Shown here: positions 1 through 64,000 of the stretch, one piece after another
How positions within the stretch are numbered: position 1 is the first letter of the stretch
Layout of the letters: each line of letters opens with the position of its first letter
Assembly: GCA_013334965.1 (NCBI GenBank)
Contig: JAAXWO010000010.1
Location: 22,522-86,521, forward strand
DNA length: 64,000 nt
Source of the DNA: Chlorobiaceae bacterium
GTDB lineage: Bacteria > Bacteroidota > Chlorobiia > Chlorobiales > Chlorobiaceae
Direction: 5' to 3'
Position numbers and translations under genes: made by a program
The notes under the pieces: model-generated
Database searches by the model: none
The model's input: only the letters and a program-made list of their open reading frames with translations
What the model was told of the DNA's origin: nothing

Positions 1-78
1 TGATTTTTCGAGGTTGTATTTCAGGAGGCCGGCGAGGTTCCGGTCATCTTCTACGATCAAAATGGAGGCTTCCGGCAT
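1..78 (-). CDS. Response regulator, receiver-domain N-terminus (runs off window)
   Basis: Manual translation from ATG at 78: MPEASILIVEDDRNLAGLLKYNLEKS, a receiver-domain beta1 ILIVEDD motif. Confidence 0.8.
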   Translation of the reverse strand, partial: MPEASILIVEDDRNLAGLLKYNLEKS

Positions 79-100
79 AGGTTTGCTTGGTTTATCCTGA

Positions 101-1066
<966 letters not shown>

Positions 1067-1514
1067 AAGTGGTCGTTGTGCCTTAAAGGCTTGTCGGTTC
1101 CTGAGATCCAGACCCTGTCGCCAGTCATCAGGCACCGAAGCTTCAGCTCTCGGTGAAGTTACAATAGTCGAACTGGATAACCCCGCCGAACAGCGGCAGG
1201 AAGAGTGCAATTTGCAAAAAATTCACAAAGCGAATAGTGATGCGACAAAGAAAAAGAGAGTTCTGGACATCCATGAAAAAGCTTCATCATCTTTTCAATT
1301 TAATCAATTTCCAACCCCGGCAGAGTGCCTTCCCTCCTTTGCCTTTTCCATCTTCCGATGGGAATAGCGCCTCTTTGTTATATTGATAAAAATCGATGAA
1401 CAGAATATCCTGCCGTTTGACAGGAGCCTGCGTTCATGGCACAGGATAGCTTCCGGAGAAAAGATCCCGGAAGCCTTTCCCAGTTTGACTGAAAATCCGT
1501 ATTGACCTCGTTAC

Positions 1515-4500
1515 ATGAAATTTTCTGCCGATTCTGCACATCAGTTCGCAAGTATCGTCAAAAGACCGGTTGCCTTTATACAGGATGCGCTGAACTCTTC
1601 GGCGCCTTACCGTTCGCTGCACGATGCACTCTCCTCTTCAAGGCCGGGTGATCGGCATGAAACTGCGTCAATCTGCGGTGTAAAAGGGTCGCTCGCCCCG
1701 CTGATAGCCGCCCAGCTTTTCCGTGATTTCAATGCCCCGGTGATCCTTTTCTGCAGCTCCGAGAACCAGGAGCTTTACGACAACGACCTTCCGATCATCC
1801 TGCCCGGCAAGCCGGTCTACAACACGACCGATGAGCTATCGCCGGCCCTCGGCATGCTTTCGCGCGGCGACGCACTGATCGTGCTGGCCGATTTCGACGA
1901 TCTTGAAACCGCTGTCTGCAATGCTGGCGAGTCTGCCGGAAAGATGTTTTCCCTCAGCACAGGTCAGGATGCCGGGTACGCTGCGCTGATGACGTTTCTC
2001 GGCGCTAACGGTTTTGACAAAACGGATTTCGTCGAAGACGAGGGCGAGTATTCTGTCCGTGGATCGATCGTCGACGTGTTCAGCTACGGCAGCAAGGAGC
2101 CTGTGCGCATCGAGTTTTTCGGTGATACGGTCAGTTCGCTCAGAAGCTTCGACATCGATAGCCAGCTCTCCTCCGTCACCATCGGTTCGGTCGATATCTT
2201 CGGCAGTTTCACCGACGGCGGGGCAACGGCGGCCAGCTCTTCGGGTATTCTGGACTACCTGCCCGACTCGGCGATCATCATCATCGACGATGCGACGGAG
2301 ATGGCAAGGGCAGACAGCAGTGCGATGCTTACAACCACCCTGCCGGGGTTCAGGCATATTCTCATGCACCGCCTCGAAAAAAAGGGAATCGATTTCATGT
2401 CGGGCGCCCAGGAGAAACTCCAGGGCAATTTCCGGTTGCTGGCAGGGCGTCTTGAGCGTGAGGCCTCAAAGGGTCTGACGACGCTTTTCTCGTGCAGTTC
2501 GCGCCGCGAAATCGAGGAGCTTGCCGAGTTCCTTTCTGAAGAGAGTCCTGACGGGAGCTTCGGGGAAAATACATCCGGGATCGGGTGGATACCGGCGAAC
2601 CTGCATACCGGATTCGAATTCGACGGCATGGACCTTTACACTGAGTCGGACATCTTCGGCAAGTTCCATACCCATCGCGGACATCGCCGCCGCAAGGTCA
2701 AGGGCATATCGCTGAAAGATCTCCAGCGACTGAAGGTCGGAGATTACGTTGTCCATGCCGATTACGGAATCGGCGTCTTCAGGTCGCTCGAAACGATCCA
2801 GGTCGGCAACTCGGAGCAGGAGTGCGTGCTTGTCGAGTACGAAGGGGGCGACCAGCTCTACGTCAACGTCCAGAACATCAACCTGCTTTCGAAATACACG
2901 GCTTCGGAAGGCTCCCTGCCGAACCTTTCTAAACTCGGCAGTTCCAAATGGGCCGCGAAAAAGGAGAAGGTTCGAAAAAAGCTGCGCGACATTGCCGCCA
3001 AGCTGATCAGGATCTACGCCGAGCGCAAGATGACCCCCGGGTTTTCATTCGCTCCGGATTCGATCTTCCAGCGTGAGTTCGAGGCTTCGTTCATGTTCGA
3101 GGAGACTCCGGACCAGTTCAAGGCGATCGAGGAGGTCAAGAAGGATATGCAGTCCCCGTCGCCGATGGACAGGCTCATCTGCGGCGACGCCGGGTTCGGC
3201 AAGACCGAAATCGCCATGCGCGCCGCGTTCAAGGCGGTCGAGTCGAAAAAACAGGTCGCCATCCTCACCCCGACGACCATCCTTGCGCACCAGCACGGGG
3301 ACTCTTTTGGCCGACGCTTCCAGAACTTCCCGGTCAACATCGCCGTCCTCAGCAGGTTCGTACCGAAAAAGGAGCAGCAGGAGATCATCGCGCGGATCGC
3401 CGCAGGGGCTATCGACATTGTGATCGGCACCCACCGGATGGTATCCAACGACGTCCTGTTCAAGGATCTTGGATTGCTGGTCATCGATGAAGAGCAGCAT
3501 TTCGGCGTCGAGATCAAGGAGAAGCTCCGCCAGAACTTCCCCGGCGTCGATACCCTGACCATGTCGGCCACGCCGATTCCCCGTACCATGCAGTTCTCCA
3601 TGCTCGGCGCACGTGACATCTCCATCGTATCCACGCCGCCGAAAAACCGGCAACCGGTCGAGACGGTCATCACGGAGTACGATCCCGGGGTGATCCAGTC
3701 GGCCATCAGGCAGGAGATCCAGCGCGAAGGACAGGTCTTCTTCCTGCACAACCGTATCGCAAGCCTTGAAGAGACCGAGCGCAAGATCAGGGAGCTGGTG
3801 CCGTACGCCCGGATAGCCATCGCGCACGGACAGATGCCTGCGCGGGAGCTGGAGAACGTGATGATGGATTTCATGCAGAAAGAGCTCGATGTGCTGATAT
3901 CGACATCGATCATCGGTTCGGGGCTTGACATCTCCAACGCCAATACGATCATCATCAACAGGGCTGACATGTTCGGTCTGTCCGATCTTTACCAGCTGAG
4001 GGGCCGTGTCGGGCGAAGCGAGCGAAAAGCTTACTGTTACCTCGTCACCCCGCCGCTGCACACCCTGAAGCGTGAAGCGATCCAGCGCATCGCGGTGATC
4101 GAAAGCTTTACGGAGCTCGGTTCCGGCATCAACGTCGCCCTCAGGGATCTCGACATCAGGGGTGCTGGAAACCTGCTCGGAGCTGAACAGTCAGGCTTCA
4201 TCCACGAAATAGGGTTCGACCTTTACCAGAAAATGGTCGAGGAGACGGTCGCGGAACTCAAGCTCACCGAGTTCAGCCATATCTTCAGCGACAGTGAAAA
4301 AGCCGCGCTGAAAATCGTCAGACCATGCGACATGGTATTCTTTTTCGACGCGCTCATTCCCGACTATTATATCACGGCCACTCAGGAGCGTTTCTCGTGT
4401 TACGACAGGATATCGAAAGCCACCGACGACAGCATCCTCGACAATCTCTCCCAGGAGATGAGCGACCGGTTCGGGGCAATGCCTGTCGAAGTCCAGAACC

Positions 4501-4826
4501 TTCTTGCCCTTGCCCGCCTCAAGAACCTGGGTTCATCGATCGGACTCGAAAAAATCGACATACAACCTTCGACGACCACCATCTTCCTGCCGTCTGACGA
4601 CGACAAGGAGTTTTACGACGGCGAGTTTTTCAAAACGCTGATCACCTCCCTGCAGGACAGTTCACTGCACGCCTATCGCCCGCAGTTCAAGCATGAGAAA
4701 AAAATGAAACTCGTCTTCAACCACCCCGCAGATGCCGATGCCGAGCCCATCGCCCTGATCGACCTCTACTCTGCCATGCTCACGAAACTGGCGAACACCG
4801 GTGAACAGGTCAAGCTCTCCCAATAG
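1515..4826 (+). CDS. mfd: Transcription-repair coupling factor
   Basis: CarD-like RID region ([13 protein letters not shown]), [15 protein letters not shown] and GRVGRS motifs, C-terminal TRCF domain, 1103 aa. Confidence 0.97.
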
Positions 4827-5041
4827 CCTTGCCACAAGCGCTGATCGCCAGATGGCGTTCCCTGCGTCGACATAAGCGCGTTACTGCGAACTGGCTGCCG
4901 TTTCTGGCGGCCAGTTCGCATTCCTGACTCTCATTTTGAAACAGCGTCAATATCTTCTTTTCTGATGCAACTTTTTCCTAAACCGGAATGGTTATTGCCT
5001 GTATGAAGAGAATATCTTTATAAACATCAAGTCATACAGTC

Positions 5042-5710
5042 ATGAGCATCAGAATAAACGACCGCGAGTGCGAAGCAAAAACAGGGGATAGATTACTCGA
5101 TGCAGCACGCGCAAATCATAGCCATATAGGGTATTTCTGCGGAGGAAACGCCATCTGCCAGACCTGCTATGTCAAGGTTCTCGAAGGGCAGGATCTGCTC
5201 TCTCCCTTGAGTGATGCAGAGAAGTCGATGCTTTCCGACAAGCTGATCGGTGAAGGTATAAGAATGGCTTGCCAGACAACCATCGAAAAACCTGGAACGG
5301 TGAGAATCCTGACGGAAGTCGAGGCAGTCAAGCGAATGGTGGAATCCAACCCTCTCGAAGCTCCGGCCTACATGGGCAAGATGGGTTGGGAATCGGCTGT
5401 CAAGTTTACCGATACCATCGCCTTCCAGGCAAGACGTGAACAGGGCGAGTACAAACTCGGACTCTGGCAGCTGCTGACCGATGTCGTAGCGGGGATAGGC
5501 GAAGCCATCCAGCTGGTTGTCGAAGCGGTGCAGTCCGTTTTTGCACCACGTCCGGAGACACCTGCCGTAAAGGTACCAGCGGCAAAACTCGAGTCATGTT
5601 GCGGCGCAAATACCATGACAACTCACTCCTGCGGATGTGGCAGCAATGAAAAGACGGCTTCACCGGAGCTCGTCCGCCTCCACCAGCAAAGTACGGTCAC
5701 CTGTAACTGA
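5042..5710 (+). CDS. csmX: Chlorosome envelope 2Fe-2S protein, CsmX-like
   Basis: Adrenodoxin-type [10 protein letters not shown]...C motif; paralog of the adjacent csmJ. Confidence 0.8.
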
Positions 5711-5736
5711 AAATCACAGATAATAGCTGTCACAAT

Positions 5737-5773
5737 AAAGGCTGCCTCAGGATCAAAACTGAGGCAGCCTTTT
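5737..5773 (+). terminator. Intrinsic terminator hairpin
   Basis: AAAGGCTGCCTCAG / CTGAGGCAGCCTTT perfect inverted repeat after csmX. Confidence 0.8.
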
Positions 5774-6031
5774 CTATTGTTGCCGAAATTGCACGAGCCT
5801 GTCTCAATAAACATCAGGACAGCCAGCCTCAGGCATGGAATTGTTCGCCGTTGATATCCGTTGATTACCGTTGAGCCGGAACGGATTTTAGTTATATTTT
5901 ATTCTATATACTTGACAGTGCATACTGCGACGAACCTTTAGAAATGCGTATCAAGTCATATCGGGCGCCAGGCAATCAGTATACGCCGTCAACCGCTGTA
6001 TACCCGGTTTACCAATGCAAACATCACCGCC

Positions 6032-6709
6032 ATGATCATCTACATCAACGACAGACCATGTGAAGCGCAGGTCGGGGATCTGCTGCTCGGAACCGCCAAA
6101 AACAACAAGGCCCATATCGGCTATATATGCGGAGGCAACGGTATATGCCAGAGCTGCTTTGTTTATGTACGTGAAGGCGCCGAATGCCTGTCGCAGCCCA
6201 GCGACGAGGAAAAAGCCTTTATCTCCGACAAGCTTTTCCAGGAGGGCGGACGACTTGCCTGCCAGACTGTCATCGTCAAAGAGGGCTCGATCCGTGTGCT
6301 TTCGAGGGCTGAGCACTTAAGGAGAATCGTTCTCGGCCTAAACGTTCCTGGATTCATCACCTATGCCCAGACCATAGGGTACAACGTGGTCAACAAATTG
6401 CCGTCCGGCGCGACCAACCTCGTATCGAGGGCAAGGGCCGGTCGCCTCAACCCCGTCGACTCGCTCGCCAAGATCGCCAGCGGCATCGGCCCCGCCTCTC
6501 TTCTTGCTGTAAATACTTTCGTGGAAACTTTCTCGTTCATGCAGGGCCCGGTCAGCATGGTCACCGGCGGAGCCAAAAGCGTTCTCGACACTGCGTCGGG
6601 AGTGCTTTGCTCGGTAACCGGCGGCAAACTCCAGTTGCCGGGATTGTGCTGCCAGAAAAATGACGGACCAGCCGCCAGTATCGAGCGCGTCACCATAACC
6701 TCGAAGTAA
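6032..6709 (+). CDS. csmJ: Chlorosome envelope 2Fe-2S protein CsmJ
   Basis: MIIYIND...CGGNGICQSC, 225 aa, matches the CsmJ pattern as I recall it. Confidence 0.88.
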   Translation: MIIYINDRPCEAQVGDLLLGTAKNNKAHIGYICGGNGICQSCFVYVREGAECLSQPSDEEKAFISDKLFQEGGRLACQTVIVKEGSIRVLSRAEHLRRIVLGLNVPGFITYAQTIGYNVVNKLPSGATNLVSRARAGRLNPVDSLAKIASGIGPASLLAVNTFVETFSFMQGPVSMVTGGAKSVLDTASGVLCSVTGGKLQLPGLCCQKNDGPAASIERVTITSK

Positions 6710-6808
6710 GTTACCGAAAGCATCTTTGAAGGAGGCTTCTGGAGTCATCTCCCGAGCCTCCTCTTTCTGCCTGTTTATTTCGTGAAATCCTGACGATCCT
6801 TAACTACG

Positions 6809-8029
6809 ATGGGCTACTCATCCGACCTTGACAGTATTGAATTCGATCTTGGGGTCAAGACACTCGAGCGATGGCTGCTGAAGCCTGAAAAAAAGATGAA
6901 CATCGCTATCGCCATCCCCAGGGAGAGGGCGCAGGATGAGAGAAGGGTGGCGCTATGCCCAGCTGGCGTGCAGATTCTTTCGGAACAGGGTATCAGGGTC
7001 GTCGTAGAGAACAATGCGGGAATGTTCTGCAATTTTGATGATGACGCCTACGCCGCAGCGGGCGCAACGATCGCCTTCAGCCCGACAGAATTGTTCCAGC
7101 AGGCGAATGTCATCGTGAAGGTCTCCCCTCCCCAGCTTGAAGAGTTGCCGCTGTTTCTCCCAGGACAGATGCTGATTTCCGCCCTGCACCTCGGCACGGT
7201 AAGCCGCCAGATGATCAAGACGCTGAGCGAAAAAAACATCACGGCGCTCGGGTTCGAGTTCATCGAGACCCGGGACGGCGAACTCCCTATCGTCAGGACC
7301 CTGAGCGAAATTGCTGGCTCTCTGGCAATCCAGACTGCGGCGAAATACCTTGAAACCGGATACGGCGGCAGCGGAATCCTTCTCGGAGGAATCGCCGGCG
7401 TGCCCCCGGCGCACGTCACCATCATCGGAGCAGGAACGGTGGGGCTCTTCGCGGCACAGGACGCTCTCGGCCTGGGAGCGCAGGTTACGGTCATCGACAA
7501 GGAGATCAACCGGCTCAGGCGATTCGAGGCATTCTTCAACCGTCACCTGGTGACCGCCATTGCGAACGATCATTACATCGCGCAGCTCGCCCGTATTTCC
7601 GACGTCATGATCGGAGCCCTGAGCCCGAAACAGAAGCTCTCCAAACCGCTGGTAAGCGAGCTGGTAGTGAAGACCATGAAGCCCGGCTCGGTCATTATCG
7701 ACGTTTCGATCGACCAGGGAGCATGCTTTGCAACAAGCAGGCATACGACCCACACCAATCCGATCTACGTAAAACACGGCGTGACCCATTACTGCGTACC
7801 GAACATTCCATCTGCAGTAGCCAAAACAGCCTCTTATGCACTGACCAACACGCTCCTGCCCTTCCTTCAAAAACTGACCGCACACGAAACCATTCCGGAC
7901 ATGCTCTGGAAAAGCCACAGCCTGAGAAAGGGCACCTACCTTTACAAGGGATACGTCACCAAAAAGATCCTCGCCGAACTTACCGACTTCCCCTACCGCG
8001 AGATCGACATGCTGCTTGCCACAGCGTGA
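6809..8029 (+). CDS. ald: Alanine dehydrogenase
   Basis: ERRVAL, GAGTVG Rossmann motif, DVSIDQG and HYCVPNIP motifs. Confidence 0.92.
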   Translation: MGYSSDLDSIEFDLGVKTLERWLLKPEKKMNIAIAIPRERAQDERRVALCPAGVQILSEQGIRVVVENNAGMFCNFDDDAYAAAGATIAFSPTELFQQANVIVKVSPPQLEELPLFLPGQMLISALHLGTVSRQMIKTLSEKNITALGFEFIETRDGELPIVRTLSEIAGSLAIQTAAKYLETGYGGSGILLGGIAGVPPAHVTIIGAGTVGLFAAQDALGLGAQVTVIDKEINRLRRFEAFFNRHLVTAIANDHYIAQLARISDVMIGALSPKQKLSKPLVSELVVKTMKPGSVIIDVSIDQGACFATSRHTTHTNPIYVKHGVTHYCVPNIPSAVAKTASYALTNTLLPFLQKLTAHETIPDMLWKSHSLRKGTYLYKGYVTKKILAELTDFPYREIDMLLATA

Positions 8030-8516
8030 GAACAGCGGTGTTGCAATCCATCATGGCCGACAAGAGCGCAGGACGGAGTGGTTGCTCTGTTATCAGCATG
8101 ATTGATTTGCCCGCTTTCCGGCTCCCATAACCACAAGGGGTTCAACCCTGAAGAGACCCGGACCTTATACATTTCAGTTGCCCCGGCATTAACCCAATAT
8201 CTTCCATTTTCAGCATCCAACTGGAAATAAAGACAGCGGGATCGAGAACAGTCGAGTTCAACTCAGCGTTTCTCGTCCAACCAAAACTAATGACAGCCCG
8301 AAATCTATCCGAGGTTCCTGCATGTTGCCATGCTTCTAAACTCTTCAGCTTTTATGCGATCACGGGAATCTGTACTTTTTCCTGATTCGACAACGGACCG
8401 TTCCGGAAGATAAGGTCGCAATAACCGGGCGGCCTTATGTTTTGGGCTGGGTTTCATCATGTGCATATCCTGATAATCCGTCATGTACCTGCCAACTTTC
8501 GACGAACACGCTTAAC

Positions 8517-9266
8517 ATGAGCATACCGGCGATATTCAGCTTTTCAGAAAAAACAGCGCTATGCGACCGGCTGTTCCATGAATATGCAGAGCATGTACGC
8601 GATCTCGACGCGCTGAAACTCGACGTCAGCCGGTTTCAACAGCGATACGCTTCCGCAGTCAGGGAAAGGGTCGATGAGTTAAACCGGCTCAACGCCCTTA
8701 TTGCAGCCGCAGTCAGGGAAAAGAATGCCTCGTTGTTCTTAAATCATGATCACGGCCATAAGGATGACCTGGAGCCCTCCATTGAATTTTCGCTGATACC
8801 GTTGGGGCAGCAAAAAAAAGTGGTCCCGAACCAAACTTCCGCAGATGCAAAAAAACTGTACCGGCGCATCGCATCGATCATTCACCCCGACAAGGCGAAA
8901 AACGGAGAATCAAATCCGCTCCGGACGAGGCTGATGAGCGAGTTGAACGAAGCTTATGCACGAAAGGACATCATCAAAATGCAGAGCGTCCTGGAACGAT
9001 GGCAGGAAAGCCCCGATGCAGTGACCGGCGAGGGCCCTGAGGCTGAAATGCAGAAATTCGACAAGCTGATCGTCCAGCTGAAAAAAAGCATGTCGGGAAT
9101 CGAACAGGAGATATCCCGGATCATGAATACCGATATCTATCGTCTGATGCGGCAGGTTGAAGACAGCGATCTTGCGGGGCGGGACATTATCCAGGAAATG
9201 CAGGCCATGTTCGACGTAAAAATAGGTGAGGCCCAGAATCGGCTGATCATCAAAAAGTACGGATAA
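8517..9266 (+). CDS. Coiled-coil protein with internal J-domain
   Basis: KKLYRRIASIIHPDK...LNEAY (HPD motif); ATG start at 8517. Confidence 0.75.
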   Translation: MSIPAIFSFSEKTALCDRLFHEYAEHVRDLDALKLDVSRFQQRYASAVRERVDELNRLNALIAAAVREKNASLFLNHDHGHKDDLEPSIEFSLIPLGQQKKVVPNQTSADAKKLYRRIASIIHPDKAKNGESNPLRTRLMSELNEAYARKDIIKMQSVLERWQESPDAVTGEGPEAEMQKFDKLIVQLKKSMSGIEQEISRIMNTDIYRLMRQVEDSDLAGRDIIQEMQAMFDVKIGEAQNRLIIKKYG

Positions 9267-9517
9267 TTCGATGGTAATGAGATGCCGACCAACCGTTTCA
9301 ACGGGAAGCGGATCGTTCGAAATTCAGCAACAGGTCAAAGATCGCCCCCTCCCGGTGACCATAACCCCCGGTCGCAGCATCCTGCAGCAATGGCAATCTG
9401 AAGGCGGCGTCATCTTTTTTTCGCCGTAAAGGAGTCGTCAGGGTAACCGTCATGACAGATTAACCTGAAGCCGGTCATCTCATCCCCTGGAGCAGGCAAC
9501 AGGAGCCGGTTCGTGCG

Positions 9518-11026
9518 TCACAGGTAATCGAGCGGCTTGCCCAATTGCCTGGCGATATAGGATGCGCATGACACCCCGGAATAGGTAACCGCAATAACCC
9601 CCTGCCCCGGAAATGTGCTGTCTCCGGCAGCAAAAAGATTCCTGACCGGCGTCCTGTTCTGTGGCTTGCGAAGAACGTTCTGGCCAGGTTTGAGAAGAGG
9701 CCCGTAAGAGCCGTCCCACCGGTTGAGATATCGCTCGTGGGTCTGGGGAGTTGCCGTCACCATGAGCTCGACGGCATCCTGCAGTCCCGGCAGGATTTTT
9801 TCACACCTTGCGATAATTGAACGTGCATACTCTTCCTTGGCCCTGCGGTAATCATCGCCCTGGCGGTCATATTTTTCCCATTGCCACGTTTCGGCCGTCA
9901 CAAACACGTGCAATGCGTGCTTACCGGCAGGAGCAAGGGCTGGGTCCAGCACCGTCGGGGCCGAAAAATAGATCGTCCCCCCGTACTGATCGTACTTCGA
10001 CCAATCGTCAACGATGATGTGATGCATGTCGAAGCCTTCGGGAATAACAGAACCATCGACGCCGAGATAAATCTGGAACCAGCTCGGAGCCTTGATGAAC
10101 CGGTCTTCCGGAACCTTCAGCCGCGAATCCGCCACAAGCCTGTTGAAGGTATCCCATACGGTAGCGTTGCTGACGACGGCCCGGGCGCGGAGTTCTTCCC
10201 CTCCCTTAAGCCTCACTCCCACCGCGACACCGTTTTCTATAACCACCTGCTCAACCTCGCATCTGAACCGGACCGAGCCACCGAACTTTTCGATCCCTTT
10301 GACCAATGCGTCAGGGATGACCCCGGAACCGCCTACCGGGTAGTTGATGCCGCCATGATGCCTGTCTGCCAGGCATATCCCGGCATTGACCAGCGGGGTA
10401 GATATGGCATCCTGCACAGCCCAGGAATACGATTCGAGATCGATGAACCGCAGAAGCTCCTGGTCATGGATAAAGCGGCGAGCGGTACCGCCCATCGAAA
10501 ACAGGGTCTTGTAGCCCAGGGCAACCGCTTTGAGCAGGTTGCTGGCGCCGACTGCCGCGATATGCAAGGGATCTTCAAGAGAGCCGGCCGGTAAAGAATT
10601 CAGGATATCGTAAACCGACTCCAGTTCGTCATAAAAACGACGGATCCCCTCCCTTTCGTGGGGAAAACGTCGATAAAGGCATTCAAGAAAACGATTACGG
10701 TCATAATGCACCGGCACATTGAAACCAGCAGGCATGTGGTAATGTATCTGAACCGGATCGGGAATGGTTGTTACGGGAATTCCGAGCTTCCTGAAAATTC
10801 GCGAGTGGAGGTTGAGCGTTCCGCGATCATCATCGTTGAAACCATAAAAAACCGATGCGCCGGCATCGAACGTGTAACCCCCTTTCCTGAACGAGGAACA
10901 GCTTCCTCCTGGAAATGAATTTTTCTCCAAAACGATAGTCGACACTCCCCGCTCCTGCAGCAATGCTGCGGCTGTCAGGCCGCCGATACCCGCTCCGATT
11001 ACAATAACATCCGCCTTTTCAGCCAT
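9518..11026 (-). CDS. crtH: Carotenoid cis-trans isomerase (CrtH/CRTISO, phytoene dehydrogenase family)
   Basis: GAGIGG FAD motif, FDAGAS, GDSTFPGQG C-terminal motif; position next to ald/csm genes as recalled for Chlorobi. Confidence 0.82.
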   Translation of the reverse strand: MAEKADVIVIGAGIGGLTAAALLQERGVSTIVLEKNSFPGGSCSSFRKGGYTFDAGASVFYGFNDDDRGTLNLHSRIFRKLGIPVTTIPDPVQIHYHMPAGFNVPVHYDRNRFLECLYRRFPHEREGIRRFYDELESVYDILNSLPAGSLEDPLHIAAVGASNLLKAVALGYKTLFSMGGTARRFIHDQELLRFIDLESYSWAVQDAISTPLVNAGICLADRHHGGINYPVGGSGVIPDALVKGIEKFGGSVRFRCEVEQVVIENGVAVGVRLKGGEELRARAVVSNATVWDTFNRLVADSRLKVPEDRFIKAPSWFQIYLGVDGSVIPEGFDMHHIIVDDWSKYDQYGGTIYFSAPTVLDPALAPAGKHALHVFVTAETWQWEKYDRQGDDYRRAKEEYARSIIARCEKILPGLQDAVELMVTATPQTHERYLNRWDGSYGPLLKPGQNVLRKPQNRTPVRNLFAAGDSTFPGQGVIAVTYSGVSCASYIARQLGKPLDYL

Positions 11027-11156
11027 GATGCCCGCTCTGTTTTATTCATTATCCGGATAACCAGGAAATCAGCACGTCATGCGTCGTTACGGCTCGCTGA
11101 CAATCGGGATTTCCCTGGCAACAGTTGATTTACCATTTGCCCCTGAAATCTCTAAA

Positions 11157-11171
11157 GATATATTTTTTATA
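11157..11171 (+). repeat. attL core GATATATTTTTTATA
   Basis: Identical 15-mer at 35516-35530; about 185 bp upstream of the integrase. Confidence 0.88.
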
Positions 11172-11251
11172 GTCAGGGTGCAGAAACAGGCAGGAACTAA
11201 AAGAAAAATTGAGAAAATAGAGGCCCGTAAATAGGAGCTTTACAGCTTAAT

Positions 11252-11326
11252 TGTCGTATTAATGTCGTATTTTATTCCTAAACATTGTTGATTGAATACG
11301 GTGTTTTTTGTTCCGTATTTGTTCCG
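11252..11326 (+). promoter_or_regulatory. Putative integrase arm-type binding sites
   Basis: TGTCGTATT x2 (11252, 11263) and TGTTCCG x2 (11309, 11320), each pair 11 bp apart. TGTTCCGTATTT is echoed by TGTCCCGTATTT at 35439 near attR. Confidence 0.6.
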
Positions 11327-11355
11327 CAGTTTTTGACCATCGACAACGACCAAAA

Positions 11356-12471
11356 ATGAAAGCGACCCTAAGAAAGCGTACGGCATCAGGCGGGAAACTG
11401 GCGCTCTACCTCGACATTTACCCACCCGCCCCACATCCCATTACAGGCAGGCTAACAAGGAAATATGCCCTTGGGATGTCGATCCATGAAAAACCTCGTA
11501 CGGAGAGTGAGCGACAGGAAAACAAGCAGACAATGGCTCTTGCCCGGTCAGTTCAAGCTAAAATCCAGTTGAGACTCCAGGCTCATGATTACGGCTTTTT
11601 CCTGCGTGATAATAAAGTGGCGTTGTTCCCTTACATCGATAAAATCGCCGACCGGGCCAAGTCCAACAAGAAGCAATATGACAGATGCAAAGAGTTGCTC
11701 GTCGAGCGGTACGGTGAAGATCTCTCAATGCAATTTATGACCCCACAGGTGCTGAATGATTTTCGCTTTTGGTTGCTGGAAAGATTTGCTCAAAATTCCG
11801 CATCGGTATACTTTGCGCGCATTATGCACGTCTTGAAGTGCGCCTATGATGAAAATATCTTGGCCGATGATCCCGTCAGAAAAGTGCGGCACATCCCTAC
11901 CAAGCGAGGTGAAGTTACTTACCTCGAAGCTGACGATATAAAGAAACTGCTGGAAACACCTTGCTCAGATAATGACCTGAAAAATGCCGTTGTTTTGTCG
12001 ATCTCAACCGGACTTAGACTGTGCGATGTCGAAATTCTAAAAGGTGAGAATTTCTTTATCACGGTAGAGGGGCCTGAAATCCGGATACGGCAGAAAAAGA
12101 CCAAGGATCTACTGACTATCCCAATCACATGGGATCTCTACCGTTACATCGATCCACCAGAAACAGGACTGGTGTTTAGTCGCATCCGAACTCACGCGTA
12201 CGATGGTACGCTAAAAAAATGGGTCGAAACAGCAGGCATCACAAAAAAATTCTCTTTCCACAAAGCCCGTCACACCTGTGCAGTAACCCTTGTCTCAAAC
12301 AATGTCAATCTCCGCACGATACAGGCACTGCTTGGGCACAAAACCATCAACTCTACAATTGTCTATGCGCATGTCGTAGACCAGGCGAAACGGGATGCGA
12401 TCGAAAAAATTAAAATACCTTTAAATATTAAGGAATATCCTCAAAAAAATGATACCATAAATATGCAGTAA
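11356..12471 (+). CDS. Tyrosine recombinase / site-specific integrase (Bacteroidota-Chlorobi type with N-terminal arm-binding domain)
   Basis: STGLR, H-x-x-R (FHKARHT), LLGH and final Y catalytic motifs; N-terminal LYLDIYP arm domain. Confidence 0.95.
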   Translation: MKATLRKRTASGGKLALYLDIYPPAPHPITGRLTRKYALGMSIHEKPRTESERQENKQTMALARSVQAKIQLRLQAHDYGFFLRDNKVALFPYIDKIADRAKSNKKQYDRCKELLVERYGEDLSMQFMTPQVLNDFRFWLLERFAQNSASVYFARIMHVLKCAYDENILADDPVRKVRHIPTKRGEVTYLEADDIKKLLETPCSDNDLKNAVVLSISTGLRLCDVEILKGENFFITVEGPEIRIRQKKTKDLLTIPITWDLYRYIDPPETGLVFSRIRTHAYDGTLKKWVETAGITKKFSFHKARHTCAVTLVSNNVNLRTIQALLGHKTINSTIVYAHVVDQAKRDAIEKIKIPLNIKEYPQKNDTINMQ

Positions 12472-12500
12472 TATTTCCGCAAACCCCCTCACCGGAAATC

Positions 12501-12728
12501 ATGGATATCGAAGAGGCAGGATTAATATTAGAAGAGGTTATTGAGGTCTATATTTCGAAGAATCCGGAGCGCGCAGAGGATGTGTTTAGCGCCGTACAGA
12601 CCATAGGAAAAACCAGCCAGGAAGCGGCTGCAATCGTGGAGTCATATCGCGCGACACTCGATCGTATCGGCTCATTAATGCTCCTCCAAACAGTTATAAT
12701 GAATTCCTACGCGAGAGCTTATCCATAA
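12501..12728 (+). CDS. Hypothetical helical protein, 75 aa
   Basis: Compact ORF following the integrase; no recognisable motif. Confidence 0.45.
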   Translation: MDIEEAGLILEEVIEVYISKNPERAEDVFSAVQTIGKTSQEAAAIVESYRATLDRIGSLMLLQTVIMNSYARAYP

Positions 12729-13056
12729 CCTTCGCCATGTCTTTCAGCTCATCAGTTATCATGTCCATTCGCCTCTTGAGGCGCTGCAGCTCTATCGAGC
12801 ACTCAACCACGTCACCTTGTGCCGACTGTCTCATTTGATCTCTGACCCCTTCAAGAACATACTGAAGATCAATACCAGACTTCAGCAGGCGCTGCTGTAA
12901 AATGCCGCCAATCTTGTTTCGACCTGTGATGTAAGGACTAAAATAGCTCCCCTGCGCGATCCCCATCGCATCAGCGGCAGCCGTTTTACTACCAAACACC
13001 CGGGTAATCTCTTCATTCAAGCGCGCACCTACCTGTATATCCCCTAAATTTTTCAT
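12694..13056 (-). CDS. Putative HTH repressor (immunity)
   Basis: N-terminal HTH-like SKTAAADAMGIAQGSYFSPY, LQYVLEG motif, C-terminal coiled coil; divergent from the excisionase-like gene. Confidence 0.7.
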   Translation of the reverse strand: MKNLGDIQVGARLNEEITRVFGSKTAAADAMGIAQGSYFSPYITGRNKIGGILQQRLLKSGIDLQYVLEGVRDQMRQSAQGDVVECSIELQRLKRRMDMITDELKDMAKVMDKLSRRNSL

Positions 13057-13172
13057 CTCGCCCCCTAAAATATTACTTGATATTTCACGATATTTTCATT
13101 AAAATATCTATAAGAATATGGAATATCCAGAAATGAACAATAACAACAACATATAATAAGATAGATAAAGAA

Positions 13173-13526
13173 ATGGAAACGAAAAAGCCAAGTTTTGAGC
13201 AGCTCCCCGAGCTTGTGCAGGCACTCGGCGAAAGAATCGGAGCACTTGAAGAACGAATCTGCAGCACCCATATGCCAGCCGAAGAAGAACTCCCGATGTC
13301 CGTTGAAGCCTGCGCGGAGTTCCTGTCGAACATCGAAGGCAAAACAGTTCGCCCCCCGGCCATTTATAACCGCGTGGCGTGCCATAAGCTACCCTTCAGG
13401 AAAAACGGCTCAAAACTCTATTTCTACCGCAGTGAAATTCTCTTGGCCATCAAGAACAGCACTGCAATTCCAACACCTCCTGCGATCGTCGACCAGGACG
13501 AGACGCGGAAGGCAATCGCCATCTAA
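13173..13526 (+). CDS. Excisionase-like helix-turn-helix protein
   Basis: METKKPSFEQLPELV start and MSVEACAEFL...KLPFRKNGSKLYFYRSEI, typical Bacteroidota HTH_17 Xis. Confidence 0.8.
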   Translation: METKKPSFEQLPELVQALGERIGALEERICSTHMPAEEELPMSVEACAEFLSNIEGKTVRPPAIYNRVACHKLPFRKNGSKLYFYRSEILLAIKNSTAIPTPPAIVDQDETRKAIAI

Positions 13527-13544
13527 CATAAAAAAAGCACGACC

Positions 13545-14387
13545 ATGACACAGCCAGCAACAGCCGGCACGGCCCCGCTCATCTTTGGCCGCATCGCCGC
13601 CATCATGGCGGAAGTTCCTGCCATCGCTAAAACTGAAACGAACAAAGACCAAGGTTTCAAGTTTCGCGGTATTGAAAAGATTTACAACAGTCTCCATGAT
13701 CTGATGACAAGGCACTGTGTTTTCACAACATCAGAAGTTTTAGACATCCAGCGCAATGAATGGATCTCAAAGTCTGGCGGCAAGCTCATTGAATTTGCGT
13801 TGCGTGTCCGGTGGACATTCTGGGCCTCTGATGGGAGTTGTGTGCATTCAGAAACCATGGGACAAGCCATGGATTCGGCAGACAAGGCAAGTAACAAGGC
13901 TATGACCATGAGCCACAAAACTGCTCTCCTCCAGATATTCATGATTCCGACAGTGGACACACCTGATGCCGATGCCAACACTCCTGACCCCCAGGAACGC
14001 TTCAACCAGCCCAACGGCCAGAACATACCGCTCCCGCCTGCTCCCCCGCCACCACCAGCTCCGGTATACCAGCCCCAGGCAGCACAGCAAACGCAGCAGC
14101 CGACTCCCCCTCGCGCGACACAGGGCAACCAGAATCAAGGTTACAACGGCGGCGGTGCTTCCGGAAAGCAGCTCGATTATCTTCGCGACATCGTGAGACG
14201 CGACGCGTTCGAGGATGTCGACCGCCAGTATATCGAATGGGCCATTTCTCAGGGCCTATCGCGCGAGCAGTGCAGCGGCTTGATTGACCGTGCACAGGCG
14301 CACATGAACGGCACGCTTAACGAAACTTTCGTACCGAGCCAGCAGCACTCCGGACAGGCTCAAGTCAAAGACGATTTGCCATTCTAA
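13545..14387 (+). CDS. ERF-family single-strand annealing protein
   Basis: N..QGFKFRGIE..Y and GQAMDSADKASNKAMT.S.K.ALLQIF.IPT ERF motifs; Pro/Gln-rich tail. Confidence 0.85.
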   Translation: MTQPATAGTAPLIFGRIAAIMAEVPAIAKTETNKDQGFKFRGIEKIYNSLHDLMTRHCVFTTSEVLDIQRNEWISKSGGKLIEFALRVRWTFWASDGSCVHSETMGQAMDSADKASNKAMTMSHKTALLQIFMIPTVDTPDADANTPDPQERFNQPNGQNIPLPPAPPPPPAPVYQPQAAQQTQQPTPPRATQGNQNQGYNGGGASGKQLDYLRDIVRRDAFEDVDRQYIEWAISQGLSREQCSGLIDRAQAHMNGTLNETFVPSQQHSGQAQVKDDLPF

Positions 14388-14390
14388 CTC

Positions 14391-14801
14391 ATGAGCGAAC
14401 CCGTGACGTTCATTATTGCAGGTGAGCTCTACAGCTCGAAGAACAGCCGTGAGCCGATTGTCAAGCGAACGAAAGCGGGAAAGCAAATTCGCGCGGTGGT
14501 GAAGTCTGCTGCCGCGCGAAGGCATGAGGCTGAACTCATGATGTATCTGAACCGGAACCCGGCTTTTTACCATGCCTGGCTGAAAGAATTCAATGGCCGA
14601 ACACTGCCGATTCGTTTGCAGATCCTGATATACAGGAAAACACGCGGTCGGTTCGATTATGCAAACATCTGCCAGAACCTGTTCGATTGCCTCGTAAAAG
14701 CCGGCTACCTACCCGACGACAATGCAGATACCCTGTTACCAGTCTATGAACCGTATAAAATCGACCGGGATAACCCCCGGACAGAACTCGCCATGCTGTG
14801 A
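14391..14801 (+). CDS. RusA-like Holliday junction resolvase
   Basis: SSKN N-terminal motif, D..N..Q.LFDCL....PDDN, DR.NPR C-terminus. Confidence 0.75.
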   Translation: MSEPVTFIIAGELYSSKNSREPIVKRTKAGKQIRAVVKSAAARRHEAELMMYLNRNPAFYHAWLKEFNGRTLPIRLQILIYRKTRGRFDYANICQNLFDCLVKAGYLPDDNADTLLPVYEPYKIDRDNPRTELAML

Positions 14802-15643
14802 AAGGTTTCTGGGTACCCATATCGAAGGCGCTTGCCTCAGCCCTGCCGCATAGCCGCGCTTTCAGCCGCGTCGAAGCCGCGTTCTCGCTGCAGCTCGATT
14901 ATGATCGAAACGAAAGCGTGACGGTCGCAGGCATGGCAGCGCGGTGGGGATGGAGCCGCAAGAAGGTGGCCGGGTTCCTTTCCGAACTTGGAATTGAAAT
15001 CGAATACCCGGAGGCGACAGACCGGAAACAGAATCAACGGGGACAGATCAGGATACAGATACCGAGCAGATCAGAGATAGACGAAGGACAGATCAAGTTT
15101 ATAGATAATAAAGATATAACGGATTACAGGGACAGATCGTACAACGAACAGGGACAGAAAAGAAGCAGATCAGAGGACACTAAAGAAAAGCGAAGAACAA
15201 GAAGAAAGAACACTCCCTGTAATCCCCCTCTTTTTCTGAACGAAGACACGCAGGATCCGCCGCCGGCATTTTCGCCTGACTTCCAGGCAGGCCCCTGGGC
15301 TGAGTGGTGCCGGACGAAAAAAGGCGGGCCATATCGCAACAAAGAGGCGGCACAGAAACAACTCGAATACCTCTATGAGCTGAGCGCAGGGGATGAGCGG
15401 AAAGCAATGGAGGCGTTGAAGGAGGCCTTCCGGGCCGGATGGCAATCTTTCAAGTGGGTTTTCCAAAACGACCAGACAAGAAAAGACCATGACAACAAAA
15501 CTTACCCAGGCGCTCCTTCCGGCTGCCCAAGCCATGGTGCACGGAACCTCGACAGTCTCGAAAACCTCTACTATGGAGATCTGCATCAGGCAGCTCGGGG
15601 GCACGTTGCAGACAGCTCTGCTGACGGCCCGCCGCATTACTGA
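14798..15643 (+). CDS. Putative phage replication initiator with internal iteron region
   Basis: N-terminal HTH-like MAARWGWSRKKVAGFL, low-complexity middle with five CAGATC repeats (15044, 15067, 15089, 15133, 15166), helical C-terminus ending GWQSF. Confidence 0.65.
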   Translation: MKGFWVPISKALASALPHSRAFSRVEAAFSLQLDYDRNESVTVAGMAARWGWSRKKVAGFLSELGIEIEYPEATDRKQNQRGQIRIQIPSRSEIDEGQIKFIDNKDITDYRDRSYNEQGQKRSRSEDTKEKRRTRRKNTPCNPPLFLNEDTQDPPPAFSPDFQAGPWAEWCRTKKGGPYRNKEAAQKQLEYLYELSAGDERKAMEALKEAFRAGWQSFKWVFQNDQTRKDHDNKTYPGAPSGCPSHGARNLDSLENLYYGDLHQAARGHVADSSADGPPHY

Positions 15644-16274
15644 ACCGGCAGGCTCGGCGGAAGTTGAACGCGCTGTTAGGACGCTGCAAGTCACCAAAGG
15701 CAAAACCTACGCCAAGGCGATCGAAAAAGAGACCGGCAGAGTACCGGAGGGCCTAGCCGACATTGGCATTACCGCCATGCTGCTTGCCATGCAGATCACC
15801 CATGCAGAACTTGATGCATGGTACAAGAGCGCTGAAACCACGAAATATCAATTCACCATCTACGCCCCCCTGCCTGAGAAGGCTGACGCGCGGGCGCTCC
15901 TTGACGAGATTCGCGCGGCCAACGTGAGCCGCAGAATGACTGCTGAAAACCTGCTCGAAATGCATCAAAAAAGCCAGGAAAAGCCTGAAAAAGTGCAGCT
16001 TTCAATTTCGGGTCTTCGTACATCACTCGAGCTCGGGTTGTGGTCGCTCATGTTCCCGGAGCAGCGGCAGGCGGTGTGGATGCTCTTGCGGTGGGATGAG
16101 CTGACGCACGCGGCGAAGTGGGACTATTTCAAGAGCTTACCGCGGGACGAGCGGGCGCGCATTCTGCATCTGGCGACGCCGGACGAGCGGGAAGCGAGAA
16201 CGCGAGAGCTTTTCAAGCTGCATTACGACAATCAAGACATGATAAAAAAGGAGAACGACCGTGAGCATGAATAA
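15489..16274 (+). CDS. Hypothetical phage protein (possible helicase loader position)
   Basis: 261-aa ORF overlapping the initiator; true start uncertain. Confidence 0.5.
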   Translation: MTTKLTQALLPAAQAMVHGTSTVSKTSTMEICIRQLGGTLQTALLTARRITEPAGSAEVERAVRTLQVTKGKTYAKAIEKETGRVPEGLADIGITAMLLAMQITHAELDAWYKSAETTKYQFTIYAPLPEKADARALLDEIRAANVSRRMTAENLLEMHQKSQEKPEKVQLSISGLRTSLELGLWSLMFPEQRQAVWMLLRWDELTHAAKWDYFKSLPRDERARILHLATPDEREARTRELFKLHYDNQDMIKKENDREHE

Positions 16275-16845
16275 GAAAACCCTCTGGATCGACACCGAGA
16301 CAACGGGCATAGAACCCGGCAAACATGGCATCATTCAGCTTGCCGCCCTGATAGATATCGCCGGCGAAGTGGTCGACGAGTTCGAGCTGAAATTCCAGCC
16401 GCACCCTGGCGCGGAAATCAATCTGGAGGCGCTGGCCGTCACCGGCACCGAGCCGGAAGAGCTGGCGACGCGCGGCACAAGTGTTGATGCCTATTTCGAG
16501 TTTGTACGCTGGCTCGGAAAGCACATCAATAAATATGACCGCATGGATAAGGCATACCCTGCCGCTTTCAATGCCCATTTCGATTTTCAATTCCTGGAAG
16601 CATGGTTCCGGCTTCTCGGTAACAACTATGGAACCGGCAGTTACCAGAACTGGAAATTTCAGGATCCCTTGGCGCTGTTACGCTTGCTCGATTATACTGG
16701 CCGCCTGAGCCTGCTGGATTACAAACTCGGCACCGCATGCGCGCATTTCGGCATTGAGCTTCAGGCACATGATGCGCTGAGCGACGTTCACGCGGCGCGG
16801 TTGCTTCACGGCTTGCTGATCCGGGAGGTGTTCAATGGCAAGTAA
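16261..16845 (+). CDS. DEDDh 3'-5' exonuclease (DnaQ-like)
   Basis: WIDTETTG, FNAHFD and HDALSD ExoI/II/III motifs. Confidence 0.9.
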   Translation: MSMNKKTLWIDTETTGIEPGKHGIIQLAALIDIAGEVVDEFELKFQPHPGAEINLEALAVTGTEPEELATRGTSVDAYFEFVRWLGKHINKYDRMDKAYPAAFNAHFDFQFLEAWFRLLGNNYGTGSYQNWKFQDPLALLRLLDYTGRLSLLDYKLGTACAHFGIELQAHDALSDVHAARLLHGLLIREVFNGK

Positions 16846-17070
16846 AATTTCATGGACAGAAGAGACCTGGGACCCGATTATCAGCTCGTCATGACTGATG
16901 GTCGCTGGAATGGCCAGTCAACATTTACGTAGGCGCTTAACAATCTGGCACCGCCGCGCGGGAATAGGCCGCAGTTGAAATCAAAACCTTGGCGCCTTAG
17001 CCAAAAAGGGGCCATGCGCCTGCTCGACGACGTGACACATGACAGGGCTATCGATTGGGCTGCTCCATGA
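16835..17070 (+). pseudogene. Collapsed remnant of a DUF5131 (Gp37/Gp68-like) gene
   Basis: MASKISWTEETWDPI then stop; DGRWNGQ fragment; QKGAMRLLDDVTHD resembling the family C-terminus, across broken frames. Confidence 0.55.
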
Positions 17071-17093
17071 ATCTGAGCTAGAAGCAATTGAAT

Positions 17094-17125
17094 AAAAATG
17101 CCGGGTTCAATACCCGGCTTTTTAT
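17094..17125. terminator. Bidirectional terminator-like hairpin
   Basis: GCCGGGT/ACCCGGC stem flanked by A and T runs. Confidence 0.7.
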
Positions 17126-17221
17126 ATCAAAAAGCAAGAAAAATACAGAAATATTAAGAAATAATATTATGAATAATGTGAAATATTCAGTAACATAAAG
17201 AAGGATCAAGGTTATAATATA

Positions 17222-17629
17222 ATGAAACGGAGAATCGCCATGACCATCTTCGATTATATCATCCGCGCTTATGTGCGCGCCATCTTACCGAAAGCACCTT
17301 CTGTATACCGCCCTCTGGTCGATCGACTTCGCAGTGAAGGCGAAATCACAGATCCATCACCCGCAGATGGTGAGCTATTGAAGAATCTTGTAGATGCAGG
17401 TATTATCAGCCGCGTCACCGACCCTATCGTGAGCAACGGGGAAGAGCCAGTAAAATCAACCTATTTCATACCCGGCACCATCACGCTTACCATGCCCTAC
17501 GAGCAACCGCACTGCCCCGCCTGCGATGATGCCAAAGCGCTGCGCGCCCAAGTGCAATACCTGCAGCAACGGATTTCAGACCTCGAAGAGGCTGCGTATG
17601 AAAAGTATTGTATGAGCCTGACAGGCTGA
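17222..17629 (+). CDS. Hypothetical phage protein, 135 aa
   Basis: ORF after an AT-rich promoter-like region; CxxC plus coiled-coil C-terminus. Confidence 0.6.
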   Translation: MKRRIAMTIFDYIIRAYVRAILPKAPSVYRPLVDRLRSEGEITDPSPADGELLKNLVDAGIISRVTDPIVSNGEEPVKSTYFIPGTITLTMPYEQPHCPACDDAKALRAQVQYLQQRISDLEEAAYEKYCMSLTG

Positions 17630-17785
17630 AAAGCAGAAACCCCCGGCGACCAGACCGGGGGAATCCTAAAGCATTGACCATGACGGTCGAATAAAGTTAC
17701 TGATCCGCCATGACCAACACAACTGAATTGTTCGTCGATATTCGCTACTCAAATCAAACCCCTGCAAAAAAATCGGAGATGTATC

Positions 17786-18517
17786 ATGACAACTGACGCT
17801 GCGCCCCTTGCTGCTGATCCTGTGATCAGCGCCCCTCAAGCTGACAGCGAAACCCTTTCCGCTACTGAAACAAACAATCCCTTGAAAGAGCTTGTAAGCG
17901 GCAATGGCAGCTATTCCCTACCGAAGCTCATACAGCTTTATCAGGAAATCGAAGAGGCGCTTATACAGTCTGGCGGACTGGCCGAATATGGTGATCAGAT
18001 GGCCATTGCTGATGACAAGATCGAGCAGAAGCTCGACAATTATAAAGGGCTGATTGATTACTGGAAAGGCCAGATTGCGTACCTGGACGAAAAGGAAAAG
18101 ACCTACAAGAACCGTAAAGTCAGCATCAAAAACGGTATCGAGTGGCTGAGAGGAACCATGAGGGTTGCCATGTTATGCACTGGAAAGCAGAAGATCAAGA
18201 CGGTCGAAGGCACCTATTTTTTCAAGGATCCATTAAAACCGTTGAAGCTCATACCTGAGCTCATTACCGCGAAATATGATGCTGCCCTGAAACGGCTTGA
18301 CATGAAAAAACACTCGGTCATCATCACCTTCCCCTCAACGCTTGACGGTGAATACGAAAAGCTCGCAGAACAATTGACAACCGCGGTGCCCGGAAGTTCA
18401 TGGCGCGTTTCGGATCCGGAATATGACCTTGATGCAATGGCAAACAGATGGCTGCAGGGAAACCGAAACCTGCCGCCGTTTCTCAAACAGGAAGAAAAGA
18501 CATTCAACATCCGTTGA
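17786..18517 (+). CDS. Siphovirus Gp157 / Mu Gam-like protein
   Basis: Long helix with KLDNY..LI...K......L.EKEK....RK....N.IEWLR..M pattern and KIKT..GTYFF. Confidence 0.7.
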   Translation: MTTDAAPLAADPVISAPQADSETLSATETNNPLKELVSGNGSYSLPKLIQLYQEIEEALIQSGGLAEYGDQMAIADDKIEQKLDNYKGLIDYWKGQIAYLDEKEKTYKNRKVSIKNGIEWLRGTMRVAMLCTGKQKIKTVEGTYFFKDPLKPLKLIPELITAKYDAALKRLDMKKHSVIITFPSTLDGEYEKLAEQLTTAVPGSSWRVSDPEYDLDAMANRWLQGNRNLPPFLKQEEKTFNIR

Positions 18518-18532
18518 GAAAACAATCATCAC

Positions 18533-18557
18533 AAAGCCCGGTCCAGTGCCGGGCTTT
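18533..18557. terminator. Terminator hairpin
   Basis: AAAGCCCGG-N7-CCGGGCTTT. Confidence 0.7.
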
Positions 18558-18599
18558 AATTTTACTGATTCTTCCTGTATCTTTCAGGAAATTTAATAC

Positions 18600-19016
18600 A
18601 TGAAGCTCGATAACACCCGCATAAAAAAGGTCCTGCGCCTGATTGCCGATGGTAACACGATCGGCAACGCCTGCATTCTGGCCGGGGTGCATCGCGCGAC
18701 CTATTACCGCTGGCTCGATGAAGGGCGCAAGCATGCCGAGGATGCCGAACGGCGCATTCAGGCGCTCATCGATGCCGGCACGCCGGAAGATCAGATCAAG
18801 CCGGAGCTCCCGACGCTGCAGATGCAACTGCTCGAAGGCGTACCGGAGGCGCAGGCGAGGAGCGAGGCGACCCACCTGAAGAACATCAGAACTGCGGGAA
18901 AAGACGATTGGAAGGCCTCCGCCTGGTTCCTAGAGCGGACGCGGCCGGAGCGGTATGCGCGGCGCGTTGTCTCACCGGAGGCGGAGCAGACGGACGAGCT
19001 GGTTATCATTGGATAA
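18600..19016 (+). CDS. Putative terminase small subunit (HTH)
   Basis: IADGNTIGNACILAGVHRATYYRWLDEG HTH and DWKASAWFLERTRPERY C-terminal motif seen in TerS-like proteins. Confidence 0.7.
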   Translation: MKLDNTRIKKVLRLIADGNTIGNACILAGVHRATYYRWLDEGRKHAEDAERRIQALIDAGTPEDQIKPELPTLQMQLLEGVPEAQARSEATHLKNIRTAGKDDWKASAWFLERTRPERYARRVVSPEAEQTDELVIIG

Positions 19017-19019
19017 GTG

Positions 19020-19046
19020 AAAAGTCCCGGGAGTGCCGGGACTTTT
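19020..19046. terminator. Bidirectional terminator between convergent genes
   Basis: AAAAGTCCCGG-N5-CCGGGACTTTT. Confidence 0.75.
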
Positions 19047-19049
19047 GTT

Positions 19050-19544
19050 TCAGATGAAAGATAGTTGATTGGAGACAAACCGCCACCCGCCGACGAGCGG
19101 ACCGAGCCTCACCGGCTCCCACTTGCCACCCCATTCCGGCAGCTCCACCTGCCCGAACACGACGATCGGCACACCGATGCCGACAGCATAAGCCGCCGTT
19201 GCCCAGGTGCCCGAGCCGGATCCATTGAAGCAAGCGCTTGAGCTGCCGGAAGGCACAAGGCGAGCAGGACAAGGAGCAGATGGATAGGCGGCGAGCGCAA
19301 CCCAGCCGCGCGACTCCTTGCAAGCCTTGACCATGGCCACGGAGCGGAGCGCAAAGGCCCCCGGCCCGCTGCCCTCGACCCTGAAAACCTCTGCCCCTGG
19401 CACAACGTTACGAACGGCCGCATCGATGCCGGAAGCGCAGCCGACCGCCACCGGTATGCCGTACCCCGCGATAATGAGCGCTGCCCGTTGAGCTGCTGCT
19501 ACCTGCGCGCCAGACGGCCGCCGTGAACCTGTGAACCCGACCAT
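19050..19544 (-). CDS. Stand-alone SLOG-superfamily (DprA/Smf-like Rossmann) protein
   Basis: VGFTGSR, VGCASGIDAAV, FALRS.AMV and GSGSGTWAT..YA motifs; start may be up to 19619. Confidence 0.75.
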   Translation of the reverse strand: MVGFTGSRRPSGAQVAAAQRAALIIAGYGIPVAVGCASGIDAAVRNVVPGAEVFRVEGSGPGAFALRSVAMVKACKESRGWVALAAYPSAPCPARLVPSGSSSACFNGSGSGTWATAAYAVGIGVPIVVFGQVELPEWGGKWEPVRLGPLVGGWRFVSNQLSFI

Positions 19545-19576
19545 AAACCACCTCTTTGTTTTGATGTTGCCGTTTA

Positions 19577-19715
19577 AAACCTTTCCCCGGGGGGATAGAG
19601 GCCTCCCCATGACGGGCAAACTCTCATGTCAAGGGCGCGCAGCGGGCGAAGCCTTTACCCTTTACATGAGAGGCAAACCGGCATATCTTTGGCCGGGCCA
19701 CCGGGGAAAGTGGTT
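19577..19715 (+). promoter_or_regulatory. Long imperfect hairpin containing TTTACA-N17-TATCTT; candidate ssDNA promoter
   Basis: Stems 19581-19590/19701-19710 (10/10) and 19621-19635/19658-19672 (14/15); -35 at 19661, -10 at 19684. Confidence 0.55.
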
Positions 19716-21800
19716 CAAGTCCGCGAAGCGGGTATGACTTATGCCAGCGCAGCGGAACGCTCTTCATCAACTTTATCGCTTACCGCCGGAGGCAATCGTG
19801 GAGGGTTTGGCGGGCCGCTTGCCTGCAGTTCCTGCAAGCGGCATGACAAACCCGAAGCTCCCGCGCGCTGGCGCGTCTTTTTGCTTTCCCCACCGCACAA
19901 AGCGTGACAGCGCGCCCGAGCGCTCCCCATGCCGGCTTGCCGGCCATATCGCCCCCCGACGCTCCCCATGCGCTGAGCTGGCGCGCTCTTTCCCTGTTGC
20001 GCGCCTGCTGAGCGCCATAGCGCCACCGCTGGCACAGCCACAAAACAGCACGAGCACCGGCCGCCTGGCGCGCTTGTTGCCTGAGTTTTTGCAACAAGCG
20101 TGACAGAATAGCGGCGGGTGCGGGGAGACGGATCAACAGCATGACGACGAGTAGCACGGAGAAAGCTGGCTTGTGCGCGCCAGCGGCCGTTTGCGCGCGC
20201 GCCAGCGTGACGGGATTGACGACCGCCTTGCGGACGCGCCTGCGCGGCCGTGTGGCGGCATGATATTGGCCAAACAACCCTCAACCGCTGATATTAGCGC
20301 CTGATGCCCCTGGCGGGCCGCTTGCGTGGCGTTCGGCAAGCGGCATGACAGGAAGGCATGAGGCGCGTAACGGAGCAAGATTGAACCTCGCCGACCTCCC
20401 GACGAGATTTCCTTTCCGGCTGTACGGCAATTCATGGAGCGCAGCGGCGCGCCTCGGTAGCAAAGCGGACGGGCGCGGCAAGTGGAGCGGAATGGATTGA
20501 CGCTCTGCCGGCATGAATACCGAGACAGTGCCACGTGAACCACAGATAAGGCAAAGGCCGCGAACCGCAACGTAGCGGGGCGAATGCAGTCCGTAGGGCA
20601 TAGAGAGGAACGAACGGAGCCCGAAGGCGCAATGAGAGAGCGGAGTGAGGACGCGCAAGGCTTTTGCCTGTAACGGATCGAGATAGAACCTTGACAGCCT
20701 CCCGACGAGATTTCCATTCCGGCTTGCTCCTCGCGGCGCGCCTGGCCGGGCTTGGCTTTGCCGGCGCTCCTGCCGGAGCGTTTTTGCGGCGCGTGGGCGG
20801 GTGGGATGGAGCGCCGCGCGAGTCCCCGCGCCGGCGACGCTCTTCATCGCCTGAGCGCAATTGCCGCAGCGGAGTGAGCCGAGGGAGCGTGCGCAGCGGA
20901 AGCGAAGAGGCGAAGGGAGCGGAGGCTGTTGTGCGCTGGCGGTTTGGGCCCCGGCGAGCCGCCGGGGATTGGCGGAGCATGAAGGCGCGGAAGGAAGGCG
21001 GACAGCAGCCGCGCCGCACGCGATCGAGCGGGCGGTCCTGCACGCGGATGCTGTCCGCCGCCGCGCCTTGATGCGGAGCCCAAGCGGAGCGCCATAGGCG
21101 TGGAGCGCGACGCGTTTTCAGTGCGTGAGCGCGCGGAGCCGGTAGCCGAAGGGCGTGGCGACAGGAGCGAGCAGTTCCGGCTTGCCGGAGCGCGAGCGGA
21201 TGGAGTGCCCGCAGGCTATCGGCGAGCACGGCTTACGCCATGCCCCGAGCGCGATCCTCGCCGGAAGCAAGCAATGGCTGGCGCCCGACGCAGCATTGCG
21301 CGAACAGCGCGCGGCGGGTGTCAGCCGTTGCGAAAGGTGGGCGGATGGCGTGAACTTCGCCTGCGGGCCGGCGTGGCAGTGAGCCGCTGCGCAGGAGCTG
21401 CGGCGGAAGCGGCGGCACTGGCAGCGGCGAACGGGGAGGGCGGGCGATGCGACGAAGGAGCGAGGACGCGCGAGCCGCGCCGGGCATGGCATAAATAGCG
21501 AAAGCCGCTGCGCCCCTACGGTTTTGCGGCTTTCTAAGTGTGGCAGAAAACTTGCGCCTTCTGTTGTACACCATTTGAATTTACATTTTTCCATCATTAT
21601 TACATCGCCCTCCAGCTATTTTTTGGACATCATCGCCAAATATGCGCGTGCTGCGCACCGTAGCGCAGAGAGGAGCGAAGCGGGAGAGGCTGAGCGAGCT
21701 TGCGAGCGAAGCCCGGACGCGAAGACGACGAACGAAGTGGAGAGCGCAAAGCAGACGCGGTCAACACGCTTGCCAATCTAAGCTTTCAGCGACCAAGGAC
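19626..21800. other. GC-rich structured non-coding tract A
   Basis: No credible ORF; at least 12 plus-strand GCGNAGC motifs; many short hairpins. Confidence 0.6.
20367..20724. repeat. Imperfect 55-bp direct repeat pair (20367-20421, 20670-20724)
   Basis: GTAACGGA..AGAT.GAACCT.G.C..CCTCCCGACGAGATTTCC.TTCCGGCT in both copies. Confidence 0.85.
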
Positions 21801-21881
21801 TGAAACCCGACTCCGAATTACGCGAAAAGCGCGGAGAGTAGGTAGATGGATAGATCTTCGCCTAAAATGATTGCAGCATTT

Positions 21882-22559
21882 TCATTTTTTTTCAGGAACT
21901 GCAAGTTTTATATATGCACTATTCTTAAGTTCAATGTCTGCCGCTGTCTTTTTAGACCCAGTAGTTTTTGTTATTTCCATAATAGCATGCGATATCGTTC
22001 CTGCCTGATAATAGTCCTCCACGTCTATCAATGCTTTCAAAAGCGAATATTGAATCACATTACCCCCAAGACCATTATATATAGTAGCAAGAATCTCTGC
22101 ACGGCTTGCTTGCATCTGTGAAATCACTGCAAACAATGTTTGATCATAATATGCGTTTTTATCAAATGATGTTTTAATACCTGTCAAAGCACCTGTAGCT
22201 TGAGAAAATATTGCCTGAGTGCTTGACACCTTGGATAGTGCTCCACCGGCACTTAATAGCAATACAGCGGAGTCAGTGCCAATGCTCAACCCCTTACTTT
22301 CCATTGTAATATCATTGACAAACTTAGTGTAATTTAGGTCAATCGCTCGAATGCGTCCAAAAACTACATTGTCTCTGTATTCTTGTTTAGCAGCCCCTTT
22401 TTTATCGTTATAATCTTTGATAACATTTGCTGAAAAATATGGCTTTAAGGCATGTAATTCAGTATTTACATTATCAGAGCGCTGTGGACTATTTTCTAAT
22501 GACGCACAACCCGACAAAATAAGTATCGTGCATAGCGAAATAAATGTTAACGGCTTCAT
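21882..22559 (-). CDS. Lipoprotein of unknown function (AT-rich cargo)
   Basis: Signal peptide with lipobox LSGC; helical body. Confidence 0.75.
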   Translation of the reverse strand: MKPLTFISLCTILILSGCASLENSPQRSDNVNTELHALKPYFSANVIKDYNDKKGAAKQEYRDNVVFGRIRAIDLNYTKFVNDITMESKGLSIGTDSAVLLLSAGGALSKVSSTQAIFSQATGALTGIKTSFDKNAYYDQTLFAVISQMQASRAEILATIYNGLGGNVIQYSLLKALIDVEDYYQAGTISHAIMEITKTTGSKKTAADIELKNSAYIKLAVPEKK

Positions 22560-22654
22560 TACACTATCTCCTTTTTTAGAAATAAATAAAACACTCGCCT
22601 TTCTTTATAAATATTCTCATATACTTCTGAAATCTTTATCATTTCAGATTGATT

Positions 22655-23365
22655 TTATGGCCTACACACACCGCACACCCGATACCCTACGCTGATCGCC
22701 GCCTCTCTGCTTGCAAACTCCGCTGTGCAGTTACGGCAGTTGAACTGCTTGCAACCTGCGCGATGAAATACCTTACTCTTCGTATTGCCTCGAAATGCTA
22801 CTGCTTCAGCTGAACGTAATGCATTAAGAGAAAACTGAGGATCTCCCCCTGATGATGAAGCCCCGCGCTTTGCCTTCCGGAACTCCCATGGCGGCAACGG
22901 CTGCGGATCAACCCACAGGCCCTTTTTCTGCAGCCGCGCTTCCCTTTCCAGAACCGCAAGATTGCTATCTGAAGAGTACTGCTTGTAATGCCAAGCGAGG
23001 CCTGCGCGAATCAGTTCTTCGTTTAGCGACTTCCCTTCGATATAAACCCGCCCGATGGTTCTGCCATAGCGGTCAATACCTACCCGGTCAAGGTTGACAT
23101 CCTTTCCGAACACAAGATTACTTGCAAGCTGCTTTGCTCGCTGGCCGAATGGCTGATTCTTTTCAGGGCAGTCGATGCCGTAAAGTCGGATTTTTTCTGT
23201 GTGGCCTTCGATAAGCATCGTTATCGTATCGCCGTCACTCACGCCTACGCATTTCCCGCTGATCGCCTGCGCAAAAGAGAGCTGAAATGAGAAGAGACAC
23301 AGGATCAGAACACAGGCACAAAACCTGTATCGTCGATATTGGGATGTGATGAAGATTTTTTTCAC
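22655..23365 (-). CDS. Secreted thermonuclease (SNase) with C-terminal Ada-like Zn-binding domain
   Basis: VSDGDT, IRLYGIDCPE, DRYGRT motifs; GNTKSKVFHRAGC...GYRVCGVCRP; N-terminal signal sequence, GTG start. Confidence 0.9.
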   Translation of the reverse strand: MKKIFITSQYRRYRFCACVLILCLFSFQLSFAQAISGKCVGVSDGDTITMLIEGHTEKIRLYGIDCPEKNQPFGQRAKQLASNLVFGKDVNLDRVGIDRYGRTIGRVYIEGKSLNEELIRAGLAWHYKQYSSDSNLAVLEREARLQKKGLWVDPQPLPPWEFRKAKRGASSSGGDPQFSLNALRSAEAVAFRGNTKSKVFHRAGCKQFNCRNCTAEFASREAAISVGYRVCGVCRP

Positions 23366-23395
23366 ATCGTAAATCCAGAAGTAACACCGTTAAGA

Positions 23396-23570
23396 ATGGT
23401 ACAGATCAGAGACAGATGAGGTTACAGATATGGAACAGATCAAGATATTACAAAATATTACAATACGAATACACCTGAACAGATTGAGAACAGATCAGGA
23501 GCAGATCATGGTTCGCTACTAAGGAGAACAGAAGAAACCAGAAAGAGGAATCCCCTATAATCCCCCTTTT
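23396..23570 (+). repeat. Second iteron-like CAGAT(C) cluster / decayed copy of the initiator's origin region
   Basis: CAGATC at 23402, 23436, 23491, 23502 plus variants; ends CCCCTATAATCCCCCTTTT versus CCCTGTAATCCCCCTCTTTT in the initiator gene. Confidence 0.65.
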
Positions 23571-23649
23571 GGACTTTCAGAATATTTAATTTTCTTTAAA
23601 TATATTTACGATAATAAGCAGTAATATCTTTAAAGAAAACCCCCTGACC

Positions 23650-24339
23650 ATGCGACGCATCCTCTCCCCTTTTTACCGAATTTTTTTATCCTCCATCTCC
23701 TTTCTCGATGACCCCGCGGGCGGTGGAAGCGGCGCGCCTGCTGGTGAAAAGAGCTTTTCGCAGGCTGATGTCGACCGCATTGTTAGCGAGCGCGTCGCAC
23801 GTGCAACTCAACCATTCAGCGGCATCGATCCCAAGGAGTTCGCGCGGCTGAAGGATGAAGAGCAGGCACGCCAGCAGAAGGAGGCGGAAAAGAAGGGAGA
23901 GTATGAAAAGATCATCGCTCAGCAGAAAACCGACTCCGACAAGGAAATCGGTTCGCTCAAAGCGCAGCTTGCGGCAGAGCGGATCGATGGCGCGCTTGTG
24001 CGCGAGGCGGCTGCACAGAGTGCCATCAGCCCGGCGCAGGTGAAAGAGCTGCTGAAGAGCCATGTTCGCACGACTGAGGCAGGGGGAATCGAAGTTCTCG
24101 ATGCTGAAGGAAAGCCCGCCTTCAGGGAGGGCAAACCGGTCACGGTTGCCGACCTGGTTGCAGGGTTCCTGAAGGAGAACACGCATTTCGTGAGCGCGAA
24201 CCCGCCAGGCGGTGGCGCTGATGGCGACAAGGGCGGCAAGAGCGCGCCTGCGCGCAAGATTGGCGAGCTCGACATGAGCAAGCCGGAAGACCGGAAGTAT
24301 TACGAAGAGCATTACCGCGGGCAAGAGCGCAAGAAGTAA
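23650..24339 (+). CDS. Capsid scaffold protein (DUF4355-like)
   Basis: KSFSQADVDRIVSERVAR motif, coiled coil, Gly-rich tail, immediately upstream of the major capsid gene. Confidence 0.8.
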   Translation: MRRILSPFYRIFLSSISFLDDPAGGGSGAPAGEKSFSQADVDRIVSERVARATQPFSGIDPKEFARLKDEEQARQQKEAEKKGEYEKIIAQQKTDSDKEIGSLKAQLAAERIDGALVREAAAQSAISPAQVKELLKSHVRTTEAGGIEVLDAEGKPAFREGKPVTVADLVAGFLKENTHFVSANPPGGGADGDKGGKSAPARKIGELDMSKPEDRKYYEEHYRGQERKK

Positions 24340-24426
24340 CGGCAAACTGAAAGGCCGTCAAATCAGGTCAAGGCAAACTGTAAGGCCGGAAAATCAGGAT
24401 GATCACCAACACAAAACCTTTGAACG

Positions 24427-25284
24427 ATGGGTATCAATTTTTCTTCCATGCTCACCGAGCTGGAACCCGAGATCAGGGTTGAGGCGCAGTATGTGCTGTA
24501 CCGTCAATCCCTGTTCCTGCCGCTCATCATGAGCAAAAACACGAGCGGCATTCCCGGCCTGACCACCACATTCCCGAAACTCGGAAACATGATTGCCGCT
24601 GATGTCGCTGAAACCGATGAAACTCCTGAAACCGAACTGAATCCTGATGATGAGGAAATCCGTGTGAGTGAAAAGGAGCTGAATGTTCCGATCACTGACA
24701 TGGGGCTCGAAGCTGTCGGACCTGATGAGCTTATCAAGATGGTCGGCGAGCTGCTTGGCGCCGGCATGGCTCGCAAGTTCGACAGGGATATTGCGGCGAC
24801 GTTCAGCCAGTTCACCAAGAAATTCGGAACTGCTGGTAACGCGCTGACACCAGGAACGCCGGCAAAGGCTGTCACCTACCTGGTCACCCAGGAAGCGCCA
24901 GGCACCATGTTCGGCGCGTTGCACCCTTATCAGGCGCTCGATATCAAGGAGTCGCTGACCAACCTGTACGGCGAAGGTACCAAGACCCCGCCTTCAGAAA
25001 TGAAGGCCAATGAGATCCTGTATCAGTACTACATCGGGTCTCTGAGCGGCGCAAACTTCCTCGAAACTGCAGCCATCCTCCCGGATGCGAACGCTGATGC
25101 ATACGGTGCGGTCTGGACACCGCGCGCGATCGGCGCGAACATCAAAAAGCTGTTCGAGCTTGAGTATGAGCGCTCGGGCAAAAAGCGCGTGACGCACATC
25201 CTCGCGCATGGCATGTGGGGCGCGAAGGCCATCAACCCGCTGTGGGGCGTCGGGATGTTCGGCGACTGCAGCGAGCCGGTCTGA
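24427..25284 (+). CDS. Major capsid protein (HK97-fold, scaffold-dependent type)
   Basis: 285 aa after scaffold; FPKLG..AADVAE, LGAGMARKFDRDI, ALHPYQA.DI and G.WGA patterns typical of phage coat proteins. Confidence 0.8.
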   Translation: MGINFSSMLTELEPEIRVEAQYVLYRQSLFLPLIMSKNTSGIPGLTTTFPKLGNMIAADVAETDETPETELNPDDEEIRVSEKELNVPITDMGLEAVGPDELIKMVGELLGAGMARKFDRDIAATFSQFTKKFGTAGNALTPGTPAKAVTYLVTQEAPGTMFGALHPYQALDIKESLTNLYGEGTKTPPSEMKANEILYQYYIGSLSGANFLETAAILPDANADAYGAVWTPRAIGANIKKLFELEYERSGKKRVTHILAHGMWGAKAINPLWGVGMFGDCSEPV

Positions 25285-25360
25285 CGAGTTTTTGTTCAGC
25301 GGGTTCCCCCGGTTCTGTATTGGCCGGGGGTTCTTATCAAAATCACAGTATTTCACGCTC

Positions 25361-26698
25361 ATGACTCCCTTTGAAAAACTCGCGCGAGAATCGTCTCTCC
25401 AGTCTCTCACGGAAAAAACAGTATCCATCCTTTCCCGGTTACCCGAGCTGATTTCTGGACGGATGCCGACACAGGACGCCGCTTATAGCTCAACCTACGG
25501 CATGGGCATTGTCGGCAACAATCGCGCTCAGTTCCGCGATGAGTTCTTTTCGTTTGATACGGCCAACGTCTGGGACCTGGTTCAGACAGGGGCAGGGATG
25601 GCCTTGAATCTTGGAGGCAACGCCTCGGGGTCAAGATATCTCGCAATATCTACGGGGATGACCGCAAATTCCGAGACAATTTTGCAGACGAAAGCATCGT
25701 TCATGCTCCCCTGCAAGCTCTCTTTTGGCTTATCGATGTCTCAACGGATCGCCGATCAGGAGGTTTTCGTTGAGCTGGTCAGTATTGATAGCTCAGGCGC
25801 TGTTGAGACAAGTACCCTGTTCCCCTCCTCGAATCTCAATAACGCTGCAAATGCCGCGTCTATAAAATTCGATGGAGCAACGACAGCAAACGCGATCAAT
25901 ATAATCCGTGGATATGGGGTGTCTGAACTCGCATCCGGATCGTTAGCGTTCCTGACTACGGCTGCCTCCGGAGCTCCGCCAAACTTTTTCCCGGCGACGG
26001 TCTTCGAGATCAATGCCGATTCTGAAGAGGTGGTTTTCGGTGCCCGCGCAATTGATTCCCTTGCCGGAATGACGCTTGCTGCAAAACGCACGCAAAACCT
26101 GCCCGACACGAGCAAGCGATACAAGGTGCGGATCAGGGTGCGGAACCTCGCATCATCACCGGCCTCCTCAACGGATGTGCGCCTGCATTTCGTGCGTGTG
26201 GTCAATGCAACGCAAATCACCGTCGATATGGCGCGCCATATGGGACGCACCAGCGACGTCGCCGACTCTCTGCCGGTATCCATTGCCGCGCCGATGCCTG
26301 CACTTGTCGCAGGCTCAGCGCTGATCGGCGATATCAGCATGCAATATCGGGCAGGGGCTTCCGGCGGGGCGTCAATCAAACATATCGTTTCTATTGCAGG
26401 AACAAACGCCCAGGTCGTGAAAAATTCTGCCGGGCGATTGCTTGGCTGGCAGATGACCAACACAACTGCAAGCTGGCGCTACCTGAAGATCTACAATACC
26501 AACGTGGCACCTACTCCGGGAACGACAACCGTCATTATGACCATTGCCATTCCGCCCGGCCAGATCTCGGATTTCATGGCTGAAGGTGGCCTGGCGTTTT
26601 CTATTGGCATATCGTGCGCCATTCTTGCGGGTTCTGCCGTAACGGACAACACCCCCATTGCCGCCGGTGATGTGGTCGGTAACATTTTCTATGCTTAA
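25361..26698 (+). CDS. Putative virion structural protein (spike/decoration-like, beta-rich)
   Basis: 445 aa, Ser/Thr/Ala-rich; C-terminal TNAQVVKNSAGRL.G....N.....RYLKIYN domain seen in phage structural genes. Confidence 0.55.
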   Translation: MTPFEKLARESSLQSLTEKTVSILSRLPELISGRMPTQDAAYSSTYGMGIVGNNRAQFRDEFFSFDTANVWDLVQTGAGMALNLGGNASGSRYLAISTGMTANSETILQTKASFMLPCKLSFGLSMSQRIADQEVFVELVSIDSSGAVETSTLFPSSNLNNAANAASIKFDGATTANAINIIRGYGVSELASGSLAFLTTAASGAPPNFFPATVFEINADSEEVVFGARAIDSLAGMTLAAKRTQNLPDTSKRYKVRIRVRNLASSPASSTDVRLHFVRVVNATQITVDMARHMGRTSDVADSLPVSIAAPMPALVAGSALIGDISMQYRAGASGGASIKHIVSIAGTNAQVVKNSAGRLLGWQMTNTTASWRYLKIYNTNVAPTPGTTTVIMTIAIPPGQISDFMAEGGLAFSIGISCAILAGSAVTDNTPIAAGDVVGNIFYA

Positions 26699-26710
26699 CC
26701 GTTCATACTC

Positions 26711-27139
26711 ATGACCTTCTCATCTGACACCGATCTGCAAAATATCCTGCCTGGCATCTTCAGCTATGGCATTACCAGCTACGCTCAATACCATGCGACC
26801 GCCGCGGCTGAGTTGATACGCGATATCCGCCGCTACTGGATTCCAAGGCAATCGACCGTTCTGTTCAAGGATTTCAATAAAGACAAACTCGATTCGAATC
26901 AGTGGGTTCGAGCATCTTGCCTGCGCGTGCTTGCATATCATGTATTGCCGCGCCTGGTGCTTGAAGTTGCACCGACAGACACAACTCCCGATTTCAAGAC
27001 GCTGATCAACACCTATAAGGCCAACTACAGGGAAGAACTTGACAACGTCATCACTGATGGCGTGTTCTACAATACCGGCAACGGCCTTGTGTGGATTGAA
27101 TCCATCAGCATCGCCGAATCTCAACGGCTCATCAGATGA
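26711..27139 (+). CDS. Putative head-tail adaptor / head completion protein
   Basis: MTFSSDTDLQ..LP.IF..G start, IR..W motif, 142 aa, in the head module. Confidence 0.6.
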   Translation: MTFSSDTDLQNILPGIFSYGITSYAQYHATAAAELIRDIRRYWIPRQSTVLFKDFNKDKLDSNQWVRASCLRVLAYHVLPRLVLEVAPTDTTPDFKTLINTYKANYREELDNVITDGVFYNTGNGLVWIESISIAESQRLIR

Positions 27140-27146
27140 TTGCCAA

Positions 27147-27365
27147 ATGACTGAAGAGGTATGCTGCACCCAGGTCATCGAGCATGGAGAAAGGATTCAT
27201 GCTCTTGAGGACCGCCAAACAAAAACGGAGACCACGTTGGAAAAAATATTTGACCGACTGGAAGCAAACCGGAAATGGCAGATAAGCCAGATACTGACAG
27301 CCATTGCGCTCCTGATCGAGGGCATTGGACTGCTCGCCGCGATCGTCAACTATGCAAAGCCGTAA
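27147..27365 (+). CDS. Small XhlA-like membrane protein
   Basis: Coiled coil (RIHALEDRQTK) plus one C-terminal TM helix, 72 aa. Confidence 0.6.
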   Translation: MTEEVCCTQVIEHGERIHALEDRQTKTETTLEKIFDRLEANRKWQISQILTAIALLIEGIGLLAAIVNYAKP

Positions 27366-27367
27366 AC

Positions 27368-27919
27368 ATGAACATTCTGAAAACGCTGATCGGCACGGCT
27401 GCCCCGGCGCTGGCGGCTGCGCTTGGCGCTCCGGCGCTGGCGCTGGACGCTGTGAAATTCCTTTCTTCCAGGATCCTCGGCAAACCTGATGGCACTGCGG
27501 AAGAAGTGGCGCAAATGGTGCAGGAGTGGAGTCCAGAGCAAAGGCTCGAACTGACCCGGCTCGATCATGATTACAACCTCGCCATGCTTCAGCAGGGCAT
27601 CAATGTATTCGAACTTGAGATTAAAGACCGCCAGGGAGCACGAGAGATGGCCGTGGCTGCAAAGAACATGTGGCCTCAAATGATTCTTGCCATCATCTAT
27701 AATCTCGGGTTCTTTGGCGTTCTATGGGCGCTTATCGCTTCGATGGGCAATGTTCTGCAGATCAATGCGTCCATCAAGGACACCTTGATTTTTCTCCTGG
27801 GCGTCATGGCCAGCGAGCTGAAAAACGTGAACGCATTCTGGGTTGGATCGAGCTACGGAAGCAAGGAGAAGAATGATCAGCAGTTCGCAGCTCTCATGCA
27901 GCAGAACGCCCGTGCATGA
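27368..27919 (+). CDS. Holin-like protein (3TM/GTA-holin-like family)
   Basis: AAPALAAALG, DRQGAR, two TM helices, FWVGSSYGSKEK C-terminal motif. Confidence 0.7.
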   Translation: MNILKTLIGTAAPALAAALGAPALALDAVKFLSSRILGKPDGTAEEVAQMVQEWSPEQRLELTRLDHDYNLAMLQQGINVFELEIKDRQGAREMAVAAKNMWPQMILAIIYNLGFFGVLWALIASMGNVLQINASIKDTLIFLLGVMASELKNVNAFWVGSSYGSKEKNDQQFAALMQQNARA

Positions 27920-29145
27920 AATTCGGCATCGACAAGGCGCGCATGCTTCCCCATCAGCGGGCCTTCTGGGACGCGCCGTCGTTCATGAAGCTGCTTGTCG
28001 GCGGTTACGGTTGCGGTAAAACCCATATCGGCGCGCTGCGCATGCTTTTCCTCAGCTACATCAACAGACCTTACCCGGTGCTTTACGTGAGCCCGACCTA
28101 TCCCCAGGCGCGCCGGACGATCATTTTCACGCTCGAAGCGATGCTGCATAACAGCCGCATCAGGTACGATTACAACCGGACATATCATGAATTCCTGATC
28201 CCGGGATGGGGTGGCCTGATCTGGATCGCTTCCGGCGAAATTCCGAACAGCTTGAAGGGACCGAACGTCGCTGCAGCCGGCATCGATGAGCCGTTCATCC
28301 AGCGGAAAGAGACCTTCGATGTCGTGCTTTCGCGCGTTCGCGAGAGCAAAGCGAAGCTGAACGAAATCTTCCTGACCGGCACGCCGGAGCAGCTCAATTG
28401 GGGCTACGATGTGGCCATGAACGATGAGAAGAAATATGATCTGTCACTGATTTACGGCCGCACCCAGGACAACACGCACTTGACGGATCAATTCATCCAG
28501 ATGCTGCATGACGCTTATGACGAGAACCAGCGTGCAGCCTACATGAACGGGATTTTCGTGAACCTCACGAAAGGCCGTGTTTACGGCTATTTCAATCGAC
28601 ACAAACACATCGACCGGCAGGAAATAGGTTCCGATCGCAAGGTATGCGCCGGGATTGATTTCAACGTGGACTACATGACCGCAGAACTCTTCATCGACGA
28701 TGGGAAAAGGATTCACTTTTTTGATGAAATCCGCATGTCGGATTCTGACACCTTCGCTCTGGCCAACATGCTGCATGAGCGCTTCCCGGGAATCACCGTT
28801 TACCCCGATGCCAGTGGCGACAGCAGAAAAACCTCGAGCAAGAAATCTGATCACACCATACTCAGGGACAAGGGCTTCAAGGTCGTCGCGCCGTCGAAGA
28901 ATCCGGCGGTCAAGGACCGCGTGAACGCCGTTCAGCGCATGCTCAGGGCTGATGAAATCACCATCGGCAACTGCCCGTTCCTCATCAAGGATTTCGAGCG
29001 CGTCGTCTGGAAAAACGGCGAGATCGACAAGCTGACAGACAAGTCGCTCACGCACGCGAGCGATGCGGCCGGCTACCCGGTCAGCTTTTTGCACCCTGTA
29101 AAGATTGATAAATCATACGAACAACCTTCCCACTGGAGCGTATAA
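27916..29145 (+). CDS. Terminase large subunit (PBSX-like)
   Basis: Walker A GGYGCGKT, Walker B GIDE, TGTPE, GIDFN and HASDAAGY nuclease motifs. Confidence 0.93.
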   Translation: MKFGIDKARMLPHQRAFWDAPSFMKLLVGGYGCGKTHIGALRMLFLSYINRPYPVLYVSPTYPQARRTIIFTLEAMLHNSRIRYDYNRTYHEFLIPGWGGLIWIASGEIPNSLKGPNVAAAGIDEPFIQRKETFDVVLSRVRESKAKLNEIFLTGTPEQLNWGYDVAMNDEKKYDLSLIYGRTQDNTHLTDQFIQMLHDAYDENQRAAYMNGIFVNLTKGRVYGYFNRHKHIDRQEIGSDRKVCAGIDFNVDYMTAELFIDDGKRIHFFDEIRMSDSDTFALANMLHERFPGITVYPDASGDSRKTSSKKSDHTILRDKGFKVVAPSKNPAVKDRVNAVQRMLRADEITIGNCPFLIKDFERVVWKNGEIDKLTDKSLTHASDAAGYPVSFLHPVKIDKSYEQPSHWSV

Positions 29146-29146
29146 G

Positions 29147-40537: not shown

Positions 40538-40768
40538 CCACTATCCACTATCCACTATCCACTATCCACTATCCACTATCCACTATCCACTATCCACTAT
40601 CCACTATCCACTATCCACTATCCACTATCCACTATCCACTATCCACTATCCATTATCCACTATCCATTATCCACTATCCATTATCCATTATCCATTATCC
40701 ATTATCCATTATCCATTATCCATTATCCATTATCCATTATCCATTATCCATTATCCATTATCCATTAT
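40538..40768. repeat. Heptamer tandem array, 33 x CCA(C/T)TAT
   Basis: 231 bp; units 1-16 CCACTAT, 17-20 alternating, 21-33 CCATTAT. Confidence 0.97.
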
Positions 40769-40780
40769 CCCCCTCCCCCA

Positions 40781-40821
40781 TTAAAGCAATAACCCGGGCA
40801 TTTCCCGGGTTATTGCTTTAA
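40781..40821. terminator. Perfect 18-bp inverted repeat, bidirectional terminator
   Basis: TTAAAGCAATAACCCGGG-CATTT-CCCGGGTTATTGCTTTAA between convergent genes. Confidence 0.85.
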
Positions 40822-40856
40822 TAAGTCATACGCTCCAAGATCGAACGTCTGCTGAA

Positions 40857-43800
40857 CTACTTTATCCTCAATTTTGAGAGTTTGGCTTCCGGTGACAACG
40901 GGTAGATATGGATAACGTCCTTGTACCGTGAGTTCGCATTGACAGCATCACCGATCTTTTCGAATGAAATCGCCTGTTTGTATAGTGCTGCCGGACGCTT
41001 GCCATGCTTTGTGTATTTCGCTATAACCACCTGATATTCAAGAATGGCCTTTTCATACCATTTCTCGTTGAAATACGATTCAGCGATATAAAACTGCGCA
41101 TCACCGACCTGTGGAGATTTGGGGTTTGCCGCCATGAACGCAATAAAGTTGTCACGCGCACCGGAATAATCTTCATTCTGCAGCTTATCCATACCTGCCC
41201 TGAAGAAAGCATCATTTACCGCGTCGGATACGACAGGATCAGATTTTGGAGCAGAGGTTTTCTCAATTACAGACACCGCAGGAGCTGCATACGGCAAAGA
41301 TGGTTCGACAACCTTTGGGGCTGTTTTGTAGCGCGGATCATTGTAACGCTGAACAGGCTCAGCCGAAGCAGGTGCTGTTATCGGCACAGGTGTGTCAACC
41401 GATGCCAATGATTCTGCCGGTTTCGGCGAAGCAAGGGCAGAAGATGATGACTTGACAGAAGCCTCAGCCTGTTTTGCGGCCCATCTGGAGCGCCAGTCTT
41501 TGCGTGCCTGGGCAGCTGATACCGGCGCCGCTGCCATTGCGGGTTTTTCTAAATATTTAGGAGCTGACACAGGAGATGGCGCCATTGTCGGAGCCGAAGT
41601 CTCTACCTGAGCAGGAGATGCAACTGGAGCGTCTGACTGCTTTGCTGTCCATTTTGAGCGCCAGTCTTTGCGCTCCTGGACAGCTGGAGCTGGTGTCGCG
41701 GCTATTGCGGGTTTTTCTAAATATTTAGGAGCTGACACAGGAGGTGGCGCCATCGTCGGAACCGAAGTCTCTGCCTGAGCAGGAGATGCTACTGGAGCGT
41801 CTGACTGCTTTGCTGTCCATTTTGAGCGCCAGTCTTTGCGTTCCTGGGCAACTGGAGCTGGTATCGCGGCCGAAACAGGCGCGACAATCGATGCAGGAGT
41901 TTTTTCCACTTTCGGGGAGAGCGACGCTGACGCAACTGCAGGAGCTGAAACTTCAACTGGCGATGGTGATGCTGCCGAAACTGGCGATGAGACAGGAGCA
42001 TCGGCTTTCTTTGCTGCCAACGCGGTTCGCTTATCCTTGCGTCCTGCCGGGCTAGCAACTTCGAGAGGAGCCGCAACTACTGACAAAGCTGGCTTTTCTT
42101 CCGGTTTTGGTGAGAGCAGCGATGACGCAACTGCAGGAGCTGAAACTTCAACTGGAGATGGTGATGCTGCAGAAACTGACGTTGACACTGAAGCATCGGC
42201 CTTCTTTGCTGCCCACGAGGTTCGCTTATTCTTGCGCCCTGCCGGAGTTGCAACTTCGAGAGGAGCCGCAGCTACCGATAATGCAGGCTTTTCTTCCGGT
42301 TTTGGGGAGAGCGGCGATGAGGCTACTGCAGGAGCTGAAACTTCATCTGGCGATGGTGACGCTGCCGAAACTGGCGATGACAAAGGAGCGTCGGCTTTCT
42401 TTGCTGCCAACGCGGTGCGTTTATCCTTGCGCCCTGCCGGGCTTGCAACTGCGAGAGGAGCCACAGCTACCGATAATGCAGGCTTTTCTTCCGGTTTTGG
42501 GGAGAGCGGCGATGAGGCTACTGCAGGAGCTGAAACTTCATCTGGCGATGGTGACGCTGCCGAAGCTGGCGATGACGCAGGAGCATCGACTTTCTTTGCT
42601 GCCAACGCGGTGCGCTTATCCTTGCGCCCTGCCGGGCTTGCAACTGCGAGAGGAGCCGCAGCTAATGACAATGCAGGCATTTCTTCCGGTTTTGGGGAGA
42701 GCGACGATGAGGCAACTGCAGGAGCTGAAACGTCAAGTGGTGATGGTGATGCAGACGAAACTGACGATGACAAAGGAGCGTCGGCTTTCTTTGCCGCCCA
42801 TCTGGAGCGTTTATCCTTGCGCCCTGCCGGGGTTGTGGCGGAAACCGGAGTAGAAGTTTCAGCTACTGCAGGAGCAGCAAAAGGTGCAGATACCACAGCA
42901 GGAACAGGTACTTCTCCTGGGGCAGGCAATGCGACAGGAGCCTGAGAAGAATTTGAAGGAAGAGCATCAACCTGCTTTGCCGACAAATCAGAAACGCTCT
43001 CCTTGCGGATTTGGACGACCGGCGCAGGAGCCTCGACTACTGCAGGGGTTACCGACTGTTCAGGATGTATGACAGGTGCAGACGATACGACTGGCGCCGA
43101 AACATCTGCCGGCACAGGTGATACGACTGGTGACGGTACAGAAGCAGACACAGGAGGCTCCGCCTTTTTCCCTAACATTTTAGAGCCCTTGTCCTTGCGT
43201 GCAGGGATACCTGCAGCTGGTGCTGCAACCGGAGCAGGGGCATCTGTTAATGCAACTGTTTCGGATAATGCCGGAGCAGAAACAGAAATCAATCCTGAAC
43301 CTGCACTCAGTAACGGAGTATAAACCTTAACTGGCGCAAATGCGGGCTTTTCTGACAGGGTAACCGGCGCAGGAGCTTCGAAGACTGCCGGGGCGGCTGC
43401 TGGTTCTGGTATCGCAACCGGCGCAGGGGCTTCGACAACCGCCGGGGCGGCTGCTGGTTCTGGTATCGTAACCGGCGCAGGGGCTTCGACAACAGCCGGG
43501 GCGGCTGCTGGTTCTGGTATCGCAACCGGCGCAGGGGCTTCGACAACCGCCGGGGCGGCTGCTGGTTCTGGTATCGCAACCGGCGCAGGGGCTTCGACAA
43601 CCGCCGGGGCGGCTGCTGGTTCTGGTATCGCAACCGGCGCAGGGGCTTCGACAACCGCCGGGGCGACTGCTGGTTCTGGTATCGCAACCGGCGCAGGGGC
43701 TTTGACTACTGCCGGGGCGACTGCTGGTTCTGGTATCTCAACCGGTGCAGGGGCTTTGACTACTGCCGGGGCGACTGCTGGTTCTGGTATCTCAACCGGT

Positions 43801-44420
43801 GCAGGGGCTTTGACTACTGCCGGGGCGACTGCTGGTTCTGGTATCGCGGAGGGAACAGGTGTTCCTGGCTTGGCCGGTTTGACTGATGTGTTCTGTATGG
43901 AGCCCTTGACCGGCGTCTTAACCTTGACCGGTTCAGGCACTGGCTCAGGCGCTACTGCCGAAGGCGTCACTTTTGGCTTGACTGGTGCGGCAACTGGTGC
44001 AGGGGCGGGTTCCGGAGCAGCGACGGGAACTGGCGCATTGATAGCAGAAGGGGAAGAAAGATTCGCCGCTTTTGCTGCTGCGGCCTTCTGCATCATATCT
44101 TCCATGCCGATATACTGCTCTATTCTCTTGAGGCGTTTCTCAAGCTCGATGCTTTTTCTGACAAGGAGTGAGTCCTCTACATCTTGACGATTGATGGTTT
44201 GCTTATAATCGTGCCGCAATTCACTGATACCTCCGAGCAACGACGCCAACTCCTCACGTTGCTGGGTCATCTCCGAATAGGAGCCTGCCGATTGGGACTT
44301 TATTACCTGCGACTCTTCCTTGAGCTGGGCTACCTGGCCCTGGACGTAGGTCAGGTCGTTCTGGGTTGCACATGCTGAAAGCAACACGAAAGGGAGAAAC
44401 AGCAGTGGTCTGGTTTTCAT
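40857..44420 (-). CDS. cpoB: Tol-Pal protein CpoB/YbgF with about 950-aa Pro/Ala-rich repeat insertion
   Basis: Lipobox LSAC, N-terminal coiled coil, C-terminal TPR (AQFYIAESYF..KWYEKAILEYQ.VI); last gene of the tol-pal cluster. Confidence 0.8.
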   Translation of the reverse strand: MKTRPLLFLPFVLLSACATQNDLTYVQGQVAQLKEESQVIKSQSAGSYSEMTQQREELASLLGGISELRHDYKQTINRQDVEDSLLVRKSIELEKRLKRIEQYIGMEDMMQKAAAAKAANLSSPSAINAPVPVAAPEPAPAPVAAPVKPKVTPSAVAPEPVPEPVKVKTPVKGSIQNTSVKPAKPGTPVPSAIPEPAVAPAVVKAPAPVEIPEPAVAPAVVKAPAPVEIPEPAVAPAVVKAPAPVAIPEPAVAPAVVEAPAPVAIPEPAAAPAVVEAPAPVAIPEPAAAPAVVEAPAPVAIPEPAAAPAVVEAPAPVTIPEPAAAPAVVEAPAPVAIPEPAAAPAVFEAPAPVTLSEKPAFAPVKVYTPLLSAGSGLISVSAPALSETVALTDAPAPVAAPAAGIPARKDKGSKMLGKKAEPPVSASVPSPVVSPVPADVSAPVVSSAPVIHPEQSVTPAVVEAPAPVVQIRKESVSDLSAKQVDALPSNSSQAPVALPAPGEVPVPAVVSAPFAAPAVAETSTPVSATTPAGRKDKRSRWAAKKADAPLSSSVSSASPSPLDVSAPAVASSSLSPKPEEMPALSLAAAPLAVASPAGRKDKRTALAAKKVDAPASSPASAASPSPDEVSAPAVASSPLSPKPEEKPALSVAVAPLAVASPAGRKDKRTALAAKKADAPLSSPVSAASPSPDEVSAPAVASSPLSPKPEEKPALSVAAAPLEVATPAGRKNKRTSWAAKKADASVSTSVSAASPSPVEVSAPAVASSLLSPKPEEKPALSVVAAPLEVASPAGRKDKRTALAAKKADAPVSSPVSAASPSPVEVSAPAVASASLSPKVEKTPASIVAPVSAAIPAPVAQERKDWRSKWTAKQSDAPVASPAQAETSVPTMAPPPVSAPKYLEKPAIAATPAPAVQERKDWRSKWTAKQSDAPVASPAQVETSAPTMAPSPVSAPKYLEKPAMAAAPVSAAQARKDWRSRWAAKQAEASVKSSSSALASPKPAESLASVDTPVPITAPASAEPVQRYNDPRYKTAPKVVEPSLPYAAPAVSVIEKTSAPKSDPVVSDAVNDAFFRAGMDKLQNEDYSGARDNFIAFMAANPKSPQVGDAQFYIAESYFNEKWYEKAILEYQVVIAKYTKHGKRPAALYKQAISFEKIGDAVNANSRYKDVIHIYPLSPEAKLSKLRIK

Positions 44421-44713
44421 CTTTGACCTGTTGTTTGTTCATTAGTGTCAATACCTGTGACAGGAACCGACCTGGTCAGAGGCATAAAAACTGTCGAAGA
44501 GAGGTCTTCTCGGGATTCTGTTGAACGCTGAAATCGCGTCTTTGTCGGCTGTTTAAATTTCAATAGCCCGACGTCAATAAGTCAGGCTATTGAAAATATC
44601 ATGTGACCGCATGTCATCGGGGATTAAGACCGGCCGGAAAAACCGGGTAAAATGCTCCCGGCCTTATACTCAAATCATTAAAGACGAATTCAAGGCAGTC
44701 CTGCCACAAGCTC

Positions 44714-45214
44714 TTATTTCGTTACGAAATGAGCCCGTCTGTTTTTCGCCCATGCCTCTTCGTTATGGCCTTGATCGAATGGACGCTCTTCACCATAGCT
44801 GACTGTCGACAAACGGGTACCTTTGACCCCGAGTGAACCCAGATACTCTTTGGCGGAAACTGCACGCCGTTCGCCAAGGGCGATATTGTATTCGTCAGTT
44901 CCCCGCTCGTCGCAGTGACCTTCTATGGTTACTGAAGATGCGTTGTTTTTCTGCAACCACGCAGCATTCTGCTTCAACTGTTCCTGGGCATCAGCACTCA
45001 GGGCCGCGCTGTCGAAATCATAGAAAATGTCACCAAGCACAGGGCCGGCAACGCCTCTTCCCGAACCGGTTCCTGAACCGGATTCTATACCGGATCCTGT
45101 TCCCGAGCCGGCTCCGGCTCCGGTTGAGTCTCCTGTCGAAACTGCACTTTTGGATGAACACCCGGCTAAAAGAATCATGGCCAGGCCGACAATACCAGGC
45201 AAAGTATTTTTCAT
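44714..45214 (-). CDS. pal: Peptidoglycan-associated lipoprotein (copy 2)
   Basis: LAGC lipobox, [27 protein letters not shown]. Confidence 0.9.
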
Positions 45215-45311
45215 TCTGTTTCTATCGTTGAGCTGTTTACAAAAGTAGACCCGGAGAGCGTTACCGCTCCCCGGGCTATAATCATTTCAGAGCTGTAAAT
45301 ATAACTCTCTG

Positions 45312-45773
45312 TTATTCCTCGACAAAGTGAACTCTTCTGTTCTTTGCCCATGCCTCTTCGTTATGACCTGCATCGAAAGGACGCTCCTCGCCGTAGGTCA
45401 CGGTTTTCATGCGGGACGGATCGATACCGAGGCTCACGAGATACTCTTTGGCTGAAATGACCCTGCGCTCGCCGAGAGCCATGTTGTACTCGTTGGTTCC
45501 ACGCTCATCGCAATGACCTTCAAGAATGACCTTACGACCAGGGTTGGCAGCAAGCCAATTGGCATTTGTCTTCAACTGTGCCGTAGTTGACGGGGTCAGC
45601 TCCGAACGATCGTAATTGAAGAACACGTCGTTGAGAGGTGCGACCACAGGAGCCACAGGAGCTGGTGGCGGAGGTGGAGGAGGAGCGATTACTTCTTTAT
45701 CGCAGCAGCAGGCGCCGAGCAACATAAGGGCGGGAATGTAAAGAAATCTTGCTATTGGTTTGGCGTTAGACAT
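45312..45773 (-). CDS. pal: Peptidoglycan-associated lipoprotein (copy 1)
   Basis: LGAC lipobox, [26 protein letters not shown]. Confidence 0.88.
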
Positions 45774-45824
45774 ATATCCTCCATGATTGGTTGACGAAAA
45801 AAAAATTTCTGCCTTGCGATCGGA

Positions 45825-47129
45825 CTATTTGATTACAGACCAGGATGGTTGCTGCTGCTCTCCTTCCATCTGAAGCAATGGCCTTTGATTGGTGCCATCG
45901 GCATTCATGACGAACAACTTTCTTCTCCCCTGACGAGTAGACGAGAAGACAATCATACTTCCATCCGGCGACCACGACGGATATTCATTATCCCTTGACC
46001 TGCTGGTGAGCTGGGATATGCCTGATCCGTCAGGAGCTATAGTAAATATATTTATTTCACCGTTTTTTTGCAGGGAAGAGTATGAAATTTTATCACCACC
46101 AGGGGACCATGAAGGCTGTGTATTGTAGTTTCCGCTGAAGGTCAACCTGCGGGCGACTCCACTGTTCATGTCCTGGATAAAAATCTGAGGCCGTCCTTCA
46201 CGCGTGGATACGAAAGCCATACGGGAACCGTCTGGCGAAAAGGTAGGTGAAACGTCAATCCCCCTGTTTCTGGTCAACCTCCTCGAAACAGTGCCGTCTG
46301 ACTTGATGAGATAAATCTCCTGATCCCCGTCAATGGAGAGCGTCGTCGCCAGCTCATCGGTCCCCGGAACCCATCCCGGATCGATACACACCCCAGCTTT
46401 TCTTACGGCGGCCGTCGTTTTGGTTGAAAGATTCTTTATGTAAAGGTCTGGCTTACCGCTGGTATAATCGGTCCAGGCAATATATCGTCCGTCAGGCGAC
46501 ACGGCCGGAGTGAGGGAAATCGATCTCGTGCTGGTTACCTGCTCGATGTTCGAACCATCGAAATCGCACATGTAGATCTCTTTTGCCCCTGACCGATTAG
46601 AAACAAACACTATTTTCGAACCGAAAACCGAACGTTTTCCAGTCAGCAACTCGATGAGATCGGCGCAGAACTGCAACGCCATCGGACGGAGTTGCTTCTC
46701 CTGGCCGGCGTACCACTTCTTGAGCATCTGCTTGCCGGTCACATCGTAAACCTCCATATCAAGATATGGCTCACCCTTCTTTCTGGTAAGGGTGCCGGTT
46801 ACGTAGACATCGCTACCCACCGAACCGATGGCCTCGAAATTGATAGTTCCGTTCTGGGCGTTCCTTATGTTCAGCGGTGCCGGCATCATGTTGAAAAGTC
46901 CGGTAAAATCAAGCCCGCCCTTGATGTTTGCATCAATGGTTTGACCCCATTCAGCCTCCTTGCTTCCCTTGGCAATCGTTTTGTCGAGCACAACGGAGAT
47001 ACGACCGGATGCCTGTTTGCTTATTTCGATCACATCGATTATCTCTTCAGCCCTGAGCAGAACAGGCATAAGCAACTGAAACCAGAGCATCATGGACAAG
47101 CCAGCTACAAGTATTTTCCTGAACGTCAT
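45825..47129 (-). CDS. tolB: Tol-Pal beta-propeller protein TolB
   Basis: TolB N-domain and repeated P.WSPDG (PD40) motifs. Confidence 0.92.
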
Positions 47130-47309
47130 AATATTTTCAGTGGTGTGATATTAACGCAAGCCTCTTCATCGCGACAGTGAAAAAAACGGGATTAAACTAA
47201 TTGGTGGTTCCTGAGCTTCCGACAACATATCATCTCAAACAATACACTTATATAATTTAATAATTCCCTGACGATCAACTCTCTGGTCGCCATTAATTCC
47301 AGAGTAATT

Positions 47310-48269
47310 TCATCTTTCCTGGACGAGACCCTGTTTCGGGGTAAACTTTAAATCGTATATGATGCCTCTCGGACCGTATTCCCTTGGGGGAGGCGGAAAT
47401 GGCACTGACTTCTGCAGGGTAATGAGGACTGAATTATTCATGTACTCACTCGGGGCGCGCTTTAAAAATGTCTGATCCCCGATCGTTCCATCGGGAAGAA
47501 TCCTGACCCTTACCGTGACCTCCATGGCGCTCATGTTCCGAAGCATCGGTGCTGGAGGAGGAGTCCAATTGTTTGTAATGATCTCAAAAATTTTTGCCTT
47601 GTAGGGATCAACAGCTCCCCCACCGGTGCCATACGCTCCGCCACCACCACCGCGGCCACTCCCGACGGGTGCCGGTCCGCCTCCGCCCTGTGCATTCAAT
47701 TTTTTCTGAAGGTTGGCCATGGCGCTGCTCATGTCGCTGACATCGCTTCCGGCGCTTGCAGGCGGTTTCTGTGTCGTCGTTTTTTTCGCAAGCTGATCAA
47801 GGGCGTTATTCATATTCTGCTGGCGCAGCTTTGCCGCATCGACCGGCGGCTCCTTTTTCGGCGCGACGACGGGCTCCGGAACCTTTTTGACGACGACTGG
47901 ATCCGGGACCTTCTTGACGACGACAGGCTCAGGCATCTTCTTTGGTTGCGGAACCGGCGGCGCTGGAACCTTTTTTACTGCGACAGGTTCTGGCACCTTC
48001 TTTACTACCGGTGCAGGAGCAGGCGCAGGTGGTTCCTTTACTTCTACAGGAGCGGGTTCAGGAAGGCTTTTCGGCCCACCTGCCGGACCGGGAAGACCAG
48101 GAAGAGAGACGAGGCTGACGCTGACGATCTTTGTTGGCGGGTGAGTCCGGACGTAAAACACCTGAAGAACAATAACGGCAATAATCACGGCAACGTGTGC
48201 CGCCGCCGCAATGCCTAACCAGACGGAAAACTTCCTCTGCGCCTGTCTGAGTTCATCCCTTGTGTTCAT
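47310..48269 (-). CDS. TolA/TonB-family energy transducer
   Basis: N-terminal TM helix with His, Pro/Lys-rich linker, TonB_C-like C-terminus. Confidence 0.85.
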   Translation of the reverse strand: MNTRDELRQAQRKFSVWLGIAAAAHVAVIIAVIVLQVFYVRTHPPTKIVSVSLVSLPGLPGPAGGPKSLPEPAPVEVKEPPAPAPAPVVKKVPEPVAVKKVPAPPVPQPKKMPEPVVVKKVPDPVVVKKVPEPVVAPKKEPPVDAAKLRQQNMNNALDQLAKKTTTQKPPASAGSDVSDMSSAMANLQKKLNAQGGGGPAPVGSGRGGGGGAYGTGGGAVDPYKAKIFEIITNNWTPPPAPMLRNMSAMEVTVRVRILPDGTIGDQTFLKRAPSEYMNNSVLITLQKSVPFPPPPREYGPRGIIYDLKFTPKQGLVQER

Positions 48270-48284
48270 AGAGTGTCTGTCAAA

Positions 48285-48704
48285 TCAGCGTTTCCTGCCA
48301 TCCGAGACTGCTGGCTCGGTGACCATGCCGATTTTTTCGACCCCGGCCTCCCTGATTGAAGCCATGACCGACATAACGAATCCGTAAGGAAGGGATTTAT
48401 CAGCTTTCAGATAGACCTCTTCGGCCTTTTTGGATTCAAGAATCCTGGGCAGCCGTTCGGCTATCTCACTGGCTTCGAGCTGGTAATCGTTGATCATCAC
48501 TTTCCGTGATCCGTCGATGCTGATGATCAGCCCCTTCGAATCGACATCCATCTTTTCGTGCGTAGTCTGGGGAACGTCCACCTTGACCCCGCTGGTCATC
48601 ATGGGGGCTGTCACCATGAATATGACGAGCAGCACCAGCATGACGTCCACGAAAGGCGTCACGTTGATCTCGCTCATGAGCCTTGTTTTTTGTCCGGTCA
48701 TCAT
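48285..48704 (-). CDS. tolR: TolR/ExbD
   Basis: EINVTPFVDVMLVLLVIFMVTAP, LKADK. Confidence 0.92.
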   Translation of the reverse strand: MMTGQKTRLMSEINVTPFVDVMLVLLVIFMVTAPMMTSGVKVDVPQTTHEKMDVDSKGLIISIDGSRKVMINDYQLEASEIAERLPRILESKKAEEVYLKADKSLPYGFVMSVMASIREAGVEKIGMVTEPAVSDGRKR

Positions 48705-48721
48705 CGTTCGGGCCTCCCCGT

Positions 48722-49381
48722 TTACTGGTTGAGGTAGGAATCGATGAAGTCAGGGACAAAATCCTCAAGATCGCGTTCGATCTGGCCAATCTGCTGGGTG
48801 AAATAGTTGTAGCCCATAACGGCAGGAATAGCGGCGACCAGGCCGGTTGCCGTGGCAATAAGCGCCTCTGAAATACCTGGGGCGACTGCGACGAGCGACG
48901 CCGTTTTCATGAGGCCGATGTTCTGGAACGAGCTCATGATGCCCCAAACGGTGCCGAAAAGACCGATAAACGGAGCCGTGTTGCCGACAGTGGCCAGAAA
49001 TGGCACCAGATGGGTCAGACGTTTGCTTTCAGCGTTGACCTCCCTTTTGACGGCAAGGGTGATCCGCTCCCTCAACTGGGTGACGGTGCTCTTGTCGCGC
49101 ATCGAACTGTATTCGACATAACCGGCACGAAAAACCCTCGGCAAGGAACCGTTCCGGAAATTCTCACTCGAAGCGAAAAGCTTGTCGGCGTTCTGCACCT
49201 GAAAAAACGTATCGAGGAAATCCTGCGATTCGCTGATCGATTTCCTGACAAATCCGAACTTGTATGCTATGATCGCCCATGAGATGATCGAAAACATGAT
49301 CAACACGACGAGGACCAGTATTACTACCGGTCCTGCTCCTGAAAGCATCGAAACAATTCCGCCACCTGCATTTTCACTCAT
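48722..49381 (-). CDS. tolQ: TolQ/ExbB proton channel
   Basis: APFIGLFGTVWGIM, VAPGISEALIATA.GL. Confidence 0.92.
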   Translation of the reverse strand: MSENAGGGIVSMLSGAGPVVILVLVVLIMFSIISWAIIAYKFGFVRKSISESQDFLDTFFQVQNADKLFASSENFRNGSLPRVFRAGYVEYSSMRDKSTVTQLRERITLAVKREVNAESKRLTHLVPFLATVGNTAPFIGLFGTVWGIMSSFQNIGLMKTASLVAVAPGISEALIATATGLVAAIPAVMGYNYFTQQIGQIERDLEDFVPDFIDSYLNQ

Positions 49382-49407
49382 ATTCAGCTCGCTCTGATAG
49401 TTTCACG

Positions 49408-50985
49408 TTAAAAAGAGACCAGGTTCTGGACGACAAAGTAAGCCACCACGGAACCGGATATGGCACATAAGGTATTGACTAGATCGTTGTTAACAAAATG
49501 ATAGCCCTTTATCAGTTCGTTTACAACCTTGCTTCCATCGGAAGCGATACTGTGGGTACGTTCAGTAACCTTTTCCCTTATGGGGTCAAAGTACTGCGCC
49601 TGAATCGTAGCGCCAAAAAAGCTGTCGACAAGGCTGGAAAAAAGACCGGCAATGCCGATGATCAGCAGGGACTGAAGAATACCGACCTGATTGATCCAGG
49701 ACACGTTCAGGAAAATGGCGCTCGAACAGATAAGAAGCGATCCGAGAAATGAGGCGGAAGTTCCCGGGATTGATACGCCGCCTGAAGTCCCTACCGGCAC
49801 CTCCTTGAAGGTGGTCACGAGCCAGGCCTTGGGATTGGGCCACATCGTGCCGATTTCGGTAGCCCAGGTATCCGCCTGAACTGCGGCCAGAGTGCCAAGA
49901 TAGGCAAAAAATATAAAGGGATCAGCAGTCAGCGAATAGATCACCATCATGATCCACGCGACACCGCCGTTGGCATATACCTGGCCGGCATCCCGCTGTG
50001 AACCTTTTTCGAAGACGAGATCAAATTTGGCCTTGCGTTTGTGTCCGAGCTTCGAGAGGATGGAAGAGAGGAAGTAAAATGTCAGAAGCGGAACCGTCCA
50101 GACAAGTCCGCCGATGCCGAAAATGGTGGAACCGAGCAGAAAAGTTGCTGTGGCGCCACTATTGTTGAGAAACTTGACCTTGATCGAAAACAGCGCTACG
50201 GCAAGGGCGAACAGCCCGCCGAGAAGGAATCCCTCGATCGTCACCATTTTATTTACGTCGATCAGGTAAAGCACGTAAGCTATGGAGGCGGGAATGAAGA
50301 GGTTGTCGAGGCCGTAGGAGAGCAACGCCTCAACGGCTGTTGCAATAAGGGCGAGAAGAAGCGCAAGGCTGAGAAGCATCCACATGGGTTTTCCGGCGAG
50401 CCCCCCGGTAAAGGAGGCCTGAAACACGAAGAGCGAGACAGAAAGAATGAGCAGGCTTGAAACGAACATTGCCAGAGAACCTTCGACCGTCTTTCTGCTA
50501 CGGGTCATATGCTCTATATGGCGACCGCCGAAAGCAGTTCCGACAAGCGCTGCCAGGGCGTCGCTGATGCCCATAACCAGCATGGAGGTCTGAAGGATCC
50601 AGATGTGGGAATCCCACAGAAACAGTAATTGCAGTAACAGGGCCAGCGGGAACAGGACCGGCCCGTAACTGTTAACCGTCTCTTCAGGTCCTGATTTGCC
50701 GGGTTCACCGTGCAGGGACCTGAAAAAGCCGACACGCAGGCTCAAAAAACCGATTCCGGAAAAGAGCAGCGAGGCCAGCAGAGGATAGGCGTTTGACTTG
50801 AAGTATGAGGGGATGAAAAAAATCACCACACCCATGCTCAGATGCAACACTTTTCGGACGACAAGAGGACTTACGCTGAATTTCCTGGTCAGGAGCTCAC
50901 CAAGGACCAGAAAAGAACCGATGAGGGTCAGGAGGAGGCAAAACGACGGAAAATCCTGTGAGGATAGGGGCTGGATACTCAACAT
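49408..50985 (-). CDS. Phytol/dolichol-kinase-like (CTP_transf) plus DUF92 fusion membrane protein
   Basis: RKVLH, SDALAALVG, KTVEGS; GSQRDAGQVYANGG, ADTWATEIG, GTSGGVS, VNNDLVN. Confidence 0.82.
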   Translation of the reverse strand: MLSIQPLSSQDFPSFCLLLTLIGSFLVLGELLTRKFSVSPLVVRKVLHLSMGVVIFFIPSYFKSNAYPLLASLLFSGIGFLSLRVGFFRSLHGEPGKSGPEETVNSYGPVLFPLALLLQLLFLWDSHIWILQTSMLVMGISDALAALVGTAFGGRHIEHMTRSRKTVEGSLAMFVSSLLILSVSLFVFQASFTGGLAGKPMWMLLSLALLLALIATAVEALLSYGLDNLFIPASIAYVLYLIDVNKMVTIEGFLLGGLFALAVALFSIKVKFLNNSGATATFLLGSTIFGIGGLVWTVPLLTFYFLSSILSKLGHKRKAKFDLVFEKGSQRDAGQVYANGGVAWIMMVIYSLTADPFIFFAYLGTLAAVQADTWATEIGTMWPNPKAWLVTTFKEVPVGTSGGVSIPGTSASFLGSLLICSSAIFLNVSWINQVGILQSLLIIGIAGLFSSLVDSFFGATIQAQYFDPIREKVTERTHSIASDGSKVVNELIKGYHFVNNDLVNTLCAISGSVVAYFVVQNLVSF

Positions 50986-51289
50986 GGCACTGACGTTTAT
51001 AGGGTTGAAACATGACCGGCATGTGTCTGATTCCTTAGTTGGTAAAAATATGATTTTTTAATTTTTTACACCACCTGCCTTTCAGGAAATAATTTCTATT
51101 TTTCTACAGTTTTGGCCGCCCATCTCCTTGACTTAATAGCAGGGAAAATGTAACTTGCTTGCGTTTTCATTCTTAAACTGGCGCGACAACCGATCTATTG
51201 CAATGCCGTTTTCGACCAAAAATCGTCTTGATTCCACAATCGCCGGACGCCCGGGCAAATCCTGCCCAGCGGGTTATGCAGCCTCATGC

Positions 51290-51382
51290 ATGACAGTGCG
51301 TCACCTCCAGAACCTCCCCTTCTCCGGCATCGGTCAGGTAGTAGCTGTACCGGTAGTACAGGTACTTATTATCGTACACTGA
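51290..51382 (+). promoter_or_regulatory. Putative ilv-leu attenuator leader peptide (30 aa)
   Basis: MTVRHLQNLPFSGIGQVVAVPVVQVLIIVH; 10 of the last 14 codons are Val/Leu/Ile; T-run at about 51465-51476. Confidence 0.7.
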
Positions 51383-51497
51383 CCCGTCAGACCTTTCCCA
51401 AGTCCATCGTATTTTCCACGACAATACATCAGACTCCAAGGCTTCGGGACAGGCAGGCCAGGGATTTTGTTTTTTTAATTGCTAACCACTTATATCG

Positions 51498-53180
51498 ATG
51501 AGATCTGACACCATAAAGAAAGGGTTCGAAAAGGCCCCTCACCGCAGCCTGCTCAAGGCAACCGGAGCCGTTAAATCGCAAAGCGATTTCTCAAAGCCGT
51601 TTATCGGCATCTGCAACTCGTTCAACGAACTGATCCCCGGCCACGCACATCTCCAGGAGTTTGGCCGGATAGCCAAAGAGGCCGTGCGTGAAGCCGGAGG
51701 CGTCCCGTTCGAGTTCAACACCATCGGAGTGTGCGACGGCATTGCCATGGGCCATGTCGGAATGCGCTACTCCCTCGCCAGCCGTGAAATCATTGCCGAC
51801 TCGGTCGAGACCATGGTCGAGGCTCACCGCCTTGACGGTCTGGTCTGCATTCCGAACTGCGATAAAATCACCCCCGGAATGATGATGGGAGCCCTCAGGA
51901 CCAACGTCCCGGTCATCTTCGTTTCAGGCGGGCCGATGCAGGCAGGCCACACTCCATCAGGAAAGAGTGTTGACCTGATCTCTGTCTTCGAAGCCGTCGG
52001 CAAGTTCAGCACCGGTGAGATAAACGAAGAGGAGCTCCAGACCATCGAAGATTGCGGATGCCCCGGCTGCGGTTCGTGTTCGGGCATGTTCACGGCAAAC
52101 TCCATGAACTGCCTCTGCGAAGCGCTCGGATTTGCCCTGCCAGGCAACGGCACGATCCTCGCTGTCGACCCGAGAAGGCTGGAACTGGTCAAAACCGCTT
52201 CGAAAAGAATCGTCGACCTTGTCAGGAACGATGTCAGGCCGAGACAGATCCTCACTCGCCAGGCGCTGCTCAACGCATTCGCCCTCGACCTCGCCATGGG
52301 TGGAAGCACCAACACCATCCTGCATACGCTGGCGATCGCCAACGAAGCCGAACTCGATTTCGATTTTTCCGAGCTGAACGGCCTTTCGGCAAAAACGCCA
52401 TACATCTGCAAGGTGAGCCCTGCCACGACCGAGGTGCACATAGAAGATGTGGACCATGCAGGAGGGATATCAGCCATCCTGAAGGAGCTGTCGAAAATCG
52501 ACGGGCTGCTCGACCTCTCTGCCATGACCGTCACAGGCAGAACCCTTGGCGAGAACATTGCTGGAGCCGAAGTGCGCGACAACAAGGTCATCCGCCCGAT
52601 AAGCGACCCGTACTCAGCGACGGGCGGTCTTGCCGTGCTCTACGGGAACCTCGCCCCGAACGGCGCTGTTGTCAAGACGGGCGCCGTGAGCCCCTCCATG
52701 CTGAAACACATTGGGCCGGCAAAGGTTTACGACTGCCAGGACGACGCTATCGACGGCATCATGAACGGCGACGTGAAGTCGGGCGATGTCGTGGTCATCA
52801 GGTACGAAGGTCCGCGTGGAGGCCCCGGCATGCCGGAAATGCTTTCGCCAACCAGCGCCATCATGGGTCGCGGTCTCGGTGATTCGGTTGCCCTTATTAC
52901 CGACGGACGTTTTTCCGGAGGGTCAAGAGGAGCCTGCATAGGACATGTATCGCCGGAAGCCGCTGACAGGGGCCCCATTGCCGCACTGCAAACGGGCGAC
53001 ACGATCACCATCGACATCCCCGGGCGCAGCATGACGGTCAACCTCGACGACGAGACCATCAGGGAGAGAATTGCCGCCCTTGCTGATTTCGAGCCGAAAA
53101 TAAAGAAAGGATACCTTGCCCGCTATGCCCAGATGGTCACATCGGCAAATACGGGAGCTATCCTCAAGACGAAGTTTTAA
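51498..53180 (+). CDS. ilvD: Dihydroxy-acid dehydratase
   Basis: [43 protein letters not shown]. Confidence 0.97.
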
Positions 53181-53223
53181 TACAAGCGCCTGAGCCAGGC
53201 ATAAATAACAAATTGTTCGAACC

Positions 53224-54945
53224 ATGCATGAACAAGGACAGAAACTGAACGGATCCGAAATATTTTTCGAGTGTCTGCGACGTGAAAACGTCGAGTATAT
53301 TTTCGGCTACCCCGGCGGGGCGCTGCTGAAAGTTTACGAAACCCTCCATGAGGTCAAGGATATCAAGCATATCCTGGTGCGTCACGAGCAGGGCGCAACC
53401 CACATGGCCGAGGGCTATGCCCGCGCAACCGGAAGACCGGGCGTCGTGCTCGTCACTTCAGGTCCTGGCGCCACCAATACGGTCACAGGCATTTCGAACG
53501 CCTACATGGATTCTACGCCGATGGTTGTATTCACCGGACAGGTGCCCAGCACGCTGATCGGCAACGACGCGTTCCAGGAAGCGGACATCGTCGGCATCAC
53601 CAGGCCGATCACCAAGCACAACTTCCTGGTGAAGGATGTCAGGGAGCTTGCAGCCACCATCCGCAAAGCCTTCTTTCTTGCCACGACCGGCAGGCCGGGA
53701 CCGGTGCTTGTCGACATGCCGAAAGACGTGCTCAATGCCGAATGCTCCTTCGAGTGGCCTGACAGCGTGGATATCCGCGGATACAAGCCGACCGTGAAGT
53801 GCCACATGAACCAGGTCCAGAAGGCTGCGAAAATGATCGCCAAGGCCAAACGCCCGCTCTTTTACATCGGCGGCGGCGTCATCACGGCCGATGCCTCCGA
53901 AGAGCTGCGCCAGATTGCCATGGCACAGAACATCCCCGTCACCATGACCCTTCAGGGGCTCGGCGCATTCCCGGGCGACCACCCGCTGTCGATGGGCATG
54001 CTCGGCATGCACGGCACCTTCTGGGCGAACCAGGCAGTCAACAACTGCGACCTGCTCATCGCCGTCGGCGCAAGGTTCGACGACCGAGTCACGGGCAAGA
54101 TCGACACATTCGCGACGCAGGCGTTCAAGATCCATAACGACATCGACCCGACCAACGTCGACAAGAACATCAAGGTCGACCTGCCGGTCGTCGGCGACGC
54201 AAAGGATTTCCTTGCCTCGATACTGACCGAACTGCCGAAGAACCATGAGGACAGAAGCGCATGGATCGCCCAGATCATGGCGTGGCAGGAGCAGTGCCCG
54301 ATGACTTATGCCGACGAGGGGGACTCCCTGAAAACCGAGTTCGTCATCGACGAAGTCTCGAAGCAGACGGCAGGACGCGCCGTGGTCGTGACCGACGTCG
54401 GCCAGCACCAGATGTGGACTGCGCAGTATTACAAGTTCACGGAACCACGCTCGATCATCACCAGCGGCGGCCTCGGCACGATGGGCTTCGGCCTGCCTGC
54501 GTCGATCGGAGCCGCGTTCGGAGTGACCGACCGTCCGGTGGTCCTGTTCTGCGGCGACGGAGGCCTGATGATGAACATCCAGGAGATGGTGACCGCCGTG
54601 CACAACAAGGTTCCGATCAAGATATTCCTGATCAACAACAGTTATCTCGGCATGGTCCGCCAGTGGCAGGAGCTTTTCCACAAGGAGAAATACTCCTTCA
54701 CCGACCTTGAGGAGAGCAACCCCGATTTCGTCAAGCTGGCAGAAGCGTTCGGCTGCAGGGCAGTCAGCGCACGTACGCCCGATGAAGCAAGAATCGCCAT
54801 AAGGGAAGCGCTCGCATACAACGACGGGCCGACGTTTGTCGAGTTCCGAGTCATCAGAAAGGACATGGTCTTCCCGATGGTCCCTGCCGGCGGCTCGATC
54901 TCCGACATGCTTCTCGCCAGGCTGAATCCCAAAACCATGGTTTAA
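53224..54945 (+). CDS. ilvB: Acetolactate synthase large subunit
   Basis: FGYPGGA, RHEQGA, TSGPGATN, GQHQMW, GDGG TPP motif. Confidence 0.96.
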   Translation: MHEQGQKLNGSEIFFECLRRENVEYIFGYPGGALLKVYETLHEVKDIKHILVRHEQGATHMAEGYARATGRPGVVLVTSGPGATNTVTGISNAYMDSTPMVVFTGQVPSTLIGNDAFQEADIVGITRPITKHNFLVKDVRELAATIRKAFFLATTGRPGPVLVDMPKDVLNAECSFEWPDSVDIRGYKPTVKCHMNQVQKAAKMIAKAKRPLFYIGGGVITADASEELRQIAMAQNIPVTMTLQGLGAFPGDHPLSMGMLGMHGTFWANQAVNNCDLLIAVGARFDDRVTGKIDTFATQAFKIHNDIDPTNVDKNIKVDLPVVGDAKDFLASILTELPKNHEDRSAWIAQIMAWQEQCPMTYADEGDSLKTEFVIDEVSKQTAGRAVVVTDVGQHQMWTAQYYKFTEPRSIITSGGLGTMGFGLPASIGAAFGVTDRPVVLFCGDGGLMMNIQEMVTAVHNKVPIKIFLINNSYLGMVRQWQELFHKEKYSFTDLEESNPDFVKLAEAFGCRAVSARTPDEARIAIREALAYNDGPTFVEFRVIRKDMVFPMVPAGGSISDMLLARLNPKTMV

Positions 54946-54951
54946 GCACCT

Positions 54952-55431
54952 ATGAAACACCTAATATCTGTACTGGTCGAAAACAAATTCGGCACCTTGA
55001 ACCGGGTTGCTGCCATGTTCAGCGCCCGCGGGTTCAATCTCGAAAGCATCTCCATCGGCGAGACCGAAGATGCTGAAGTTTCACGCATGACCATCGTCAC
55101 CCGCGGAGAAGACCGCATCATAAGCCAGGTGCTGAAACAGCTCAACAGGCTTGTGGATACTATCAAGGTGACCGATCTGACCCACCAGCCCCACGTCGAG
55201 CGGGAACTGCTCCTGATGAGCCTGAAACTGACCAAAACGGCACAGCACGAGATTTTCGAGCTGATCAACGTTTTTAAGGGAAAAGTCGTGGATATAAAGC
55301 AAAAATCCATTACTATTGAGGTCATCGGTTCGCCGGACAAAATCAACACGGCCATCGACCTTTTCAGGCCTTTCGGCATCCGGGAACTTGCGCGTTCCGG
55401 CGCGGTTGCCATTCACCGCGGTGAAAACTGA
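54952..55431 (+). CDS. ilvN: Acetolactate synthase small subunit
   Basis: LVENKFGTLNRV..MFSARGFNLES ACT domain. Confidence 0.95.
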   Translation: MKHLISVLVENKFGTLNRVAAMFSARGFNLESISIGETEDAEVSRMTIVTRGEDRIISQVLKQLNRLVDTIKVTDLTHQPHVERELLLMSLKLTKTAQHEIFELINVFKGKVVDIKQKSITIEVIGSPDKINTAIDLFRPFGIRELARSGAVAIHRGEN

Positions 55432-55462
55432 TTTTATTTATGTCTAACCAGTCAACACGCTT

Positions 55463-56461
55463 ATGTCAATGAATGTTTATTACGAGCAGGATGCCGATCT
55501 CGCGGTACTGCAGAACAAAAATATCGCTATCCTCGGCTACGGAAGCCAGGGTCACGCCCATGCACTGAACCTGAAGGACAGCGGCATGAACGTCTGCGTC
55601 GGTCTCCGCACCGACAGCTCATCATGCACCAAGGCGCGTGAAGCCGGCCTCAGGGTCGAGACGGTCGCTGAAGCGGTCAAGTGGGCCGACATCATCATGG
55701 TGCTCCTGCCCGACCAGACCCAGAAAAGCGTCTATGAAAGCGAAATCCTGCCGAACCTGAAACCTGGCAACACGCTCGCGTTCGGACACGGCTTCAATAT
55801 CCACTACAAGCAGATCGTCCCTCCGGCTGACGTCGATGTGATCATGATTGCACCGAAGAGCCCCGGCCACCTCGTCCGCAGGACTTACACCGAAGGCAAC
55901 GGCGTCCCGTGCCTGATCGCGGTACACCAGGACTTCACCGGCGAAGCCAAGAAAACGGCGCTTGCCTGGGCAAGGGGAATCGGCGGCACAAAAGCCGGCG
56001 TCATCGAGACCAACTTCAAGGATGAGACCGAAACCGACCTCTTCGGCGAACAGGCCGTTCTCTGCGGCGGTTCCGCCGAGCTGATCAAGGCTGGCTTCGA
56101 AACCCTCACCGAAGCAGGCTACCCTGCTGAGCTCGCCTATTTCGAGTGCATGCACGAGCTGAAACTCATCGTGGACCTGTACTATGAAGGCGGCCTGTCA
56201 CGCATGAACTACTCGGTCAGCGACACTGCCGAATACGGCGGCATGACCAGGGGCCCGCGCCTCATCACCTCCGCCGTCAAGGCCGAGATGAAAAAGATAC
56301 TCGAAGAGGTCCAGGACGGCCGCTTCGCAAAAGAGTTCATCGACGAGTGCAATTCGGGATACAACTCCCTGAACAGCCTCCGCGAGAGCAATCGCAACCA
56401 CCCGATCGAAAAAGTCGGTGCGAAGCTTCGTGAGATGATGAGCTGGCTCAAGAAGAAATAA
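55463..56461 (+). CDS. ilvC: Ketol-acid reductoisomerase
   Basis: [27 protein letters not shown]. Confidence 0.97.
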
Positions 56462-57528
56462 TGCGGAGAGCCATGTACAAGATTGTTTCAATTCCCGGTG
56501 ACGGCATCGGCCCCGAAGTGGTGGCCGGCGCCGTTGACGTGATCAACGCCATAGCGAAAAAACACGGACTTACCATCGTCATTGAAGAGCACCTGTTCGG
56601 CGGCGCTTCGTATGACGTTCACGGCAGCATGCTGACCGATGAAACCCTGGAAGCCTGCAGGAACTGCGACGCCGTCCTTCTCGGCGCGGTAGGCGGCCCC
56701 AAATGGGAAAGCCTGCCCCATGCTGAAAAGCCGGAAGCGGCCCTGCTCAAGATCCGCAAGGAGCTTGGACTGTTCGCCAACCTGCGCCCGGCGAAAGTAT
56801 ACGACGCACTGGTCGACGCATCGACGCTCAAGGCCGAAGTTGTCAGGGGCACAGATTTCATGGTGTTCAGGGAACTTACCGGCGGCATCTATTTCGGCCA
56901 GCCAAGGGGCTACGACGAGAACAAGGGCTGGAACACGATGGTGTACGAGCGTTACGAAGTCGAGCGCATCGCACGTCTGGCTTTCGAGGCCGCGCAGAAA
57001 CGCGGCAACGTCAAGGTCACCTCGATCGACAAGGCAAACGTTCTCGAAGTTTCGCAGTTCTGGCGGAACGTCGTGCATGAAGTACACAAGGACTTCCCGG
57101 AGATCGAGCTTGTGGATATGTACGTCGACAACGCGGCCATGCAGATCGTGCGCAACCCGAAACAGTTTGACGTCATCGTAACGAGCAACCTGTTCGGCGA
57201 CATCCTGAGCGACATTTCCGGAATGATCACCGGAAGCCTCGGTATGCTCCCGTCTGCAAGCATCGGGTCAAAGCATGCGCTCTACGAACCGATTCACGGC
57301 AGCGCGCCTGACATCGCAGGACAGAACAAGGCAAACCCGATCGCAACCATCGCCTCGGTGGCCATGATGTTCGAAAACAGCTTCTGCATGCCAGACGTTG
57401 CGACCGAGATTTACGATGCGATCGAAGCGGCTCTTGCCACAGGCATCCGCACGGCCGACATTGCAAAACCCGGCGAGAAAAGCGTTTCGACTACAGAAAT
57501 GACCGCTGCGATCGTCGCCCGCATCTGA
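56461..57528 (+). CDS. leuB: 3-isopropylmalate dehydrogenase
   Basis: GDGIGPEV, NLFGDILSD, YEPIHGSAPDIAG; start may be 56473. Confidence 0.96.
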   Translation: MRRAMYKIVSIPGDGIGPEVVAGAVDVINAIAKKHGLTIVIEEHLFGGASYDVHGSMLTDETLEACRNCDAVLLGAVGGPKWESLPHAEKPEAALLKIRKELGLFANLRPAKVYDALVDASTLKAEVVRGTDFMVFRELTGGIYFGQPRGYDENKGWNTMVYERYEVERIARLAFEAAQKRGNVKVTSIDKANVLEVSQFWRNVVHEVHKDFPEIELVDMYVDNAAMQIVRNPKQFDVIVTSNLFGDILSDISGMITGSLGMLPSASIGSKHALYEPIHGSAPDIAGQNKANPIATIASVAMMFENSFCMPDVATEIYDAIEAALATGIRTADIAKPGEKSVSTTEMTAAIVARI

Positions 57529-57734
57529 AGAGAGGCGACCCCTCCTGCCGATCAAGTAATGCCAATGGCAGGAACCACGACAGAGCAAGTGCGGCGGGCA
57601 ACCGCCGCCGAAGAAGCCGGGGCTCTGTCAGTCACCGGCTTTTCGGTTTCAGGGGCATGGACGGAGAGACATGGCATTCTCCCCTCCCCGACAAGTTCAA
57701 TGAAGGGTACACTGATAACGGAATCTGATACACC

Positions 57735-59030
57735 ATGGCACAAACGATAACCCAGAAAATTTTCGCCAAAGCCGCCAACCGCAAATTCGTCGATGCGGGT
57801 CAGAGCGTATGGCTCAATGTCGACGTCCTCCTGACGCATGACGTCTGCGGACCGCCGACTTTCGATATCTTCAAGCATGAGTTCGGTCCGGACGCCAAAG
57901 TCTGGAATCCGGAGAAAGTGGTCGTGCTTCCTGACCACTACATCTTCACCAGCAACGAACACGCCCACAGGAACATCGACCTCCTGAGGCAGTTCGCGGC
58001 AGAGCAGCACCTGCCCAACTACTACGACGTAGGCACCGACCGCTACCGCGGCGTCTGCCACGTGGCGTTGGCAGAAGAGGGCTTCAACCTTCCCGGCACC
58101 GTGCTCTTCGGTACCGACTCGCACACCTGCACATCAGGTGCATTCGGCATGTTCGGCTCCGGCATCGGCAACACCGACGCCGCGTTCATTCTCGGCACCG
58201 GCAAACTCTGGGAGAAGGTCCCGGAATCGATGAAGTTCACCTTCGAAGGCCAGATGCCGGAATACCTGACGGCAAAAGACCTGATCCTTCAGATCCTCGG
58301 CGATATCGGCACCGACGGTGCGACCTACCGCGCGATGGAGTTCGATGGCGAAGCAGTTTACTCCCTGTCGATGGACGAACGCATGACCCTGTGCAACATG
58401 GCCATCGAAGCCGGCGGCATGAACGGCATCATCGGCGTCGACGCAGTGACCGAAGCCTTCGTCAAGGCTCGCTCCAGCAAGCCATACGAAGTCTTCGCAA
58501 GCGATCCGGACGCCACGTACCACAGCATGTACCGCTACCGTGTCGACCAGATGGAACCGGTCGTCGCCCAGCCGCACAGCCCGGACAACCGCGCCACCGT
58601 CAGGAGCGTTGCCGGTACGCCGATCACCAAATCGTACATCGGCTCATGCACCGGCGGCAAGCTAACGGACTTCATGCTCGCGGCAAAGATCCTGAAAGGC
58701 AAGAAGGTTGCCGTAACGACAAACATCGTGCCAGCGACCGTACTTGTTGCTTCACAGCTCTCCACGGAGACCTACGAAGGCCAGACCCTCAGATCCATCT
58801 TCGAGGAGGCCGGATGCAGCATCGCACTGCCGTCATGCGCAGCATGCCTTGGCGGACCTGCCGATACCGTCGGTCGTTCGGTGGACAAGGACGTCGTGGT
58901 TTCGACGACCAACAGGAACTTCCCCGGACGCATGGGCAGCAAGCACGCAGGCGTTTATCTCGCCTCGCCGCTGACAGCAGCAGCATCGGCCGTAACTGGA
59001 AAACTTACCGATCCGAGGGATTTCCTCTGA
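57735..59030 (+). CDS. leuC: 3-isopropylmalate dehydratase large subunit
   Basis: DSHTCT.GA.G, IGSCTGG, CAACLG, STTNRNFPGRMG. Confidence 0.95.
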   Translation: MAQTITQKIFAKAANRKFVDAGQSVWLNVDVLLTHDVCGPPTFDIFKHEFGPDAKVWNPEKVVVLPDHYIFTSNEHAHRNIDLLRQFAAEQHLPNYYDVGTDRYRGVCHVALAEEGFNLPGTVLFGTDSHTCTSGAFGMFGSGIGNTDAAFILGTGKLWEKVPESMKFTFEGQMPEYLTAKDLILQILGDIGTDGATYRAMEFDGEAVYSLSMDERMTLCNMAIEAGGMNGIIGVDAVTEAFVKARSSKPYEVFASDPDATYHSMYRYRVDQMEPVVAQPHSPDNRATVRSVAGTPITKSYIGSCTGGKLTDFMLAAKILKGKKVAVTTNIVPATVLVASQLSTETYEGQTLRSIFEEAGCSIALPSCAACLGGPADTVGRSVDKDVVVSTTNRNFPGRMGSKHAGVYLASPLTAAASAVTGKLTDPRDFL

Positions 59031-59066
59031 TCGCATGAAGCATATGACTAAGGAAAACTAACTACC

Positions 59067-59639
59067 ATGGAAACCATCATTCAGGGAAAAGCCTACGTCC
59101 TCGGCAAGAATATCGACACTGACCAGATCATTCCGGCCGAACACCTCGTCTACAGCCTCTCGGACCCGGAAGAGGTGAAGATGTACGGCAAATACGCACT
59201 ATCCGGAGTTCCGGTCGAGCAGGGCGGCCTGCCTGAAGGGGGAATTCCCTTCGTTCAGGAAGGAAGCTTCGCGTCACCATACTCCATCATCATCGCAGGA
59301 CCTAATTTCGGTTGCGGTTCTTCGAGGGAACACGCCCCCTTCTCGCTTCAGGTCGCAGGAGCGAAGGCCATCATCGCAGAGTCCTATGCGAGGATCTTTT
59401 ACCGCAACTGTGTAGACGGCGGATTTGTCATCCCTTACGAAACCGCACAGCAGTTGAACAAGTCGGTCGTGACCGGCGATGAACTGTCGATCGACATTCA
59501 GGCAAATACGCTCACGAATCTGACCCAGAACGTCACCTACCAGCTCAAGCCGCTGGGAGACGTAGCCAACATCGTCCAGGCCGGAGGAATTTTCGAGTAC
59601 GCCAGGAAAAACGACCTTATGGCCACAAGCCAGGCATAA
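59067..59639 (+). CDS. leuD: 3-isopropylmalate dehydratase small subunit
   Basis: NIDTDQIIP, NFGCGSSREHA, SYARIFYRN. Confidence 0.95.
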   Translation: METIIQGKAYVLGKNIDTDQIIPAEHLVYSLSDPEEVKMYGKYALSGVPVEQGGLPEGGIPFVQEGSFASPYSIIIAGPNFGCGSSREHAPFSLQVAGAKAIIAESYARIFYRNCVDGGFVIPYETAQQLNKSVVTGDELSIDIQANTLTNLTQNVTYQLKPLGDVANIVQAGGIFEYARKNDLMATSQA

Positions 59640-59655
59640 AAGCATAACAAGAAGT

Positions 59656-61260
59656 ATGGCAATTGAACTGTATGACACGACCCTGCGTGACGGCACGCAG
59701 GGTGAACACATCAATCTTTCGGTCCAGGACAAGCTTCTGATCGCCGAACGACTCGACGAATTCGGTGTAGACTACATCGAAGGCGGATGGCCGAGCAGCA
59801 ATCCGAAAGACGAGGAGTTCTTCCAGAAATCAAAGGCGCTGGCATTGAGGCACGCTCGCCTCTCGTCATTCGGTTCAACGGCAAGGACGGTCTCCAATAT
59901 CGAGAACGACCCGAACCTTGTCGGGCTCCTGAAATCCGAAACACCGGTCATCACCATATTCGGCAAAACCTGGAAAGCTCACTCTTCCAAGGGTCTCGGC
60001 ATATCCGACGAGGAGAATGCGGAGCTGATCCACGGATCGGTACGTTTCCTTTCAGAACAGGGCCGTGAGGTGTTTTTCGACGCCGAACACTTCTTTGACG
60101 GATGGAAAGACAACGCTGCATTCGCTGAAAAGATGCTCAGGTCAGCCGTTGAGGCCGGGGCAAAAAGAGTGATACTCTGTGACACCAACGGCGGATCGCT
60201 GCCTCATGAGGTATCCGCGATTGTCAAAAGGGTACTGGAAATCGTCTCCGTGCCTGTAGGCATCCACGCCCACAACGATGGCGACCTGGCCGTTGCCAAC
60301 TCAATCGAAGCGGTACGGGCCGGAGCCACACAGGTGCAAGGCACCATCAACGGAATCGGTGAGCGATGCGGCAATGCAAACCTGATCAGCATCGTCCCGA
60401 ACGTCATGCTCAAGCTTGACGGGGAGTTCTGCAGCGTAAGGGACCTCAAACAGCTGACATCGATGTCCAAATTCGTGTTCGAGATACTCAACCTTCCTCC
60501 CGACACCAAAGCTCCGTTCGTCGGCAAATCGGCGTTTGCCCACAAGGGCGGCATCCATGTCAGCGCCGTGATGAAGGAGAGTTCACTGTACGAGCATATC
60601 GACCCTGCCCTGGTGGGAAACCGCCAGAGAGTCCTTGTTTCGGAACTTGCCGGTCAAAGCAATATCCGGTACAAAGCCCAGGAACTCGGCATCAGCCTGC
60701 CGGATAAAGGTGAACTGTTCAAACGACTGGTCAACAACATCAAAACGCTGGAACACCAGGGCCTGCAATTCGATGGAGCCGAAGCCTCTTTCGAACTGAT
60801 CCTCAGGCGCGAAATGGGTCAGTTCACACCGTTCTTCGAGGTTCTTGAATCCAAAATCAACATCGAAAACGGCAAGGATATCCGTTCGGTCGACCAGGCC
60901 GTATTGAAAGTAGCCGTAGGAGAAAAAACCGAACTTACCGTAGCGCACGGCGACGGTCCGGTCAATGCGCTCGACAAGGCGCTACGCAAGGCATTGATAG
61001 GGTTTTACCCGGAAATCCGCGCCATTCGCCTCATCGACTACAAGGTTCGCGTACTTGAGGAAAAACGGGGGACGAGCGCCAAGGTCAGGGTGCTGATCGA
61101 AAGCAGCGACGGGCAGAAAACGTGGGGCACGGTCGGCGTTTCGACAAATATCATCGAGGCGAGCCTTCAGGCCTTGAGCGACAGCATCAACTACTACCTG
61201 TTCAATACCAAATCGAGAGCTTCATCGGGAACTCCTGCCGAACCGGCCATTAATGCCTGA
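59656..61260 (+). CDS. cimA: Citramalate synthase (LeuA-family)
   Basis: [38 protein letters not shown], CimA-type features. Confidence 0.85.
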
Positions 61261-61352
61261 TACTGAGTTTTATCCGATGCCGGAGTTCCCTGCATCGGAT
61301 AAAACGACTGATTGCATCTATCGAAAATCATAACTCCTGCCCCTACAGGACT

Positions 61353-62021
61353 ATGCGAATTCACGACATCGACCCGGACAATCGGCCGAGGGAGCGATTT
61401 CTCCGCTCAGGCCCATCTTCGCTCAGCCCGGCGGAACTTCTCGCGCTCATCCTCCGCTCAGGCACACGCAAACTGAACATCCTCGACACCTGCAACCGGA
61501 TCATCGCAGAGCACAGCCTGGAGCGGCTTGCCGATCTCTCGCTCAAGGAGCTTCAGAAAATGCCCGGCATAGGCGAGGCCAAGGCGATGCAGATCTCCGC
61601 AGTCTTCGAATTGAACAAACGCCTGCACCACACGCGAAACCTGAACCGTAAAGTCCATGGCGCACGTGACGTATTCGAGTACATGACAGGCAGGATTCCC
61701 GATGAAAGCAGGGAACATCTCTGCGTCCTGTTCCTCAACACGAGAAACCAGATCATCCGACACGAGTTCGTTTCAGTCGGAACGCTGACGGCGTCACTCA
61801 TCCATCCGAGGGAGATCTTCAAGGCGGCAATCCGTGAGAGTGCTCACTCCATCATCCTGGTGCATAACCATCCGTCAGGCGATGTCCAGCCAAGCAACGC
61901 TGACAAACAGGTCACGACCATCCTGAAACAGGCAGGCAATCTTCTCCAGATCGAGCTGCTCGACCATGTGATCGTGGGAAGTGAAGACTGGTTCAGCTTC
62001 AGGGATCACTCTCTGCTTTAA
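61353..62021 (+). CDS. radC: RadC/JAB-domain protein
   Basis: [30 protein letters not shown]. Confidence 0.95.
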
Positions 62022-62161
62022 TGTTTTGAGGACCTTGTTAAGTTCGCGCTTAGCACCATGACAGGCGTGCTTTTCCTGTTGAAGGAACCCGCAGAAGCGG
62101 ATGTTCAGGAAAAGATGATTCAAATAGGCAGTCTGGAGAAACTGCCTGTAAAAACACTGCG

Positions 62162-62440
62162 TTACAGCTCGTTACCGGTGGCAGAGCTTTTTACCGATTC
62201 CATATCGGGTAAAGGCATGGGACCGCCTTCAACCGGGAACTCACGCACATTTTTAGCCTGAAGACCTTTCTGGGTCTTGTCAAGTTCAAACTCTACTTCC
62301 GCATCCTGGTTGAGAACCTTGAAGGTCTGCTCGGAACAGATCGCCGAAAAATGTACAAAAATGTCTTCTCCGCCCTCAGGGTTGATGATAAAACCATACC
62401 CTTTTTTCCCATCGAACCACTTTACTTTGCTTTTAGGCAT
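62162..62440 (-). CDS. Cold-shock domain protein
   Basis: [23 protein letters not shown]. Confidence 0.93.
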
Positions 62441-62592
62441 ATCGCACATCCGTGGCTTATGTTACAAAAAGTAATCATTACGTAGAAACCCCTACAAAAC
62501 AAATATATATATTTTACTCTGTCAGAGCAACAACTGCGGGCATTTTCGGTTTAATTACACTCATTGAAGATCAACATTTTTCGTCATTTATT

Positions 62593-63327
62593 ATGCAAAA
62601 CATCATTCTTGTCACCGGTGCCGGAAAAGGTATCGGCAGGGCAATCGCCCTTGCTTTCGCTCAGGCAGGAAGACATAATCCGGATTTTGATCCGCTGCTC
62701 ATACTCTCCTCAAGAACGCCGGCAGACCTCGAATCCATCTCGCTGGAATGTCGTGCTGAAGGAGCGGTCACCGATACGGTCGCAGCCGACATTGCAAGCA
62801 TGACAGATGTAAAACGACTTTCAGATAACGTTCTTAAGCGTTATGGAACCATTGACTGTCTCGTGAACAACGCAGGAGTCGGACGGTTCAAACCGCTTGC
62901 AGAAATGACGGAAGACGACTACAACCATACGATGGACACCAACCTTAAAGGTACCTTTTTCCTGACCCAGGCACTCTTCCCCGCCATGGAGCGCAAACGT
63001 TCCGGGCACATCTTTTTCATCACTTCAGTAGCCGCTGAAAAAGCGTTCAAACACTCCTCATTATACTGCATGTCGAAATTCGGCCAGAAAGGACTTGTGG
63101 AAACTATGCGTCTATACGCGAGGGAATGCAATGTCAGGATTACCGAGGTCCTGCCGGGAGCTGTGCACACCCCAATGTGGGGCGAGGTAAGCGAAAACTT
63201 TCAATCGCTCATGATGACTCCTGAGGACATCGCCGCTCCGGTAGTCCAGGCATATCTCCAACCTTCACGAACGACAGTGGAACAGATAGTATTAAGGCCG
63301 ACAGGAGGCGATCTGCAGGATAGCTGA
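62593..63327 (+). CDS. Short-chain dehydrogenase, Chlorobium sepiapterin reductase-like
   Basis: TGAGKGIG, NNAG, YCMSK; distinctive ..DFDP.L.LSSRT segment as recalled from the C. tepidum enzyme. Confidence 0.85.
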   Translation: MQNIILVTGAGKGIGRAIALAFAQAGRHNPDFDPLLILSSRTPADLESISLECRAEGAVTDTVAADIASMTDVKRLSDNVLKRYGTIDCLVNNAGVGRFKPLAEMTEDDYNHTMDTNLKGTFFLTQALFPAMERKRSGHIFFITSVAAEKAFKHSSLYCMSKFGQKGLVETMRLYARECNVRITEVLPGAVHTPMWGEVSENFQSLMMTPEDIAAPVVQAYLQPSRTTVEQIVLRPTGGDLQDS

Positions 63328-63329
63328 GA

Positions 63330-63637
63330 GACGTGACACGCGAGAAGACGTGACTCGTGACGCGTGACATGCGAGAAGACGTGACGCGTGACACGCGAGG
63401 AGACGTGACGCGTGACGCGTGACATGCGAGAAGACGTGACGCGTGACGCGTGACACGCGAGGAGACGTGACGCGTGACGCGTGACATGCGAGAAGACGTG
63501 ACACGTGACGCGTGACATGCGAGAAGACGTGACTCGTGACGCGTGACGCGTGACACGAGGACGGGAGGGACGCGACGCTTGACGAGAGTTACGAGTTACG
63601 CGTTACGTGTCACGCGTTACGTGTCACGCGTCACGTC
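63330..63637. repeat. Nested NCGTGAC heptamer array with inverted tail
   Basis: Super-units GA(CGTGACN)n-A(C/T)GCGAG(A/G)A, then inverted GTCACG/GTTACG units at about 63588-63637. Confidence 0.9.
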
Positions 63638-63717
63638 CTAACGAGTTATAATTCTCGCTTTTTTCTCGTATCTTCAGGGTTTGAAACATATTGTCAATCA
63701 GGAACAGAACCACTATC

Positions 63718-64000
63718 ATGAGCTTCAAGGAAAGAATAGACCAGGAAATGAAAGATGCGCTGAAAAGCGGCGATAAAAACCGTCTCAACACGATCAGATC
63801 GATTCGTGCGGCCTTTCTCGAAAAAGAGGTCTCCATCAGGGTTGGAGGTGTGGGCGCACTCAATGACGACCAGGAGCTTGAAGTTCTGGTCAGCCTTGCG
63901 AAAAAACGCCGGGACGCCATTGAACAGTTTAATGCCGGAAACCGCCCTGATCTTGCTGAAACTGAAGCCATTGAGCTGAAAGTGATCGAAGAATACCTGC
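63718..64000 (+). CDS. GatB/YqeY-domain protein (partial, runs off window)
   Basis: MSFKERIDQEMKDALKSGDK.RL.TIR...K.RRDAIEQF..GNR.DLAE.E. Confidence 0.9.
   Translation, partial: MSFKERIDQEMKDALKSGDKNRLNTIRSIRAAFLEKEVSIRVGGVGALNDDQELEVLVSLAKKRRDAIEQFNAGNRPDLAETEAIELKVIEEYL

Follow-up and report, generated by a model that had tools for sequence, protein, structure and literature searches.

The window analysed here, a 64,000-nucleotide stretch of Chlorobiaceae DNA, includes a phage-like element with terminase, portal and capsid genes, together with a long GC-rich tract (tract A) in which no gene is apparent. The locus raises the question of what such a tract does in a packaged element, and whether it acts as DNA or as RNA. 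An earlier reading of the letters alone (the sequence-only reading) placed the tract at 19626-21800 and proposed either a large cis-acting structured DNA, resembling a leading region or a single-strand origin, or a giant structured non-coding RNA. Comparison with relatives identifies tract A as an expanded version (~1.9 kb) of a composite cis element carried by mobile elements of Chlorobiaceae, in which a 5′ domain is followed by arrayed hairpin modules and, at the end, a terminal motif (Table 1).

A conserved non-coding tract

Tract A has a G+C content of 65%, compared with 54% genome-wide, and purines make up 55% of its plus strand. Many long Arg/Ala-rich ORF shadows run through it. The description of the tract as ORF-less and GC-rich is borne out, with the correction that the conserved element starts at ~19575 rather than at 19626. 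No frame-preserving conservation or protein-family match was found: none of the nine longest ORFs matches a Pfam family, even at E 0.1, and the lengths of indels relative to homologous tracts show no bias towards multiples of three (5/31 and 9/33). The tract is collinear with two related phage-like contigs (L008 and L009) across 19572-21244; identity in aligned columns is 79%, against 70% for the adjoining DprA-like gene, and whole modules have been gained or lost between tract A and its counterparts. Tract A is real, non-coding and under selection. A DNA search of its own genome found no second copy, and a tRNA/tmRNA scan of the tract found none. CRISPR, retron and DGR were rejected for the tract, which has no matching repeats or reverse transcriptase.

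The sequence-only reading described the tract by a mini-hairpin signature, the motif GCGNAGC. All 12 of the plus-strand sites that it listed between 19626 and 21800 are present, where 4.8 ± 2.1 would be expected (1000 dinucleotide shuffles, two of which reach 12); the count of three on the minus strand is also correct and matches expectation. Counted over the entire window, the motif shows no enrichment (63 sites, with 55 ± 7 expected); it is concentrated in tract A and in a second tract, tract B (34440-35400), which has 10 plus-strand and no minus-strand sites against 2.2 expected. The only other place in the genome with such a density is an array on another contig (the end of C14) of tRNA 3′ fragments and small GIY-YIG-like ORFs, which is unrelated. 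The heptamer is only mildly enriched, and it arises secondarily from runs of purine-rich GAGCG/GGAGC and from a small number of conserved mini-hairpins with tri-loops. What is conserved as a signal is a composite, entirely on the plus strand, of the 5′ domain, four 45-nt hairpin modules, further conserved modules and a terminal motif. The earlier description of the tract as large, conserved, strand-specific, structured and non-coding holds, without the mini-hairpin as its defining feature.

Two covarying structures

We built covariance models of the hairpin (R1) and of the 5′ domain (R2) and used them to search 123 Chlorobiaceae genomes. The examination of homologues for covariation, a check that the sequence-only reading had proposed, gave compensatory base changes in both models. 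For the 5′ domain (34 copies), 12 of 33 pairs have such changes, a number that none of 500 shuffles reaches, and 97% of cells are paired. The stem of the tri-loop mini-hairpin flips between CG and GC among copies, with compensatory change in three of its four pairs; tri-loops closed by C-G, as in this mini-hairpin, are especially stable in DNA. The column pair 21/31 is GU in 24 copies, GC in 8 and AU in 2, a near-invariant G.U alternating with G-C and A-U. The DNA folding energies of the two strands of the domain (-45.4 and -42.4 kcal/mol) do not discriminate between them.

The 5′ domain also contains sigma-70-like hexamers, of which the -35 lies in the 3′ arm of the covarying stem 1 and the -10 is unpaired at the junction. 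Copies that keep this segment read TTGnnC-17/18-TAyCTT, and the phage-type copies (L008 and L009) have TTTCTT. The hexamers are weak by comparison with the sigma-70 consensus, which may not be the consensus of Chlorobiaceae. Because the covarying stems include sequence upstream of any start that the hexamers would direct, RNA made from those hexamers does not explain the pairing. By analogy the geometry of the domain can be called Frpo-like, since Frpo is described with this same placement of the two hexamers (PMC11541004).

In the hairpin model, 8 of 16 pairs have compensatory changes (reached by 0/500 shuffles), and 88% of cells are paired, compared with 26-44% in slid controls. The bases of the hairpins read CTGGCG..CRTGACAG; one G.U pair and one purine-purine mismatch occur in each hairpin. 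Where stem positions vary, G.T (7) is about as common as A.C (5), and wobble asymmetry does not prove which strand folds. On the folding strand the loops are rich in pyrimidines (T 45%, C 28%), as would suit a template on which RNA is initiated with a purine; a CsrA-type GGA sponge was rejected on account of these pyrimidines. Intrinsic terminators for neighbouring operons were rejected given the absence of flanking A or T runs, and a pac site given the presence of the same hairpins on a plasmid with no terminase gene in its annotated part.

The hairpin stems carry the sigma-54 -24/-12 consensus TGGC..G-N4-TTGC, and the duplex ends exactly after the -12 GC, at the loop. Among 71 distinct copies the GG-GC spacing is N10 in 55 (77%), N11 in 12 and N12 in 3, and the position weights give T G G C G n G-N4-T T G C. 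Sigma-54 promoters have their GG and GC exactly 10 nt apart, in TGGCAC-N5-TTGC; canonical sites in the genome read TGGCACG, whereas the hairpins always have TGGCG. In the reverse-strand copy the conserved GxA mismatch gives TGTCACG, with loss of the GG, so that only one direction would keep a promoter. The pattern GGCn[C/G]G-N4-TTGC occurs 57 times genome-wide on both strands, and six of these copies are on the plus strand within the 3.2 kb of the two tracts. The genome encodes rpoN and six enhancer-binding proteins, none of the six on the window's contig.

Table 1. Features of tract A and tract B, with positions in the window
Feature	Position	Strand	Remarks
DprA-like/SLOG single-domain gene	19050..19544	-	Immediately 5′ of unit; Pfam DNA_processg_A E 3.3e-5, below curated cut-off
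True start of DprA-like gene, MVGFTGS	19544	-	Set by comparison with L008/L009
5′ domain, closed multi-helix fold, ~175 nt	19575..19747	+	Model R2 157 bits; folding z-score -4.1
Closing helix of 5′ domain, TTCCCCGG/CCGGGGAA	within 19575..19747	+	
Other parts of 5′ domain: hairpin GGGGGG..TCCCC; stem 2 ATGACGG/CCGGCAT; two GGCAAAC internal-loop repeats; 15-bp stem 1		+	
Sigma-70-like TTTACA-17 nt-TATCTT	19661..19689	+	9/12 matches to hexamers
Tri-loop mini-hairpin CCGC-GAA-GCGG, then TATGAC	19721..19738	+	Nearly invariant in homologues
Hairpin module 1, TGGCGGG-CCGC-TTGC / loop / GCAA-GCGG-CATGACA	19806..19850	+	R1 59.2 bits
Hairpin module 2, GG-N11-GC variant	19867..19911	+	R1 50.1 bits; orthologous copies in L008, L009
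GCTGAGC-flanked hairpin GGCGCGC..GCGCGCC, between hairpin modules	19970..20020	+	Conserved in L008/L009; recognisable in G097 mobile element
Hairpin module 3, TGGCGCG-CTTG-TTGC / loop / GCAA-CAAG-CGTGACA	20064..20107	+	R1 57.6 bits
Hairpin module 4	20309..20352	+	R1 57.8 bits on plus strand, 18 bits on reverse complement
Internal ~303-nt duplication	20367..20724 (copies 20367-20421 and 20670-20724)	+	Expansion relative to L008/L009
Module: hairpin CCCCGGCG/CGCCGGGG, ATTGGCGGAGCATG, long variable hairpin (20977-21074), GATGCGGAGCCCAAGCGGAGC	20946..21095	+	One copy in L008, two in L009, one in G005; inner hairpin varies in length and sequence, flanks conserved
Terminal motif GGGCGGGCGATGCGACGAAGGAGCGAGGACGCGCGAG	21429..21469	+	90-93% identical at far end of units in G090, G097 and G128 mobile elements; diverged internal copy at 20629-20659
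Terminator-like hairpin AAAGCCGC..GCGGCTTT	21498..21537	.	85% identical to equivalent L009 site
AT-rich spacer with sigma-54-like TGGCAGAAAACTTGC (21541), then purine-rich GAGCG tail	21540..21800	+	Similar purine-rich GAGCG segment after conserved hairpin in L009
Tract B: three weaker hairpin-family copies (34665, 34852, 35001)	34665..35050	+	R1 26, 24 and 21 bits; adjoin vsr (minus strand) on 5′ side

Distribution, orientation and genomic context

Of the 123 Chlorobiaceae genomes, 35 were matched by the 5′-domain model and 32 by the hairpin model. Copies are clustered, the clustered copies lying on one strand in nearly every locus, and hairpin modules follow at no more than 450 nt downstream, on the same strand, in 18 of 30 5′ domains. 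An exact-pattern scan of 185,579 genomes with CCGCGAAGCGGGYATGAC returned mostly chance matches in coding sequence (peptide REAGMT), and only the Chlorobiaceae hits are real. The plasmid BLASTn that the sequence-only reading had suggested gave, for the query 19572-20360 against 72,556 plasmids, one insignificant match of 40 nt. A blastn search of the tract against phage records found no match, and the lipoprotein-like neighbour, used as a query, found no related viral loci.

The position of the element relative to genes is regular. An ORF on the opposite strand starts within ~60 nt to the left of 29 of 33 5′ domains (one is 220 nt away); about 20 of these partners are RadC-like, and others are the ‘MEVYQVG’ family and the DprA-like gene. 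Hairpin clusters behave likewise at the loci inspected, where the nearest credible gene on their 5′ side is encoded by the opposite strand. In annotated contexts the opposite-strand genes 5′ of the unit are RadC-like, DprA/SLOG-like or within ArdC/SRAP blocks, and the most common partners of the unit are RadC-like proteins, SLOG/DprA-like proteins and an unknown 167-aa family. The element is conserved, base-paired and strand-specific, is associated with particular genes and has a set orientation towards them.

ArdC, RadC, SRAP and UmuDC genes are found at one locus (L048), and TrbI, CagX, RadC and TOPRIM/DUF3991 primase genes at two others (L180 and L184). L180 is the Prosthecochloris aestuarii plasmid pPAES01, which is typed as conjugative, MOBP and MPF_T. 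Its relaxase, TraG, Trb, SRAP, ArdC-like and JAB/RadC genes are on the plus strand, and both element types are on the minus strand. The RP4/MOBP rule gives the minus strand of pPAES01 as the transferred strand, and the elements are predicted to lie on that strand, 3′ of the genes templated by it. The proposed likeness to a leading region has gained comparative backing, as relatives of the tract are located in parts of conjugative plasmids and ICEs that contain many genes for establishment and anti-restriction. The remark that such a tract is unexpected inside a packaging element also stands; a hairpin array is present at no fewer than five phage-like loci, three of which have a 5′ domain as well. 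Structural genes in the phage-like elements run in the plus-strand direction. No relaxase was found among the ORFs scanned in the window's phage-like element, several of which have no Pfam match.

A possible single-strand initiation region

We suggest, at roughly even odds (a probability of about 0.5), that the element is a single-strand initiation/promoter region, which acts as folded single-stranded DNA on which RNA synthesis starts. The element would act once the plus strand is single-stranded: in plasmids and ICEs after conjugative entry, and in phage-like elements perhaps during rolling-circle or recombination-dependent replication, or upon uptake. When folded, the 5′ domain would present a duplex with the sigma-70-type -35 and spacer and an unpaired -10 hexamer, comparable to the fork-junction promoter of Frpo. 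Host RNA polymerase could then initiate on the folded strand and transcribe to the left, into the gene next to it on the opposite strand; this gene is DprA/SLOG-like here and RadC-like in most other copies, with ArdC/SRAP blocks 5′ of some arrays. The same leftward RNA could prime synthesis of the complementary strand, and the hairpin modules behind the 5′ domain may be further single-strand signals, possibly loading sites for polymerase or primase. We infer both the single-stranded DNA as the active form and the enzyme that would read the element.

Several points weigh against this proposal. A single-stranded form has to be presumed in a phage-like element that has terminase, portal and capsid genes; two kilobases far exceed what the promoter of one 165-aa gene needs; many distinct conserved modules in a fixed order over 1-2 kb fit a long RNA gene as well; and sequence similarity to plasmids outside Chlorobiaceae is absent. 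In the hairpins, the sigma-54 motif in the 5′ arm points into the loop, so that initiation templated by the single strand would be geometrically awkward, and the GG-N11/12-GC spacing of 23% of hairpins would be incompatible with a true sigma-54 promoter.

A more specific idea, which we consider doubtful, is that sigma-54 polymerase binds or starts at the hairpin modules, and that these sites become complete only when single-stranded DNA folds. Each arm has a -24 element that is one off (TGGCGnG in one, the complement of TGTCAyG in the other), so that neither duplex orientation is canonical; the folded stem would combine the GG of one strand with the canonical T of its partner, and would end as a fork junction at -12. 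If true, this would be a sigma-54 counterpart of Frpo, used by mobile elements at entry, which might bypass or re-use the enhancer requirement.

Alternative explanations

The main alternative, possible although on balance unlikely, is that the unit is a gene for a large (1-2 kb) modular, highly structured non-coding RNA. The gene would be on the plus strand and divergent from its neighbour, and its RNA would act either in trans (as a protein sponge or a decoy against defence systems) or in cis (by an antisense or antitermination mechanism). Such a gene would account for distinct modules in a fixed 5′-to-3′ order with a defined head and tail, for helices that vary in length between conserved flanks, and for the near-invariant G.U pairs of the 5′ domain and the one G.U and single purine-purine mismatch of each hairpin. 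There is a possible plus-strand promoter (TTGArr-17/19-TCAAAT) ending right at the domain boundary and a terminator-like hairpin at the far end; such an RNA would run in the same direction as the structural genes in phage-like elements, and the authors who described the analogous STAXI motif favoured RNA (PMC2864571). However, the RNA would be antisense to the surrounding conjugation and establishment genes in pPAES01 and in the ICE-type L184, the strict coupling to an opposite-strand gene start ~36 nt away looks cis-regulatory, and the sigma-54 consensus in the stems would be left unexplained. The proposed Rfam search gave no relevant family for tract A, either at the gathering score or at E values up to 10. 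None of the RNA runs contains the tract, and in RNA-seq-labelled metagenome contigs with the locus of a relative, gene and element are covered alike at low depth (2-7) and without direction; breaks at the domain boundary in metatranscriptome-labelled contigs are best explained as assembly breaks at a repeat.

An improbable explanation is that the hairpin modules form an array of sigma-54 sites in double-stranded DNA, working as rightward enhancer-dependent promoters, which would point towards the late operon in phage-like elements and be antisense in plasmids, or as closed-complex roadblocks that insulate the establishment genes. The exact GG-N10-GC spacing in most copies, the rpoN and enhancer-binding protein genes, the plus-strand motif copies in the two tracts and the mismatch that leaves one promoter direction all agree with such an array. 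It does not explain the 5′ domain or why the promoter spacer covaries with a downstream complement; plasmids offer no sensible downstream gene, the window's contig encodes no enhancer-binding protein, and N11/N12 variants are kept at orthologous positions. We think it very unlikely that the hairpins are single-strand recombination or nicking sites (of the attC, folded CTXphi attP or HUH-nuclease type) that mark a hotspot of cargo capture. As in attC, they combine conserved bases and conserved unpaired positions with variable tops; the DprA-tract block of related phage-like contigs is flanked by variable defence cargo (NotI-like and PstI-like restriction-modification, ApeA), and an inverted pair of dif-like sites (34511-34586) heads tract B. 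Yet the cargo lies outside the arrays and not between hairpins, the spacers of 60-250 nt hold conserved non-coding modules of their own, integron-type integrase or HUH genes are not consistently adjacent, and tract A has neither a dif-like site nor an R''/R' core (RYYYAAC..GTTRRRY) at the hairpin base. Finally, high G+C and ORF shadows would suit decaying foreign DNA or pseudogenes without function, an explanation that is refuted by the results and retains almost no probability: conservation exceeds that of the adjoining gene, pairing is compensatory, and the same modules occur in about a quarter of Chlorobiaceae genomes. With motifs and pairing conserved and frame preservation absent, the tract is not decayed coding sequence, in agreement with the sequence-only reading.

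Comparison with known systems

Among known strand-specific signals, rolling-circle single-strand origins and the minus-strand origin of filamentous phage are also promoter-mimic hairpins, at which host RNA polymerase makes a primer; each of these is a lone element of 150-300 nt that belongs to a rolling-circle replicon, whereas no Rep/HUH gene was seen here. The hairpin modules share with sigma-54 promoters and fork-junction DNA the TGGC..G-N4-TTGC consensus, in most copies the GG-N10-GC spacing, and a duplex that ends after the -12 GC, but the motif here is in a hairpin with two invariant mismatches, there is no evident enhancer or activator, and 23% of copies are off-spacing. If sigma-54 polymerase does read the stems, it would be using promoters in a new way; should the unit prove to be an RNA, it would rank among the larger structured bacterial RNAs without known function.

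The radC and STAXI motifs (RF01754, RF01728; PMC2864571) are likewise conserved, structured, non-coding and often tandem, and they adjoin radC, anti-restriction, ssb and integrase genes of mobile elements. They are abundant in MPF_G ICEs (PMC5587801), and the describers of STAXI also raised the possibility of single-stranded DNA (PMC2864571). Those motifs are, however, proteobacterial or enterobacterial and have other structures, STAXI being a repeated pseudoknot, and their covariance models gave no match to the tract even at E 10. The radC motif is listed as likely cis-regulatory, whereas in Chlorobiaceae it is the opposite strand from the gene that folds.

The closest parallel in function may be Frpo/ssi of the F plasmid (Masai and Arai 1997; PMC11541004), in which a folded strand rebuilds -35/-10 promoter elements, as the 5′ domain may do. 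Both occur in several copies per element on one strand, with anti-restriction, SOS-related and nuclease genes nearby, and both are located 3′, on the template strand, of establishment/anti-defence genes templated by the transferred strand; for the window's own element, which has no definable transfer strand, this strand likeness rests on pPAES01 and the orientation rule. The Chlorobiaceae element differs in its fold and has no sequence similarity to plasmids outside Chlorobiaceae; its 5′ domain is followed by arrays of a second hairpin type that is sigma-54-like and not sigma-70-like; and it is also present in phage-like elements in which no relaxase was seen, expanded to ~2 kb in the present case. 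We file it as an element that may work like Frpo/ssi, and not as a member of the Frpo sequence family.

The family, found in about a quarter of the sampled Chlorobiaceae genomes, is common to a conjugative plasmid, ICE-like regions and phage-like elements, and the unit provides a sequence handle for establishment and anti-defence genes in Chlorobiaceae. A further question is why a capsid-packaged element should retain 2 kb of such signals. Early expression and priming from incoming single-stranded DNA are known mainly from a few enterobacterial Frpo/ssi sequences; the Chlorobiaceae family would add to these two covariation-supported motifs from a different phylum, and would extend the principle well beyond enterobacteria.

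Host element and conservation of Tract A

The window comes from a 2.48-Mb genome (54% G+C) that was assembled from a biofilm metagenome and whose relatives are Chlorobiaceae. Tract A, the GC-rich region without ORFs, lies within an integrated element of ~24 kb, whose two ends, at 11157 and 35516, are marked by a 15-bp direct repeat. The element opens with genes for a tyrosine integrase, ERF, RusA, an exonuclease and Gp157, followed by a small HTH protein that resembles a small terminase subunit, a DprA-like single-domain gene (minus strand) and Tract A itself. On the 3′ side of the tract are a lipoprotein-like gene and a staphylococcal-nuclease homolog, both on the minus strand; then capsid-like, large terminase and portal genes; and finally Dcm methylase and Vsr genes, with another GC-rich tract (Tract B) closing the element on the right. 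The scanned ORFs include packaging genes but no relaxase. The element keeps the largest version of the unit, before a single 165-aa gene, and a second array precedes vsr. At the head of Tract B (34511-34586) are two dif-like sites, GCATAA-N6-TTATG, which are inverted relative to each other and have zero and one mismatch; Tract A contains no dif-like sites.

Tract A is 65% G+C with a purine-rich plus strand, and a Pfam search of its ORFs matched no family. With the DprA-like protein as a lead, two IMG/VR contigs were found that encode homologs of 54-56% amino-acid identity, each with a tract of 70-74% G+C directly upstream of the DprA-like gene. The three tracts are collinear over 19572-21244, and a three-way alignment of the left 840 nt gives 79% identity in aligned columns, compared with 70% nucleotide identity in the adjacent gene. 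The differences are mostly gain or loss of whole modules, and only 5 of 31 and 9 of 33 gap lengths are divisible by three. Because the tracts are collinear, are more conserved than the gene and have gaps that do not come in threes, neither frame-preserving protein conservation nor neutral decay, the two outcomes named by the sequence-only reading as contrary to a structured DNA or RNA, describes them. A junk DNA explanation was likewise excluded, by the conservation above that of the adjacent gene, compensatory pairing and the recurrence of these modules in about a quarter of Chlorobiaceae genomes. In the IMG/VR 3300033432 contigs (L010 and L011), different defence cargo flanks the block of DprA-like gene and tract in each relative: restriction-modification systems, NotI-like and PstI-like, lie to one side of it and an ApeA HEPN protein to the other. 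The block is thus a hotspot for cargo, with the small-terminase-like gene before it and the capsid genes after it.

The same earlier reading had taken GCGNAGC as a mini-hairpin signature. All twelve plus-strand sites that it listed in Tract A exist, with three on the minus strand, and the plus-strand number exceeds that in dinucleotide shuffles of the tract (4.8 +/- 2.1; 2 of 1000 as high), as it does in Tract B (10 against 2.2 expected). The heptamer is nevertheless a symptom rather than a signature, and its source is GAGCG/GGAGC-rich runs together with a small number of conserved tri-loop mini-hairpins. Outside the window's tracts, the genome is dense in GCGNAGC at just one further spot, an array on another contig (C14, about 42000-43921), where tandemly repeated tRNA 3′-half fragments (..GGTTCGAATCCTACTCGCGGAGCCA..) alternate with three copies of a small GIY-YIG-like ORF.

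Structure of the unit

Parts of the Tract A unit, all on the plus strand (window coordinates)
Feature	Position	Description
5′ domain	19575-19747	closing helix TTCCCCGG/CCGGGGAA
Within closing helix		GGGGGG..TCCCC hairpin and long arm
Long arm		stem 2 (ATGACGG/CCGGCAT), internal loop of two GGCAAAC repeats, 15-bp stem 1
Tri-loop mini-hairpin	after long arm of 5′ domain	CCGC-GAA-GCGG and TATGAC
45-nt hairpin modules	19806, 19867, 20064, 20309	four copies
Further conserved module		GCTGAGC-flanked hairpin
Further conserved module		ATTGGCGGAGCATG / variable long hairpin / GATGCGGAGCCCAAGCGGAGC
Further conserved module		internal duplication of 303 nt
Terminal motif	21429-21469	
Distal parts		terminator-like hairpin, AT-rich spacer, purine-rich tail

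Three other genomes have the terminal motif too, 90-93% identical and at the distal end of their units; head and tail of the unit are therefore both defined. Past the terminator-like hairpin, a sigma-54-like TGGCAGAAAACTTGC (21541-21555) stands alone in the AT-rich spacer, outside any hairpin. In four ICE-type loci (L048, L072, L121 and L179) the distal unit ends are AT-rich and dense in ATGAC, ACATG and TGACATGTCA repeats, of which the window has a weaker, ACATC-rich equivalent at 21560-21640; these distal repeats resemble iterons or protein-binding sites.

A covariance model of the 5′ domain (R2) matches about 55 copies, which score 100-220 bits and are spread over 35 of 123 genomes. In 34 aligned copies, 97% of cells are paired and 12 of the 33 pairs show compensatory changes, a level matched by 0 of 500 shuffles; one stem 2 pair, for example, is GC 14 times, UA 13 times and AU 3 times. 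Near-invariant G.U pairs, replaced by G-C or A-U in some copies, suggest that it is the plus strand that folds. Sigma-70-like hexamers are present (TTTACA-17-TATCTT in the window, TTGnnC-17/18-TAyCTT in most copies), with the -35 inside the 3′ arm of stem 1 and the -10 unpaired at the junction. GGCAAAC occurs twice in direct orientation, on either side of stem 1 (e.g., 19614-19620 and 19674-19680 in the window), and ICE-type copies have a third, inverted, in the ~36-nt spacer ahead of the RadC start codon; these repeats could be a protein operator.

The model of the 45-nt hairpins (R1) was built from 16 copies and has 16 pairs, 8 of them with compensatory changes; the observed covariation was reached by none of 500 shuffles, and 88% of alignment cells are paired, versus 26-44% with partners slid. 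Its matches number about 100 and come from 32 of 123 Chlorobiaceae genomes; they are clustered, and in nearly every locus the clustered copies share a strand. Scores are 58 bits forward versus 18 bits for the reverse complement. The consensus is nYTGGCGnG-N4-TTGC, a 9-12 nt loop (73% pyrimidine) and GCAA-N4-CRTGACARn, with invariant non-Watson-Crick positions (GxA opposite the second G, and G.T two positions on). Its 5′ arm follows the sigma-54 consensus, with exact GG-N10-GC spacing in 55 of 71 distinct copies and off-spacing in about a quarter, and the -12 GC is the last part of the duplex. Present in the genome are rpoN, genes for six enhancer-binding proteins and, over both strands, 57 occurrences of the degenerate motif; the two tracts, 3.2 kb in all, contribute 6 of these, on the plus strand. 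A canonical site, TGGCACGGTATTTGC, one of only nine TGGCAC-N5-TTGC sites in the genome, lies at 37331-37345 (plus strand), about 570 nt upstream of dnaK (Hsp70) at 37914.

Gene context and orientation

An opposite-strand ORF starts within about 60 nt to the left of 29 of 33 5′ domains (one is 220 nt away). Among the partners, about 20 are RadC-like and some 165 aa long, and four belong to a 167-aa "MEVYQVG" family; the window has the DprA-like gene in this place, and the two viral contigs have small ORFs. The RadC-less partners at L175 (9519-10022), L195, L201 and L205 form a conserved family of 167-170 aa that starts MEVYQVG, has no match in Pfam and is the second most common gene directly 5′ of the domain; it is a candidate establishment or anti-defence gene. 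R1 hairpins follow 18 of 30 5′ domains within 450 nt on the same strand. The family is found with an ArdC-RadC-SRAP-UmuDC island, in an ICE-type chromosomal region (L184) with TrbI, CagX, RadC and type I restriction genes, and at a plasmid locus (L180) with TrbI and a TOPRIM/DUF3991 primase; five phage-like loci carry the hairpin array.

The plasmid is pPAES01 of Prosthecochloris aestuarii DSM 271 (66.8 kb), typed as conjugative, MOBP and MPF_T. Its relaxase, TraG, Trb, primase, SRAP, ArdC-like, thermonuclease and JAB/RadC genes share a single strand, and both the 5′ domains and the hairpins are opposite in strand to these conjugation and establishment genes. In MOBP systems such as RP4, transfer proceeds away from the relaxase operon; on that basis the element-bearing strand is predicted to be the one transferred, and it serves as template for the relaxase-side genes. 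Just past the primase gene (NC_011061.1, about 18100-19300) are three tandem repeats of ~395 nt with one hairpin module each, in which CTGC replaces TTGC at the top. The two "hypothetical proteins" annotated over these repeats, and the ORF over the 5′ domain at 32815-33081, are probably spurious.

Discussion

The best-supported reading makes the unit a single-strand initiation region comparable to Frpo/ssi, the single-stranded-DNA promoters in leading regions of conjugative plasmids (PMC11541004). The element-bearing strand would fold once single-stranded, and in the folded 5′ domain the -35 and spacer would be duplex while the -10 is left exposed; with that strand as template, polymerase would transcribe leftward into the establishment gene, making an RNA that may double as a primer for the complementary strand. 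Five observations are accounted for in this way: the constant orientation with respect to the neighbouring gene, the position on what is predicted to be the transferred strand in a real conjugative plasmid, the multiple same-strand copies per element, the covariation in helices upstream of any hexamer-directed start, and the pyrimidine-rich loops. For the phage-like element, possible routes to a single-stranded stage are rolling-circle replication, ERF-dependent replication and competence-like uptake.

Other explanations account for parts of the evidence. The ordered modules, the helices of variable length and the G.U pattern would all fit a large structured RNA, which we consider possible but less likely; a search for transcript data found none. 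The role of the hairpin array is less clear than that of the 5′ domain, and its sigma-54 resemblance is too exact to dismiss. A purely duplex array of sigma-54 sites leaves the pairing unexplained and is improbable. That a sigma-54 polymerase reads the folded hairpin is somewhat less doubtful; a motif pointing into the loop would be awkward for single-strand-templated initiation, and because of this orientation and the off-spaced copies we keep the idea outside the core claim. A primase-loading role is equally possible, and on pPAES01 a TOPRIM primase gene adjoins the array. Less probable still is that the hairpins are recombination sites: Tract B does begin with dif-like sites, but core sites are absent and the cargo position fits poorly.

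Finally, we note that the single-strand initiation region would be like Frpo/ssi in its way of working, yet it is no sequence member of that family. With the proteobacterial radC and STAXI motifs (PMC2864571, PMC5587801), whose models gave no match to the unit, the analogy is one of genomic association.

Follow-up and report, generated by a model that had tools for sequence, protein, structure and literature searches.

Single-stranded DNA promoters explain how anti-defence and establishment genes can be expressed from incoming conjugative DNA before that DNA has become double-stranded. Class 1 comprises Frpo1 and Frpo2 of F and ssi1-3 of ColIb-P9 and pESBL, each a large hairpin that lies on the template strand of the adjacent genes and rebuilds a -35 and a -10 element when it folds (Masai and Arai 1997; PMC9849209; PMC12672017). 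Non-homologous classes of such promoters have already been published: class 2 (klcA/ardA) and class 3 (M.EcoGIX) of pESBL and F (PMC12672017), together with the Frpo-like candidates of Samuel et al. 2024 (PMC11541004). Those shown experimentally come only from the IncF and IncI plasmids of Enterobacteriaceae.

Here we describe a hairpin from a 64-kb stretch of DNA of a Chlorobiaceae bacterium, referred to below as the window. An initial annotation of this stretch had proposed a Frpo-like hairpin poised to express a SLOG gene from single-stranded DNA. Comparison with relatives indicates that the hairpin belongs to a family of imperfect hairpins of about 150 nt, specific to the Chlorobiaceae and carried in mobile elements, which share the class 1 design just described. 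All of the comparative checks suggested in the initial annotation gave favourable results. We think it probable that the window copy is, as predicted, a single-stranded DNA promoter for the housekeeping RNA polymerase of the host.

Results

The Hairpin in the Window

Folded as single-stranded DNA, positions 19577-19715 of the plus strand have a predicted minimum free energy of -37.3 kcal/mol. Dinucleotide shuffles of the same segment give -23±2.7 kcal/mol, none of the 200 equals the real value (z -5.3), and the plus-strand hairpin of roughly 140 nt drawn in the initial annotation is thereby borne out. The features on which our argument depends are as follows.

19050-19544, minus strand: stand-alone DprA-like (SLOG/Rossmann) gene, 164 aa, with its ATG at 19544; predicted target of the hairpin
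19549-19556, minus strand: SD of the DprA-like gene, AGAGGTGG
19578-19715, plus strand (the folding strand): whole imperfect hairpin, from the fold, the covariance model (89.9 bits) and covariation
19578-19590 with 19701-19715, plus strand: outer stem of the hairpin
19609-19615, plus strand: left arm of stem P2, ATGACGG; the partner CCGGCAT (19678-19684) extends up to the T at -12, and this helix (helix 2) covaries
19616-19620, plus strand: GCAAA, left half of a symmetric internal loop (5x5); GGCAAAC is nearly invariant in both arms
19621-19635, plus strand: left arm of inner stem P3, CTCTCATGTCAAGGG, pairing with the -35 region; 14 of 15 positions paired with 19658-19672
19636-19657, plus strand: apical loop of 22 nt with the mini-hairpin motifs GCGCAGC (19637) and GCGAAGC (19646)
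19658-19672, plus strand: right arm of P3, CCCTTTACATGAGAG, holding the -35 TTTACA (19661-19666), which is paired except at its third base
19684-19689, plus strand: -10-like hexamer TATCTT, with -12 at the stem end and -11 to -7 in the bubble
19721-19738, plus strand: 3′ companion, the short hairpin CCGCGAAGCGG followed by GTATGAC; conserved in the family
19740-21800, plus strand: GC-rich tract (~63%) without credible ORFs, 3′ of the hairpin, with repeated units and an excess of GCGNAGC

Each statement that the initial annotation made about the sequence is confirmed. TTTACA (19661), a spacer of 17 nt and TATCTT (19684) are present on the right arm; the -35 does lie in a 14/15 stem whose left arm reads TGTCAA opposite it; and the GCGAAGC mini-hairpin is found in the loop. 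The sole mismatch of the stem falls at the third base of TTTACA, a position occupied by G in the family consensus, so that a change from G to T has broken one pair. A second GCAAA, at 19673-19677 in the right arm, falls inside the promoter spacer. In the bubble ATCTT faces CCCC (19605-19608), again as claimed, and with DNA parameters the probability of being unpaired is 0.95-0.97 at positions -11 to -9, 0.76 at -8 and 0.71 at -7. Between 19500 and 22000 this promoter-like motif is the sole sigma70-like match on either strand, and a scan of both strands found no other promoter-like site up to 2.5 kb upstream of the DprA-like gene. The apical loop of the window copy is shorter than, and unlike, the conserved apical domain of the family.

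A Hairpin Family in the Chlorobiaceae

DNA searches in relatives recovered hairpins in which both arms are conserved and the loop between them varies. The family is carried by 34 of 123 Chlorobiaceae genomes, at one to three copies each, and comprises 49 distinct copies. An exact-pattern scan of the genomes of 185,579 species returned Chlorobiaceae records only. A covariance model built from 26 copies, the window copy included, was run on 401 genomes sampled across the phylum; the 21 positive genomes all belong to the Chlorobiaceae and represent 3 of 178 genera. Against this model the window copy scores E about 3e-18, and it is the most divergent full copy of the family. No second copy was found in its own genome. 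When the window block and a consensus copy were compared by blastn with 72,556 plasmids, the only match was pPAES01; blastn of the 3.5-kb window block against phage and plasmid collections gave no match.

Some copies are rearranged. In two genomes (G070 and G086; L071:3850-4075 and L072:3979-4204) the inner stem and loop are deleted exactly between two GGCAAAC direct repeats, which looks like the product of slippage across the hairpin. Four others (L062:4016-4251, L064:4083-4312, L065:4044-4279 and L070:150-383) have unrelated sequence in place of the outer left arm and keep the inner stem, the right arm and the 3′ companion; most of these have no close downstream ORF.

A scan of the 64-kb window with Rfam at gathering thresholds gave 0 matches, and relaxing the limit to E 10 around the hairpin added chance-level matches only. 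One of these, at E 1.2, had suggested a CRISPR repeat, a reading that we rejected since a match at that level is expected by chance.

The presence of one to three copies per genome next to different genes, with variants that have lost internal parts or exchanged an arm, might suggest a selfish palindromic repeat (MITE- or REP-like) or, like the attC of an integron, a site for recombination, in either case with no promoter role. We consider this extremely improbable: the copies occupy one kind of locus in one orientation to the genes, the window genome has a single copy, and neither R''/R' cores nor a gene for IntI or a transposase was seen nearby. The attC reading was rejected on two further grounds, namely that the flanks GTTTAAAAC and GTTCAAG misfit the RYYYAAC/GTTRRRY cores, and that the only integrase is a phage-type tyrosine integrase (11308-12471).

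Promoter-Like Features of the Family

Promoter features were counted in 44 distinct copies. The -35 is TTGnnn in 43 of them (TTGCAC in 16, TTGCGC in 8, TTGAGC in 7 and other variants in fewer), the window with its TTTACA being the only exception. The -10 is TAnnnT in 42 (TATCTT in 22, TATCCT in 12, TACCTT in 4 and three further variants once each), and 39 have a spacer of 17 or 18 nt. Calculated with DNA parameters, the probability that a base is unpaired has a median of 0.01 for every position of TTG, 0.37 for -12 and 0.95 for the A at -11, where it is at least 0.85 in 38 of the 44. In other words, the -35/-10 geometry that the initial annotation drew for a single hairpin holds in the relatives as well, with motif, spacing and paired/unpaired pattern all conserved (42-43 of 44 copies for the motif, and 39 of 44 for the spacer). 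Duplex DNA up to -12 followed by a single-stranded non-template strand from -11 is the fork-junction arrangement that sigma region 2 prefers.

The same elements can be set beside promoters of the host. Upstream of tRNA genes in the window's genome (G000) we find TTGCAa-N16/17-TATAWT, 12-24 nt before the mature 5′ end, examples being GTTGCACAAAAG...TATAAT and GTTGCACAAAAGGGGAATTATCCCTATAAT. The -35 flank TTGCACAAAA is common to these tRNA promoters and to the right arm of the hairpin (CCCTTGCACAAAAC), and the -10 variants TATCTT and TATCCT are weaker than the host consensus. Host housekeeping promoters are sigma70-like, unlike the -33/-7 type of Bacteroides.

Conservation extends beyond what a simple promoter mimic would need. 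Also kept are GGGGACAGAGGC in the left arm, the internal loop with GCAAA on both sides, the domain at the apex and the 3′ hairpin with ATGAC, which hints at an added or different function.

Selection on the Fold

Covariation was measured in a model-guided alignment of 42 distinct copies; fitting to a model favours structure, and compensatory changes are nevertheless visible in plain MAFFT alignments. Standard pairs fill 90.9% of the cells, versus 43-57% when the registers are slid by one to three columns. Both sides have changed in 14 of 37 pairs, versus 5.7±1.3 in column shuffles, of which none in 500 reaches 14. The pairing seen in the window has thus been kept in its relatives through compensatory change, a point on which the initial annotation had staked its reading. 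P3 provides an example, CTCTCATGTCAAGGG/CCCTTTACATGAGAG in the window corresponding to TTTTTGnGCAAGGG/CCCTTGnnCAAAAA in the family consensus. In helix 2, four of seven pairs have changed on both sides, and the stem next to -12 occurs as AGGACAG/CTGGCCT, ATGCCAG/CTGGCAT, CGTGCAG/CTGCACT and, in the window, ATGACGG/CCGGCAT. Judged from this comparison, the hairpin fold is under selection.

The alignment also bears on which strand folds. On the plus strand there are 77 G.T cells versus 26 A.C cells, or 36 versus 10 once the two most repeated columns are removed, an excess that speaks mildly for folding of the plus strand. Its complement folds well too (z -4.5), and the structure could accordingly belong to RNA: an intercistronic or 5′-UTR hairpin in a minus-strand mRNA, acting on processing, stability or translation, with the promoter-like motif incidental. 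In the ICEs described below, the hairpin does lie between co-directional genes (ArdC, hairpin, RadC), so that any read-through RNA would include it. We nonetheless regard a role of this kind as quite unlikely. G.T pairs, three times as frequent as A.C on the plus strand, would become C.A mismatches in the RNA; no Rfam family matches; and the conserved TTG-N17/18-TAnnnT, its match to host promoters and the contrast between a paired -35 and an unpaired -11A would all be left unexplained.

Placement Relative to Genes

Since the arm with the -35 and -10 would be the non-template strand of the folded DNA, the template would be the 5′ arm, and a transcript would leave the base of the hairpin toward the 5′ side. 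The initial annotation had argued for this orientation, with the left arm as template facing an opposite-strand gene, and the relatives agree: in 38 of 49 copies the hairpin base is followed, after 4-64 nt, by the start of an opposite-strand ORF no shorter than 66 aa, and in 36 of these 38 the interval is 16-64 nt. The ORFs so placed encode RadC/JAB (Pfam match 5.5e-41), a 167-176-aa family without a Pfam match, an 83-aa product, and the DprA-like (SLOG) protein. No consistent same-strand gene was seen on the other side of the hairpins.

Such an arrangement bears on the suggestion that the motif is an ordinary promoter of double-stranded DNA, directing rightward (plus-strand) RNA from within a palindrome that acts as operator or terminator. 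In duplex DNA, TTTACA-N17-TATCTT matches sigma70 at 9 of 12 positions, and in one ICE copy umuDC begins 220 nt further right, likewise on the plus strand of the hairpin. Against this, half of the copies lack any same-strand ORF in the 350 nt to their right, and where such ORFs occur they are mutually unrelated; such a promoter would leave unexplained why the left arm covaries with the arm that carries the -35, and why the bubble is conserved; and the GC-rich discriminator GGCCGGGCC disfavours melting of the duplex. A rightward promoter therefore seems very improbable to us.

The gene predicted to be the target in the window starts where the initial annotation placed it, at a minus-strand ATG (19544) with an SD, about 38 nt from the hairpin base. 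Its 164-aa product, whose homologues are likewise about 164 aa, gives a sub-threshold Pfam match to DprA and weak profile matches to DprA and to the DprA-like ShosA. A predicted model (pLDDT 94.5) finds its best PDB matches among DprA Rossmann domains (Foldseek probability 1.0, TM 0.54-0.60), followed by the LOG and Moco-carrier SLOG proteins. That model supports the original SLOG call; the other domains of DprA are absent.

Homologues of this gene had been singled out earlier as the place to look for the hairpin, and it is indeed found ahead of the SLOG gene in four of the six lineages examined (the window, G029, P0002 and P0004). In the two metagenome lineages P0002 and P0004 an ORF of 73-74 aa intervenes between hairpin and SLOG gene, and the hairpin keeps its fold, but the -10 reads TTTCTT, so that the -11A is lost. 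The hairpin is absent from the SLOG gene of G106, where the upstream region is AT-rich instead, and from that of the P0003 contig. Since hairpin and SLOG gene are associated in several lineages, their pairing is older than a recent accident.

Conjugative Elements of Relatives

Both hairpin copies of one complete genome (G024) lie in a single ICE that encodes a MobA/VirD2-type relaxase with DUF3363, VirD4/TraG, VirB4/TrbE, VirB11, an integrase, ArdC, RadC and umuDC. One copy is found between ArdC and RadC, and the other stands ahead of a 176-aa gene, abutting umuDC. A second contig of another genome (G133) is plasmid pPAES01 of Prosthecochloris aestuarii DSM 271, typed in PLSDB as conjugative, MOBP and MPF_T; it has transfer genes as in the G024 ICE, plus ArdC, the hairpin, RadC and a 168-aa gene. 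In RefSeq the pPAES01 hairpin (L138, NC_011061.1 32815-33081) is annotated as the hypothetical protein WP_150084573.1, an ORF that is probably spurious.

The initial annotation had concluded that the element, or the donor of this block of DNA, has a single-stranded phase. As regards a donor, the family does occur in a MOBP/MPF_T plasmid and in an ICE, next to ArdC, RadC and UmuC; the island in the window, for its part, has no conjugation genes. In the ICE as well as in pPAES01, the relaxase and T4SS genes have the hairpin strand as their template. The usual rule places oriT upstream of the relaxase operon, which enters last (PMC11541004), so on the evidence of gene orientation the hairpin strand is expected to be the transferred strand. 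A search for the nic site of the ICE relaxase, using the MOBP core ATCCTG, gave no convincing site. The hairpins are about 15-35 kb from the presumed oriT, so they are not at the very leading edge and would enter after that length of DNA.

The G024 ICE (L106/L017/L018; G024:C1 2.104-2.160 Mb) also contains defence-looking cargo, including a 575-aa ATPase adjoining a 644-aa UvrD-like helicase, a CHAT-domain protein (the only one of these calls checked against Pfam), HipBA-like genes and two proteins of about 1,000 aa that adjoin the Trb genes.

The Capsid-Encoding Island and the 3′ Tract

The window copy lies in an integrated, capsid-encoding element of about 24 kb, its boundaries taken from the first, sequence-only reading. 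The island encodes an integrase, ERF, a RusA-like resolvase, an exonuclease, Gp157, a TerS-like HTH protein, scaffold, major head protein, TerL and portal. Homologues of the ICE relaxase and coupling protein were sought in the window genome (99.7% complete) and not found, and the regions upstream of the ICE and plasmid relaxases show no similarity to the window that would point to an oriT mimic in the island. The hairpin is part of an antisense cargo block made up of the DprA-like gene, the hairpin, a 2.1-kb ORF-poor, GC-rich tract, a lipoprotein-like ORF and an SNase homologue. Homologues of the last, at 41-44% identity, are encoded by pPAES01 and an ICE-type contig as well, and syntenic islands are found in two other genera and in metagenomes. 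We believe that the hairpin module of the island was probably acquired from the gene pool of conjugative elements. The sequencing runs that match this region are all DNA metagenomes, and a search for RNA runs covering it found none.

In metagenome relatives of the island (L126-L130) the slot between the DprA-like and TerS-like genes is a cargo hotspot, occupied in one lineage by a NotI-like endonuclease and a D12 methylase and in another by BsuBI/PstI-like and Eco57I-like genes. Near the right end of the island, at 34689-35231 of the window, GCGNAGC occurs 10 times on the plus strand and 0 times on the minus strand, the same polarity as the hairpin strand.

Every copy of the family has a short covarying hairpin followed by ATGAC within about 30 nt on its 3′ side. 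The stem differs by subfamily (CCGC/GCGG, GCGCC/GGCGC, CCGGCC/GGCCGG), and ATGAC is kept. In the tract that follows in the window there are at least four further units of a short hairpin plus RTGACA (19803-19853, 19870-19910, 20065-20106 and 20309-20352), and between 18.9 and 21.7 kb GCGNAGC occurs 15 times on the plus strand versus 3 on the minus. Across the family, motifs of the GCGNAGC type number 87 on the hairpin strand versus 44 on the other on the 3′ side, and 50 versus 41 on the gene side. Short collinear patches link the window's tract with the non-coding tracts 3′ of the hairpins at ICE-type loci of three genomes (G128, G097 and G090); tblastn found no coding remnants of ICE proteins in it, only short non-coding patches being held in common. 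From these similarities the tract is probably part of the same module as the hairpin. Because the complementary strand would arrive from the side of the 3′ tract, a role in priming or in delayed conversion is plausible.

That role could, in principle, be the whole of the function. The hairpin might be a single-strand origin, at which polymerase or primase would make a short primer in the manner of ssoA/ssoU or ssi, or, together with the mini-hairpins of the 3′ tract, a roadblock that slows complementary-strand synthesis. Strand specificity and a promoter-like core would then be the same; the conserved mini-hairpin with ATGAC and the structured, plus-biased tract lie where complementary-strand synthesis would approach the hairpin; and two copies keep the fold without -11A. 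Frpo itself is reported to prime DNA synthesis (Masai and Arai 1997, cited in PMC12672017) and to be a roadblock (bioRxiv 10.64898/2026.01.09.698686). An origin, however, would not require a start codon 4-64 nt away in a fixed orientation, an arrangement that 38 of the 49 copies have, and in the alignments the ssoA signature CS-6 (TAGCGT/A) was not seen in the apical regions, which read GAGCTGCACAA...GCGGAAGCGAACG in the family and GCGCAGCGGGCGAAGCC in the window. As an account of the hairpin on its own, an origin or roadblock is in our view unlikely; it can coexist with a promoter role, as reported for Frpo.

Discussion

We propose that the plus strand folds once it is single-stranded. The inner stem would then rebuild the -35 as duplex (TTGnnC in general, TTTACA in the window), a second short stem would extend the duplex up to -12, and the -10 (TAnnnT; TATCTT in the window) would lie from -11 on in a bubble that is already open. 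Polymerase would use the 5′ arm as template, leave through the base of the hairpin and transcribe the opposite-strand gene 4-64 nt beyond, which in the window is that for the stand-alone DprA-like protein. Once the complementary strand had been made, the hairpin would be gone and the motif would point the wrong way, so that expression should be transient. The proposal builds on observed properties: the fold, its covariation, the conservation of the motifs, the paired/unpaired pattern, the orientation of the genes and the conjugative elements of relatives. From these we infer two further steps: the strand that folds is the one transferred, and polymerase initiates on it. Several points speak against a single-stranded DNA promoter, among them the distance of the hairpins from the presumed oriT, the phage-like character of the island, a genome without the ICE relaxase or coupling protein, the TTTCTT copies, the G-to-T change in the -35 of the window copy, the weak -10 and the conservation of parts that a simple promoter mimic would not need. 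A search of the literature on Chlorobium ICEs or promoters found nothing useful.

Why should a capsid-encoding island retain such a device? We speculate, and rate the idea as rather doubtful, that this island, and likewise those of at least three other lineages, keeps a predicted promoter that works only on single-stranded DNA ahead of the gene for a stand-alone DprA-like protein that would bind single-stranded DNA. If so, islands of this sort would, on a regular basis, take the form of one defined single strand or arrive in that form, whether by natural transformation, for which green sulfur bacteria are competent, by mobilisation through MOBP elements of the family or as the strand displaced during rolling-circle replication. 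The island would in effect sense the single-stranded state and respond with a protein that protects its own strand or processes it. The hairpin, the 3′ mini-hairpin with ATGAC and the structured tract would together be a portable "single-strand entry cassette" used by conjugative elements and phage-like islands.

For the study of single-stranded DNA promoters, the family offers a compact case of about 150 nt with strong comparative support from a distant phylum, the Chlorobiota. Its predicted anatomy is unusually clear (duplex -35, duplex to -12, unpaired -11A), with a -35 that mirrors host promoters, and there is a cultured carrier in Prosthecochloris aestuarii DSM 271 (pPAES01). It also nominates candidate early-entry genes, these being RadC/JAB, the 167-176-aa family, the 83-aa ORF and the stand-alone DprA-like protein.

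The pattern of duplex to -12 and single-stranded DNA from -11 is also that of fork-junction and pre-melted templates and of 6S RNA, a mimic of the open promoter. The templates are laboratory constructs and 6S is an RNA, whereas the Chlorobiaceae hairpin is a natural DNA element. The single-strand origins ssoA and ssoU of rolling-circle plasmids, reportedly the subject of work by Kramer, Khan, Espinosa and co-workers in the late 1990s, are also similar: they are orientation-specific hairpins of about 150-200 nt in single-stranded DNA, with a promoter-like partial duplex recognised by the host RNA polymerase. They differ in making a short primer RNA and in their RSB and CS-6 motifs, and they are not known to be placed at the starts of genes.

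Class 2 and class 3 promoters and the candidates of Samuel et al. 2024 provide a precedent for non-homologous hairpins with a reconstituted -35 and -10 ahead of leading-region operons, often near umu-like or anti-restriction genes. They come from Enterobacteriaceae plasmids, where they were recognised from transcription starts mapped by 5′ RACE or by leading-region similarity and consensus searches, and we set them beside the Chlorobiaceae family by description.

Class 1 is also close. Frpo/ssi hairpins and the Chlorobiaceae family alike recur within a conjugative element, ahead of establishment or anti-defence genes that differ from copy to copy, and the base of Frpo2 lies about 47 nt from the start of ssb on the transferred strand of F, the same geometry as in our hairpins. 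A simple sigma70 scan of Frpo2 found no boxes, so F is compared for geometry only. With filters off, the best match of the family covariance model in the F leading region (NC_002483) scores 16 bits, versus 90-173 bits within the family. The term "Frpo-like" in the initial annotation thus holds for geometry and proposed mechanism and fails for homology. The family is about 150 nt long versus about 320 nt for Frpo/ssi, has no sequence or profile similarity to Frpo, and differs in its GCAAA/GCAAA spacer loop, its 3′ hairpin with ATGAC and its Chlorobiaceae hosts; it also occurs in capsid-encoding islands, and its promoter activity is predicted. Our best reading is that the Chlorobiaceae hairpin would work like Frpo and is not homologous to it.
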